Assembly: GCA_950097015.1 (NCBI GenBank)
Contig: CATNEN010000010.1
Span: forward strand, 806,001 to 870,000
Origin: Macrostomum hystrix
Lineage: Eukaryota; Animalia; Platyhelminthes
Reading direction: 5' to 3'
Length of the DNA: 64,000 nucleotides
Shown here in pieces: positions 1 to 64,000 of this stretch. The notes below the pieces were generated by a model. That model was not told where the DNA came from and did no database searches. It was given only the letters and a program-made list of their open reading frames with translations. The position numbers and the translations under genes are program-made. Each line of letters begins with the position of its first letter. Position 1 is the first letter of the stretch.

Positions 1-12
1 CATCATGCGAAT

Positions 13-1290
13 CTATCGCGCGCCGCAGAGTGAGAAACTCGAGCAGGTGTAACGACTGTACGTGAAATTGAGGCCCAGGAACTCCGAGCCGAATGACGCA
101 TCAAAGATTCCATTCGGTGAGATTGACGTGCAGCTCAAGAACCAGAAGCCTGAGTTTCCCCTACCGGCAGAGCACGAGCCGGCCGACTTCAAGTTGTTGG
201 TCCTGTCGAGGGTGGAGAACGGCACGCCTCTGACATCGCTGAGCGGGTCGCTGGTGAAGTTGGAGCTGCCTGTCAGGTACTCGTCATACCGCATCACGTA
301 CTGGGAAGCCGCGTCGCCGACGATGAAGTTGGACCACTCGGCGACGTACCGGGAGCCGTTCAGCACCGCCAGCTTGATGCGCAGAGTGGCTTTGGTGTCG
401 GTCGTGGTCTTGTGCAGCTGCGACAGGCCTGCGTCGGAGAATGAATAGAAGCTTTTATTCGGTTGGTATCCATCTGGAAGTGTACTTTATACGAGGAAAT
501 AATGAAAAGGCTTACTCTGAAACTTTGATACTCACCCGTTAAACAATAAAAAGGTTTGGACTTGTTTCGACGAGCCCAAATCAGCCTTCCCCTAGCTGCC
601 ACATCAGCCTTGCCCTGCCACATCAGCCTTGCCCTGCCACATCAGCCTTGCCCTGCCACATCAGCCTTGCCCTGCCACATCAGCCTTGCCCCCTGCCACA
701 TCAGCCTTGCCCTGCCACATCAGCCTTGCCCTGCCACATCAGTTTTGCCCTGCCACATCAGCCTTGCCCCCTGCCACATCAGCCTTGCCCTGCCATATCA
801 GCCTTGCCCTGCCATATCAGCCATGCCCTGCCACATCAGCCTTGCCCTTCCATATCAGCTTTGCCCTCCTCACCGGCCCAGAAGTCGTCCTTGTTGCCGA
901 AGCCGCGCTCGTAGTCGGTCCAGTTCCTGGCGAAGCTCTCTGAGCCCGTGCGACGCTGCTGGAACACCCACAGCCTGCGGCCTCCGAGCTGCTCGATGTA
1001 GCCCAGCTGTGGAGCTGAAAAGTCAGGCCTCACGCATTCTATGAAATGCAATCTGTCACCTAGCTTCCAGTAGAATTCGGTGGCACCTTCAAGCTCCGCA
1101 CAGCTGGGACTTGTCGACAAGGCGCAGACTCCGCTTAGGAAGCTGAACGACCGACAGGTCGCGTCGAGGGCGCACAGGAGGGCGCACTCGGAACTGCAGG
1201 CTGCCTTCATTGAGTTGGAGCTCGAGCTGCGGCAGCTCAGAGCCGTAGCAGCGGAAAAGGCACTGCCAGCCTGTAAGTCGTTGCTGGCCT
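13..1290 (-). CDS. PAN/apple + fibrinogen C-terminal (FReD) domain protein; 5' end unresolved
   Basis: Exon ~1290..874 reads CSSECALLCALDATCRSFSFLSGVCAL (PAN) and WVFQQRRTGSESFARNWTDYERGFG..FWAG. Donor GTGAGG at 873, acceptor ..CCGACGCAG at 429, phase 1. Exon 428..13 reads LSQLHKTT..LRIKL..FSTLDRTNN..SC..GFWF..C..NG (FReD). Confidence 0.85.
592..870. repeat. 19-bp intronic minisatellite (CATCAGCCTTGCCCTGCCA)n
   Basis: About 14 direct copies filling the donor side of the FReD intron. Confidence 0.95.
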
Positions 1291-1592
1291 GGGCTAGGGA
1301 GTAAAATAACTTCAGGCGAATGCGGCAAGGGCTCCTTCTCTGAAGTTTTTGAAGTTGCTTTCCAAGTTACAGTTAAAAGCTAGCTATTTCAAATACCCAC
1401 AATTTTCTTTCTTCTGTACCTCCAGAACAAGGGCTCAAGTTTCTAGCGTCGAGATATTCAACGATTCTCGTCGGGGTGTCTGGTGGCAAAAATCCACCAA
1501 TATGGACATTGACTTAGCTGCAGGGGGCATCCTTCGGATGCAGCGGGGAGGCGTTGCCGTCCATTCCGCTAGCCCCTGGCGACCACGGGCAA

Positions 1593-2234
1593 CTAAAGCT
1601 GCGGTGTCGCGCAGGGGGATCCGGTGATGCCGGCGTCCGCAGCGCGGTCCTCCTCCGGAGAGTCCAGGAGGTGGAGAGTCGCTCGCCCGTTGGCCCTTAG
1701 GTAACGGATGAGCTGGCAGATGTTCTCAGGCCTGAAAACGTCGGGGAGATCCGGGTTTGGGCCGAGATAGGTGAGCCTGTGCTGAGTGACGGCGGGGCAG
1801 TCGCAAATAAAATGCTCTGCATCCTCAACATAGGAGAGGCTGAAGGGGCATTCCTCACTGCGGATTTTGCCTTGCAGGAAGCGGTGCCTGGCGAAACAGC
1901 CATGGCCAGAGAGGGCCATGGTAACTGCCCTGATGTTCCTGCGGTTAAGTCCAAGCAGGGCTTTGCGAAGGGCAGTGGAGGGACAAGGGACAGCAGCGCG
2001 AGACTGCCGACAATCGGCGGTATTGATCCATCTGTCCTTGTGCTTTGAGGCCACCCACTGGTTAATCCGAGTGTTGACGACGGCGGTAGGGGTGGAGACC
2101 GCAGGCACGGGGCCAAAAAGCGAGCCCGTCGAACCGGCCTTGGCGAGGCTGTCGGCCAATTCGTTACCAGGGTGGCCAGTGTGCCCACCAATATGGGCAT
2201 ACTTTCTTCTCAGAAAATTTCGTCGTGTAATCAT
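1593..2234 (-). mobile_element. 5'-truncated non-LTR retrotransposon (I-group, LOA/R1-like): RNase H C-terminus plus CCHC-like knuckle
   Basis: [22 protein letters not shown] (RNase H GNExAD motif), then [22 protein letters not shown]. No RT domain present. Confidence 0.8.
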
Positions 2235-2415
2235 ACTACTACTACTACTACTACTGCTACTACTACTACTACTGCTACTACTACTACTACTACTACTTCT
2301 GCTACTACTACTACTGCTACTACTACTACTACTACTACTGCTACTGCTACTACTACTACTACTACTACTACTCTAACTACTACTCTAACTACTACTACTA
2401 CTACTACTACTACTG

Positions 2416-2463
<48 letters not shown>

Positions 2464-2468
2464 ATCTA

Positions 2469-2500
<32 letters not shown>
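2233..2500. repeat. (CTA)n microsatellite
   Basis: Near-pure trinucleotide run with CTG interruptions. Confidence 0.97.
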
Positions 2501-2502
<2 letters not shown>

Positions 2503-3291
2503 GCTATCGTTGCTATACTGCTAAATTTAGGATGTAAGTCGCATTGTCGGTACGATTTGGTATGTGTTTATAAAAGTTTACTTTAAGTTTTACTTACACT
2601 GAACACTTCATAAATCTGCTCTTCCGTCCCATTCCTGCCCAGCCTCTCTGGTCCAAGATAGCTGGTATCTTTGCAGAGAATTTACAAAAACTTTCAGCTA
2701 TTTCTCAAGCTGAAGCTGAAGCTTCATAAACTGATAATTGGGACATGCTCGGACAACACTTCAAAGAGCCGTGGCGACAGTCGCGCCTCTGGGCTCTGCC
2801 AGCTGAGCAAGCGGAGGCCTGGCAGGGCTCTCAGAGCGGAAAAAACTGCCTCGCGCCTACATTTCCCTCACTATTTTCCTCTGTGTTTCATCCCGTCTTC
2901 AATTTCCCAAAGGCCCGCATCAAGGGGGAGGGGGGCAAACGAAAAAGGGAGAAACAGAGGCTCGGATTTCCCTGGGCGAGCGAGCTGAGCCGGACTCTAA
3001 TGAGCAGTGTGCTCAGCCGTGCTCAGCCTCTTTTCGTTTTCGCGTGACCCCCCCATCAATGAGGCCTCCGCGGGGAACTGTGAAAACTGCTCCCCCACTG
3101 GTTTCCCATTGTGGGGATGGCGCCAGATTCTGTTTGAGCCATTTTCATCTGCCAACCTGCGAAGTGGCGGAGACACTTCAGCCAAGTTTAACACGCGGCC
3201 ATTCATTCGCCGCTCCACTTGCGAAGCGGCGGGTCAAGGGCCTGCACCGCTGATTGAAAAGTGCCTCCGTCCGCCCGTGCGAGCGCTTCCG

Positions 3292-3768
3292 AGGCTGGCC
3301 TGGTGTGTGAAGCAGCTCCCGCAGCCTCTCACTCTGGCCTGTTGTGTGAAGCAGCACCCGCAGCCTCTCACTCTGGCCTGTTGTGTGAAGCAGCTCCCGC
3401 AGCCTCTCACTCTGGCCTGTTGTGTGAAGCAGCTCCCGCAGCCTCTCACTCTGGCCTGTTGTGTGAAGCAGCTCCCGCAGCCTCTCACTCTGGCCTGGTG
3501 TGTGAAGCAGCTCCCGCAGCCTCTCACTCTGGCCTGTTGTGGGAAGCAGCTCCCGCAGCCTCTCACTCTGGCCTGTTGTGTGAAGCAGCTCCCGCAGCCT
3601 CTCACTCTGGCCTGTTGTGTGAAGCAGCTCCCGCAGCCTCTCACTCTGGCCTGTTGTGTGAAGCAGCTCCCGCAGCCTCTCACTCTGGCCTGTTGTGTGA
3701 AGCAGCTCCCGCAGCCTCTCACTCTGGCCTGTTGTGGGAAGCAGCTCCCGCAGCCTCTCACTCTGGCC
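3292..3768. repeat. 39-bp minisatellite (GCCTGTTGTGTGAAGCAGCTCCCGCAGCCTCTCACTCTG)n
   Basis: About 12 near-identical copies; 13-aa periodicity in the overlapping ORFs. Confidence 0.95.
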
Positions 3769-4729
3769 GAGAACTTCGAAGCGGCGAGCCGGTTGCTGGC
3801 CCGGGGACAGCTGCTAATGAAATTTTCACATCGCAGCGTGTTTGCCCCGGTCCGCTGTGGGAGGCCCACCCTGGGAGTCGGATGTCGGCAACTTGGGCAG
3901 CGAGTGACGGGGCCGGCCTCCACCCCCGGCCCACCGTCCTCTCCGCCCAGCTCACTAATCCCATTGCTGCCGCAAGAATATCCCCTCCGACTAAGCGGGA
4001 AATGCGAATTGTCACGTCGCCGGCCTCTCCGCCTCTCCCCTGCCCCCAGTGCCTACCACCGTCGTGGCCTGAAAAAATCCCAAAAACTCGCCTGCCGCCA
4101 GGCAACTCGGGGAATCCCTCAAGGCCCCCGCCCAACCGCCAGCAGCCCGGGTCCATTGCCGAATCTTCCTTCCCTACTGGAGCTGGGGAAAAACTCCCGA
4201 AAATTCGATTTCGCTCGCCGGCAGAATTCTATTCCGGAGGCGGCGGTCATCGATCCGCGGTGATTCGCAATGGGATGCATCCTGATTCCCATGAAATCAC
4301 CGAGTCCGCAGTGACTAACGCTGACGTAGAGCTGGCCTGAGCAGATCAGCAGCTGATATGCCTAATTCTGATTCGCTGGAGTGTGATCTGGGACCGGACT
4401 GACACACGCGCGCCAATAAAAATAGGATTTCACAGCTGAGACCAATCTTAAGCAGAAGAAGAGATTTGGCCGGCAGACTGGGTGCAACTCTGGGACCAAA
4501 GAGGCCGAATTAAACGGGAAATGGCCTGAGTTGAAGAAGGAGTTGTGAGGCCAGAGACTGAGGGTAGAAAGAGTGGTAAACTGACTAGAGATCACATTGG
4601 GAGAGAGACTGGGAAGGAGAGAATGGGAGAGCTGAGACTGGGAGAGCTGAGGGTGAGAGAGGGGAGAGGGAGACGGCCAAAAAGCTGGTAGGGGCGGAGC
4701 CGAGAGATCAGGGCAGTATGGGTGGCTAA

Positions 4730-4793
4730 ACATCCAGCCAGCCAGCCATCCAGCCATCCAGCCATCCAGCCAGCCATCCAGCCATCCAGCCAT

Positions 4794-4824
<31 letters not shown>

Positions 4825-5253
4825 TCCAGCCATCCAGCCAGCCAGCCATCCAGCCATCCAGCCATCCAGCCATCCAGCCAGCCATCCAGCCATCCAGCCA
4901 TCCAGCCAGCCAGCCAGCCAGCCAGCCATCCAGCCATCCAGCCAGCCAGCCATCCAGCCATCCAGCCATCCAGCCAGCCAGCCATCCAGCCATCCAGCCA
5001 GCCAGCCAGCCATCCAGCCAGCCATCCAGCCATCCAGCCAGCCATCCAGCCATCCAGCCATCCAGCCATCCAGCCATCCAGCCAGCCAGCCAGCCAGCCA
5101 GCCATCCAGCCATCCAGCCATCCAGCCAGCCAGCCAGCCAGCCAGCCATCCAGCCATCCAGCCATCCAGCCAGCCAGCCAGCAATCCAGCCAGCCAGCCA
5201 TCCAGCCAGCCAGCCAGCCAGCCAGCCATCCAGCCATCCAGCCATCCAGCCAT

Positions 5254-5288
<35 letters not shown>

Positions 5289-5309
5289 TCCAGCCAGCCA
5301 GCCATCCAT

Positions 5310-5345
<36 letters not shown>
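4730..5345. repeat. compound (CCAG)/(CCAT)n tetranucleotide repeat
   Basis: Direct reading. Confidence 0.97.
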
Positions 5346-6034
5346 TCAGTAGGTGGAGAGTAATTAACAAAGTGCGGAGAGAACCATCAGCAGTTGGGGA
5401 TTGTGTCGAATCTCGTCCTGCTAGGTTTCCAGGGCGGACAGGGGAGCGGCCGGTGGGTGTTCAGGCTGCGCAGGTGCTGGCGAGGCTTGAAGGCACAGGA
5501 GAGGAGTGCTCAGAGCTCGGTAGTCAGTGAAGTACGCTGGTCGGACGAGACCTTGAGTACATGCTTTATTTCAGTTTTGATACGTTCCGATATGCCACAG
5601 GGCCGGCCATAACGGAAGCGGGCAGGTGAGTGAATATACAGGAGAGTGAAGAGCGCGGTGGGGTGGGTGGACCCCAGGGGAGGGGAGGCGCAGTGATGAG
5701 GACACTCTAGCCGAAAATTCCTTTTCACCATCGCAGAGACTGAGGGCTGTTGAATATTTTCAGAAGCCAGCAAGGGGTAATCTCCTCATTGCCTGGGATT
5801 AGGCGCCTCGCCTCCCTTCCCCGAACGGTGTCAAAGATGGGAAAACAAGCAAGCAATTTGAGGGGAGCGAAAATCTCGAGTACACTCAGATGAGGCTGGG
5901 CAGCAAGCACTGAGTAGCAATTCCCACAGTTTCATTGAGTTGCACAGAGGGAGTTAAAATTGCACATTAAAAACGCATTTGAGCTGCATCAAGCGGCTGC
6001 AGCAAAAGTGCAAAAGCGGCCGGAGGGTGCCACG

Positions 6035-6766
6035 TCACACGTCGGACTGCCTGGCGTCCCACAGGTCAAAGTCGGAGAAACTCTGCGGCAGAGCCGCGTC
6101 CAGGTGTGCGGGGATCACCAGGGCCGAGTCCTCCAGCAGGACGGCACCTGGCCGAGGCTGGGACAGCAGAGGTGGGGGCGGCTGCTGCTGCTGCTGTTGC
6201 TGCAGAGCTGCAGCCGATGCACCGTCGACCAGATGCGGTGGGTCCTTGCGCGGCACGGCAATCTTGGACAGCTGGAGGCTCCTCTTGGCCAGGGCGGCCA
6301 GCGCGTCCTGGTCGGACCGGATCGTGTGGTCCAGCCGCTGCACCTGCCGCTTGATTGAGAACTTCAGCGCGTAATAGTGCACATAGTACACCAGCAGCAG
6401 CAACACTCCCAGCGCGATGAAGGAGGAGCAAAAGTACACGGCCGGATAGTCGCCCTCCTTCAGCGACTCGATGCTGAGCAGTAGGATGAATAGGCCCAAA
6501 ATGGTCATGATGATGCCCACCATGAGCTCCAGCCACAGGGCCACCCGGCAGAAGTAGCGCCTGTCGTAGCAGAGAATCCGCTGCCTGCTGGCTGTTCTCG
6601 AGGCTCGCGGCGGCCTACGCCGCGGCGACAAGAGTCGAGCGCCGGCCTCGACATCGTCGCCTGCAGACATTTCGCCGCTATCGACGTACCGGAAGGCGGC
6701 GCGGCTAGCGGGGCTGCTGATGGCGGCGGAAGCCGACGAAGACGACAGGCTCGGGCCGGCTGGCAT
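6035..6766 (-). CDS. Orphan two-transmembrane protein (243 aa from first ATG; frame open upstream to ~6985)
   Basis: GC-rich coding-like ORF with two hydrophobic helices (VALWLELMVGIIMTILGLFILLLSI; AVYFCSSFIALGVLLLLVYYVHYY) followed by a helical segment. Family not recognised. Confidence 0.65.
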   Translation of the reverse strand: MPAGPSLSSSSASAAISSPASRAAFRYVDSGEMSAGDDVEAGARLLSPRRRPPRASRTASRQRILCYDRRYFCRVALWLELMVGIIMTILGLFILLLSIESLKEGDYPAVYFCSSFIALGVLLLLVYYVHYYALKFSIKRQVQRLDHTIRSDQDALAALAKRSLQLSKIAVPRKDPPHLVDGASAAALQQQQQQQPPPPLLSQPRPGAVLLEDSALVIPAHLDAALPQSFSDFDLWDARQSDV

Positions 6767-8162
6767 CGATGCGGGCGGTGCTGGCAGCGGCGAGTTTCTC
6801 GGAAAGCTGCCGGCCTTGCCGCATCGCTCTGACTGGCCGGCCGGGCTTTCAACAGCTGCGGCGGCTGCTGCGGCGGCCTGGGAGGAGTCTAGTCTGCGGC
6901 TTGAGCCCCCGATCGTGCTGATGGCTGCCTGAGTCCGCGCGCTTTCCCTGCCTGGAGCTGCACCGGAGTCTGAGATCCGCCGTCTTTAACGCATCATTCT
7001 CGTACACAGCCGCTAAGCGCCTTTCCAATTTTCAATCCGCTGGCTACAGCGGGCGAACTCAAGCCTTCGCTGAGCACTATGGGACCGGGCTGCAGCGGAG
7101 GGGAAGGAAGATGAGGAGGGGATCCGAAACGCCTCACTCAGCTCAACCTCCGGGCGTGCCAAGTGCTCAAGTGCGATTTTTCAGCACTCCAGCAGCCGCT
7201 CAGCCAATCACAGCCGCCCTCCCCTGCCACCGACTCTGCATCCCCTGCTTCCCTCTTGGCCCGGGTCCTTTGAGCTCACCGCATTAGGGTAGCGGGCGCG
7301 AAGTGGAAGCCAGGAGAGCACTCGGCAGCTGACAGCGGCTTCCGGACTGAATGGACCGGAGGGTCGCCATTGTTCCTTTTCCCAATTCTCCACAATTTAT
7401 TCCCATTTCCTGTCCGTCAGCGGCCCAGATGGCTGCGCATTAGAGAAAAACTGACAATTTCCGCCAATCTGGCCGGCTGTGCTCCGCTCCCGCACACCCA
7501 GAATTTCCGCCCCAGCTGATGCTGCTACCCGGCTTACAGTTGGATGCGCTGAAGCACTAGCAAATAAAGAGTGTTGCTCTTGGACACAAATCGCTTCCAC
7601 TGGGATGACATTCGAACTCTCGACCTCCCCCGTCAGAGGTCCTACCAGCTCACTATTCACTAGACTTATACTGCGCATTCGCTTTATGACATGCGACCCA
7701 TCTCGGCCCTAGTAAATAATGTAGCCCACAAAATAGATTCAGCTTTGACGTGCAGCAGCCCATTGAGGCATCTGTAACCAGGCGGCCCCGCCCGCTGCCA
7801 TGGCCTCGCGGCTGAAAACTCCAATTAGAAATCATTAGCGAGAGAGGCGGGCCAGCTGCAAGGATCTGGTGCTGCTCGCATGGATCCCAGCTCTGCTTTC
7901 GGGGAAGAAATTCCATGATAAAATAAAAGAGAAAGAAAATGCTAGCTCTCAAAAATCGAATCTGACACGGAATGGCCCGCCAGCAGCCACAGCAGAAATG
8001 AAGAGATGAGAAGCTGCTGAGCATGAGCTGAGCACCCACACAAGGCCAGCCCAGCTGGCGTGCACTTTTCTGCAGCTAGGGACCGCGTGTGGGTGGGCGG
8101 GGTTGAGCTGCAGTGCTTACCTGGCGGGATCTGTTAGTACCGGCCCTTGAGAGTCAAATAGC

Positions 8163-9252
8163 TGACACAGGGAGACAGGGAGACAGGGAGACAGAGAGAC
8201 AGAGAGACACAGAGACAGAGAGACACAGAGACACAGAGATAGAGAGACAGAGAGACACAGAGACAGAGAGACACAGAGACACAGAGACAGAGAGACACAG
8301 AGACAGAGATACAGAGAGATAGAGAGACAGAGAGACAGAGAGACAGAGAGACAGAGAGACAGAGAGATAGATAGATGGAGAGAAAGAGAGATAGAGAGAC
8401 ACAGAGACAGAGAGAAAGGGAGACAGAGATACAGAGAGATAGAGAGACAGAGAGACAGAGAGACAGAGAGACAGAGAGATAGATAGATGGAGAGAAAGAG
8501 AGATAGAGAGACACAGAGACAGAGAGAAAGGGAGACAGAGAGACACAGAGACAGAGAGACAGAGATAGAGAGACAGAGAGACAGAGAGACAGAGAGACAG
8601 AGAGATAGAGAGACAGAGAGATAGAGATACACAGAGACAGAGAGATATATAGATAGAGAGAAAGAGAGATAGAGAGACACAGAGACAGAGAGACACAGAG
8701 ACACAGAGACAGAGAGATAGATAGATAGACAGAAAGAGAGATAGAGAGACACAGAGACAGAGAGAAAGGGAGACAGAGAGATAGATAGATAGAGAGAAAG
8801 AGAGATAGAGAGACACAGAGACAGAGAGAAAGGGAGACAGAGAGACACAGAGACAGAGAGACAGAGAGATAGAGAGACAGAGAGACAGAGAGACAGAGAG
8901 ACAGAGAGATAGAGAGACAGAGAGATAGAGAGACACAGAGACAGAGAGACACAGAGACAGAGAGACACAGAGACACAGAGACAGAGAGATATATAGATAG
9001 AGAGAAAGAGAGATAGAGAGACACAGAGACAGAGAGACACAGAGACACAGAGACAGAGAGATAGATAGATAGAGAGAAAGAGAGATAGAGAGACACAGAG
9101 ACAGAGAGAAAGGGAGACAGAGAGATAGATAGATAGAGAGAAAGAGAGATAGAGAGACACAGAGACAGAGAGAAAGAGAGATAGAGAGACACAGAGACAG
9201 AGAGACAGAGAGACACAGAGACACAGAGACAGAGAGATAGATAGATAGAGAG
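8163..9252. repeat. AG-rich compound microsatellite (GA/GACA/GATA)
   Basis: Direct reading. On the minus strand it is a CT tract ending at a candidate acceptor of a 41-nt exon (~8162..8122, followed by donor GTAAGC). Confidence 0.95.
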
Positions 9253-9729
9253 AAAGAAAAGAAAGAAAAAAAATGAAAAAATTAATAATATTTATGACTG
9301 ATTTCATTATTTAATAGGGCCAAATGGGAAGTCAGTTTGAAGGAAGCCTAGCGATTGAGAGGCAATGAGAATGAAGGGAAACATATTAGAGAAAGATAAA
9401 AAGGAAATGAGAATGCTACAAACTAGTGATAAGTAAAAGTACAGCTATGCGTGTACATGTATAGATACTTTCGTACAGTAACAAAAGACCGCAGATTGCG
9501 TTTCCTATGACATTGTTGTTTCACCCAGTCAGAGCTGTTGCTGTTGGCTGCTGTGCAGTGAGAATTTATTAAGAGAAATTGAAATGCTGCTCTGAGTATC
9601 TTCAATAGCTCGTCTTTTAGTTGGCTCAATCTTATGCACAGCAGCCGGAATTGATACAAGCACACACTTTCAATATTCAATAGAGTGGCTTTTGCAACAG
9701 CTCTGTCAGCCCGCTGCCTGCAGCCACAG

Positions 9730-11678
9730 TCACAGCTGGCAGCCGATGTGCAGCACCGAGTGGCCCACAGGAATGCCGGCTGCGAACCTGGCGATGCCGA
9801 CCCGGTGGCAGGGGGCGCGGAAGAACAGCAGCTCGCCGGGCCGCAGGGACACCGCGCGCATCCCGGTTCCGCAGTCGCAGCCGGGCCGCGGTGTCAGGGT
9901 GACGAGCACCGGCTCGCCGTCCAGCAGCGTCAGGTGGATGTTCTGCATCTCGCGGGGCAGTCGCAGCGGCGCCTCGTTGCCGGACCGCCAGCCAGAGCCG
10001 AGGAAGACCAGCTGGCGGATGAGGCCAATCTCCATCTCCGGCGCCACGAATGCCGGCCTGGGGATCAGGCGGCGCAGCAGGCGGGCGGCCTCCACGTGCA
10101 TGACCCGCCAGGCGACGGGAATCGAGGCCGGCGGCCCGGACGGATCTGCGAAGACGGCGGAGAGGCCGCCGGACAGGGCCCGCTCATCGCCCTCGGGAGT
10201 TGAGGGCAGGTGGCTGACCCAGTTGTAGCCGGTTGACTCAATCTGGTCACGGTGAGTCAGGTACAACTGGCGGAGGTCGGCGTAGGTTACATTGGCGCCG
10301 CCGTTGGTCAGGACGAAGGGCTTCGGCCGGGGCCGGGATGCAACGGCGCGGTAGTTAGCCACCGCGGCGGTCATATTGCGCAGCCTCGACTGGCGCACTT
10401 CGAAGTTGCAGATGCAGCAGGTCTCTGGGGCTGATTGGGTTGGTGCGAGAGGCAAGCTATCAATGGCAAGCTTTATAAAACACACGAGCAGTCCAATCTA
10501 CCCGATCAATCTCAAAACTCAGAGATCAATCCTGATTTCATCTGTCCCCAAATCCACCTGTCCCCAAATCCGCCTGTCCCCAAATCCACCTGTCCCCAAA
10601 TCCACATGTCCCCAAATCCACCTGTTCCCAAATCCACCTGTCCCCAAATCCACCTGTCCCCAAATCCACATGTCCCCAAATCCACCTGTCCCCAAATCCA
10701 CCTGTTCCCAAATCCACCTGTCCACAAATCCACCTGTCCCCAAATCCACATGTCCCCAAATCTACCTGTCCCCAAATCCACCTGTGCCTAAATCCACATG
10801 TCCCCAAATCCACATGTCCCCAAATCCACCTGTCCCCAAATCCACCTTTTCCCAAATCCACCTGTCCACAAATCCACCTGTCCCCAAATCCACATGTCCC
10901 CAAATCTACCTGTCCCCAAATCCACCTGTGCCTAAATCCACCTGTCCCCAAATCCACCTGTCCCCAAACCCACCTGTCCCCAAATCCACCTGTCCACAAA
11001 TCCACCTGTCCCCAAATCCACCTGTCCCCAAATCCACCTGTCCCCAAATCCACCTGTCCCCAAATCCACCTGTCCCCAAATCCACCTGTCCCCAAATCCA
11101 CCTGTCCCCAAATCCACCTGTTCCCAAATCCACCTGTCCACAAATCCACCTGTCCACAAATCCACCTGTCCCCAAATCCACCTGTGCCTAAATCCAGCCC
11201 TCAACGCACCAGCACCAGCAGGTGCAGTCTGGTTGAGCTTCGCAGGCGCAGCGGCAGCAGCGGCGGGCCACAGCGCCGGTAGGGGCACAGGCAGGAGGCA
11301 GGGCGCCTCGGACACGGCCTGATCCTGCAGATAGCGCAGTCGGTGCAGGCCAAGTGCTACAGACACTTGTCTCAGGCGGAAGCTCATTGTGGTGACCGTG
11401 TCCTCCAGCTGGCCAGTCTGACGAAGGTGCCATCGCGCGGCGGCTCCGCAGGCGGCCAGCAGCAGCAGCAGCAGCGCGATTCGCAGCAGGGCCACTGCGC
11501 ACACGCGCGGCAAGGCGTGCACCCGGCGCTCGACTTCAAAAAGGCGCCGATTCAATTTGCGCCTTCTTAGAATGCAGGCCTCGGCGAACTGCCACCAGGC
11601 CGGGTCGGCGTCCTTGGAGAGCAGGAGGCTGCGGTTGTCCGCCATCAGCTGCGCGAGGCGAAGTTCCAGTGATTCCAT
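9730..11678 (-). CDS. Type II membrane cupin-like protein, C6orf89/bombesin-receptor-activated-protein-like (2 exons, ~389 aa)
   Basis: Exon 11678..11210 (ATG; TM segment VCAVALLRIALLLLLLAACG), donor GTGCGT. Phase-1 acceptor CCAATCAG, exon 10430..9730 (CCIC..; RLLRRLIPRPAFV; VTLTPRPGCDCG..VSLRPGELLFF). Family assigned from remembered motif similarity only. Confidence 0.6.
10543..11197. repeat. 16-bp intronic minisatellite (TCCCCAAATCCACCTG)n
   Basis: About 40 copies starting ~12 bp inside the donor end of the intron. Confidence 0.95.
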
Positions 11679-12365
11679 GGGCACAGTTTGGAGTTTTCCA
11701 GCACAGCACCGCAGTCTCTGCCTGTGAGTTTCTCTATTAACCAGTGGCTCCTTTTCCGCCGTCCCTTTTTAGCAACTTTTAGCTCAGCTGAGCTCTTATC
11801 GCCTGACTCGAAGGCCCTAATCTTATCAGCTAAGGCCGGAGCGAATTTCAATACGGTGCACTACAAAATAGAGTTCAGGCTTAATTTATTTCTACTTATG
11901 CTACTCACTTCAGTAGGAAAAAGCACGTTTTTTCTATTTTGACATTAGAAATATAATTCAGGGCTGTCAATTTCGATGCCTGATTCAAAATTAATAAAAG
12001 TGGCTGCACTTCTGACTTGTTTCGCACGCAACTGTCTATCTGGCCCAGCCTCGTGTCTCCTCTTTTCAAGAGGAAGAAATGATAACAAAGCCGTCCGCTG
12101 GGGGCGTGCACGCGAACTGGCCTGCCTTCAAGTTCCCAATTACCTGAAGCAGAAAAATTAACAACAAAAAGCTGCCTGACAGCCAAAAATGCGTTGGGGA
12201 GCAGCGCCACAGATCTGCGGGGAGGCGGGGTAGGCGGGGATCTGCTGAGTTAATCCCCAAACTTGTACGACGGCCCGAAAGTAGACTCATCTAGGCCTGG
12301 CCCTGGCGCTTCCTTCCGACAAGTCAGGGCCTTCCGTCCACCGGCTGCCGGCTGGTTATCAGCTC

Positions 12366-15300
12366 ATGGACAGAGTGACCTTGGGTAAGATGTGAGCTTG
12401 TGTGCGTGCGGGCGTGAATGTCTGCTTGAGCATGTGTGAGTGTGTGTGAGTGTGTGTGAGTGAGTGTGAGTGTGTGTGTGTGAGTGTGTGTGAGTGTGTG
12501 AGAGTGTGTGTGTGTGAGAGTGTGTGTGTGTGAGTGTGTGAGAGTGTGTGTGTGTGAGAGTGTGAGAGTGTGTGTGTGTGAGTGTGTGTGTGTGAGTGTG
12601 TGAGAGTGTGTGTGTGAGTGTGTGTGAGTGAGTGTGAGTGAGTGTGAGTGTGTGAGAGTGTGTGTGTGTGAGTGTGTGAGAGTGTGTGTGTGTGAGAGTG
12701 TGAGAGTGTGTGTGTGTGAGTGTGTGTGTGTGAGTGTGTGAGAGTGTGTGTGTGTGAGTGTGAGTGTGTGTGTGTGAGTGTGTGAGAGTGTGTGTGTGAG
12801 TGTGTGAGTGTGAGTGTGTGTGAGTGTGTGTGTGTGAGTGTGAGTGTGTGTGTGTGAGTGTGTGAGTGTGAGTGTGAGTGTGTGTGAGTGTGTGAGTGTG
12901 AGTGTGTGAGTGTGAGTGTGTGAGTGTGTGTGAGTGTGTGTGTGTGAGTGTGTGAGTGTGAGTGTGTGAGTGTGTGTGAGTGTGTGTGTGTGAGTGTGTG
13001 AGTGTGTGTGTGTGTGAGTGTGAGTGTGTGAGTGTGAGTGTGTGAGTGTGTGTGAGTGTGTGAGTGTGTGTGTGTGAGTGTGTGAGTGTGAGTGTGTGTG
13101 AGTGTGTGTGTGTGAGTGTGAGTGTGTGTGTGTGAGTGTGTGAGAGTGTGTGTGTGTGAGTGTGAGTGTGTGAGAGTGTGTGTGTGTGAGTGTGAGTGTG
13201 TGTGTGTGAGTGTGTGAGTGTGTGTGAGTGTGAGTGTGTGTGAGTGTGTGTGTGTGTGAGTGTGTGTGAGTGTGTGTGTGTGAGTGTGTGTGAGTGTGTG
13301 TGAGTGTGTGTGAGTGTGTGTGAGTGTGTGTGAGTGTGTGTGAGTGTGTGTGTGTGAGTGTGTGAGTGTGTGTGTGTGTGAGTGTGAGTGTGTGTGTGTG
13401 AGTGTGTGTGAGTGTGAGTGTGTGAGTGTGTGTGAGTGTGAGTGTGAGTGTGTGAGTGTGAGTGTGTGAGTGTGTGAGTGTGTGTGAGTGTGTGAGTGTG
13501 TGTGCGTGAGTGTGTGTGAGTGTGAGTGTGTGAGTGTGTGTGAGTGTGAGTGTGAGTGTGTGAGTGTGTGTGTGTGAGTGTGTGAGTGTGAGTGTGTGAG
13601 TGTGTGTGTGTGAGTGTGAGTGTGTGTGTGTGAGTGTGTGAGTGTGTGTGTGTGAGTGTGTGTGTGAGTGTGTGTGTGTTTGTGTGAGTGTGTGCATGGG
13701 ATATATTTTCTTCGAATGTGTTCTGTATACCTTGCTGCTATATTACAAAAGTGCTATCTAACGATATTAGAGTTTAACTTGTCAGAAATCATTGAAACTC
13801 AATGGCTCCAGCATAGAAAATTAGTGCGAGAAATGAAGACACGCCCAGATTTGCAATTGGCAAGGTACAAGGCAGAGTGAAATTCTAATTTGAAAGCCAG
13901 GGCAAAGACAGTTTAAGACTTGCAAATCAGTGATTTTTCATGCCTAAAAACCCCAATTCTCGGTGGTCATGAGTTCGAACACTTGTACAATCCGAAAGAC
14001 TGCCCCCCGGGACCTTCAGGAGATCTGGGAATCTGCTTCAAGGCTGTGCCGCGGCCTGCCTTGCAACTCCAGGCATTTGAGTCGGAGCGAACTGAAAATT
14101 CGGGTCAGGGATTCCGGGCTGTGACGGGCGGCAGTAAAACCTGGGCGGCCCGGGGACCCCCCGGTTGCTAGCGGAGGAGAGCGGCCATGTGGAGGGGATC
14201 TCATCTGCTCCCATTCGCCCGCTCCCCTGTGTGGGCTGGCGGGGAGCTGCGGGATAAAGGACAAAGAGATACATGTGAGTGGGAAGAGCTCCGGCTGTCT
14301 TAGTTTCCTAGAAGTGCCGCGCCAAGAATGAGCGGCCAGCGGCTGTTTCAGCTGCCCTCCTCCGGCCAGGCGGCCGTCTTCGCCTCGAACCTTCGGCGCA
14401 GCGTCACGGACATCGGCGACTCGGTTGTCGGCTTTCTCAACCGCATTGGCAGGGGCGACGAGTTTCCAGGTGGCCTGGTGAGCAGAACTGGAGCTGCGCC
14501 AGTGTCAGTGCCATCTAGCCATGCCAGTGTGCCAGTGACATGTCATCTAGCTGTGCCAGTGTGCCGGTGACATGTCATCTAGCCATGCCATTCTGCCAGT
14601 GACATGCCATCTAGCTGTGCCAGTGTGCCAGCTACATGTCATCTAGCTGTGCCAGTGTGTCAGTGACATGCCATCTAGCTGTGCCAGTGTGCCAGCTACA
14701 TGTCATCTAGCTGTGCCAGTGTGTCAGTGACATGTCATCTAGCTGTGCCAGTGTGCCAGTGACATGTCATCTAGCTGTGCCAGTGACATGTCATCTAGCT
14801 GTGCCAGTGACATGCCATCTAGCTGTGCCAGTGTGCCAGTGACATGTCATCTAGCTGTGCCAGTGTGTCAGTGACATGTCATCTAGCTGTGCCAGTGTGC
14901 CAGTGACATGTCATCTAGCTGTGCCAGTGACATGTCATCTAGCTGTGCCAGTGACATGTCATCTAGCTGTGCCAGTGTGCCAGTGTCATGTCATCTAGCC
15001 ATGCCATTCTGCCAGTGACATGTCATCTAGCTAAGCCAGTGTGCCAGTGACATGTCATCTAGCTGTGCCAGTGTGTCAGTGACATGTCATCTAGCTGTGC
15101 CAGTGTGCCAGTGACATGTCATCTAGCTGTGCCAGTGACATGTCATCTAGCTGTGCCAGTGACATGTCATCTAGCTGTGCCAGTGTGCCAGTGTCATGTC
15201 ATCTAGCCATGCCATTCTGCCAGTGACATGTCATCTAGCTAAGCCAGTGTGCCAGTGACATGTCATCTAGCTGTGCCAGTGTGCCAGTGACATGCCATCT

Positions 15301-18300
15301 AGCTGTGCCAGTGTGCCACAGTGACATGTCATCTAGCTGTGCCAGTGTGCCAGTGACATGCCATCTAGCTGTGCCAGTGTGCCAGCTACATGTCATCTAG
15401 CTGTGCCAGTGTGCCGGTGACATGTCATCTAGCCATGCCATTCTGCCAGTGACATGCCATCTAGCTGTGCCAGTGTTCCAGTGACATTCTGAACAGTGCA
15501 ATCAAGCATTACATACATCATTTTCAGTGCAGTGTTTGAGACTGACAGCTCAAATGCGGCAGCTGATCGATGGCGGATTCGAGAGCCTGTTGGCTTCATT
15601 TTTCACTTTGCACCCGTCCGTCCCGATCCCCTGTTAGGAAAATAAATCACTGCCAGACAATGAGCTCGAGCGACTGGGTTCATTTGCTGCTCTGGCAAAT
15701 TTGAATTGCACTTTTACGACCGATTCTGGAACCTCAGGTCATGTGCTGTATGACCGATTGTAGATGCTGAAGTCATGTGCTGTATGACCGATTATGGATG
15801 CTGAAGTCATGTGCTGTATGAACGATTCTGGATGCTGAAGTCATGTGCTCTATGACCGATTCTGGATGCTGAAGTCATGTGCTCTATGAACGATTCTGGA
15901 TGCTGTAGTCATGTGCTCTATGACCAATTCTGGATGTTGAAGTCATGTGCTCTATGACCAATTCTGGATGCTGAAGTCATGTGCTCTATGACCAATTGTG
16001 GATGCTGAAGTCATGTGCTCTATGACCGATTCTGGATGCTGAAGTCATGTGCTCTATGACCAATTGTGGATGCTGAAGTCATGTGCTCTATGACCAATTG
16101 TGGATGCTGAAGTCATGTGCTCTATGAACGATTCTGGATGCTGAAGTCATGTGCTCTATGACCGATTCTGGATGCTGAAGTCATGTGCTCTATGACCAAT
16201 TCTGGATGCTGAAGTCATGTGCTCTATGACCAATTCTGGATGCTGAAGTCATGTGCTCTATGACTGATTCTGGATGCTGAAGTCATGTGCTCTATGAACG
16301 ATTCTGGATGCTGTAGTCATGTGCTCTATGACCAATTCTGGATGTTGAAGTCATGTGCTCTATGACCAATTCTGGATGCTGAAGTCATGTGCTCTATGAC
16401 CAATTGTGGATGCTGAAGTCATGTGCTCTATGACCGATTCTGGATGCTGAAGTCATGTGCTCTATGACCAATTGTGGATGCTGAAGTCATGTGCTCTATG
16501 ACCAATTGTGGATGCTGAAGTCATGTGCTCTATGAACGATTCTGGATGCTGAAGTCATGTGCTCTATGACCGATTCTGGATGCTGAAGTCATGTGCTCTA
16601 TGACCAATTCTGGATGCTGAAGTCATGTGCTCTATGACCAATTCTGGATGCTGAAGTCATGTGCTCTATGACCAATTGTGGATGCTGAAGTCATGTGCTC
16701 TATGAACGATTCTGGATGCTGAAGTCATGTGCTCTATGACCGATTCTGGATGCTGAAGTCATGTGCTCTATGACCAATTCTGGATGCTGAAGTCATGTGC
16801 TCTATGACCAATTGTGGATGCTGAAGTCATGTGCTCTATGAACGATTCTGGATGCTGAAGTCATGTGCTCTATGACCGATTCTGGATGCTGAAGTCATGT
16901 GCTCTATGACCGATTCTGGATGCTGAAGTCATGTGCTCTATGAACGATTCTGGATGCTGAAGTCATGTGCTCTATGACCGATTCTGGATGCTGAAGTCAT
17001 GTGCTCTATGACCGATTCTGGATGCTGAAGTCATGTGCTCTATGAACGATTCTGGATGCTGAAGTCATGTGCTGCATGAATTATTCGATAAGCTGTCACT
17101 GTACACTGCTTGTGTTATTACACAGGCATCCCACGATACATTTGTAGCGGGCGTGACTCCACTGGCCCCTAATCCCAACTTCTACGCAATCTGGGAGCCT
17201 CAGGTTGAGGCGCGGATCAGTTCCCTCTAAACAAGGGCCTGCCATGGGGGGTCAGATGTCAGTCTCGGCGCTCGCTAGAGGCCCAGCTTAATCCCTATCG
17301 GCTCCGGTTACATGATAAGCCTGAAATGCACAACGCTGATAGCGGCTTTTATAGCTCGTAGAGCCGACAGCGAGAAGATCTTGGCTGGCCAATATTGCAG
17401 GCATCTATGAAGGCCTTATCGATGCGGGCGGACACTGACTGGCTTGAGCAATCGGAGGTACTCATGGAGCCTTAATTAGGCTCCCTCTCTCCCCATCTAT
17501 TCCCTGCTCCCTCTCTCCCTATCTCTTCCCTTCTCTTCCCATCTCTTCCCAACTATTCCTATCTCTTCCTATCTCTTCCCATCTCCATCTCTTCCCATCT
17601 CTTCCTATCTCCATCTCTCCCCATCTCTTCCCATCTCTTCCTATCTCCATCTCTCCCCATCTCTTCCCATCCCCATCTCTTCTATCTCTCCCCATCTCTT
17701 CCTATCTCCATCTCTTCCCATCTCCATCTCTTCTATCTCTTCCCATCTCCATCTCTTCTATCTCTTCCCATCTCCATCTCTTCTATCTCTTCCCATCTCC
17801 ATCTCTTCCCATCTCTTCCTATCCCCATCTCTCCCCATCTCTTCCCATCCCCATCTCTTCTATCTCTCCCCATCTCTTCCATCTCTCCCCATCTCTTCCC
17901 ATCCCTATCTCTTCTATCTCTTCCTATCTCCATCTCTCCCCATCTCTTCCCATCCCCATCTCTTCTATCTCTTCCTATCTCCAACTCTTCCCATCTCTTC
18001 CCATCTCTTCCTATCCCCATCTCTCCCCATCTCTTCCCATCTCCATCTCTTCCATCTCTTCCTATCTCCATCTCTTCTCATCTCCCTGTCTTCGCATCTC
18101 TTCCCATCTCTTCCCATCCCTTCCTTCCCTTCCCATCCCTTCCCCTCTCTTCCCCTCTCTTCCCATCTCCCTCTGTTCCCACGTACTTGAAAGCGAATTA
18201 ATATTTTTAAGTTACATGAATTGGCAGTGAGGGCTCAGAATCAATAATTGATCTAAGTGATTAACTTTCTTCCCCGCCACAATCGCTTTGGCAGCCGTAC

Positions 18301-21300
18301 CATCCGAAGACCAAGGAAGACCGGGAGCAGCTGCGCGACTCACTGAAGCGGGTCGCCTTCCTGCAGGAGCTGGACGAGGAGGATCTGCGCAGAGTTGTTG
18401 ACGCCATGTTTGAGCGGCGGGTGCAGCCCAGTGAGTGACAGGTGACTGCGGACCGGTGGGTGGAGTGACAGGTGACTGCGGACCGGTGGGTAGAGTGACA
18501 AGCGACTGCGGACCGGTGGGTAGAGTGACAGGCGACTGCGGACCGGTGGGTTGAGTGACAGGCGACTGCGGACCGGTGGGTAGAGTGACAGGTGACTGCG
18601 GACCGGTGGGTAGAGTGACAGGCGACTGCGGACCGGTGGGTAGAGTGACAGGCGACTGCGGACCGGTGGGTAGAGTGACAGGCGACTGCGGACCGGTGGG
18701 TGGAGTGGCTGGTGACTACGGACCGGTGGGTAGAGTGACAGGTGACTGCGGACCGGTGGGTAGAGTGACAGGCGACTGCGGACCGGTGGGTAGAGTGACA
18801 GGCGACTGCGGACCGGTGGGTTGAGTGACAGGCGACTGCGGACCGGTGGGTTGAGTGACAGGCGACTGCGGACCGGTGGGTTGAGTGACAGGCGACTGCG
18901 GAACGGTGGGTTGAGTGACAGGATAAGAGTGACAGGATTGATGCACTGAGTGCCAAGGTAGAACGAATACGCTCGTAAAGGACAAAAACTGCGAGTGACA
19001 GTCAGGAGTACCAGATGAATCACTAAAAACTGCCGAGTGACAGTCAGGAGTACCAGATGAATCACTAAAAACTGCCGAGTGACAGTCAGGAGTACCAGAT
19101 GAATCACTAGAAACTGCCGAATGACAGTCAGGCATGCCAGATTTGGTGGAGGCAATTTGGAACTGAAAAAGATAGGAAAAGTGGGGAAAATAGATGGATG
19201 TTGAAAGAAGCAAGGGACCGGGTATGGAGAGGGCGGCGAGGGCATTGATTTCCAGATTAGGCAACTCGCGCCGCGGCTCAGGCGGAGTGGGGTTGGTGTC
19301 AGGTCGCGGCGCGGCGGATTCCTGAGAGAAAAAACCACTACGGCGAGTGAAATCGCTGGGAAATCTCAGAGAAATCGATGCCGGAAACACGGGACGGAGG
19401 GCGCAGTGGCGGAGGAAAGGCGGGCCGAATAAAAGAAGAAATCAAGAGCCGATGATGAGTGCGGGTTCCGCATTAGGCGGACAGGCAAAAGGGCAAAGGG
19501 GGGTCACCTAGGGGACTGCCCCACCCCGAAATCCCCGGCTCCTCCCTCGGGGGGGGGGTGAGGCGCCAAATACTATTTTAGGGGAAAATCAAATTCCCGA
19601 ATGGTCTTCCTCGAAATCCCTTTGGGCGGTAAAAGTCTCTGCCCGCCATCCCTATGAAGACATGGACAGCCTTGAATCTCCCGAGAAATAATTGGCTGCT
19701 TCCCTTTTTATTTAATCCTATAGTTAGCGAACCGTTTTACAGTTCTATGCCCGAGTGTAAGCCCGTGGCACGAGATGACTGCATGAAATGGAAAAACATG
19801 AAAACATTGCTGCACTAAATCCAACCTGAAGCCTCACTAAATCCAACCTGAAACCACACTATATTCATCCTGAAACCTAACTTAATCCAACCTGAAGCCT
19901 CACTAAATTCATCCTGAAACCTCACTAAATTCAACCTGAAGCCTCACTAAATTCAACCTGAAACCACACTATATTCATCTTGAAACCTCACTTAATCCAA
20001 CCTGAAGCCTCACTAAATCCAACCTGAAGCCTCACTAAATTCATCCTGAAACCTCACTAAATTCAACCTGAAGCCTCACTAAATTCAACCTGAAACCACA
20101 CTATATTCATCTTGAAACCTCACTTAATCCAACCTGAAGCCTCACTAAATTCAACCTGAAGCCTCACTAAATTCATCCTGAAACCTCAATAAAACCAACC
20201 TGAAGCCTCACAAAATCCAACCTGAAGCCCCACTAAATCCAACCTGAAGCCTCACTAAATTTGACCTGAAGCCTCACTAAATTCATTCTGAAACCTCACT
20301 AAATCCAACCTGAAGCCTCACTAAATCCAACCTGAAACCTCACTAAATCCAACCTGAAGCCTCACTAAATTCAACCTGAAACCTCACTAAATTCATTCTG
20401 AAACCTCACTAAATCCAACCTGAAGCCTCACTAAATCCAAACTGAAGCCCAAACATATCCAACCTGAAGCCCCACCAAATCCAACCTGAAGGCCCACCAA
20501 ATCCAACCTGAAGCCCCACCAAATCCATCATGAAGCCTACCTGAATTCAACCCGAAGCATCGCTAAATCCTGAAGCCACCACAAATCCGATCCCCCCAGA
20601 CGAGATGGTGATTCGCCAAGGAGAGGACGGCGACAATTTCTACGTGATCCGCAGCGGCTGCTACCAGGTGATTATCGAGGCCACCCAGGCTGACGGCGAG
20701 GTGCGCATCGTTCACCAGTTCCGCGACAGCGGCAGCTTCGGCGAGCTGGCGCTGCTGCACAATCAGCCCCGGTCGGCCACCGTGAAGGCCATCTCGCCCG
20801 GCGCACTGTGGGCCATGGATCGGCGCGCGTTTCGCGCCATCGTCCTTCCGGCCGACCAGCGGAGGAGGCGAGAGTTCGCCGAGCTTCTGGAGGGCGCGCC
20901 GTCGCTGGCCGGCCTCACCGACGAGGAGATGCGGCTGGCCGCAGAGGCGCTGCGACCGCGCACCTTCGCGCACCTGCAGGTGACCGGAGTTCAGGGATTT
21001 GGGGATTAAAGAGTTGAATTAAGGGATTTAGGATTTAGGTTAAGGGATTTAGGATTTTGATTACGGGATACAGGATTTGGAGTAAGGTATAAATTAGGGC
21101 AGGAGTGGGGCATTAGGAACCAAATGAAGGGATTTAGCATCAGGTACAAGGGAATCAGGACTACGCCTCCGGCACCTCCAGGTGATAATAGCGGAGGGCG
21201 AGGAGCCGGACGGCATGCACTTCGTGCTGGATGGCGAGGCTGTGGTGACCCGGTCCGGGCGCGAGGTCGCCCGAGTCTCCCGCGGCGGCTACTTCGGCGA

Positions 21301-21460
21301 GGCCGCCCTGCTGGAGGGCCGCCGACGCACGGCGACTGTCGTGGCATCGGCCGCATCGCCCACTGACCGGGTGCGCACCGCCTTCCTGCCCAGGGAGTCC
21401 TTCGGCCTGCTGGCCTCGTGCCACAGCCTGCTGCGCCGTTCCATGGCCGGCTACGTCTAA
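12366..21460 (+). CDS. Divergent cAMP-dependent protein kinase regulatory-subunit-like protein with two cNMP-binding domains
   Basis: Firm exons: 18295-18430 (HPKTKEDREQL..VVDAMFER), 20600-20979 (VIRQGEDGDNFYVI..GSFGELALLHNQPRSATV) and 21182-21460 (GYFGEAALLEGRRRTATV, stop), all phase-compatible. Likely 5' exon 14312-14477 (alternative ATG at 14328). Tentative exons 12366-12384, 13786-13864 and 17126-17203. Full chain is 378 aa. Confidence 0.85.
12432..13695. repeat. (GT)n/(GA) compound microsatellite
   Basis: 1.26-kb GT/GAGT run just after donor GTAAGA at 12385. Confidence 0.97.
14490..15485. repeat. 24/32-bp minisatellite (..GTGCCAGTGACATGTCATCTAGCT..)
   Basis: Units carry the palindrome TGACATGTCA; array starts ~12 bp after donor 14478. 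Confidence 0.93.
15738..17078. repeat. 34-bp satellite (CTGGATGCTGAAGTCATGTGCTCTATGACCGATT)n with higher-order structure
   Basis: About 39 copies; period measured from the coordinates. Confidence 0.95.
17480..18175. repeat. CT-rich low-complexity repeat (CTCTTCCCAT-like)
   Basis: Pyrimidine tract ending ~120 bp before acceptor 18294. Confidence 0.9.
18431..18925. repeat. 30-bp minisatellite (GAGTGACAGGCGACTGCGGACCGGTGGGTA)n
   Basis: About 16 copies; the first unit overlaps the donor GTGAGT. Confidence 0.95.
18990..19135. repeat. 42-bp repeat, 3-4 copies (GAGTGACAGTCAGGAGTACCAGATGAATCACTAAAAACTGCC)
   Basis: Shares GAGTGACAG with the adjacent 30-bp unit. Confidence 0.85.
19812..20560. repeat. 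22-bp minisatellite (CACTAAATCCAACCTGAAGCCT)n
   Basis: About 33 degenerate copies running up to acceptor 20599. Confidence 0.92.
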
Positions 21461-21768
21461 CGCTGGGCGCTGCTCCCCACCCATCCATACCCATCCCAAC
21501 TCATCTCCATCTCCCCACCCACCCTATCTCCCTCTCCCCACCCCCGGGCGCGAGGTAGCCCGAGTCTCCCGCGGCGGCTACTTCGGCGAGGCCATCTCCC
21601 TCTCCCTCTCCCCCACCCATCTCCCTCTCCCCCACCCTATCTATCTCTCCCCTCACCCCATCTCCCTCTCCCCACCCACCCTCTTCCCTCCTCCCAACCC
21701 CCACTCTCAATATAGGGCTGTGTGGGTGTAGCAGGATTAGCAGGATTGCAAAACTCATTCATCTGTTG

Positions 21769-21782
21769 GTTGCCATGGCAAC
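21769..21782. promoter_or_regulatory. Perfect palindromic RFX X-box GTTGCCATGGCAAC
   Basis: Exact 14-bp match to the RFX/DAF-19 consensus; function untested. Confidence 0.5.
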
Positions 21783-22949
21783 GAAGAAAGACACTTTTCA
21801 CTGACTAAAGTTCACCCACAATGTCCTCTAATTGCACATTCGCAGGCGGAATTATTTTCAACGTAGCGAATTAGATTGGCCGGTCGGGCGACCAGAGTTA
21901 AACTAGTCTAAAGTCCAAGTCATTGCCGTGATAGTCTTGTCGTTATTCTTTTTTTTAGAAAATTAGAAAGTCCGCCGAGGTCAGAGAAAATTACCTTTGA
22001 GTCGGAGACTCAATAGAGACTCACTAAATTAGGCTGCTTGAGCAGACTCACACTAGAGGAATGGCCTTTTTAATTTAAATTCTTCGACTTGAAGACAACC
22101 CAGCCAGACTTGCACCCCAACAAGTGGCTTGCATCCCAGTCAGCTGTGGGGATAACCAGCACTGTGCTCCACTGCATTGTAGAAATATACAGATTTGTAG
22201 CTGCCCGTTTCCAAGGCGATAATCCAGTAGTTCAGATCGCATATACTCAGAGATCTAACCGATGCGTTTGCAATTTTCACATTTGCTTTCCTGAATTCGA
22301 ACCAGTTACCTTGAATTACGAGTACCAACAAAGGCTTGCGGTGGGTATATGAGAACAAAGGCCTTTGATATATTTAAATATTATGAAAGGACGCGTTTAA
22401 TTACACCCCTAAGTAGCAAAGCGGCATCAAAGGAACACAGCAATAAATCTCAGCTGGGTGAAATTTTCATTTCCGCAATTTCTCAAAGGCGTCCTTTGTG
22501 AGCAGCCGCTAGCAGTGGCTGGGCAGGCCGGCCTGCTAAAGTACATGCCCATCAATGAGCTGCTGGGCACAGCCTGTTGCGCTCCAGTGCCCGCCTACCT
22601 GAGCACACCTGAGCACATACAATCTGTCCCAGCTTCATCAGTGCCGCTTGGCCAGCAACTGAAGCAGCTGCCTCAAGCAGTCTGGGCTGGCAACGGCTGC
22701 CTTCTTCACGCCAGCACAGGGAGCCAGCCGTGCACGATTTCTCCCAGATTAGAAGAAGTGACAGAGATGGATGTGATTAAAACTGAGAGCCCGCCCCGTG
22801 GAGCCGCCGCGCTGAGTTCGCACCCGCGGGAAAGTCTCACGCCAGCTGCGTCACGCAAACTGGCCCCACACTTTGAGTGAGCCGCCACCGCTGCTGCTGC
22901 TGTTGCTGGTGATAACGGGATTATGAATTTTTCAGCTTGTTGAGTAAGT

Positions 22950-22990
22950 CCTTAGGGAATCGAACCCGGGCCTCCGTCCCTCCGTCACAC
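22950..22990 (-). other. tRNA T-arm/B-box-like fragment (SINE remnant)
   Basis: Minus strand reads GGAGGCCCGGGTTCGATTCC; no full cloverleaf. Confidence 0.4.
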
Positions 22991-23845
22991 TCGGGACTAA
23001 ACATGGGAAGTAGTGAAAGACTTAAAAAGCTCTGTCCGGCCCGGCTCAACCCCGCAACTCGACTTGATCGAGCAGTCCATTAGCAGCTGCGAGCGGCGGG
23101 CAGGGCGGCCCCATTTTAAAATCCAATCCAAGAGGATTTTTTCAGGAAAGAGAGAAGCAAAAGTGCACAAGTGCAAGCGAATTAGTGCAGTCTGTTTGAT
23201 GGTGGGCGAGGCAACAGCGTCTGCTATTCTTCAGCTCCCGGCGAGGGCTGGCGGTGCGGGCAGCGCTCTGAGATCATCGGACAGGGAAACGGAATTCGTC
23301 AGTGTGAGCCGGACTGAAGAGGACAGATCTGCTCTGGACCAGATGGCTTTCAGCACATTTCACAATGTACCAGACACTCGGGATAGTTAAGTGCGCAATG
23401 GCTCGGTAGTTGAACAAGGGGAATATCTTCCCTGCGGCCAAATACATGTTCATTTGAAGTTTTATCCTTCGGCTAGCCGAAATTCCTATTTGGGAGAACT
23501 CTAGCGAGCGGGGGAGTGGGGGATTATAGGGATGCGCGGAATTTCTATTTTTGGCCAAGTGCGAAAATAGGAGAAAATGAGGAATGCATTGAGCGACTAG
23601 AATTGGGAGAATCGAAAGCGGAAAATGGAGACTTGGGAATATTATCCCACTGACTCAGTTGTTCGTGTGCTTGAGCGAAATGATTCATTCATGATTCTGC
23701 GAAAGGAGTTTCCGTATTACCGGCCCGAAGACTGACTGCATCAGGGGACGCGTGCGCAAACTAAATTGGAGCTAGATGGCCCATGCACCTTATGGGTTTG
23801 GAACAGAATGCACTGTTGAGGCTGAGCACTGGGCATGGAGTGCTT

Positions 23846-24021
23846 AAAATGTGACAACGGAACTCCATTGTAAAAAGTGAAACTAGACCAATTCGCAGTT
23901 CAGAGCTGTCTGTGGGAGCCAGACTCAAGCTTTCAAAACTCATTCGTCCGCCTGTACGCGCCAGAGGTGACCGCCTCCACCGCTCCGTTGGTTGAAGCCT
24001 CCTCCGCTGTCGCCTCCATCG
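23846..24021. repeat. 176-bp direct duplicate of 26645..26820
   Basis: Identical except for one mismatch by eye. Confidence 0.92.
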
Positions 24022-24124
24022 AAACCTCAGAATAGTACGGCGTAATTTAGTGCTGCATGGAGTGCTCAGAATGTACCAAGTTGTTTCTGTACTAGTTGAG
24101 TGCAGAGCTACCAACAAATGGTTG

Positions 24125-24632
24125 TTGAGTGTACCAAGCGAAATCGGTACTGTAGAGCGAGTGTACCAAGTGAAATCAGTACTGGAGAGCGAGTGTACCA
24201 AGCGAAATCGGTACTGTAGAGCGAGTGTACCAAGTGAAATCAGTACTGGAGAGCGAGTGTACCAAGCGAAATCAGTACTGGAGAGCGAGTGTACCAAGCG
24301 AAATCAGTACTGGAGAGCGAGTGTACCAAGCGAAATCAGTACTGGAGAGCGAGTGTACCAAGCGAAATCAGTACTGGAGAGCGAGTGTACCAAGTGAAAT
24401 CAGTACTGGAGAGCGAGTGTACCAAGCGAAATCAGTACTGGAGAGCGAGTGTACCAAGCGAAATCAGTACTGGAGAGCGAGTGTACCAAGCGAAATCAGT
24501 ACTGGAGAGCGAGTGTACCAAGTGAAATCAGTACTGGAGAGCGAGTGTACCAAGCGAAATCAGTACTGGAGAGCGAGTGTACCAAGTGAAATCAGTACTG
24601 GAGAGCGAGTGTACCAAGCGAAATCAGTACTG
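24125..24632. repeat. 32-bp minisatellite (GTGTACCAAGCGAAATCAGTACTGGAGAGCGA)n
   Basis: About 16 head-to-tail copies with no spacers. Confidence 0.95.
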
Positions 24633-25204
24633 GAACTGAAGTTGATAAAGCAAAATGTCTACACAATGCTTCAAAGTCGCGTAATTTTTCCGGCCAACAC
24701 GATGATATCCACCGTGAGAAATGGCCTTCCTAATTAGGAAAAAAGTCGAAAAACTTGGAAGCGACCGTGAAGCCTTGGAAATCCACTTAGCAATAATCCG
24801 GCGAGTTAATCTGGCCCAGCAAGTGCCGAGCAAACAAGGCTAGGCGGATTTTGTGTTTCGCTGTGCCGCGCTGGACTTGGTGTGTCTCAACAGCTCAGCC
24901 AGCTGCCATGGCCAAGTCTTCAGTTGCGACAGAGCTGCGTGACGAATTCATTCTGAGATTAATAATACCAAGCTCGGATATTGGCTGCGGTAAAAGCGGC
25001 CTCACTGCACAAGCGATGCACCATTACGAAAATAAAGGCCGGAATGGAGGTGAGAATATTGGACTGGACAGATGCCACAGGGTGTGCGCTCATCAGAGAT
25101 AAGAATGCAATATTCAGATGGACATGGATCAGGAAAGTCTTAATAAGGCGGGATTGGCAGAATATGAAAATACTAAAAACTTAACTCTATAATTAATTGT
25201 TAAG

Positions 25205-25518
25205 ATCGACTAGCAATCCATTCTGCTCCTTCACCCATGTGATAGACTAGCAATCCATTCTGCTCCTTCATCCATGTGATAGACTAGCAATCCATTCTAT
25301 TCCTTCATCCATGGGATAGACTAGCAATCCATTTAATTCCTTCATCCATGGGATAGACTAGCAATCCATTTAATTCCTTCATCCATGGGATAGACTAGCA
25401 ATCCATTTAATTCCTTCATCCATGGGATAGACTAGCAATCCATTTAATTCCTTCAACCATGGGATAGACTAGCAATCCATTTAATTCCTTCATCCATGGG
25501 ATAGACTAGCAATCCATT
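25205..25518. repeat. 37-bp minisatellite (GATAGACTAGCAATCCATTTAATTCCTTCATCCATGG)n
   Basis: About 8 copies. Confidence 0.93.
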
Positions 25519-26731
25519 AATTTTCCAAGATTCTTTGGATAGTAAAAATTAGTCAAGTTGAAGCCGACAGCAGGTGGTTTCGATGTGCGAATATTTGCCA
25601 TATAAACTACCGCCAGTAAGACGTGTTGTACATAGTTTTTCAAAGCATTGTTAAAGCTATGTAATTCAGCAGCAGTGAACAGATAACATGTGACCTGTAA
25701 GTGACCTTCACGCGTACCCTAGGGTACGTACGCCCGTACTTAAAGTAAAAATAAAACGAATATAAAAATAGTTTGCACCTCAAAGCAACAAATGCGGCTA
25801 ATTTGGTATTGGTACAGTTACGGCTTGCAGTAGTATGCGATAGGAAATAAATAAATAAATAAACAAATAAATAAATAAATAAATAAATAAATAAATACAG
25901 GCATTGCAGAGACCGCCCCAGAACTCTGCCTGAGGCCCGTGAGTCAAGCAAATCAGCAGGACTCAGCTGAAAAAATAGCAGAGAACTGCGGCACAGACCG
26001 GAACTGATTGGTTCTAAAGAGAGGATAATCAATAAGTCCATTCATTGCACTGAGACTTCTGTGGCATTGAAATTAAAAATAAACACAAAATATGGCTACA
26101 AAAGCTATGAGAAATTAATTTATACCTTAAAAAAATGCAGAATGAGCCAATGGGAAGTGAATTGGTTGACATATTTTATCCCAACTGTCACAGCCAGAGG
26201 CTGGGCTGTTTGGGAAATAAAACGAAGCTCAACATTCGATTGAAGAGAATTCGACCTTCAATGTTACCTGACACTTGATTTCTATGAAAAATTTTGATTG
26301 CCGCAACTTAATGTAATCCGAAACGGGATATTCTATTTGAAATGCGGATGCTCGGTTAGAAGTTGGGATATGTGATTTTTAATTGGGATATTTGATTCAA
26401 AAAGGGGATATTTGATGAGAAGTGAGGATAATTAATGGGAAATGGGAAGGGGGATATTTTATTGGGAATATGTGATTTGGACGTCTCATATGGCACAAGG
26501 CATATAATATCCCATATATCTCCCAAGTCTCCCAATAGGGATCTTACTAGGCGACCCAAAAGCCTCCGAATGGGTTGATCAGAGATTAAAGATCTCCAAA
26601 ATGGGGACAATAGATTCAAATCCCACAATGGGATAACGGCTTTGAAAATGTGAGAACGGAACTCCATTGTAAAAAGTGAAACTAGACCAATTCGCAGTTC
26701 AGAGCTGTCTGTGGGAGCCAGACTCAAGCTT

Positions 26732-28649
26732 TCAAAACTCATTCGTCCGCCTGTACGCGCCAGAGGTGACCGCCTCCACCGCTCCGTTGGTTGAAGCCTC
26801 CTCCGCTGTCGCCTCCATCGGTTGCTCGGTCGCCGACGCGGAAGCATCGGACGCACGCGAACCGGCCATCTCAGCCGGCACGTGCTGGTACTTGGCCCGC
26901 TGCTTGCGCCACAGGAGCAGCCGGGGCTGCAGGGAGCCGCCGCCACCGCCGACCCCGCGCTGCACGGGGCTCTCGGGAGCTGCAGAGGCGGCAGCGGCAT
27001 CCGCTGTTGAGGCGCCGGCAGGTGACGGCGAGCCGCCGCCGCGAAGGCTGCGCAGGGAAGCGCGCAGACGGGCCAAGGGGCTGCGGCGGCTCGAAGAAGA
27101 CTGGCCTGGGAAAGCGGGGTTGGAAAGCGGAAGTTTGTCTCGCAACTCGCTTGAAAGCCTCGCGATAGGGATTTTAATGATAATGAGGATACCGGCCTCC
27201 AAATCTTACAATGAGGATAATTGCCTCGAAATCTCCCAATGAGAAAAATAACTTCGATGCATCACACTGAAAACCTTGGCTTTTAAGTGTAAAAAACCTG
27301 CATTCTCTACTGTAAGTAAGCAGCATTGAACTAAACTGTTTTATTAAATGTTAATCATTATATAAGTAGTGCAATTGGTCACATTACGAAATTAATTTCC
27401 TTGTCAGGATTTCACAAAATACGTAAATTTCATTATTTCGTAATTAAATCCTAAAGTATATTGCTAAGATAAAGTTATTTGAATAGCTTTCTAAATAGAA
27501 AATTGATCACAGCTTTCAAAAGCCACGATTGAGCGGAAGGATATTAGCTATTTGGCTGGACGCATGGCTTGTTATAACTGCATTCTTCTAATGGCAAATG
27601 CCTGCCGACTCCACCGCCTTCACATCCTGCTGTCTAGTGCTCGAAACCCAATTATGTCTCATGGATGCTATAAACCCAATTATGTCTCATGGATGCTATC
27701 AACCCAATTATGTCTCATGGATGCTATCAACACAATTATGTCTCATGGATGCTATCAACCCAATTATGTCTCATGGATGCTATCAACCCAATTATGTCTC
27801 ATGGATGTTATCAACCCAATTATCTCATCGATGCTATCAACCCAATTATGTCTCATGGATGCTATCAACCCAATTATGTCTCATGGATGTTATCAACCCA
27901 ATTATGTCTCATGGATGTTATCAACCCAATTATCTCATCGATGCTATCAACCCAATTATGTCTCATGGATGCTATCAACCCAATTATGTCTCATCGATGT
28001 TATCAACCCAATTATGTCTCATGGATGCTATCAACCCAATTATGTCTCATCGATGTTATCAACCCAATTATGTCTCATGGATGCTATCAACCCAATTATG
28101 TCTCATCGATGCTATCAACCCAATTATGTCTCATGGAACTCTAAACCAAACTATGTCGCATGGATGCTATCAATCCAGTGCTGCAAGACCCTCATGGACG
28201 CTATAACCCAATACTAAAGGACCCTCATGGATGCTATAACCCAATACTAAAAGACCCTCATGGACGCTATAACCCCAATACTAAAAGAGCCTCATTGATG
28301 CTATAAACTCAATGCTGAAAGAAGCCACAGGAATTCTGAAGGTCAATGAGCTGATTATCGCATAACTATGACCATGCAGGGAAGATTAGGAGGCTTATTA
28401 TATCAAGCGCTCACCTTTGCCACCAGCGATGAGCCCGGCGCTGGAGCGGGCGGTGGAGTTGGCCTGGTCTCCGGCCGAAATGCCAGACAAGTCGACACCG
28501 TCGGCGGGCGGAATGCCCAGATCGTCATCGTTAATCGATGACGAAGCCACTCCCGCTTGTCCGCAGTCGCCGGCGGCATCGTCTTCTTCGTCATCGATAG
28601 ACGGCAGCTCGTCGGCCACGGAGAAGGCGGCGGCGGAGCAGTCCGAGGT
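26732..28649 (-). CDS. Last two exons of an orphan, low-complexity/disordered protein
   Basis: Exon 28649..28415 (acceptor CCAATCAG, donor GTGAGC, phase 1) joins exon 27105..26732 (acceptor CCCCGCTTTCCCAG), reading ..AGGKG-QSSSSRRSPLARL..RRTNEF*. Upstream exons unresolved. Confidence 0.6.
27645..28140. repeat. 28-bp intronic minisatellite (ATCAACCCAATTATGTCTCATGGATGCT)n
   Basis: About 17 copies; a related 32-bp unit x3 follows at ~28190-28300. Confidence 0.93.
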
Positions 28650-31600
28650 CTGATTGGCTGGCGGAGGTAGGGTTGTTGTTGGGATTGAAGTAAAAATTAA
28701 AGTTGAATGAAAATAAGGACATTATAGCGAAATTTTCATTAAAGCTTTACGATCCTCTTTAGTCGTGTTTGTGCATTATTTTTAAACAAAGCATTTTGAT
28801 ATTTTCCTGTCTGTGCTTAGATGCTTATGACATTAACAAATGGTTATTGCGTCTAGCTCGAAACTACACACTAAACACGTAATCTCAGCGCCAGGGTTGG
28901 CAACCTTCGACCCGCAAAAAAGCACTTCAAATTGGCCTCTTTAGAAGTGCTTAGCTTGTCCTCTTCCTACACTCCTTTCACTTCTCTCTCATCTACTGTG
29001 AGTCTAATTTTTATTCTTGTCTCTAGCTTCCAGCGTCTTATGTATTATTCAGTTTCCTCTTTTTTGTTCATCGATTCTTGCAATGCATTCTTTTGTTGCA
29101 ACTCTTCTTCTGTCTTATGTATTCTTGCACCACTCGACTGTCGAAACGACCCGTTGTTTCAATGCGTGTTAGGTTACGAGCTACTGCCACTGTTCGAATG
29201 TGTCGTTTGGAAAACTTAGAAAATAAGCCTGGAAAAGCTTTAACTGGGTATTAGCAACACTCCGCTGCCGACGACTGGTTATTAATCTAGACTCGGGAGC
29301 TTTACGGAACGTCAAATGACACTGCTTACCAAGTTAGACAAGTTTGATCAGGAATAATATGGCCATAGCTAGCTAGTTAGTACGTAATAAACTTATATTG
29401 CCATGCTTTTACATTTCACAGCTTTTAAAGAGCTCATTGAGTGGGCAAACTTAAAGCAATAGAAGTGGGGGGCAGTCTCTTTTGGATGCTACACCAGAAT
29501 GAGTCACATTAATTTACATTAGACCAACTCAAGCGCGTTCTCACACATACCTAGAAAGTCTGTACTCAATCTTACTAAGGAAAAAGAAACGTGCTACAAA
29601 AATAATGAGTTCTCATCTAATGTGACATGTTGTTCTTTTCATGTTGGTTAATCCCTGTGCACAATGACTGGCTGCACAAGCCCAGGTCAAACAGCATCAT
29701 GACGTCTGGAAAGACTTGTTCTTGTATTTTTCGCTGCCATAAATCTAACATTATTAGCATCCGAATTTATCTTACTCTACAGCCGCCTTGTAGTTGTAGT
29801 ATCTCTAAAGGCAGAAGCGTGATGAATGAATCATTATCACGAATGAATAATAATCAGACTGTGTATTAAAAAACAGTCAGCCTAGCTAACAAAAGTAGGC
29901 AAAACAACGGGTGCGAAAGACAAAAGAATGCGGCAAGCTGCAGAAAAGGCCGGGCCGCTTACCAGCCGCATTAGAAAATAAGAAATAGCAAAATGAAAGA
30001 TTTACGACTTCAAAAATGAATAAGATAGTGATGATGGCTCAGGCAGGCGTGGCGGCGGTGTTCTGACAGTCGTGGCGGAGCACCCTCTCAACGGAAATTG
30101 GACTGTTCTATGCACGTTTTTCCGAAGTCAGAATGTCACAGAGTGAATTAAATGGTGTTAATTTTGGATGCTTTGTGTTTGTTTATTGACTGATCCTTCC
30201 CCAGTCCTCCAGGACAGGCACTAGCCGTTTATATTTTTCGACTCATCAATTCAGTGAGTCTGGCGTTAATGCCAACTCCAGTGCTAGAATGCTTTGAAAA
30301 CTAAACCAGGTGAGCAATTTAGCGTCACCGCTTGTTGACAACCAAAGAGATTCGAAAAGCTTCGATGAGCTTTATAAAATTCTGAAGCGTTTATTATCCC
30401 CACTCATTCACTGGATGAACGTTCCTTGCATCAACTGCTGAGGACCTCGCATAGATTTTCAAGCATCTAACCTTGCATAGACTCGGACTAGCAACTGTTA
30501 ACTTGCGTACTCGCATATGCTTCTTCGATACCATTTCTAATATCATGATTCTGACTGCCTTCCTTTTCCACTCCAATAAGCTCATTTGAAGCATCTCACA
30601 TCTCTCCTCCACCGGTCTCAGGAACGGAGAGTCGAGTTTGATCAAGACCCCAAGGGACACCTTTCTGCTTCATGAAGATCTGCCATCATTGCTGACTCTC
30701 ACATCGGCTTACAAAGTTTTATATTTGATAGACTCATAGGTCAGAGAACTTTTTAAGCCTTAAAAATTGCAGGCCAATATTCTGCAAAATTATGAGCGCA
30801 GTCAACAAACTATTATAATCAATGTAGCACTGCATGGTTCCAGGGCATGCAAAATACCGTTATGGTTTATCGCAAAGAGAAATCTTAGTTAATTTGCTCT
30901 AGCAAATTGCTTAAGTTTTAGGGTAAAAAAGTAAAACAGTAGAGAAAGAATTGGAAACTGCGCAGAGAAACTGTCTATATCTAATTCATTAACAGTCTGG
31001 CTCGAACAGGGCGCACCGGTGGCCTGGCAACAGCCTAAACATGCTTGGAGGAAGCAACCATAAAAAGGTTCGCTACTTAAAAAGCATGCAGTTAAAAAGC
31101 GCTTATGATATGGCCGGACTGGTGGGCCAACTGTGTGAAGTATTTTACGCCCACACTAAGGCCAGGAAACTGCCTAGCTGAAGTCTGGTCAGAGAAGCAA
31201 TAGATGAAATCTGATTAATAGCAACCAAATGTTTGATCCAACCAATTCCTGAACGATGATGCTTGAAACCATTGCCGGTGAATAATTAAATGATGGCTGA
31301 GACAAAGACTATAAAATGTCTGCTACGGACAAAGACCCGTGCAAAGGTATTTTGGTAGTCAGCTGGGAAGTACTGGGAAGCCGATGTGAGGGCCGAGTGT
31401 TTATGGAAATAGTGTGGAAATAGGCAAGGAAATATTGAACTAGAAACTAGATATTTCTATATTTAGATCTCCTTGAAATAGGCCTGGGACCGGGTGTGAC
31501 TCACTCGGCTGCTACTGGGGTCGTATCTTGAAGAATTTATTTGTAAAGCACAGCAAAGTGTGAATATGAATAGCGGAAAAGCCGACAGGTTCAGTGGACT

Positions 31601-32705
31601 TTTAGCTTAGAATCCCAGACTCATTATCCTTGCACGGCGGTCCTGACCGATCTGAGCTGATCTGCCCAGCTTAGCAATAAATCAATCGATTTGAGCTCCA
31701 CACGATCAGATCTTCACCCCGCATCTCTCTTTCTCCAACTGCTCCCAGGCAGTTTGCTCACCACCCAGTGGATGGCGCAAGATTAAAAGGGAAAGTCCAC
31801 TCTCAAAGCTCATTATAGGAATGCTTATAGAAATAGCTCTGCTCCTATTGGCTGAGGCTCAATCAGCCAACACAATAACAAACCTACAATAAATAGAAGA
31901 AACGCAGAACTGAAGCTTTAATGCACCGCTGTACAAAGCACGTATTAACTGCAATAGAGATTCACTGTGTCTGCTGGCTTTTGAATATAAGCCTATAAAA
32001 CGATTCCTCAAGACTGGTATGCGATATTTATTACTTTTATAATAATTAACTAGTACGCGTCTCGTGTACTCAACAAGACTTATTAAAACATTATACGAGC
32101 TACAATCTTAAGGTACGCTCGTGGATAATCAAACAGGAATTCCAGCCGATTGTTGATTTCATACCCAAAATACATCTAATCACACATTGATAGCGCCATA
32201 GTCAAGAAAAACCCACCTGGACAGGTGCACTAATTAAGTCGTAAATCAAAATTCTAGACAAGGCTTCAACCTAAAGCCTGGCGGACTAAAGACCAGTTTG
32301 ATCTGATAAACATGTTATATGAGCTTCGGCGCCATTTTCCCAGTTTAGACAGCAGAGACAGCAAAGCAGCTGAACTTGCTTACTTGGGCTACAAAATGTT
32401 CTCGCACACAAACATGAATGCACATAAAAACATTCGATTGCTATTCTCGATTAGACATAGTTACGCTGGGAATAAAGCAACGCTTTTTAATGCTTCCAAG
32501 TCAATACAGTTCGATCTTTATGACGCAAAAAATAATTTTTTATAAAGAGGCTAGAATACTTTTGAGTCTGCAAAGGAAAATTTGGCACTAAGTAAACGCC
32601 TTTGACACTTTTTAATTGCCTCAACTTGCGAAGCTTGAATTCTTTACGGTTGAATTTTCATTCACCCAATTAAAGTATAATTGAAATACACAAATTTATT
32701 CACAG

Positions 32706-34223
32706 ATGGAGTCAAACACGCAGCTACCAATTTCTAAGATTTTGATTCTGCTGCTAATCACCATGCTGCTGGTTTCAGCTCGGTCGATCGACAGCCTCTC
32801 AATGAAAGATGACAATGCCTCAAATGTGATTTGCGTGGACTGTCGACTCTACCAGTGCGTCGGACCGGGCCATCCAGTGCTGCTGGACTGCCGGCCGGGC
32901 GCAGAGGCCAACTATGCCAAGCTGGGCTATGCATACCGACGCCTGGCGCTGCTGCTAATGCCGCCGAAGACCGCTGGCGACCGACCAGTCTGGACGTTGG
33001 ACTCTAACAGCACGGAGATAAACATTTTGCCGGCCGGGGCATTCGAAAACCTGGCTGAGAAGCTGACCTCGGGTCATCTCATCTCACTAAAGCATCTGCG
33101 GCAGCCGCAGCTTGACCTGACTGCTCTGGCCAAACTGCCGCAACTGCGCCATCTGGAGGTGGCGGACTCAAATGTCACTTGCCTGAAACAGGGCCAGTTC
33201 GACTCGGCGCCAAAGCTGGTCAGCTTGCAGCTGGTGGAGAACCACGATCTGGAATGCATCCAAACGGATGCCCTGGCAACTCTGGCACACCTAACCAAAC
33301 TCAGCATTCTGCGCAGTCCGCGCTTGAAGTCGCTCAGTGGCGCAGCCACCGCGCCAGCTCTGACCAGCCTGCGGTTAGGAATGCTTGAACTCCCAGGTGG
33401 TGCCCTTTGCAGATTGCGTCACATTCGTCAGCTTCGCCTGAGCGAGATGCCAAAGGACCCGCAGCTGCTGGCCGGGCTAGAAAGCTTGCGCAGTCTGTAT
33501 GTCGACGCTGAAACTGACCTGTCATGGACTGTGGTCGGACTGTCGCCCGCCGCGTGCGCCCAGTGGCCAGACGGCCAACTGCTGCTGAACGGCATCAGCT
33601 TGGCCACTATTACGCTGATCTTTCTCTCGCAGGACTTCAGCCAGTTTTGCAATGTCAACGGGCAGGACAACGCCACGTTCATGCAGCTGTGCGCCTCGGA
33701 AACTAAGACTGCCGATAACTGCTATAATAGCTGCCAGGTAAACGGTTCTACGCCTGTACCTTTAATTTCATCGACTTCTTCGCCAATGGGAATAGAAGTT
33801 TCAGAGCCGGTGTTCGCGGCCGCAGCGGCAGCTGATGCCATGAACCCGACTATAGCTGTCAAAGGCGAAGACAGTGACACCAAATCAACTTCTGGCGTAG
33901 TCTGGAATATCGATCAGCACGGTGTCCTGGGCACAGTTTTGCTCACCGCGGGCGCCTTTCTTGGCGGAGTCCTGGCGGCCGCCCTTTTCTGTAGCTCTCG
34001 TCGGCTTGGCGGCGGAGGCCTGAAGCCTTCCATCATGGAATCCATGGGCAGCTATGGTGGCGCCGTGCCAACTGTCTCCATCAATGGAATCGGCGGTAGC
34101 TGCAGTAACAGCAGCAGCGGCACTCGTTGCAATCTGCCATCGCTGAACGAAGACGAGCCGATTCGGCTGATTGGATACTCGGTCAAGGCGAGCTCTTTGC
34201 AACCGCCAGTGGAGATGATTTAA
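32706..34223 (+). CDS. Single-exon leucine-rich-repeat type I transmembrane protein (505 aa)
   Basis: Signal peptide (ILILLLITMLLVSA), Cys cap, LRRs (LAKLPQLRHLEVADSNVTCL; LATLAHLTKLSI; LAGLESLRSLYV), Ser/Thr stalk, TM segment VLGTVLLTAGAFLGGVLAAALFC, short cytoplasmic tail. ATG immediately preceded by TTATTCACAG. Confidence 0.88.
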   Translation: MESNTQLPISKILILLLITMLLVSARSIDSLSMKDDNASNVICVDCRLYQCVGPGHPVLLDCRPGAEANYAKLGYAYRRLALLLMPPKTAGDRPVWTLDSNSTEINILPAGAFENLAEKLTSGHLISLKHLRQPQLDLTALAKLPQLRHLEVADSNVTCLKQGQFDSAPKLVSLQLVENHDLECIQTDALATLAHLTKLSILRSPRLKSLSGAATAPALTSLRLGMLELPGGALCRLRHIRQLRLSEMPKDPQLLAGLESLRSLYVDAETDLSWTVVGLSPAACAQWPDGQLLLNGISLATITLIFLSQDFSQFCNVNGQDNATFMQLCASETKTADNCYNSCQVNGSTPVPLISSTSSPMGIEVSEPVFAAAAAADAMNPTIAVKGEDSDTKSTSGVVWNIDQHGVLGTVLLTAGAFLGGVLAAALFCSSRRLGGGGLKPSIMESMGSYGGAVPTVSINGIGGSCSNSSSGTRCNLPSLNEDEPIRLIGYSVKASSLQPPVEMI

Positions 34224-37087
34224 GGGCCAACAGCTAAATCGCATGTATCTTAACTACCCAGCATAGCTGGCTTCTAAGGCTCACTTACAATGCCATTAAA
34301 CGAGGCCAAAACACATGATTTTACCTCCTTTGTCGGTGGTGGCGGCAATTGAGATCATTTATATGAACTTTACATAAATATGCACCAAAAACGAGTCGTT
34401 TTATGGCAGTGTGAATGAGTCTTTAGAGGTTCAATAAAAGGTGTACAGTTCTCTTATGCTGTGCAACATGATAAGAAACCTGCATCGATATAACCTCAAA
34501 TTCATGACCTGCTGACTAAGCTATGATACAGCTATTGATTACATACTTGGTACTGAATGAAATTTTAGCCGCCAAGTTCGTAACAAATCTAGATTGTTTA
34601 GGAAAAATCCCGGCATCATTCGCACTTTCGGAATGCTTGTCAACTAGAAAACAATCCCAACTTAAATTGTATGCATCGAGTAACTCCCCGCAAACAGACG
34701 ATTTCATATTGTTTCTAAGCGCTTTTGCAGTTACATTTTCGTCAAACAGAAATGTTAGCTACTATGAGTACACATGCATGAGACTATGCTTTTTTACTGA
34801 TGTCTACAATACTCGCTTGTTGTTAACAAAGTGGCGAAAAAAATATAGTAAAAGGCGAATTTCACGATTTTTTCTTTTTGATTAAATAATTAGTTTAAGG
34901 ATTGCACATAAAAATCTAGCCTTTACATTTTTCTCGTGCTGCGTCAGCACGTCAGCCTTTCTAAGCTGATAGATGTGTATGCGCACCCTGTCCGTGTAGC
35001 AATCTATTTCTTGGAAATTGCTGTCAGGAATGACTAGAATCTGGTAGGCTGACTTTGACACAGAAGACTAGGCTTAAGTCCACACCGTACATGTCTGGCC
35101 TCATCAGCAGCACCCTAGAGAAGCAGAATACTCGATTTTTTAATTTCTCATGCAGAAGCTGATATCGCTACAAGCTTAACATTCCCAATCCACCGCCCGC
35201 TGCACAGGAAGGAATCTTGGTGGGCGAGTTTTCACTTGGGCTTTTGTGCTGCCAGCTTATTGTTTGCTTTTGAAAGAAGCTGGGCTAAAGCGGATGCGGT
35301 TGCGCATGAGGACTGTAAGTCTTCAAATGGGCAAAATGTTTCGGAATTCTTGTTTCTTTTGCACTCGTACATGCATTCTGTAAATGTGACAACAAGTTTT
35401 AGGGTGTGAAATACTTGTTCATAAATTCAGAATTGTACTAATAGCAAGTACATAAGATTTAAGGATGCAGTTTTCGATTTAGGCGGAGAGAGCAAGAGGT
35501 GGAGAGAGTGTGCTGATCACAATGATAACTACAAAGGATGACTGGCTGAGCTGCAGAAAGCACTGGCTGTCACACTGCTAAAGACTACCTTTTGAGACAA
35601 AGAGAGATCAATGGAGAAATACCTTGTGGGCATTCATCGATTCTCGCAGTGCTGAAATCTGAAGTAGCAGCTGTTTATCGATCCGAATTCTTTTCAGAGC
35701 AATAATCTAGTTTGAATCGTTAAAGAATGGAAAACTAATTTAAACGAACATCTCCCACTCAGCAATACGGGGTCAGGACGGCCAACTTTTTGTGCATTGA
35801 ACTTGAAAATGAGCTGCGGTCGATAGAAGAAAAGTTATGGTAGCCGTCGGTTGACTCTGCGCATCAAAGAGCAGTACTCGCGTCTAAACTATGCTGGCCT
35901 CCATTTGCATTAGACTCGGCGAGTCGCAATTTGTTTGCGAATGCAAATGCCGCCTCAGTAACGGTTAGCGATGAAGCGAAACAGCGACTTCCTGCTGGAC
36001 TCGCCCTCAAAGCCTTACAATGCTATGCAGTTTAAGAAGGCTGCACAGCAGACGTGGCCAAAAGACCCGAGTCACTGAGAGTCCTCTCTTTACAATGAGA
36101 TTTCAGGCCACTTATTTTTTATGCGACGCACCCAAAACAAAGCAGGAAGAGTCTATCAGAGTTTAAAAGTACAACTAAGATAGCAGAGCATTTGCATCTA
36201 GGAAAAGCAGCCTGAATGAAGAAGCAATGCAAAATTGGAAGCTGACAAATCCATATAACGAAGCAATCATCTGTTAATCGACGATTTTTGTTAACAAATC
36301 ATACTGTCTGTCAATATTGTCAAGAGGTCAAGATTGATGTCTGTCAACCTGTCAAGATTCAGACTTTACTTAAGGAAACAGAATTAGGTCTGAATAGACG
36401 AGTATCTAATCAACCTATGAAATAGATTCGTTAGCTATTTTAACCAAAATTTTCTCAATAGTACTACTACTATTATTAACAGTAGCGTACTCGAATTGAG
36501 GATCTGGGATGGTCGAAGATACTAGATTAATTTGAGAATAGGATATTCAAAGTTAGAAACTCAACTTCAGTATTTTGGATTTGAAGATGAGGACTTTACT
36601 CAAGGGAATGGGACCCCGCGTCTGCTTACTGACATGGGATACATGAGATATCGCCATAAACTTGACGAGAAATCATGAGGACAAAATGCTTTAAAGACAC
36701 TTTCGTAGCAAAATAAAACGATTGGCATTGATTGGCAGCGCACTGCAAGATTGTCCACTTTATTTTCGATAAGAGCACGCAGCATTTGAAATAAAAAATG
36801 AAACAGAAGCAATAATCAGCGCAAGTACAATAGGGCAGACCTGAAGCAAAATTGTCAAAATGGTAATTAAAAAATGCGACACACTCACTACTACTAGTGT
36901 GGAGAGAGCATAATCGACATATATTAAAACAAAAAGAATTAATACGAAAAGAATCCAATTTGGAACAGCGGATAAAAATCAAGCGCCATCACATGGAATC
37001 AACGGTAGAGAATTGCTGCAATAGTTGGTGAATGTGCTGGAAAGATCAGCGATTTCGCATCCCTGTCCTTCAGAAGCAAAAGAATAG

Positions 37088-38122
37088 TCAGACTGAATAA
37101 TTTGCGCGCCGGTTTGTTGGCGGCGCTCTTCGGAGCGGCGAGGCATCTTCAGCGCCGTCGGCGGCAGCGGCGGCTGAGGCCTTCAACCAGAGCCGGACAC
37201 GTTGTGTTGTCGGCGACTCGGTGGAGGAGGCAGAGGCGACCGGCCCAAACGAGAGCGACGCGGATGACGTCGAGGATGTCAGAGAGGGCGCAGCTGCACC
37301 GGCAGCAGCAGCGGAAGTTGGAGGCTGCCGCAGCGGCCTGGCCAGACGGTCGCAAAGTTTGTCGCAGAGCAACTCGGGGGTCAGCCACCGTCGGGCGTCG
37401 TCAGACAGCAGGCCACCCTCGGACAGGACTTCCAGAGCTAGGCAGCAGACTTGCAGAAGGCCCAGCATCCGTTGAGGCTGCAGAGGCTGCGGTGGCGGCG
37501 GGGGCTGCGGCTGTAGCTCAGAAAGCGGCTCCGACCTGGCGAGAGGAGCATGAGGCCCCTGCTGATGCTCGTCGCCATCTTCGCTGTGCAAGATGCGCAT
37601 CCGCGGAGCCTGAAGGTCGCGCGAAGACGGCGAAACATCTGGCTGCGACTCGGAGTCGCCAGGGGCCGAATCGTCATTGTCAGTCCCATCATCCAGCAGA
37701 ATGGACGGAATGCTGGAGCCGGTGGCGCCCTCAGCGGCCACAGCATCGGCAATCGCCAATTCGGAGACAGATGAAGACGACAAGCTATCCTCGGCACCGT
37801 TCTTGGCGTCTTCGGTGTTGTTGTTGACGGCGGAGACGCCGGAGAGTAGGCTTAGCTTGGCATTATTGAGCTTCTCGCTCAGGCGGCCAGAGAAGTCGTT
37901 GCTAGAAGCTGTGTGGACCTCCTGGTCGAGGCCAGACTCCTGCATCATAGTGCTGCTCAGCAGCGGCGCCCGCCGAGTCCGTCGATCGGGCAGCATCAGC
38001 AGAAGATCGAATGGCGGCTGGTCAAGCTGGGGCAGCTGCAGCAGCGAGGTCCGGCTGTCCTCCAGGCGAGGCAGCTCGATGTCAGCTTCATCCTCAATGC
38101 TGCTGCTGCTGTGCCGTGACAT
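37088..38122 (-). CDS. Orphan acidic/Ser-rich disordered protein exon (344 aa ORF)
   Basis: Long GC-rich ORF in AT-rich surroundings; short helical/Cys patch (LLQVCCLALEVL..WLTPELLCDKLCDRL); no family recognised. Confidence 0.6.
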   Translation of the reverse strand: MSRHSSSSIEDEADIELPRLEDSRTSLLQLPQLDQPPFDLLLMLPDRRTRRAPLLSSTMMQESGLDQEVHTASSNDFSGRLSEKLNNAKLSLLSGVSAVNNNTEDAKNGAEDSLSSSSVSELAIADAVAAEGATGSSIPSILLDDGTDNDDSAPGDSESQPDVSPSSRDLQAPRMRILHSEDGDEHQQGPHAPLARSEPLSELQPQPPPPPQPLQPQRMLGLLQVCCLALEVLSEGGLLSDDARRWLTPELLCDKLCDRLARPLRQPPTSAAAAGAAAPSLTSSTSSASLSFGPVASASSTESPTTQRVRLWLKASAAAAADGAEDASPLRRAPPTNRRANYSV

Positions 38123-39087
38123 GTCAGAGTGGCTCTCTCGCGGTATATTTTTCTTCTTAGTTCGACTTAGTAGCGCGAGTCGGTACGAGCGGAACTGGCC
38201 AGCTCTATCAACAGTAGCTTGGCCGGCTCAGTTTATTTATTTGCTAGCCAGAATGTACACACCCTGGGACTGGTCAGTTGGCGGAGGGTGGGGTTGACTT
38301 GCCAAGGGCGAGGGGCTGAATAATTTAAATGTACAGCAGGTCAAGGGTGAGTGGCAGGGTGCAAGGTTAATTAAGATAAGAGTTTTGACAGGGCTAGCGC
38401 AATCACGCAGTCAAGTTATTAAATTATTTGGGGTAAGAAAATTAGGGCTGGCTAGCTAAAATGCACTGATGACTCATAGGCAGTGATCTAGCCCCCCCGC
38501 TACTGTATCCACCAAGACAAGAAAACCATAGACAAAAGAGCGACTTTAAAACATCTTTCGCTAACAGTACGACATCAAACTGATACTGAGAGAAGAGCCA
38601 AGGAGTTCTAAATATAGCAACAAAACTAATATATAGTCAGAAAATCTTACCAACAGATAAATTCGAGTAAATTAAATTCTATTTTAAAAGATGGTTAGAC
38701 TTGGACTGTGAATAACGATTACGAAGCAGCGAATTCTATAATTCAATCGCTTTTACATTTGAAAATTTGAATTGGAGGGAGTTTTTACACGTGGAAAATA
38801 ACTATTTTGGTAGAAAATAATTTGAAGTTGTTATAATACAATAAATCGAATTTAAAAATATTAAAACGCTAATTTTTAAGTAACTATTAAAATCCAAATA
38901 TGAACAGAATATTTTTCTGCAGTGGACCTTAACTGCTCAGGTTTAATCCGTTTCAGTTAGTTTAACTTTGTTTAAGCTACTACAACGTACCCATAAAATA
39001 ATATTTTTGTACACACAAAATAATCAAATTTAGAGTCAGCTAGGACTCACTACTTGCGAGTAGACTAAGAGTCCAAGGAAAACTTAC

Positions 39088-39409
39088 TGCTATCGCTGAG
39101 CACAAATCGCTTGTAGGGCACACCGCCGCTGTTGGCGAACGCCTTGCCGCCGCCGCGCCGCGGGGTGCTGCAAAGCCGCTTGCCGTCCGCTGACCTCACG
39201 CCGGCGCGCTGATCCCTCGTCGACGTATCCTCGCCGCACTTTCCGCCTCCAATAGCGATGGGCGTTCGGCGAATGCCCTCGGTGGGCGAGCGGGGATCCT
39301 CCGAGAGGACGCAGGAGGCCGGAGCCGGCGAGGCAGCGTCAAACGGGGGCGGAGCGACGTCGGTCACCGAGTTGTCCAAGCGATGAGCAGAGGCCTGGGA
39401 GTTGCCCAT
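39088..39409 (-). CDS. Probable first coding exon starting MGNSQAS (possible N-myristoylation)
   Basis: GC-rich ORF, acceptor-like CTCCAGTTGCAG just upstream, strong donor GTAAGT at 39087. No phase-matched junction to 38122 was found. Confidence 0.5.
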
Positions 39410-39497
39410 GATGCGAGTGGCTGCAACTGGAGAGTAGGATCAATGTGCGCCACAATGTCCACCGAAAGACTTACTGGCGTTAGAGTGCAGGAATGCA

Positions 39498-40410
39498 ATT
39501 GGAGATGAGGGGATTGGGAATTAGGGATCCGATTGGAGATGAGGGGATTGGGAATTTGGGATCTAATTGGAGATGAGGGGATTGGGAATTAGGGATCCGA
39601 TTGGAGATGAGGGGATTGGGAATTAGGAATCCGATTGGAGATGAGGGGATTGGGAATTAGGGATCCAATTGGAGATGAGGGGATTGGGAATTTGGGATCT
39701 AATTGGAGATGAGGGGATTGGGAAGTAGGGATCAGCTGATTGGAGGTGAAGGGATTGGGAAGTAGGGATCAGCTGATTGGAGGTGAAGGGATTGGGAAGT
39801 AGGGATCAGCTGATTGGAGGTGAAGGGATTGGGAAGTAGGGATCAGCTGATTGGAGGTGAAGGGATTGGGAAGTAGGGATCAGTTGATTGGAGATGAGGG
39901 GATTGGGAAGTAGGGATCAGCTGATTGGAGGTGAAGGGATTGGGAAGTAGGGATCAGCTGATTGGAGGTGAAGGGATTGGGAAGTAGGGATCAGCTGATT
40001 GGAGGTGAAGGGATTGGGAAGTAGGGATCAGCTGATTGGAGGTGAAGGGATTGGGAAGTAGGGATCAGTTGATTGGAGATGAGGGGATTGGGAAGTAGGG
40101 ATCAGCTGATTGGAGGTGAAGGGATTGGGAAGTAGGGATCAGCTGATTGGAGGTGAAGGGATTGGGAAGTAGGGATCAGCTGATTGGAGGTGAAGGGATT
40201 GGGAAGTAGGGATCAGCTGATTGGAGGTGAAGGGATTGGGAAGTAGGGATCAGCTGATTGGAGGTGAAGGGATTGGGAAGTAGGGATCAGCTGATTGGAG
40301 GTGAAGGGATTGGGAAGTAGGGATCAGCTGATTGGAGGTGAAGGGATTGGGAAGTAGGGATCAGCTGATTGGAGGTGAAGGGATTGGGAAGTAGGGATCA
40401 GTCGATTGGA
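39498..40410. repeat. 34/37-bp G-rich minisatellite (GATTGGAGGTGAAGGGATTGGGAAGTAGGGATCAGCT)n
   Basis: About 6 copies of the 34-bp unit, then about 19 copies of the 37-bp unit. Confidence 0.95.
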
Positions 40411-41153
40411 GATAAAGGAGACATATTGGAGACAATATTGTCTAAATAGGCTTTAAATAGCAGAAAACAAATATCAGCTTCAATTAGGTAAAAGTTAGGT
40501 AAGAAAGATGATTATTTATTACAGTTTAGTTCGTAAGCAAAAAACTGCCAAGCGAAAGTGACAGAACGAGGACTAGACAGGAACAAAAAGGTAGAAAAAG
40601 ATGCAATATTTAAAATAATACTGACGAGCTTGTATGCGCGCCCATGAATACTGAAGGGAGAGCCTACCTGCCTGGTACAAAAATATCTCAAGTATAAAAA
40701 TTTCTGAGCTGTGAAAGATTGGTAACGAAATTAGTCGAAATAAAACAGGGAGAGATTCTGAATTCTAATTTATACACGTCCAGGTGACGACCAGGCCAGA
40801 TAGAAAACAAAGCGAACAGGAAAGACAGTTTTTGCTAAAGACAGAACTAGTAAATGAGTACTGACCAGAATAGTGTTAGTGTAGCGACAGTTGCAGCGAC
40901 AATTAAGAGCACAGATACAGAGCAATTTAGGCTGTCAGCAGTCCATAATTCAAGTCAATCCGTTTGGAACGACTGCACAAATGCCGAACCCAATACTCCT
41001 AACTGCTCATAGTTGAAAAAAATATGGGCGGGTATGGTGGCAAGCCCAGTCCATGGACTGAACAGCTGTACACAATAGCAGCAGCTATGCCACCGGCTGC
41101 ACATCTGGCCCAACCGGGAATCTGTGATTTTTATGTGAATGGCTCGCGTCCGA

Positions 41154-44100
41154 TCAGGGTTCGCCCAGGTCTGCGCACTGACGCCCAGCTGCCGCCTGCC
41201 CGGCCAGACGGTGTCCAAGCCAATCGGCGCGCAGGCGTTTCAATGCGGCAGCGTCCAGCGCCAGCGGCCGGCCGGGCCTAGCGGCTTCGCCGCTCAGCCG
41301 GTCGACGTAGGGAGCCGCGGCCAGGGAGGCGGCTCCGACAGCCGGCGCAACCAACAGCAAGTCGACGCTGGCGAGCCGGAGGAACACGCCGGCACCGCCG
41401 CCGCACAGTCGAACATGAGCGCCGGCAGCGCCGACAGGACGGCCGCCGTCAGGCAGGCGCACCCGGCAGCAGGCGGCGCAGACGAGGCGACCGCACAGAA
41501 GGCAGAGCGCCGGACGCACAGGCTCGGACACGGCCTGGGCCTGACGCTCGACGCTGACGATGCCACAGTCGCCGCCGATATCTGGGCAACAACGGCGACG
41601 CTGAGGCGAGGCCAGCAGCAGCAGGAGCTCGGAATAGTCGTCTGGCAGCGGAGTCAGCGAGCGAGTCAGCGGAGGCAGTGTGGGCCCGCCCTGTCGGCAC
41701 TCCAGCCTGGGGTCCAGGCACCAGTGGCTGGCCAGGTCGGCCGCTGATGGCGAGGCGGCGAACAGCTCGCAGGGATCCACCGGCAGGCGTAGAAGTTCGG
41801 CGAGATGGCTAAACTCCTTAGACAATTCTGTGTCATTATTCGCGTAGCCGTCTGCTTGCACTAACCCAATATCGTGCTGATAATCGTCGCTGTCCTCGCC
41901 AACCAGGCAGTGGAAGAATCGAACTGAAGAGCGAAGGAACGGCGCTACAGCGGAGCGCAGTTCAGCAGCGAGTTGAAGACCGGAGGCGGCCGGCGAGGAC
42001 CAGATGCCAGCGGCGAAACGGTAGGAGGTGACCAGCTGACGGGGATAAGTGTACTGACAATGCTTCAGGTAATGTCTTTTTAAGCGAAAATGTATGTATT
42101 GAATTTTATGAGTGATGTGGGAACAATGAACTGGTTGCTATTTAAAGAGATATTGTACGAGGGTCCGATGTAAAGGACTTGCTAATCTAGCCGAGCCAGT
42201 TCCTACCTGATCCAGCTGAGATTCAGCCTCCCAGGCGTCTTCACCATCGTCATCTGGCCGTGCTGGAAGCGCCAGGAACACCTGCACCAGACGGGCCGTG
42301 TAGAACAGCCGCGCCAGGCAAGCCTCGGAGCCGGCGCACACCGGGGTGGTGCAGGCGGGCCGCGGCCGACAGTCACGCAGGTACAGGTAGGGCAGCAGGT
42401 AGGTGAGCGCAATTTGGCTGCTCAGCAGGTCGGCTTGTCGCAGGCTGAGTGGGCAGAGTCGCCGGCCATCAGCTGCGGGCAGCAGGAGGAGCAGGTGGGC
42501 CAGGGCCAGCTCGCGGGCCTGCTGTTGCTGGGATTCGCCAGCCGGAACCAGGAGCGCAGCCGCTCTGGCCAGCTGCTGCAGGGCCGGCGAGCGGTGCCGA
42601 CAGCGGTGGCGTCTGTCACGGACATCGTCATCTTCGGCTTCCAGTGAGTTCAGCGAATAGGCCAGGGCCAGAGGCAGGGAGGCGAGGCGTCTCTGAAAGT
42701 CGCCAGCGGAGGCCGCGGCGCACATGCGCTGGTCGCAGGCTTCGCTCAGCTTGTCGATGAGGCCGAGAAGCTGGCCGTCATTGTCCTCCAGCCAAGCCGT
42801 CGGGTCAGGCGGCCGCTCGCAGCGGACGGTGTAGATACCGGAGAAGGAGTTGCCAATGGCGGTGCTCAGCCGTTGCTGAAGGCCAGCCAGCGACACGGGT
42901 ACCAGGCGGCAGGTAGCTGCAATTCAATAAATATCGCGCAAATGCAAGGAGACTCCAGACTCCAGAGGCGAGTCAGAATGAAAACCTACAATTGTCTCCA
43001 TGCCCGCCAGTGAAGTGAAATGCGTTGGCCACGGTGAATCGCAGGCCCTCTAGCCAGTCGTCGTAGGCAACATCGACGGCGTCCAAGGCGCGCGCCCGTT
43101 TGGGAAAGGCGGCGGGCAGCGGCGGTATCAGAGGCAGCAGGTTGTTGCAGGCCTGCCGGCACAGGGGGCAGTGAAACACGCCCGATGGACCGCGGAGATC
43201 CTGTGGAATCTGGTTATGTAGGACATAGGAGGCTCCCTGGTGGAGGCGTCTAACAGCGCACAGTATAGATTCAGCTGATTCCTTAGAGCATAAGACATTT
43301 CCGCGATCCAGCAGAGGACCAGACATTTCTCCGATCCTATAGAGGATTAGACATTTCCCCGATTTCTCAGAGGATTAAACATTTCCCCGATCCAGCAGAG
43401 GACTAGACATTTCCCCGATCCAGCAGAGGACTAGACATTTCCCCGATCCTATAGAGCATAAGACATTTCCGCGATACAGCAGAGGACCAGACATTTCTCC
43501 GATCCTATAGAGGATTAGACATTTCCCCGATTTCTCAGAGGATTAGACATTTCCCTGATCCAGCAGAGGACTAGACATTTCCCCGATCCTATAGAGGATT
43601 AGACATTTCCCCGATTTCTCAGAGGATTAGACATTTCCCCGATCCAGCAGAGGACTAGACATTTCCCCGATCCTATAGAGGATTAGACATTTCCCAGATT
43701 TCTCAGAGGATTAGACATTTCCCCGATTTCTCAGAGGATTAGACATTTCCCCGATTTCTCAGAGGACTAGACATTTCCTCGATTATATAGAGGTTTAGAC
43801 ATTTCCCCGATTCTGTAGAGGATTAGACATTTTTCGATTCTGTAGAGGATTAGACATTTCCCAATTCTGTAGAGGATTAGACATTTCCCAGATTCTGTAG
43901 AGGATTAGACATTTCCCCGATCAATTAGAGACATTCCCTGACTCCTAAGGGGATCAGACATTCCCCGACTCCTAAGGGGATCAGACATTCCCCGACTCCT
44001 AAGGGGATCAGACATTCCCCGACTCCTAAGGGGATCAGACATTCCCCGACTCCTAAGGGGATCAGACATTCCCCGACTCCTAAGAGGATCAGAAATTTCC

Positions 44101-47100
44101 CGATCCTTCAGAAACTCAGAAATTTTCTTCGGTATCTCGGAGGGTCATTTGACCAATCCTTCAGGGCCCTAGCCACTGTCTTAAGTAAGCTTATTATATG
44201 AAAGCTCACCTGAGGGCAGCAAGCCAGGTGAAAGGCGTGCCCGCAGGAAGACACGTGAACGCCCTCCAACAGGTCGGCTTCAACTGGGCCGTTCGGCCAG
44301 TGCGCAGGTCGCAGCTGGCCCCGCTGGCCGGACAGGGCAGTGGACAGCTGAACTAGGCAGCCGCACACTAGCGGACTCGAACCAAGGGCCACAGGTTCGT
44401 CGGCCTGGCATACAATGCAAACTGCGCTTGGCCACTGGAGCTGGTGCTGCTCCAAGCGCCGACTGCCGAGGAGGTACCGCATGGGCTTCGTTGTCATCGC
44501 CATCTGTGGCTTCGCTGCTTCCGCTGCCGCTACATTAGCTCCGGCGGCCAAGCCGGCTGAAAACAGCTTCTGCTGAGCGGCCATTCTAGCGAGAGCAGTC
44601 CTGCGGGCCGCGTCGATTCTCAGCCGGCGAATTCTCTCGGAATCGACATCGCCTGCAACAGAAGTGGCTACTGACGAGTTTGCCACATCGGAGGAGTGAA
44701 CGCTTGCCTTTAACTGGGCCTCGGAACAAAATTCTCGAGCCTGGCTCAGAGCAATGTCCAGAAGGCGTCCAGCCATCGACCCCGTCGGCAGGTGCGATCG
44801 AGGCAGCGAGCTCAGCGTCGAAAGCAGGCGTGGCTGCACAGCGTCGGCTGCCTCGCGAAGTCCGCAGATTAACAGCAGCAGGGAGCGCTCAACTTGAGCC
44901 TCGGACCAGAGCCTGGGCACGCGGCTGCGGACGCAGCGCTCCAGCACTGCCAGGACAACCTGCTGAGTCGCCTCGCAAACCAGCAACCGCCTGAGCGGAG
45001 CATAGGCCTTCGACAACGGTGGCAATGGCGGCAAATTCGGCTGGCAGTCGAGTAGACGCGCAAGGCTGGCTCTGGTTAGTCGTGGATGGCCCGGGCAGAC
45101 TTTCGCCATGGCATCGCCGCGCAGTCGCCATTCACCGTTGGACGGGGAGGGCTCGGCTACGCGCCTGATCACTGCGTAAATATCGGCTGGGGAATGCGTC
45201 AACAATGCGCCGCCGATAGACATGGCGAAGGCTACGGAGTTGGCGACTTCAACAAGATCGGAATGCGGCAACGAGTCGGCTGTTATTATAAGACGCGCCG
45301 TCAGTTCCTCCTCGACAGCATCCATCGCACTGGAGTCGGGCGACACTTCCGGCAAACGTCGCAGTGTGGCGAGGCTCAATAGCAGCCGGAGCGCTTCCTC
45401 GACGCCAGCTCGCATTGCTGTCTCGTCACCGTCAGAATCGGCCCCACCGGACCTGTCCTCGCCGTGCACCCAGCCGAGCACTTCGAAAGCATCCAGCAGA
45501 CGAAACGCGAAGCTTTCAATTTTCTGTGGTGCTGCGGCTGCGGCGGCTTGCAGTGCTCGAATGTCCAGCAGCTGTGGCGCTGGCTCATGCGCGTAGCGAG
45601 CCAGCGCTCGGCCAAGAGCGACGCCGCCACGGCGCCACAGGCCGGCCGCTGCCTGGCCAGACCAGGCCAGCTGGCGGAGCCAAGTGGCTACGGCCGCCTC
45701 CCATCCAGAATGCCCGCTGGAGGCTGCGCAGGCAACAGCAGCGGAGTTGGGTCCGGCCGCAACGGCTAAAGCGCCAACCAGGCGGGCCAGCGGCTGCGCC
45801 TGCGAAATGCCCACCCGGCCATCAAGTAGGGAGCGGAGGCTCGGCCGCATCGACCAACTGCATGATCTGTTATCAGGATCGTCGGGAAGTTCCAGTGTTG
45901 CACAATCAGGCGGCGATTGCCGAAGGCGATCCATCGCCACCTGGAGAGCCTCGGCGCAGTCAGTTGAACTAGCAGCGGAAAGTTGGCTGACTAGCAGTAT
46001 GACTAGGCGGCCGCAGGCAGCATCGAGCCTTTGAACAGCCTCCCAGTCAATGTCGCAGTCAGGCAGCGGGCTGGCGGGGCCTGAAGCTGGCAGTCGGCGA
46101 ATTAGTCCGGCGTCCTGCAAAGCGAGGCAGGCGTCTAGCAAAGCCGGCAGCGCAGACGATATGCCGATGGACTCGACGAATGAGTAGCCGTCGGTTGTCG
46201 ATGGCGACGCTGACCGCAGGAGTCGCTCGGCGTCGGAAAAAGCGAGTTCGGCGACGGAGCACAGGCAGCGGGAGCGCCGATCGCCGGCAGGCAAGTCGAG
46301 CGGCTCGTAAGGCCCGGAGGCGGCCGTTCCAGGACCGATCAGAGCAACTTTAAAGGCGTGCAGAATGACCGCCAAGGCGTTGCGATTAGTCAGTAGGTGG
46401 CGCGACTGGGTTGTTAGGTGAGAACAGATTAGTAGACTCTGTTATCACTAGTCAGGTCATAAAATGGCACACAAAGAAGCAGTATTCTGTGAGCGGGAAA
46501 CTCACCAGCTCGACCGACCCCAAGGCCCGGCTGCAGAGTCTCATAATAGACTGGCCGCCATCTCCGCTGTGGTCCGAATCACATCGGCTCAGCAGCAGCT
46601 GGGCGTATCGGGCCAGCCAGATCTCCGCCAGCTGCCGTCGGCTCTCTGGTCGGGCCAGCAGGCGATTCAGCAGGGCGGCAACGGAGCGCCGAGCGCCGCG
46701 CCACAGCCGATCGGCGGACAGCAGCAACCGCTCAGCGGCAGGTGGAGAGTCGCCGGCCCTGGACAGAAGGCTGTCACAGAGGGCATTGTGGAGATCGGCT
46801 GCAGAATGGTAGAGGTTATGCAAATAACCAACAGAGGTTTAGCAGTCAATCAACCAGCCATCAACCACCACCAAAACCACTTACGGTGTCTCGCAGCCGC
46901 ATCGGCCAGCCAGGCCAGCAGGCGGTGCGCCAGGAAACGCAGCGCAGCCCGCCTGGCCGGCTCCGCCCAGCAACTTCGCAGGCCCGCAGTCCGACCTTCA
47001 CAGCTGCAGCCGTCGGCGGCCAACAGGTCGGCGCAGGCGGCAACGGCAGCGTTGCGTCCGCCTTTGATTGGCGCCACCGCGCGGCCCTCCGCCTCGGCCT

Positions 47101-48432
47101 GGGCGGCGATGCCGGCGACGGCTGGGCCGGGTTGCAGGCCGAGGGAGCCGGCAAGGGCGAAGCGACGCAGTCTGCCGTCAGCGAGAAGAACAACAGCGAA
47201 CTCGGGAGATTCCATTGTGGGCGTCAGCCAAGAGTCCAGCACATCAGCTGCCGCCCCGTCAGCAGCATCCAAGCCAAGACGCAGCAGCTGCTCTGTCAAC
47301 GCATTGAATCTTGCGACCGTATCGGATGGCAATGCTGGAAACGGCGATACGGCCCTGCTTCTATGCTCGGAGCAGCTGCCACAATCGCACAGGTCCCCGC
47401 AGATGCCGGTCAGATTCCACTGCAATATGGCGGACAATATAATAGTCTTCTGACTAGCCTAACCCATTTGTGTCCTACCCAATTCTATCCTGAACCTACT
47501 CCAATCCAATCCTCAACCTACCCCAATCCAATCCTCAACCTACCCCAATCCAATCCTTAAGCTACCCACATCCAATCCTTAAGCTACCCACATCCAATCC
47601 TCAACCTACCCCAATCCAATCCTCAAACTACCCCAATCCAATCCTTAACCTACCCCAATCCAATCCTCAAACTACCCCAATCCAATCCTCAACCTACCCC
47701 AATCCAATCCTTAAGCTACCCACATCCAATCCTTAAGCTACCGACATCCAATCCTTAAGCTACCGACATCCAATCCTTAAGCTACCCACATCCAATCCTC
47801 AACATACCCCAATCCAATCCTCAACCTACCCCAATCCAATCCTCAACCTACCCCAATCCAATCCTCAACCTACCCCAATCCAATCCTCAACCTACCCCAA
47901 TCCAATCCTCAACCTACCCCAATCCAATCCTCAACCTACCCCAATCCAATCCTCAACCTACCCCAATCCAATCCTCAACATACTCCAATCCAATCCTCAA
48001 CATACTCCAATCCTATCCTCAACATACGCTACTCACCCGATATCGATGCCGCCTGTGCTCAGAGCGCATGAAGCAGTTGGCACAGAGCACACTCGAACAG
48101 AGTTGCGAGCAGTCACTGGAAGAATTCATTTAAAATTGTCATAAACAGACACGAGCATCGATTATCAGCACTTGTGACAAGACAAACTGAATCCTAGCTT
48201 ACAGGCACACAAAGGCTGGATCGCCCTCCAGCAATGGAGCGCCGCAGGACACACCAAAGATGCCATTAGCTTGAGGCACTGGCTTCTGTTGAGCAGCAAA
48301 CACAAATGTGTCAAAGGTGTGCAGCAGGTCAACCATGCCAGATTCACATCTGACAGCTAATAGTGGCTCAGTGGCCGCCTGCAGCGTCCGACCCACCTGG
48401 GCAGTGAGCAGCTGGCGCAGCTCATCTGGATC
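41154..48432 (-). CDS. UBR1: UBR1/UBR2-type N-recognin RING E3 ubiquitin ligase, highly divergent (~1714 aa, 8 exons)
   Basis: Exons 48432-48203, 48115-48037, 47419-46885, 46798-46506, 46405-44210, 43209-42990, 42916-42207, 42035-41154; all GT-AG and phase-consistent. UBR box, ClpS-like region, WRRGG (cf. WRRNG), RING-H2 CIVC..SCGHAFHLAC..CPLC, C-terminal LPDDYS..ALCLLCG..APYVD. UBR1 versus UBR2 cannot be distinguished. Confidence 0.92.
43270..44105. repeat. 28-bp and 27-bp intronic minisatellites (ATTAGACATTTCCCCGATTTCTCAGAGG; ATCAGACATTCCCCGACTCCTAAGGGG)
   Basis: Two related units in tandem inside the UBR intron that splits the RING. Confidence 0.93.
47480..48028. repeat. 22-bp intronic minisatellite (CCAATCCAATCCTCAACCTACC)n
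   Basis: About 25 copies filling the intron inside the UBR box. Confidence 0.94.
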
Positions 48433-49076
48433 CTGCAATCAGATCAGGGTGGAATACGAAGGAAATGTCAGAAAATCTGTTACAACTAAACAGCAGCAAA
48501 ATTTGAGCTTTAAAAGATCAACCAGATGATGAGGCATGTAAGAGTTTTTTGAATTGGAAAAAAATAATGAAAAATAGCTATATATCGATCTAGCCATCTA
48601 GCAAAAACAAATATATATTAAGTAATATAATCCCTTCTGGTTAGCAGGACCAGAAATTCTGCATATAATTAATCCCCTAAGTTAGCAAAAACTCACACAT
48701 TATGCTAATAACCCATCAATAAGTTTATAATATACTCCCTTCCAGGTTGTTCTGTTTCAAACCAGGATAGCCAAGATGGAATGCATGTTTTCTTTAATAT
48801 CTGAAGAAGTGGATAAGCCTATGTAAAATAAAGGTGACTAATGCCACTAGAGCTTCTGTAAAGCTCAAAATAACTATAAGCTTTGAAGTGACCAAAAAAT
48901 ATACATTTTCAGATGCACAGCTTGAGCATTTGAAAGTACTCAAAGTACTAAAAAATGTGAACATTTGAAAGAACCAATTCCCCCTTAAGTCAAGAACCAA
49001 CAAAAAAGTTTTAAATAAAAGACTCAGTGTAGTTAGCTAAAGTAGTCTCCTTTGAATATTTTGTATGTGATATATG

Positions 49077-49331
49077 CATACATGTGCAACCTCATGCAAC
49101 TTAGTTTTTGCTTTCATTTGCGACTTAGTTCATTTCATTGCTCTATTTACGACTTAGTTTGCTCTCTTTTGCTCTCTTTTTCTCTCCCCTTTTTCCTTTT
49201 CTTCATGCCTTCCTTTTTTGTCTCTTGGTCCCCCCTTTGATTTTTTTGTGCTTGGTTGATTGTTTTTTTCGACTTACCTTGCTTGGCCCTTGTTTCATCC
49301 GGCTGGTTCGGCCGGGTGTTGCGCATGTATG
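49077..49331. mobile_element. hAT MITE, family A (255 bp)
   Basis: TIRs CATACATGTGCAAC / GTTGCGCATGTATG; perfect 8-bp TSD GATATATG; interior matches the right end of 53652..56783. Confidence 0.9.
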
Positions 49332-49365
49332 GATATATGATACCCTACCCTCTCTTTGTATAGTA

Positions 49366-51363
49366 CAAGGGGTGTCCCAAAAGTAGTGGGAATTTTCAAT
49401 ATAGGTTGAAGTTGAATTTAGATACATGAAATTCCTCAATGTTTTATGAAAGCAGCTTTATGTATCCCTGCAAAACATTTTTAATTTTTCCTTCATTTTC
49501 TAACATTCAAAAGTTATAAGCAATTTAGTGCAGTTCCCAGGGTTCAACTTAGAGAATAGTTAGGACATTAGCAACAGCTCATTATCTAGGTTTTTTATAA
49601 AAACAATTTTGCTTTGTACTTTTTTGCACTGAGTTTACACAATGAAGGCTACATATATGGTAAAGTGTAGAGTATGTCTGGGCTGACAACAAAAATTATG
49701 CTTATGCAGAGCAATGAGCAATGAACAAAACAAAGCCAGGCAGTTTTTAGGCTTTTTATGCATACCAGCTCAGCCAGACATCTTGTCAACAATTGAAGCA
49801 TCTGAAGTTGTTGCAAAAATGTTGGGCATCTACTCAAAAGAGGGATATTAGCATGTAATTTCTACTCTGTGGAGCATGGAACAGAATGGGTTGCAGAAAA
49901 TATGGAACAGAATATGGAACAGCATGGAACAGAAAATATGCAATTGTAAGCATCCTGCAGCACATCTGAAGAAACTTATAATTAGCAAAAGCACAGATTT
50001 TACCAAATTCCAGTTGTTTTGGCCATATGCAGTTTCGGCTATAGCCACTTTGGCCAAAGTCCATTTCAGCCATAGCTGTTTTGGCCAAAAGCTGAATGAG
50101 CATAATAATGCTATATTATGCTACCTGCTACCGAAATGGCAGCCGATTCCACAGCAGTAAATACCTTCTTGGACTATGTAGCCGAACTCATCAGCAATAC
50201 TTGTAACGGCAAGTGAAATGCGCTCATTGGCAGTACTGAACTATTCACATTGGTGCAGAAAATTCACATTTTTACCATTCTTTGTGTACCAAGTCCTCTT
50301 CTTTTATTACTTTTGTACTGCGCAAATACTTCGAGCATGTATTTAAAATTATTTGTCATTGTAAAAGTCAAGTTCATGCTTTGCATCATTGCTATCAAAT
50401 AAAATTAACAACTCTTAAATTACTTAGAAATTAGCCATAAGAATATTGTGAGTTTAAATAAGTATGGGGCCAAACTTTTTTCTGGCCAAAATGGTTAGTG
50501 GCCAAAATTGTTTAAGGCTGAAATGGCTTTTGGCCAAAACACCTATGGCTGAAATGACCAGTTACCCTTTTACCAGTGGATTGAGGATTTTGAGGCTGTT
50601 GATTCAATGTGGTAGCATTGCCAAGATCTGGTTGGCCAAGGACACCTACATCCAAGACTCAAAGCAATCACATTTTGGACCTGTTAAAGACAATGTATGC
50701 CTTACCATCAGGGAAATTGTTGACCAACTAGATATGCTTAAGTCTAAGTCCACACTTCATCATTGCATCATTAGCATGGATTTAATAAAACTCATTGCCA
50801 GGTAGGTTCCTAAGCTTCTCACCCTGGAGATAGAAACAGAGTGACAAAAAATGTACAATATCAATGTTAGCTTGTTAATTGAAGCACAAGGTGGATGGGA
50901 GGCCTTTTGACAGCTCATTGTCACTGGTGATGAAACCTAGCTGTCTTACTTTGAACCCCAACAAAATAAAAATCAAAAGTCGAGGCAGTAAGGGGCTCTG
51001 ACCCTCAAATCAGGCTCATCAAAAGGTTCATTGCCAGAATTAATTTATTCACTGCAGACATGCTAAGAGAAGTACAGCAGCTGCAACGGCAACAATATGG
51101 AGAAGGTCGCCATCCTTGACAACAAGGACATTTGAGTTAAAATTAAGAAAACCTTCAAATGGATTATGCATGATATTGTCATATTTGTCTTCACAACTAC
51201 TTCTTAAAAGTTTATATAAGTTGCACTATGTGCAGCAGATAATAAAGATAAAAAAAATTATAATAATATAGCCACTTTACTTTAATAAAAAATGTAGGAT
51301 TTTGAAATCTAGCTTCAAGCTACATTGAATAGTATAGTCCCACTACTTTTGGGACACCCCTAG
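49366..51363 (+). mobile_element. Defective Tc1/mariner (mariner-type) DNA transposon
   Basis: 26-bp TIRs C(A/T)AGGGGTGTCCCAAAAGTAGTGGGA, TA TSD at both ends. Transposase remnants LTIREIVDQL..IAR*VPKLLT (WVP motif) and IVTGDET* (first catalytic Asp). Confidence 0.88.
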
Positions 51364-53651
51364 TAGCCTAAATCCATAAGCCAACTTTGTTGACAATTAG
51401 GCCTAATTATTTTTCTTCTTTTCTTTTCTTTTCAAAATATTTAGGACATAAAATGATGTTGTACTGCAGGCTTTATCAACTGAACTCTACAGTCAGCAGA
51501 TTTTGTCATATAAACAAAGATTGCTAAGCAATCCTAGCCAAGGCCAAGCCAAGTCAAGCCACATCAATCATGCTATGGCAATGACTCTTGGTCTTGGTTG
51601 CAGGGTTGACTTCACTAGGCTCTATTCGAGGTAGAAGCAAGCCAGTATCAGTAAGCCTAAAAATAGTATCAAACTGCTTTGACTAAAAAATAGATAGGGC
51701 TATTTAAATTATGTATTAGCTTTGCAAGCCTATTTTGTTTAGGCATATAGGCATATTGACAATACTGTTGCAACTATGTTCATAATGAGACACAATATGG
51801 TCGAAAATAACCACAAAGGCGATTAACGTGACACGCTACAATAGGCCTAGCACCTTCACATTTTAGGCCTTTACACTTTATTTTACAAGCACAAAGAAGC
51901 TAATACGGTAAAAAAAGTTCAAAACTGTGAAGTATTTCACAAAAATCACTTGTAACAGTGTCACTTGTTGTTTTACTTTTTCTTAATATTTTGTTCTTAC
52001 TATTAATATTAAGTAATATTATCTTAATATTTTTTCCGCGAAATCTAATCTTCGGCTCCCCGTGTGCTTCTCTATCGCGCTGCGTTGTTTTAAACTTTTG
52101 CGCGATTTCCTACAAATCATATCCGATTGATTTTCCAAACGATATCGCGATTTTCCGCGTGGGTTTTCCACAAGTTTTATTCTTTCTTCCGTATTGATTT
52201 CAAGGTTTATTCTTCATTCAGTATTTTAAGTTAGCTCGTGTTTATTTATTATGTTCTAGCTTAGCCTATTTTATTCTCGTGTTAATAACAGTTAACAGAG
52301 AGTCACAGACTAGTTAAATTACATTGTGTCGATGTATTGTCTTTTGTGCACTCAATGCATTCTTGTGAATGACTGTTATCCTTTCACAGTTGACCAACTA
52401 CATGTCCTTATCTTTGTGTCAACAATTATAAATAAACATTAAAAACTTGTGTGAACAGCTTATTTATTAGGCCTAGCTTTATATTTTTTTTACTGAATTT
52501 TCATAAATATTTTTAAATGAAAATATAGGTGGCAATCAAAAGTCAATAATTGTTGTCCATGATGGATGATGGGAATAAAAAACTTATATATAGCTAAGCT
52601 AAGCTAGCTAGCCTAATTTAGACAAAAATAGTACAAATATTATTATGTAGGGATATTGCTAGCCCTAGCTAATTAATGATCAAGTATGCCATAGGCCTAA
52701 GGCTAAATTCATCTAATTTATATAGCTACTTTTATCTATATTTGGCTTCTTGTTTTCATGGTCATTAGACAAATCTATAGATTTTTGCACAATTGTCTGT
52801 AATGTATAAACTGTGAGTAGGTTGCATAGGCCCCCATATATAGTTTGCGAGAAAAAGTATTTGATTCATTATTTACAATGATAGATTATATCTGCTTGTA
52901 TGCTTTTTAGTGTAGGCCTAAACATAGCCAATTGATTTTGTATTCTTTAGTATTTAAATAAATACAATAAATGTGTATAGCCAATATTTTAATATGCAAA
53001 AAGTTCCTATTTACAATAGAAACCCAGTTGCTTATTTTTCTTGAAAACTTCACAACTACTTGTTAAAAGTTTATATAAGTTGCACAATGTGCCCTGGGGA
53101 ACTGCACTAAATTGCTCAACTTTTGAATGCTGAGCTTTTGAATACAAACTTCCTAATTATTGTACTATCATTTATATAGATACAGATATAGAACAAATCC
53201 AATCATTTTCTGAATCTAGATAAAGAAAATTTGGAGATGCTTTTATTAAAAGCATCTTTTGACCCTTTGTATCATACAATCATTTGCACTTAATCTCAAA
53301 CATGCACTATTTTGTAAGATTTTAAAAGTGTACTGATTAAATTATTTATTTGAAAGTTAGAAAGTCTTGAAAACAAATTGATTATCCATATGAATACTCA
53401 AAAAATTGGCACTTTTCTGAATACTACCAAAAAATGGTTACATCTCCATATAGTAAGTCAGGGGTCGGAAACTCAGACCCGCAGGCAAGATGCCACCCTC
53501 AAAGCTCCAAAATCTGGCCTGTTGCCTTTCTTTTGACTGTCTTGCCTCTCCCATGCTTTATCTCTCTCCTGTCTTTTCTCTCGTATACCTTATCCCTCCC
53601 ATGTCTTATCTTTCCCCTGTCTTATCTTTCCTGTGCCTTATCCCTCCTATG

Positions 53652-56600
53652 CATACATGTGCAACCTCCCAAACTTAGCCGGCCGTGCGACTTAGTTTTT
53701 AAGCCTATATTGCTTAACATTAGATTGTTCTGATGTGATTTTGTATGTTTTTCAATTGTAAATGTACAAGAAAGTTTTAGTTGACAATTTCACAATTTTA
53801 CTTTCATATTTCTAGAAATGCTACTACCCCATTCCTCTTATATTTTCTTGCAGATCATTTTCAAGATTGTTTGTAACTAGTGAAATGAAGACATGGTTTA
53901 TGTATACTCAAAATGCAGAAAATTTGCCGAAGTCTGCAATACAGTGCCGCTTTTGCCTTCAGTATACAAAAAGCATTCCACGAGCAGTAAATCTTGCACA
54001 GCAATGAAAATCGAAATTTGCAACAGCAGAGGGTTACATTCCTAGTGATCATGAAAAAGATAGTGTACAAAGAAAACTTTAGGAGCATTCATCAAATGCA
54101 CTTCATTGCGAGGCTGTACAATGGATGAAAGATAAATACAACTCAATACTTGCGAGGCAAATTGAACAGTTAAATAATGCAGCATGATTGGCAAAAGCCA
54201 AAAGAGATGAAAGAGATGAGATAACAGCTCGTGTTTTGACAACTGTCTATGCGGAGGTTAAATCTAATGTTCCTTTCAGTGCACATAACCAGATGATCGA
54301 ACTGCAAAGTAAAAATGGCTTAGATATGGGTACTCATCATAGACACCAAAAAAGTGCCACTGCCATGGCTGCATCGATAAGCACAATGCACAACTCACTG
54401 GTAAAGTATATTCTAAGTCAAACATCAAAGAATCTTCCTATTGCTATAGTACTGGACACAACTTCTGATATACACTCGAATAGCTACTTAATAGTCTACT
54501 TTAGAATGCTTGAGAATAGCAAACATATCATGTATTTCTATCGGTTTAAGTGTTTAACCGAAGTAGAAACAGGACGAAGTTTATATGAAATGCTCATTAC
54601 GATGTTCTCTGCTGATAACCTGCACACAAACATTTCTGAAATGGGGTGTTACAACTGATGGCGCATCTGTTATGACAGGAAATCGAGCTGGAATGGTAAG
54701 CCTACTAAGGCCTTGGGCGAAAAACAATTTCTTCCGACATAATTGTGCAGCACATAAGTTGGAACTTGCAATATATCATGCCTTTGAGAGTTTTCCATAT
54801 ATGCAACACTTAGATTCAAGCATAAATGCACTGCATACATTTTATATGCGTCATTCAGTAAAACGCAAGGCATCTCTGGCTCAGACTTCTGAAGCAATGG
54901 AGCTTGTCTTGTATCAACTAAAGAGAATATATCGCATAAGATGGGTTGCATCTGAATTATCTGCTCTAGATGTTGTCCAAAAGTCATATTTTCTACTGCT
55001 AACAAATTTGGAAAACATCAATTCGCCATCCTCAGATTTTGATGAAGATACCAAATCAACTGCATCAGGATTGCTGAAGACACTACAGAATGTTCGTTAC
55101 TATTCTTTACACATCTTCATTACAGATGTCCTTAGGCAACTGGAGTTTCAATCATTACAGTTTCAAAGGGCCAGGGGTACATTCATTGGACTGCGTAAAC
55201 GCCACAGTGACCTAATTCTGTCCTTACGAAATTTAGAGACAAATGATGGTCCACGAATAACAGACTTCTTGAATAGCTGCAGATGCCGTAAAGTCGTTGG
55301 GCCTGGTGATGAGACAGAATTCCGTGCACGATGCAGCACAAGGGACCTATCTCAATCAAACTTTCTATGTCCTGGAGACTGTGATGAAACACAAATGTAT
55401 GAGCTTAAGCAACCATTAAGTGTACGCCGACAAGCCTGCAGAGATGCAACAGAGAGAGGCATTGCTGCACAATTTCCAGCACTAGATGATATTAGAAGCA
55501 CCATAATTGATAGCATTATTACACACCTAGAAAGTTATTTTCCTGAAGATGACTACTCGATATTTGATGTACTGAATCCAGAGTCATTGCCCACTGTAGA
55601 AACAATGCGAAATGTGTTTACTTACAGTTCGAGGATAATTCCACTTGCTAGACGCTTCGGCTTGCAAGATGAGGATCCAGATTCAGCAGAAGGCTCTCCC
55701 TCAGATTCGGATTCCACAGATGGTGAAACTGAAACCCGAAATTTGCAGAGGACAATTTCTGGACAGTTTCAGATACTCATTCAGAGCTTGCTTTCTCACA
55801 AAGTTGATTTCTGCACATATCGAAATGGTGGTCCCAAACAATTCTGGAGTCATTTTCTTCAAAAGAAAACCGTAGACTGGTTGCCGAGAATAAAGCTGAG
55901 ATTTCTCATTCAAATTGTTCTAACTGAGCGTGGATTTTCCATCTACAAGCATATTGCATATGACAGGAGGTCTCGTCTAACAGCAGAGACCTTAGAACAT
56001 CTATTGCGGATTCGTATAAATGGACCACCACTGAAAAGTTTTACAGCAGATGCATATGTAAATGACTAGCTCAAGACACACTGGGCATCAGATGCTCCAG
56101 GAGGTCGTCAGCAACAGAGCTCAGATGAAGATGATGATCCTGATGAAAAGTCTAACTTACAGAGTGGACTCTTCTAACTTTTATTGAATTATACAGAAAA
56201 GACAAGGCATAAAACTTACATAATGTCTCACGAATAAAATATATTAATTTTTAGCGGCCACCGCCACAGATATGCCTAACACCTTTCTGCGCATCGCACT
56301 TATTTTGTGGCCTACAGTCCAAAAAATGTAACTTTTGTTTTCACTCGACAGTTCATGAGCCACTTAGAAGCGGCTTAGTTCGTTTCATTGCTCTAATTAC
56401 GACTTAGTTTGCTATCATTTGCGACTTAGTTCGTTTCATTGCTCTATTTACGACTTAGTTTGCTCTCATTTGCGACTTAGTTTGCTCTCATTTGCGACTT
56501 AGTTTGCTCTCATTTGCGACTTAGTTTGCTCTCATTTACGAATACGACTTAGTTTAGTATATCTACTCTATTCTACTCTTTCTTTCTTTGTTTTATCACT

Positions 56601-56783
56601 TTCTTTCCCGTATTCTCTCTTTCTTTTTATTTTTCTCTCCCCTTTTTCCTCTTCTTCACGCCTTCCTTTTTTGTCCCTTGGTCCCCCCTTTGATTTTTTG
56701 CGCTTGGTCGATTGATTTTTGCGACTTACCTTGCTTGGCCCTCGTTTCAGCCAGCCGGGTCGGCCGTGTGTTGCGCATGTATG
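53652..56783 (+). mobile_element. hAT DNA transposon, family A (3132 bp)
   Basis: TIRs CATACATGTGCAAC / GTTGCGCATGTATG; 8-bp TSD CTCCTATG/CTCCCATG; subterminal 22-bp GCGACTTAG-containing repeats at 56370-56535. Confidence 0.9.
54188..56069 (+). pseudogene. hAT transposase (ZNF862/KIAA1586-like), disrupted
   Basis: VLDTTSD, TDGASVMTG, CAAHKLELA, RWVAS, TERGFS, RRSRL motifs. In-frame TGA at 54185 and a frameshift near 54640. Confidence 0.88.
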
Positions 56784-57104
56784 CTCCCATGTCTCATCTC
56801 TCCCATTTCTCATCTCGCCTATGTCTCATCTTCCCTGCATTCGTTTCTCTGTCTCATATATCTACAGTCAATGCAGCCCACTGTTGTCTTTAAGGTTCTC
56901 TTTGGCCCACTAGCTAATAAGTTTTCTGGCCCTTGCAGTAGGTAGCTTAGGTAGCTGTGTATCTAGAAACTCTTTTATATTGAAGTCTAGGTAAAAGCCA
57001 AGGATTAAGTAATTAAAGTTGAGGTTCTTCAATTCAGATCCCATATGCCATTTGTTACCCAAGTATTCTCTGAACCCGACACCTCCAGCCTCTCGATCTT
57101 ACTG

Positions 57105-57395
57105 ATGGCCAGCTCCTTGGAGTCCATGCTGAAGCAGCAGGTGTCCGTGATCACAGCAGATGGCCGGGTCATTGTCGGCACCCTGCGCGGTTTCGACAAT
57201 GCCGTCAATTTAATCCTGGAGGACTCCGTGGAGCGAGTGTTCTCGGCCAACAGCCCGGTGGAGGCTGTGCCTCTGGGTCTCTACATCATCCGCGGTGACA
57301 ATGTGAGCCTGGTCGGCGAACTGGACCCGGAAATCGAGCGCCGCATGGACCTGAGCCGCCTGCAGGCCGAGCCGCTGCGGCCTGTAGTCACGTGA
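57105..57395 (+). CDS. LSM8: U6 snRNA-associated Sm-like protein LSm8 (96 aa, intronless)
   Basis: MASSLESMLKQQVSVITADGRVIVGTLRGFD..NLIL..ERVFS..LGLYIIRGDNV..AEPL; true ATG at 57105. Confidence 0.96.
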   Translation: MASSLESMLKQQVSVITADGRVIVGTLRGFDNAVNLILEDSVERVFSANSPVEAVPLGLYIIRGDNVSLVGELDPEIERRMDLSRLQAEPLRPVVT

Positions 57396-58966
57396 ACTTG
57401 TGAATGGTTTCGGCCTTGCCTCCACCCCCTCCCCACAATAATGTTGAAAGCATTCTAGGCCGATGAATGTGCTGAAGTCTTAGTCTGCAGTGTGTTTTCC
57501 TGTTGAGTGCATGCGCACCCGTGTAACAAATATAGTTGTAAAGCCTCTCATCTCTTTTCTAATTTTTAAAACTGCAAGCAATGTTCAGTTATTTACTAAG
57601 AAATCATTTGTACTTAAAACTCACTCTTTTTCCTTCTCATTTTGCTGCAAAGCAAATTATAAAACTCTCATGATAAAAAGGCCCATTGGTGAAAACTTCG
57701 GACTTCAGAGATCCCGAGAGGGTGGTAGTTCGAGTCCCAGCCCAACGGAACCATTTATTGGTTGCTCAGAAAACAGCTGATCGAAGTTAACGCCATGCAT
57801 TTATTCAATTATAATTTTTTCGTATTGTACTTTTTGTATAGTTAAAAGTTATTAGATAAAATAATATAAATATTTATCTTCTTAAAATCTAGCTAAAAAG
57901 AAGATACTCTAGTTTTAGGGTGAAGTTACAAATAGTAGGTTTTTAAAACGACAGACTTATCTAATTGAAGTGCAGAAAATAAATTCTTAGGTGCACATTA
58001 CAGATGCTTGCGCGTGGCAAGTACGAGCTAATCACGTTTTTATACATGCCGTACTGGTGCACAATAAATTATTGCATTTAAACTGGACAACAATAAAGGT
58101 AATAAATCGGAAAGCTGTTTATTAGCTCCATAATCATAATAGTAGGCTATAGTAAACAGTGATATGAAGGCGACTAGAACTGTTCCGCCAACGAATGCCA
58201 CATCGAGAGGGAACGTAAATTACAGAATAGATGCGGGGAAATCTTGCTCAAGGAGATCTGCATGGTTTGCTGGATTTTTCGCACTGTATTCTATTGCTAC
58301 TCCATCAGTTGATGGAAAGGTAGACAAAACAATTGTTTAAGATTGCTAGGTAGGTGAACTCGATTGAAATATGTATAGATAATTAGAGCTGATCGAGAGA
58401 TCCCATGGTCTGCATAACATTCGCTTTCGAAGCCTGCTTGATGTGTAAAGGTTGTCTATTGATATGCGAAAAGTAAGCGCGGATTTTTCGAATAGGGAAA
58501 ACGATTACTCAGACTTGAAAATGAAACCGTCATCACCGATAATGAGTATACGAGTATGTACACTGGTGCCCGCAACCGCATGCGGTGAAGGAACACGACA
58601 TTTGAATTCACCAGTCTCTCATTGCATCCATTTCCTCTAATCCACTTTCACATTGCTGTTTCCGTCGATCTTTCACCGCTAATTGACGATGATTAGAATA
58701 ATAGATGGTGGACCGGGTCAATCCCCTAACTGCAATCAGAAACTGCAGCGACTCTTACACATTCAGCTTGCAGTATGGCAGATCTACATTTTTACTGCTT
58801 AGCTCGAAGATGAGCCTTCGCAGTCAAAACTTGATGTTGGGTCTGAGCAAGCTTCCTGCGAGAGTGCACTGACCCCTAGGCTGGTACCCACTCCAAACAG
58901 CTGACAGTTTTTGCACTTGTAAGTATTAAACAACGGCCTCTTGTGGCGATTCAGCTTCGCATTATA

Positions 58967-61434
58967 TTAATCGTCGCAGCAGTAGCTGTTCCGCGACTCC
59001 CGCCTGCCAGCACCGACGACTGGAAGCAGCGGAATCGGCTGCTCGCCCCTGTCATTTGAAGCCGACGTGCCCGCCGCTCCGCCGACACTTGTCAGCAGCG
59101 CCGTCGTCGACTGCTGTCCATGCCGGCCGCGGCTGCCGGCTGCGGAGCGGTACTGCATCTGCGTTCCGCCAGCGGTTGTCGTGTTCTCCTCGGCAGCGCG
59201 CCTGCCGCAGGTGATTACCTGGAGGAAGTGGCCCCGAAAGCGCTTGCTGATGATGCACAGCGTCACCGGATTGCTAGCGGAATACGCAGACGGCAGCAGC
59301 TGAGCGGGATGTGGGGGGGTGGCATTCGATTGCGTCCTGCTCTCAGCACACCAGGCTTCTAGGATCAGAGCTCGTCCTCGTACTTAATTAAATGCTTGTA
59401 CCTATGCTTCTAATTATCAACAAAGGGTCAACTTCAACTTTAATGTGTTTGATGAAGGGAGAAATCTGGAAAAGGAATTGAAAGATTCCAGCTGCAGTTG
59501 ATAATTTCGAAATCAATCAGGGTTAAAGTTGGTTTTGTTTTTTCTCAACAACAGTGGCTGAAATTGCATGTCTCTTTGACAAGACAGGCATCATATGCTA
59601 CTATTTACAGCAGTACAGAGTGGCGAAAAAATTATCTTGACTCACCTTTGCCACCATTTTGAAGCGGAGAAATGTTCCACTGACACGGTCGGCCATAAAA
59701 AAGTACAGCGTGGTGGCGTGGTCCGGGCCCCAGGCGATGAAGAAAACCAGGGCCAGACAGAGTACCAGCTTCGCCAGCTTTCGCCGGCCCTCGGCCTGGC
59801 TTGCTGTGGAGCTGTTGGCCTGTCCGTGCTGCCTGGCAGAGCGGAGCAGCCGGCCGGCCATGAGTCCGTAGAAGAGCACAGTGAGCAGGCCGGGCACAAC
59901 GTAGTAGGCCAGCAGCTTCAGGATGCGCATGCCGAGGCTGTAGCCGGCGCCCCACTCACGTGGAAACGGGAAGCAGCTGCGCACCGCCAGGCAGAGGCCA
60001 TTGGGCAGCGGGTGCAAATTCGTCTCATTGTGCGACCCGATGGCGTAGGGGACAGCGAGAGACGCTGAGGAATGTAATTTTGCGGGGCATTGCCATGGTA
60101 TTACGGAACATGTTGGAATGGTCATGTTTTATAGGCAAATTTTAACTGACCAGCACATTCATTCTCTGCCAGTGATTTCAAAGTTGCTCAATCTATTTCA
60201 ATCCACACAGGAAATTCGTCTCATACATTTTACTGTGTTTTATATTCAAGCAGTGGAGAATAATAGTAAAATTTATCTAGCTAGGCCTCTTAGGTCGTCG
60301 TGGATCTTAGAATGTGAGTCAGCAGGGTGTCGAATAATTTGGGATGTCGATTAGGTTACGACGTCGGATAATTCGGGAGATTGGACGTACAATTATAGGA
60401 TTTTGACATTGCATCGGTTGGAATTCTGACATGGTGTTGACTTCGAAGCGGAAGGGAAATGGGACAATAGAGCCGAAGGAATGATGAAGTAGCCTTTAGA
60501 GGCAGGCTGTTTGGTCGCTGCTGGCTGTTCACGAACCGTTCGTAGTCGCGATAAATTTCGTTCTGCATTTCCTGAAAGTCAATTTTATCACACTAAAGGG
60601 TAGCGATTTCTTTCAGAGTTAAATAAGGTTTGGTTAGCAGTTTCAGCGCGGCAGTCTGAATTTCGTGTCCTCGTGCAGCTGCGGCTTGTTGCCCAGCCGT
60701 CAGCTGTTGAACTATTTGAACCGCAGAGGTGCGATCTGCTGCTGATGAAGTGTCAGAAACCGGGATGCGCAGATTTACGAGTCTAATGACGTTTTTAGTG
60801 AAACCGTTCTTATTCGAATGAAATCGTCCAGACAAAGAACTATTCGGCGTCATAAAAAGCGTCATATAAATATCAAAAGCGTCAAATGTACTTCTAGTGA
60901 GTGTCTTTTTCGTTGGAGGCTGTTGCTGGTGGTCATAAATCATGGACAGTACTTCAGATGTTTCACGCTTGATATGTGTCGGAAAGTTTTCTTATCGAGC
61001 AATCCTACGACTTCGCTACGGTCGCCAAGCTCCTTTCCGAGTGTGGCATCCTTGAGATATTTCGGATTGTGATTCTTTTATTCAAGTGCTTGTCGTAGAA
61101 TGCTTGCTGAATATTTTTTACTCCTACTTATTTAAAATATACTAGTAGGTGCTCTTTGACAGAAGCTCTTGCGAGTGGCCACTCTTTGGAGTGGCAATTT
61201 TTGGTTCGGCTCTTTGCAAAGAGTCACATTGAAGCTGCTTCTCATGAGCATTGCTGCAGAAACATCCTGAGAAGCGCAAGGAGCAGCTTCGAGCTGCGAC
61301 AGTTGAGCACCCTAGACTGTGAGAATGAGCAGTACTCACTGGCCAGCAGCCAGATGGCGCCCAGGCCGAGTCGCGGCACCAGGTTCGGCCTCGATGATTT
61401 CAAAGTTGACATGGGACGAGTGATCGCCAGACAC
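58967..61434 (-). CDS. Class A neuropeptide GPCR, bombesin/endothelin/CCHamide-receptor-like; 3' exons only (end of TM3 to C-tail)
   Basis: Exons 61434-61340 (R-CLAITRPM..AIWLLA), 60064-59646 (SLAVP..SCFPFP..YYVVPG..QAEGRRKLAKLVL..FFIAWGPDH) and 59299-58967 (SASNPVTLCIISKRFR); phases 2/1/0 are consistent. TM1-TM3 not found in the window. Confidence 0.88.
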
Positions 61435-61559
61435 CTGCAATGATTGCGGGGATAAAAAACTGCCCTGGCGAAGAAAACAAAATACTGAATAATTAAAATT
61501 TTTACGTTTATTGATTACAAACGCAATCACAAGGTAAAAACATGTGGGAGGAGTTAATA

Positions 61560-61876
61560 ATGATTATTGTTAATAATAATAATAATAATAATTGATTACA
61601 CCTGACCCAATGGGGCCGGGTGTGCAGCCGACAGAACTGCAGCCGCTATTGCTCCGCGCATCTGAAGGCTGCGTACAGCGGTGTTCAGTTCATGGACAGG
61701 GAGGGACGCCACACCCACCCTCAATTATCCCAGCTTGAGTGTCTAAGAACTGAAGCAATGCAGAGTTAAGTGTCTTGCTAAAGGACACAAATTGTTCCAG
61801 TGGAGTCGAGATTCGAACCCCCGACCGGAGTCCACGAAGTCGTGAGTCTGACGCTCTTACCACAAGGCTACAACCT
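61560..61876 (-). mobile_element. tRNA-derived CORE-type SINE
   Basis: Minus strand: A-box TAGCCTTGTGG, B-box GGTTCGAATC, then TGTGTCCTTTAGCAAGACACTTAAC (CORE-like), a unique tail and an (ATT)n end. Confidence 0.8.
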
Positions 61877-63570
61877 TCTTAGGAAAATAACTAAAAGAGA
61901 AACAGCTCGGAAGCTCTCAATTGTTCTTTATTCAAAAGCTCAAAAGGTTCTTAGAAAACGAAACATAAAAGTACACAAAAATGCAAGACATGACGATGAA
62001 GCGCCCTTAACATGAACGATTGGAACTATAGTGGTAAAGCATAATCCTTGCACACTGGGTCAGTGACCTGACAAGAGGTCGAGGACAATCACCAGCTCTG
62101 CATGGCTTACCAAGATATCGATAGAGGAATTTTTTGCACTATACTATTTATCTCTGGCTTCTAACCCCCTACAGGTAGACAGCAGCTTCATCGGTGAGCG
62201 ACATGTGGAGTGCCATTCTCCTTTGCTTGCAGAATCCAGTAAAACAGGCTGTGGAATCTTCAGTGCCTCTCCCAATCCCTTGCCATGCAGTCTTCTGTTG
62301 AGCGATTCCTGCAATGTCTGGCCCACTCAAGAGGCCCTGCCCAGCTGGCATTCCCGCTGTGAGACGGAAGGACTGATCGCATCATAGCATTCTTCCGAAA
62401 TTTATTATCCTTTTTCGCTGGCGCACTGAATCGGATCCGACTACAAGGAGCCTGTCAGTGAAGGGAGAATTTAGCCAGCGCGTCTGTTCAGTTGTCAGGG
62501 GAAACCAACTCGACGAAGCGTGCTCAACAGGGACCTGGCCTTCATTTCCGTCCAGACACTCTCCTAGGTAAAAGCAATATGTTGACGATCCAAAATTTCA
62601 GTTTTAATAGTGACTAGGTCATCAATCAATATGCCCAACAAATCAACAGAGGTCAATCAATCAGCTGGTCGCGTACTTCGCAATGGCTCAAGTTTCTTTC
62701 ACAACTTACTGACTTCCCACTTGTTCATCTGCGAAATTCTGCCGCTTTTTAAACCTCATGGTCGTTTCTTTCCCAATGCTTTGGCTTGTTAAAGCGGATG
62801 TACGAGTAGTTGACGCCTCATTGTTGCGGAAAAATTTTCAGCTTAAGCGAGCCGAGCGTCAACAACAAAAACACGCTTACCTGTGTGTTAGGAAGTTGAA
62901 AGCACTCCAACCGGCTCACTAATGCTCCAGTTTGATGCTTGAACAAGTTGAGCCAACAATAAGCTGGCTTTTTAGTGTAGAAAATATACCTGGTCAGAGA
63001 GGCGTTTCAGCTCAATTTGATCAATACATTATTAACCACATGACTGGCACACGTGACGCCTGACACACATGGTTTGTCGTGCCAAACCCAAACGTCCATA
63101 TCTTAACTGTAGAAAGACCTATGTTCCCCCTTCCCCTTTAGTTTATTACGAACTAACGTTCTCAGCCCTCCAACGTCAGCATCGTCGAGAAATTCAGCGA
63201 TTCTTCACGAAGACTCTGGTGACAAGGAAAACTAACAATGCTCGGTTCTATGAGTATAATAAAATAATGAACAACATAATCAATGCAAAATAATCAATAA
63301 TAGTTGCTGACATAATTACATGATAAAATTTTGCTGAAAACTTTTGTCTATTTTTGCGGTTTTTTTGCCACCAGAAACCCCGACGAGAATCGTTTAACAT
63401 CTCGAGGATGCCAATGTTTTGAGATTCTGGAAGTTGTTTCATCGGATAGAGCAGAAAATTTTAGCCATGAGTTTTCATGGCGACTCGTTGAATATTTTGG
63501 GAAATCAAGGAAAAAGAAAAATGTGGATATTTTAAATACCCCCGTGGTTATACAATCGATGCCCTACAAT

Positions 63571-63801
63571 AGGGGTCGGCAAATTTATTAGCTAGCGGGT
63601 AAAAGAGAGAACCTAATAGACGACAGCGGGCCGCATTGACAGAAGAAATATGAAATAGGGAAGAGGTGAGACACAGGAGAGACGAGACCGAGGAGAGATG
63701 AGACGGGAAAGATAAAACAGGATACTGTAGGTTTCGGAAGGGGCCACGGGCCGTATTTGGGAGCTTCGAGGGCCGCATCTGGCCCTGAGTTTCCGACCAC
63801 T
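63571..63801 (-). mobile_element. hAT MITE, family B (231 bp)
   Basis: Imperfect TIRs TAGGGGTCGGCAAATT / TAGTGGTCGGAAACTC; homologous to both halves of 53459..56935; no TSD seen. Confidence 0.75.
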
Positions 63802-64000
63802 ATACTCTATAATATGTGCTGCTGAACACGTCGCTTCCTCTCGTGCCGCGATCCCTTCCAATAAACTGCAGCTTGTACATCGCATCATCGCATCACGAGA
63901 CCGTAAATAGATGCACTTTGAGCAACGGTTCGGAGAAAGCTCAGCAAGACTGGCAGTCTCGGAGTAAAGCGAAACGCAACCGGACAGCTTTTGCCAAGCT

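Follow-up and report, generated by a model that had tools for sequence, protein, structure and literature searches.

A UBR1-family gene of Macrostomum hystrix that has lost N-degron selectivity residues of its UBR box

The 64,000-nucleotide stretch of Macrostomum hystrix DNA analysed here (the window; contig CATNEN010000010.1, positions 806,001 to 870,000) contains an expressed, intact and spliced-leader (SL) trans-spliced gene of the UBR1 family. Alignment indicates that its UBR box has retained the ligands of the zinc scaffold and lost the residues that determine type-1 selectivity, and that the type-2 motif of the ClpS-like domain is lost in this species and in Macrostomum lignano alike. 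The UBR box is regarded as a domain for reading basic N-termini, and across animals, plants and fungi its acidic pocket hardly changes. We consider it probable that the gene is a lineage-specific, fast-evolving duplicate of a UBR1/UBR2-type RING E3 that has lost its N-degron selectivity residues and chooses its substrates by other means. The gene represents natural variation within an established enzyme family and does not constitute a new type of system.

Gene structure and expression

The gene lies on the minus strand between positions 41154 and 48432 and consists of 8 exons and 7 introns that encode a protein of about 1724 amino acids; summed, the exons give 5172 coding nucleotides with zero internal stops. 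The UBR box is spread across three exons, and every junction is of the GT..AG type on the minus strand. Exon 1 (48203–48432) supplies the N-terminal 76 codons and the first part of the box, with the equivalent of C99 at 48246–48244 and C112 at the exon end. Exon 2 (48037–48115) encodes the middle of the box (C115, L118, S120, C124, C127, H133 and H136), and exon 3 (46885–47419) encodes its end, CDCGSCSEH at 47389–47363, together with the remnant of a ClpS-like domain. Read through the junctions, exon 1 finishes in ...CGAPLLEGDPAFVC (in its longer form ...SCGAPLLEGDPAFVC) plus 2 nt, exon 2 contributes the third base of the Leu codon and then DCSQLCSSVLCANCFMRSEHRRHRYR, and exon 3 opens with WNLTGICGDLCDCGSCSEH.

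The remaining exons complete a UBR1-like protein. Exon 4 (46506–46798) resembles UBR1/2 proteins, exon 5 (44210–46405; 732 codons) encodes the UBR1-like central region together with the first RING half, exon 6 (42990–43209) carries the second half, and exon 8 (41154–42062, including the stop codon) encodes a C-terminal domain of the PRT6_C/UBLC type. Exon 7 (42207–42916) and exon 8 were placed by frame and similarity and partly by a transcript loose end: the loose end sets the start of exon 7, its donor at about 42207 was chosen by frame and the presence of a GT, its similarity is a tblastx match to the M. lignano locus L001 described below, and the exon 8 acceptor is placed at about 42062.

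Transcript contigs from three public runs of one study (X1–X3), mapped onto positions 42900–48800, match the exons at 99–100% identity. The joint between 48203 and 48115 is present in two of the runs and that between 48037 and 47419 in all three, and three further joints occur in transcripts (46885>46798, 46506>46405 and 44210>43209). Seen on the plus strand, the stretches that the transcripts skip are bounded by CT..AC, equivalent to GT..AG on the minus strand. An earlier note, made from the genomic letters, had assembled the box by splicing across 47330–48250; because the transcripts skip exactly the introns removed in that reading, the three-exon box is real. Across 47236–47419, which includes the codons of the shortened loop discussed below, the contigs and the window differ by no indel and no letter. 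An assembly error at the loop deletion is ruled out, the three transcript sets being identical there, and the acidic residues missing from the genomic reading are not restored in cDNA.

Intron 2 (47420–48036, 617 nt), which transcripts of the three runs skip, is filled by a 22-nt minisatellite of about 25 copies (47474–48027). Its minus-strand unit is approximately GGATTGGATTGGGGTAGGTTGA and resembles a 22-nt array of 37 copies with the unit GGATTGGGGATCCTAAAGGATT at positions 3743–4566 of the M. lignano locus L002, where the array occupies another, non-corresponding intron, this time within the canonical UBR1 gene. No such array is present in the orthologous intron of L001. The minisatellite probably belongs to a satellite family dispersed in Macrostomum.

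At the 5′ end, the transcripts diverge from the genome at 48433 and continue into the Macrostomum spliced-leader tail (...GACTCAATTTATTGCATG), which equals the 3′ end of the ATG-terminated M. lignano spliced leader as printed in PMC5173321. The loose ends fall at 48433 in runs X1–X3, next to an AG trans-splice acceptor at 48433–48434 on the minus strand, and the tail sequence was not found anywhere in the window. An upstream 5′ exon within the window was considered and rejected, the extra transcript sequence being the spliced leader. The leader ATG is in frame with exon 1 and yields M-D-P-D-E-L. It apparently provides the start codon, the genome at 48432–48434 on the minus strand reading ...gcag followed by GATCCAGAT, with no ATG; the next in-frame Met lies 33 codons downstream of the leader-supplied start. 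In the M. lignano orthologue, the equivalent start codon is a genomic ATG (ATGGACCCA, M-D-P; L001 about 8339–8347). The gene makes a clear case for flatworms putting the SL AUG to functional use.

The UBR box and its type-1 pocket

The three exon pieces of the box were aligned separately to 28 canonical boxes (mafft --addfragments). The first cysteine is numbered C99 because the aligned vertebrate UBR1 matches human UBR1 in the PDB (5tdc; full-length 9wbw). All 11 zinc ligands found in canonical boxes are aligned in the window box (C99, C112, C115, C124, C127, H133, H136, C149, C151, C163 and H166), in agreement with the earlier note, which had aligned them with human UBR1. Exon 2 alone shows 46–54% identity to canonical boxes across 26 amino acids. 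Pfam zf-UBR (PF02207) gave no match with the exon pieces scanned singly, the pieces being too short or too divergent, and a PDB search with the 25-aa exon 2 returned no match.

In human UBR1, the first pocket is formed by D118, T120, F148, D150 and D153; selectivity for Arg, Lys and His is set by D118, T120 and D153, and the amino group and first peptide bond are held by T120, F148 and D150 (PMC8346999). In the window box, D118 is replaced by Leu and T120 by Ser, and D150 is retained. The stretch D-x-E-A-W-x-x-x-x-x that should follow C151-G is missing, which deletes D153 and the EAW loop and leaves a C151–C163 spacer of 2 residues (GS) against 11 in canonical boxes. The deletion falls inside one continuous exon, exon 3.

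These columns scarcely vary elsewhere. In a comparison set of 99 distinct UBR1/2/PRT6 boxes, which is biased towards insects, D118 is found in 98, T120 in 98, D150 in 99, D153 in 99 and the 11-residue C151–C163 loop in 98, and a loss of type-1 selectivity residues of the kind in the window was not seen among these 99 other boxes. Taking the columns conserved in at least 90% of boxes, the window matches 18 of 30, its M. lignano orthologue (L001) 22 of 30 and the canonical M. lignano UBR1 (L002) 25 of 30. The earlier note had listed D118L, F148L, D153S and a deletion of the loop before the last Cys within a single exon. The first and last of these are borne out by the alignment and by the transcripts. 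Residue D153 is indeed gone, but it is better described as deleted with the loop (in-frame gaps of 24 and 9 nt relative to the orthologue) than as changed to Ser. Position 148 does hold Leu, but the replacement is not diagnostic and carries no weight because this position is variable in canonical boxes, with C, Y, F, R or M, and the M. lignano orthologue likewise has Leu there. Two residues ahead of C149, the window and L001 both have an additional Asp (position 147; GDLCDC) that could partly make up for the lost charge.

The ClpS-like N-domain

Two observations go beyond the earlier note: the type-2 motif of the ClpS-like domain is degenerate, and the type-1 loss is recent. A remnant in exon 3 aligns with the ClpS-like N-domain of UBR1/2 proteins, with EFAVVLLADGRLRRF at 47203–47159 and AEAEGRAV at 47098–47075; it reads AVVLL...ALAGSLGL...AVAGIAAQAEAEGRAV where UBR1/2 proteins have, for example, CMLFNDEVHTYEQVI...EAIGFATTVDRDGRRSV. 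In ClpS, the amino group of the substrate is held at an entrance made up of N34, D35, T38, M40 and H66, residues that the N-domain of UBR1 has conserved (PMC8346999). The corresponding pattern, ND(E/D)xH(S/T)(F/Y), is present in 23 of 26 canonical proteins. The window has ADGRLRR in its place, identical in L001, so that the entrance Asn has become Ala and the position of the UBR1 His has become Leu. Pfam ClpS matches canonical proteins at 1e-12 to 1e-18 and gave no match on single window exons at E up to 1. Because this degenerate stretch is among the best-conserved parts between the window gene and its M. lignano orthologue, it seems to be kept for a different role.

RING, C-terminal domain and family assignment

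The RING pattern CxxC...CGHxxHxxC...CPLC runs complete through exons 5 and 6, and its insert is shortened; CIVC starts at 44419, CGHAFHLAC stands at the end of exon 5 and CPLC occupies 43170–43159. The junction between the two exons is backed by transcripts, and the earlier description of the RING as intact is upheld. Exon 6 is 82% identical to M. lignano P0002/P0054, and the last exon matches Pfam PRT6_C (PF18995) at 8.7e-24. The UBR1-like winged-helix (PF22960) gave no Pfam match on the 755-aa exon 5 ORF at E up to 1; phmmer aligns the corresponding region of this ORF to the same part of UBR1/2 proteins.

In an exhaustive HMMER search, the 755-aa exon 5 ORF matched 53 proteins. The full-length matches with a recognisable box or N-domain are of the UBR1/UBR2 type with canonical boxes and come from vertebrates, a tunicate, arthropods, molluscs and nematodes; no UBR3-type box was found among the 53. 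Pfam zf-UBR, ClpS, winged-helix and PRT6_C were found in the canonical proteins that were scanned, or by annotation. Two proteins from Logan assemblies, P0010 and P0076, represent a natural pocket variant in otherwise canonical UBR1/2 proteins: their box reads CETRSVSVMC, with D118 as Arg and T120 as Val, and CDCGDENAW is kept.

An orthologue and a canonical paralogue in Macrostomum lignano

The M. lignano locus L001 (NIVC01004716.1; gene model PAA46742.1, also P0054 and BOX15_Mlig010501g1) is collinear with the window across the neighbourhood, from the LSM gene through the UBR gene and an unnamed conserved stretch to the LRR gene, and because the neighbours on either side are collinear we regard it as the positional orthologue. 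In the window, the LSM-domain protein (57132–57395, plus strand) is 93% identical to its M. lignano neighbour, the synteny with L001 extends to the LRR protein (32706–34223, plus strand), and a further neighbouring gene, at 3007–4263 on the plus strand, is an ORF with galaxin-like repeats. The UBR and LSM genes are separated by an AT-rich block (48500–57100; 32–40% GC against about 60% in the gene) that measures 8.7 kb in the window and about 5.2 kb in M. lignano. This block holds an intact 494-aa ORF (54585–56069, plus strand) that looks transposase-like by eye and had no Pfam match at 1e-3.

The box exons of L001 are intact upstream of the gene model, with the same intron positions as in the window, and give a box with the sequence ...DCSPDSADCALC... 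and ...GDLCDCGDPDALSSGSICGCSEH. These three N-terminal exons (L001 8339–9999) are missing from the deposited model PAA46742.1, which also stops after the RING. At a protein identity of about 65% to the window gene, L001 retains D118, D150 and D153, and its loop of 13 residues bears the GDxxA signature (GDPDAL). At the DNA level, two gaps that keep the frame (24 and 9 nt) set the window apart here, and both adjoin short GGC and TGC repeats in our reading of the alignment. The type-1 loss is recent and lineage-specific, since D118, D150, D153 and the loop are all still present in L001, and the alignment places the loss of the pocket after the split from the M. lignano lineage. The loss of the type-2 motif, being common to the window and L001, is the older change.

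M. lignano also has a canonical UBR1, at locus L002 (NIVC01003038.1, protein P0005). Its box is canonical (CTADPTSVMC; GGYCDCGDPEAF...C..H), with the DPT and CDCGDPEAF motifs, and so is its N-domain motif (VLYNDEVHSY). P0005 is 99% identical to the UniProt model P0001 over their common part, and for this reason both are taken to represent the canonical M. lignano gene. P0001 was rejected as a full-length relative, its first ~1200 residues not being UBR-like and containing no box; the UniProt entry A0A1I8GLY8 (3038 aa) has about 1200 non-UBR residues ahead of a canonical UBR1. Since M. lignano has both L001 and L002, the genus possesses a normal UBR1 and a divergent copy. The earlier proposal that the M. 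hystrix gene is a paralogue of an N-recognin is supported only indirectly, from M. lignano, in which the canonical copy is seen.

A maximum-likelihood tree of the exon 5 region groups the window gene with P0054 (support 100) and makes the pair the sister group of M. lignano UBR1 (SH-aLRT 99), with a long stem of 2.29 substitutions per site, a grouping that may be inflated by a shared, odd, GC-rich amino-acid composition and by long branches. Taken with the N-domain remnant and the list of matches, the tree points to descent from a UBR1/2-type gene. A protein homologue search with exon 3 (178 aa) returned no match, and no transcript-derived orthologues from other Macrostomum species.

Selection on the gene

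Substitution rates were estimated against L001 by the Nei–Gojobori method, exon by exon, over 1644 aligned codons. Overall, dN is 0.27, dS is 1.05 and omega is 0.26; exon 2, in the box, has an omega of 0.11 and exon 6, in the RING, 0.13. These omega values are rough because dS is about 1, near saturation. A dS of this size to the closest M. lignano gene also shows that the window comes from a congener and not from M. lignano. The gene is clearly not evolving neutrally and is under purifying selection, and an omega of 0.26 also allows relaxed constraint. A pseudogene was rejected as the main reading, given the intact ORF, the expression and the omega of 0.26.

A rival reading would make the gene a decaying, redundant duplicate under relaxed selection, its box and N-domain surviving as relics with no distinct role and the whole heading towards a pseudogene. 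The long stem branch and odd amino-acid composition would fit such a course, as would an omega that is high for a conserved E3, winged-helix and ClpS regions that Pfam does not recognise, and low transcript coverage. We nevertheless think it unlikely. The 1724-codon ORF and its 7 introns are intact, the exons are conserved in the orthologue despite a dS of about 1, and even the degenerate N-domain stretch belongs to the best-conserved parts between the two species. The ligands of the RING and all 11 ligands of the box are retained, and for the box we roughly estimate the chance of this at about 0.01 given about 65% identity.

What the altered box may do

The earlier note's proposal of a repurposed E3 with no or altered degron specificity finds partial support: at the level of sequence, the intact RING ligands, the retained zinc ligands and the lost selectivity residues agree with it, and the change of function itself is an inference. 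Judged by its sequence, the protein most likely acts as a RING E3, functionally resembling UBR3, that has ceased to read N-terminal Arg, Lys or His or bulky hydrophobic N-termini. Such a protein would still work with an E2 as a RING E3. It would not choose substrates by N-terminal Arg, Lys or His, or by bulky hydrophobic residues, through the canonical pockets, and would recognise them through other surfaces, for example by way of internal degrons. Internal degrons are used by UBR1 for some of its substrates, and by UBR3. Alternatively, a remodelled and less acidic pocket might use D150 to contact the α-amino group.

Might the box still serve a working type-1 N-recognin? In that case D150, backbone carbonyls and Asp 147 or a Glu/Asp of the first strand would rebuild the acidic site, and Arg, Lys and His would still be read, perhaps more weakly. 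The retained D150, which is the α-amino contact, the retained zinc ligands, the GDLCDC sequence common to the window and L001, and the omega of about 0.11 for the exon 2 part of the box are in keeping with this. We hold it to be rather unlikely nonetheless, in view of the near-invariance of the selectivity residues D118 and D153 (PMC8346999) in the 99 boxes. Moreover, the whole EAW loop bearing D153 is missing, so that the pocket wall would be gone, beyond the loss of charge.

It seems quite unlikely that the remodelled box (L118, S120, L148, D150 and the Gly-Ser loop) has become a new reader of small, hydrophobic or modified N-termini. The α-amino contact would then have been kept through D150; the loop was lost after the split from the M. 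lignano lineage (dS of about 1). If true, this would be a natural example of the rewriting of UBR-box specificity. That the gene is a flatworm UBR3 orthologue and not a UBR1 duplicate is very improbable. The two share their domain plan, with a UBR box, RING and PRT6_C and no working N-domain, but no UBR3-type box occurs in the 53 matches, the recognisable ones being UBR1/2-type, a ClpS-like remnant is recognisable whereas UBR3 is without that domain, the tree shows M. lignano UBR1 as the sister of the gene, and the L001 box has a UBR1-like GDxxA loop.

Comparison with known systems

The favoured reading, a divergent UBR1/UBR2-type RING E3 duplicate that selects substrates by other means than N-degrons, can be set against several known proteins. 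With UBR1 and UBR2 the gene shares the domain order of UBR box, ClpS-like region, central region, RING and PRT6_C/UBLC, as well as the 11 zinc ligands and the CxxC...CGHxxHxxC...CPLC pattern of the RING, and its best matches come from this family; the intron positions in the box are those of M. lignano UBR1. It differs from them in L118 and S120, in the absence of D153 and the EAW loop, with a spacer of 2 residues against 11, in having ADGRL in the N-domain where they have NDExH, and in a shorter RING insert, and no Pfam winged-helix or ClpS was detected in the window exons. Structures available for the family include the human box (3NY1, 5TDC, 3NY3 and 5TDA), the full-length protein (9WBW and 9WBV) and the yeast protein (7MEX).

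The nearest functional analogy is UBR3, which is likewise a UBR-box RING E3, is not characterised as an N-recognin and has no working type-2 domain. The window gene differs from it in appearing to derive from UBR1/2, as judged by the N-domain remnant and the tree position, and UBR3 retains a full-length loop after CDCGD. Plant PRT6 (box structures 6LHN and 7XWD) is also a UBR-box RING E3 with a PRT6_C domain and no type-2 N-domain function; unlike the predicted M. hystrix protein, it has retained an acidic type-1 pocket and recognises N-terminal Arg. Since E3s with UBR boxes that are not N-recognins (UBR3, UBR6 and UBR7) are already known, the present case leaves knowledge of the pathway unchanged.

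The closest relative is the M. lignano orthologue (PAA46742.1, L001), which shares neighbours, intron positions, the degenerate N-domain motif and Leu at position 148 at about 65% identity, and differs in keeping D118, D150, D153 and the 13-residue loop (GDPDAL), in its genomic ATG and in a deposited model that is without the box exons. The pair thus differs in exactly the acidic pocket, kept in M. lignano and deleted in M. hystrix, with the scaffold, RING and C-terminus kept in both. This provides a natural comparison of what a UBR fold does without the reading of Arg, Lys and His, and of how duplicated N-recognins are redeployed. Because Macrostomum is amenable to RNAi and transgenesis, the question of what the fold does is a testable one.
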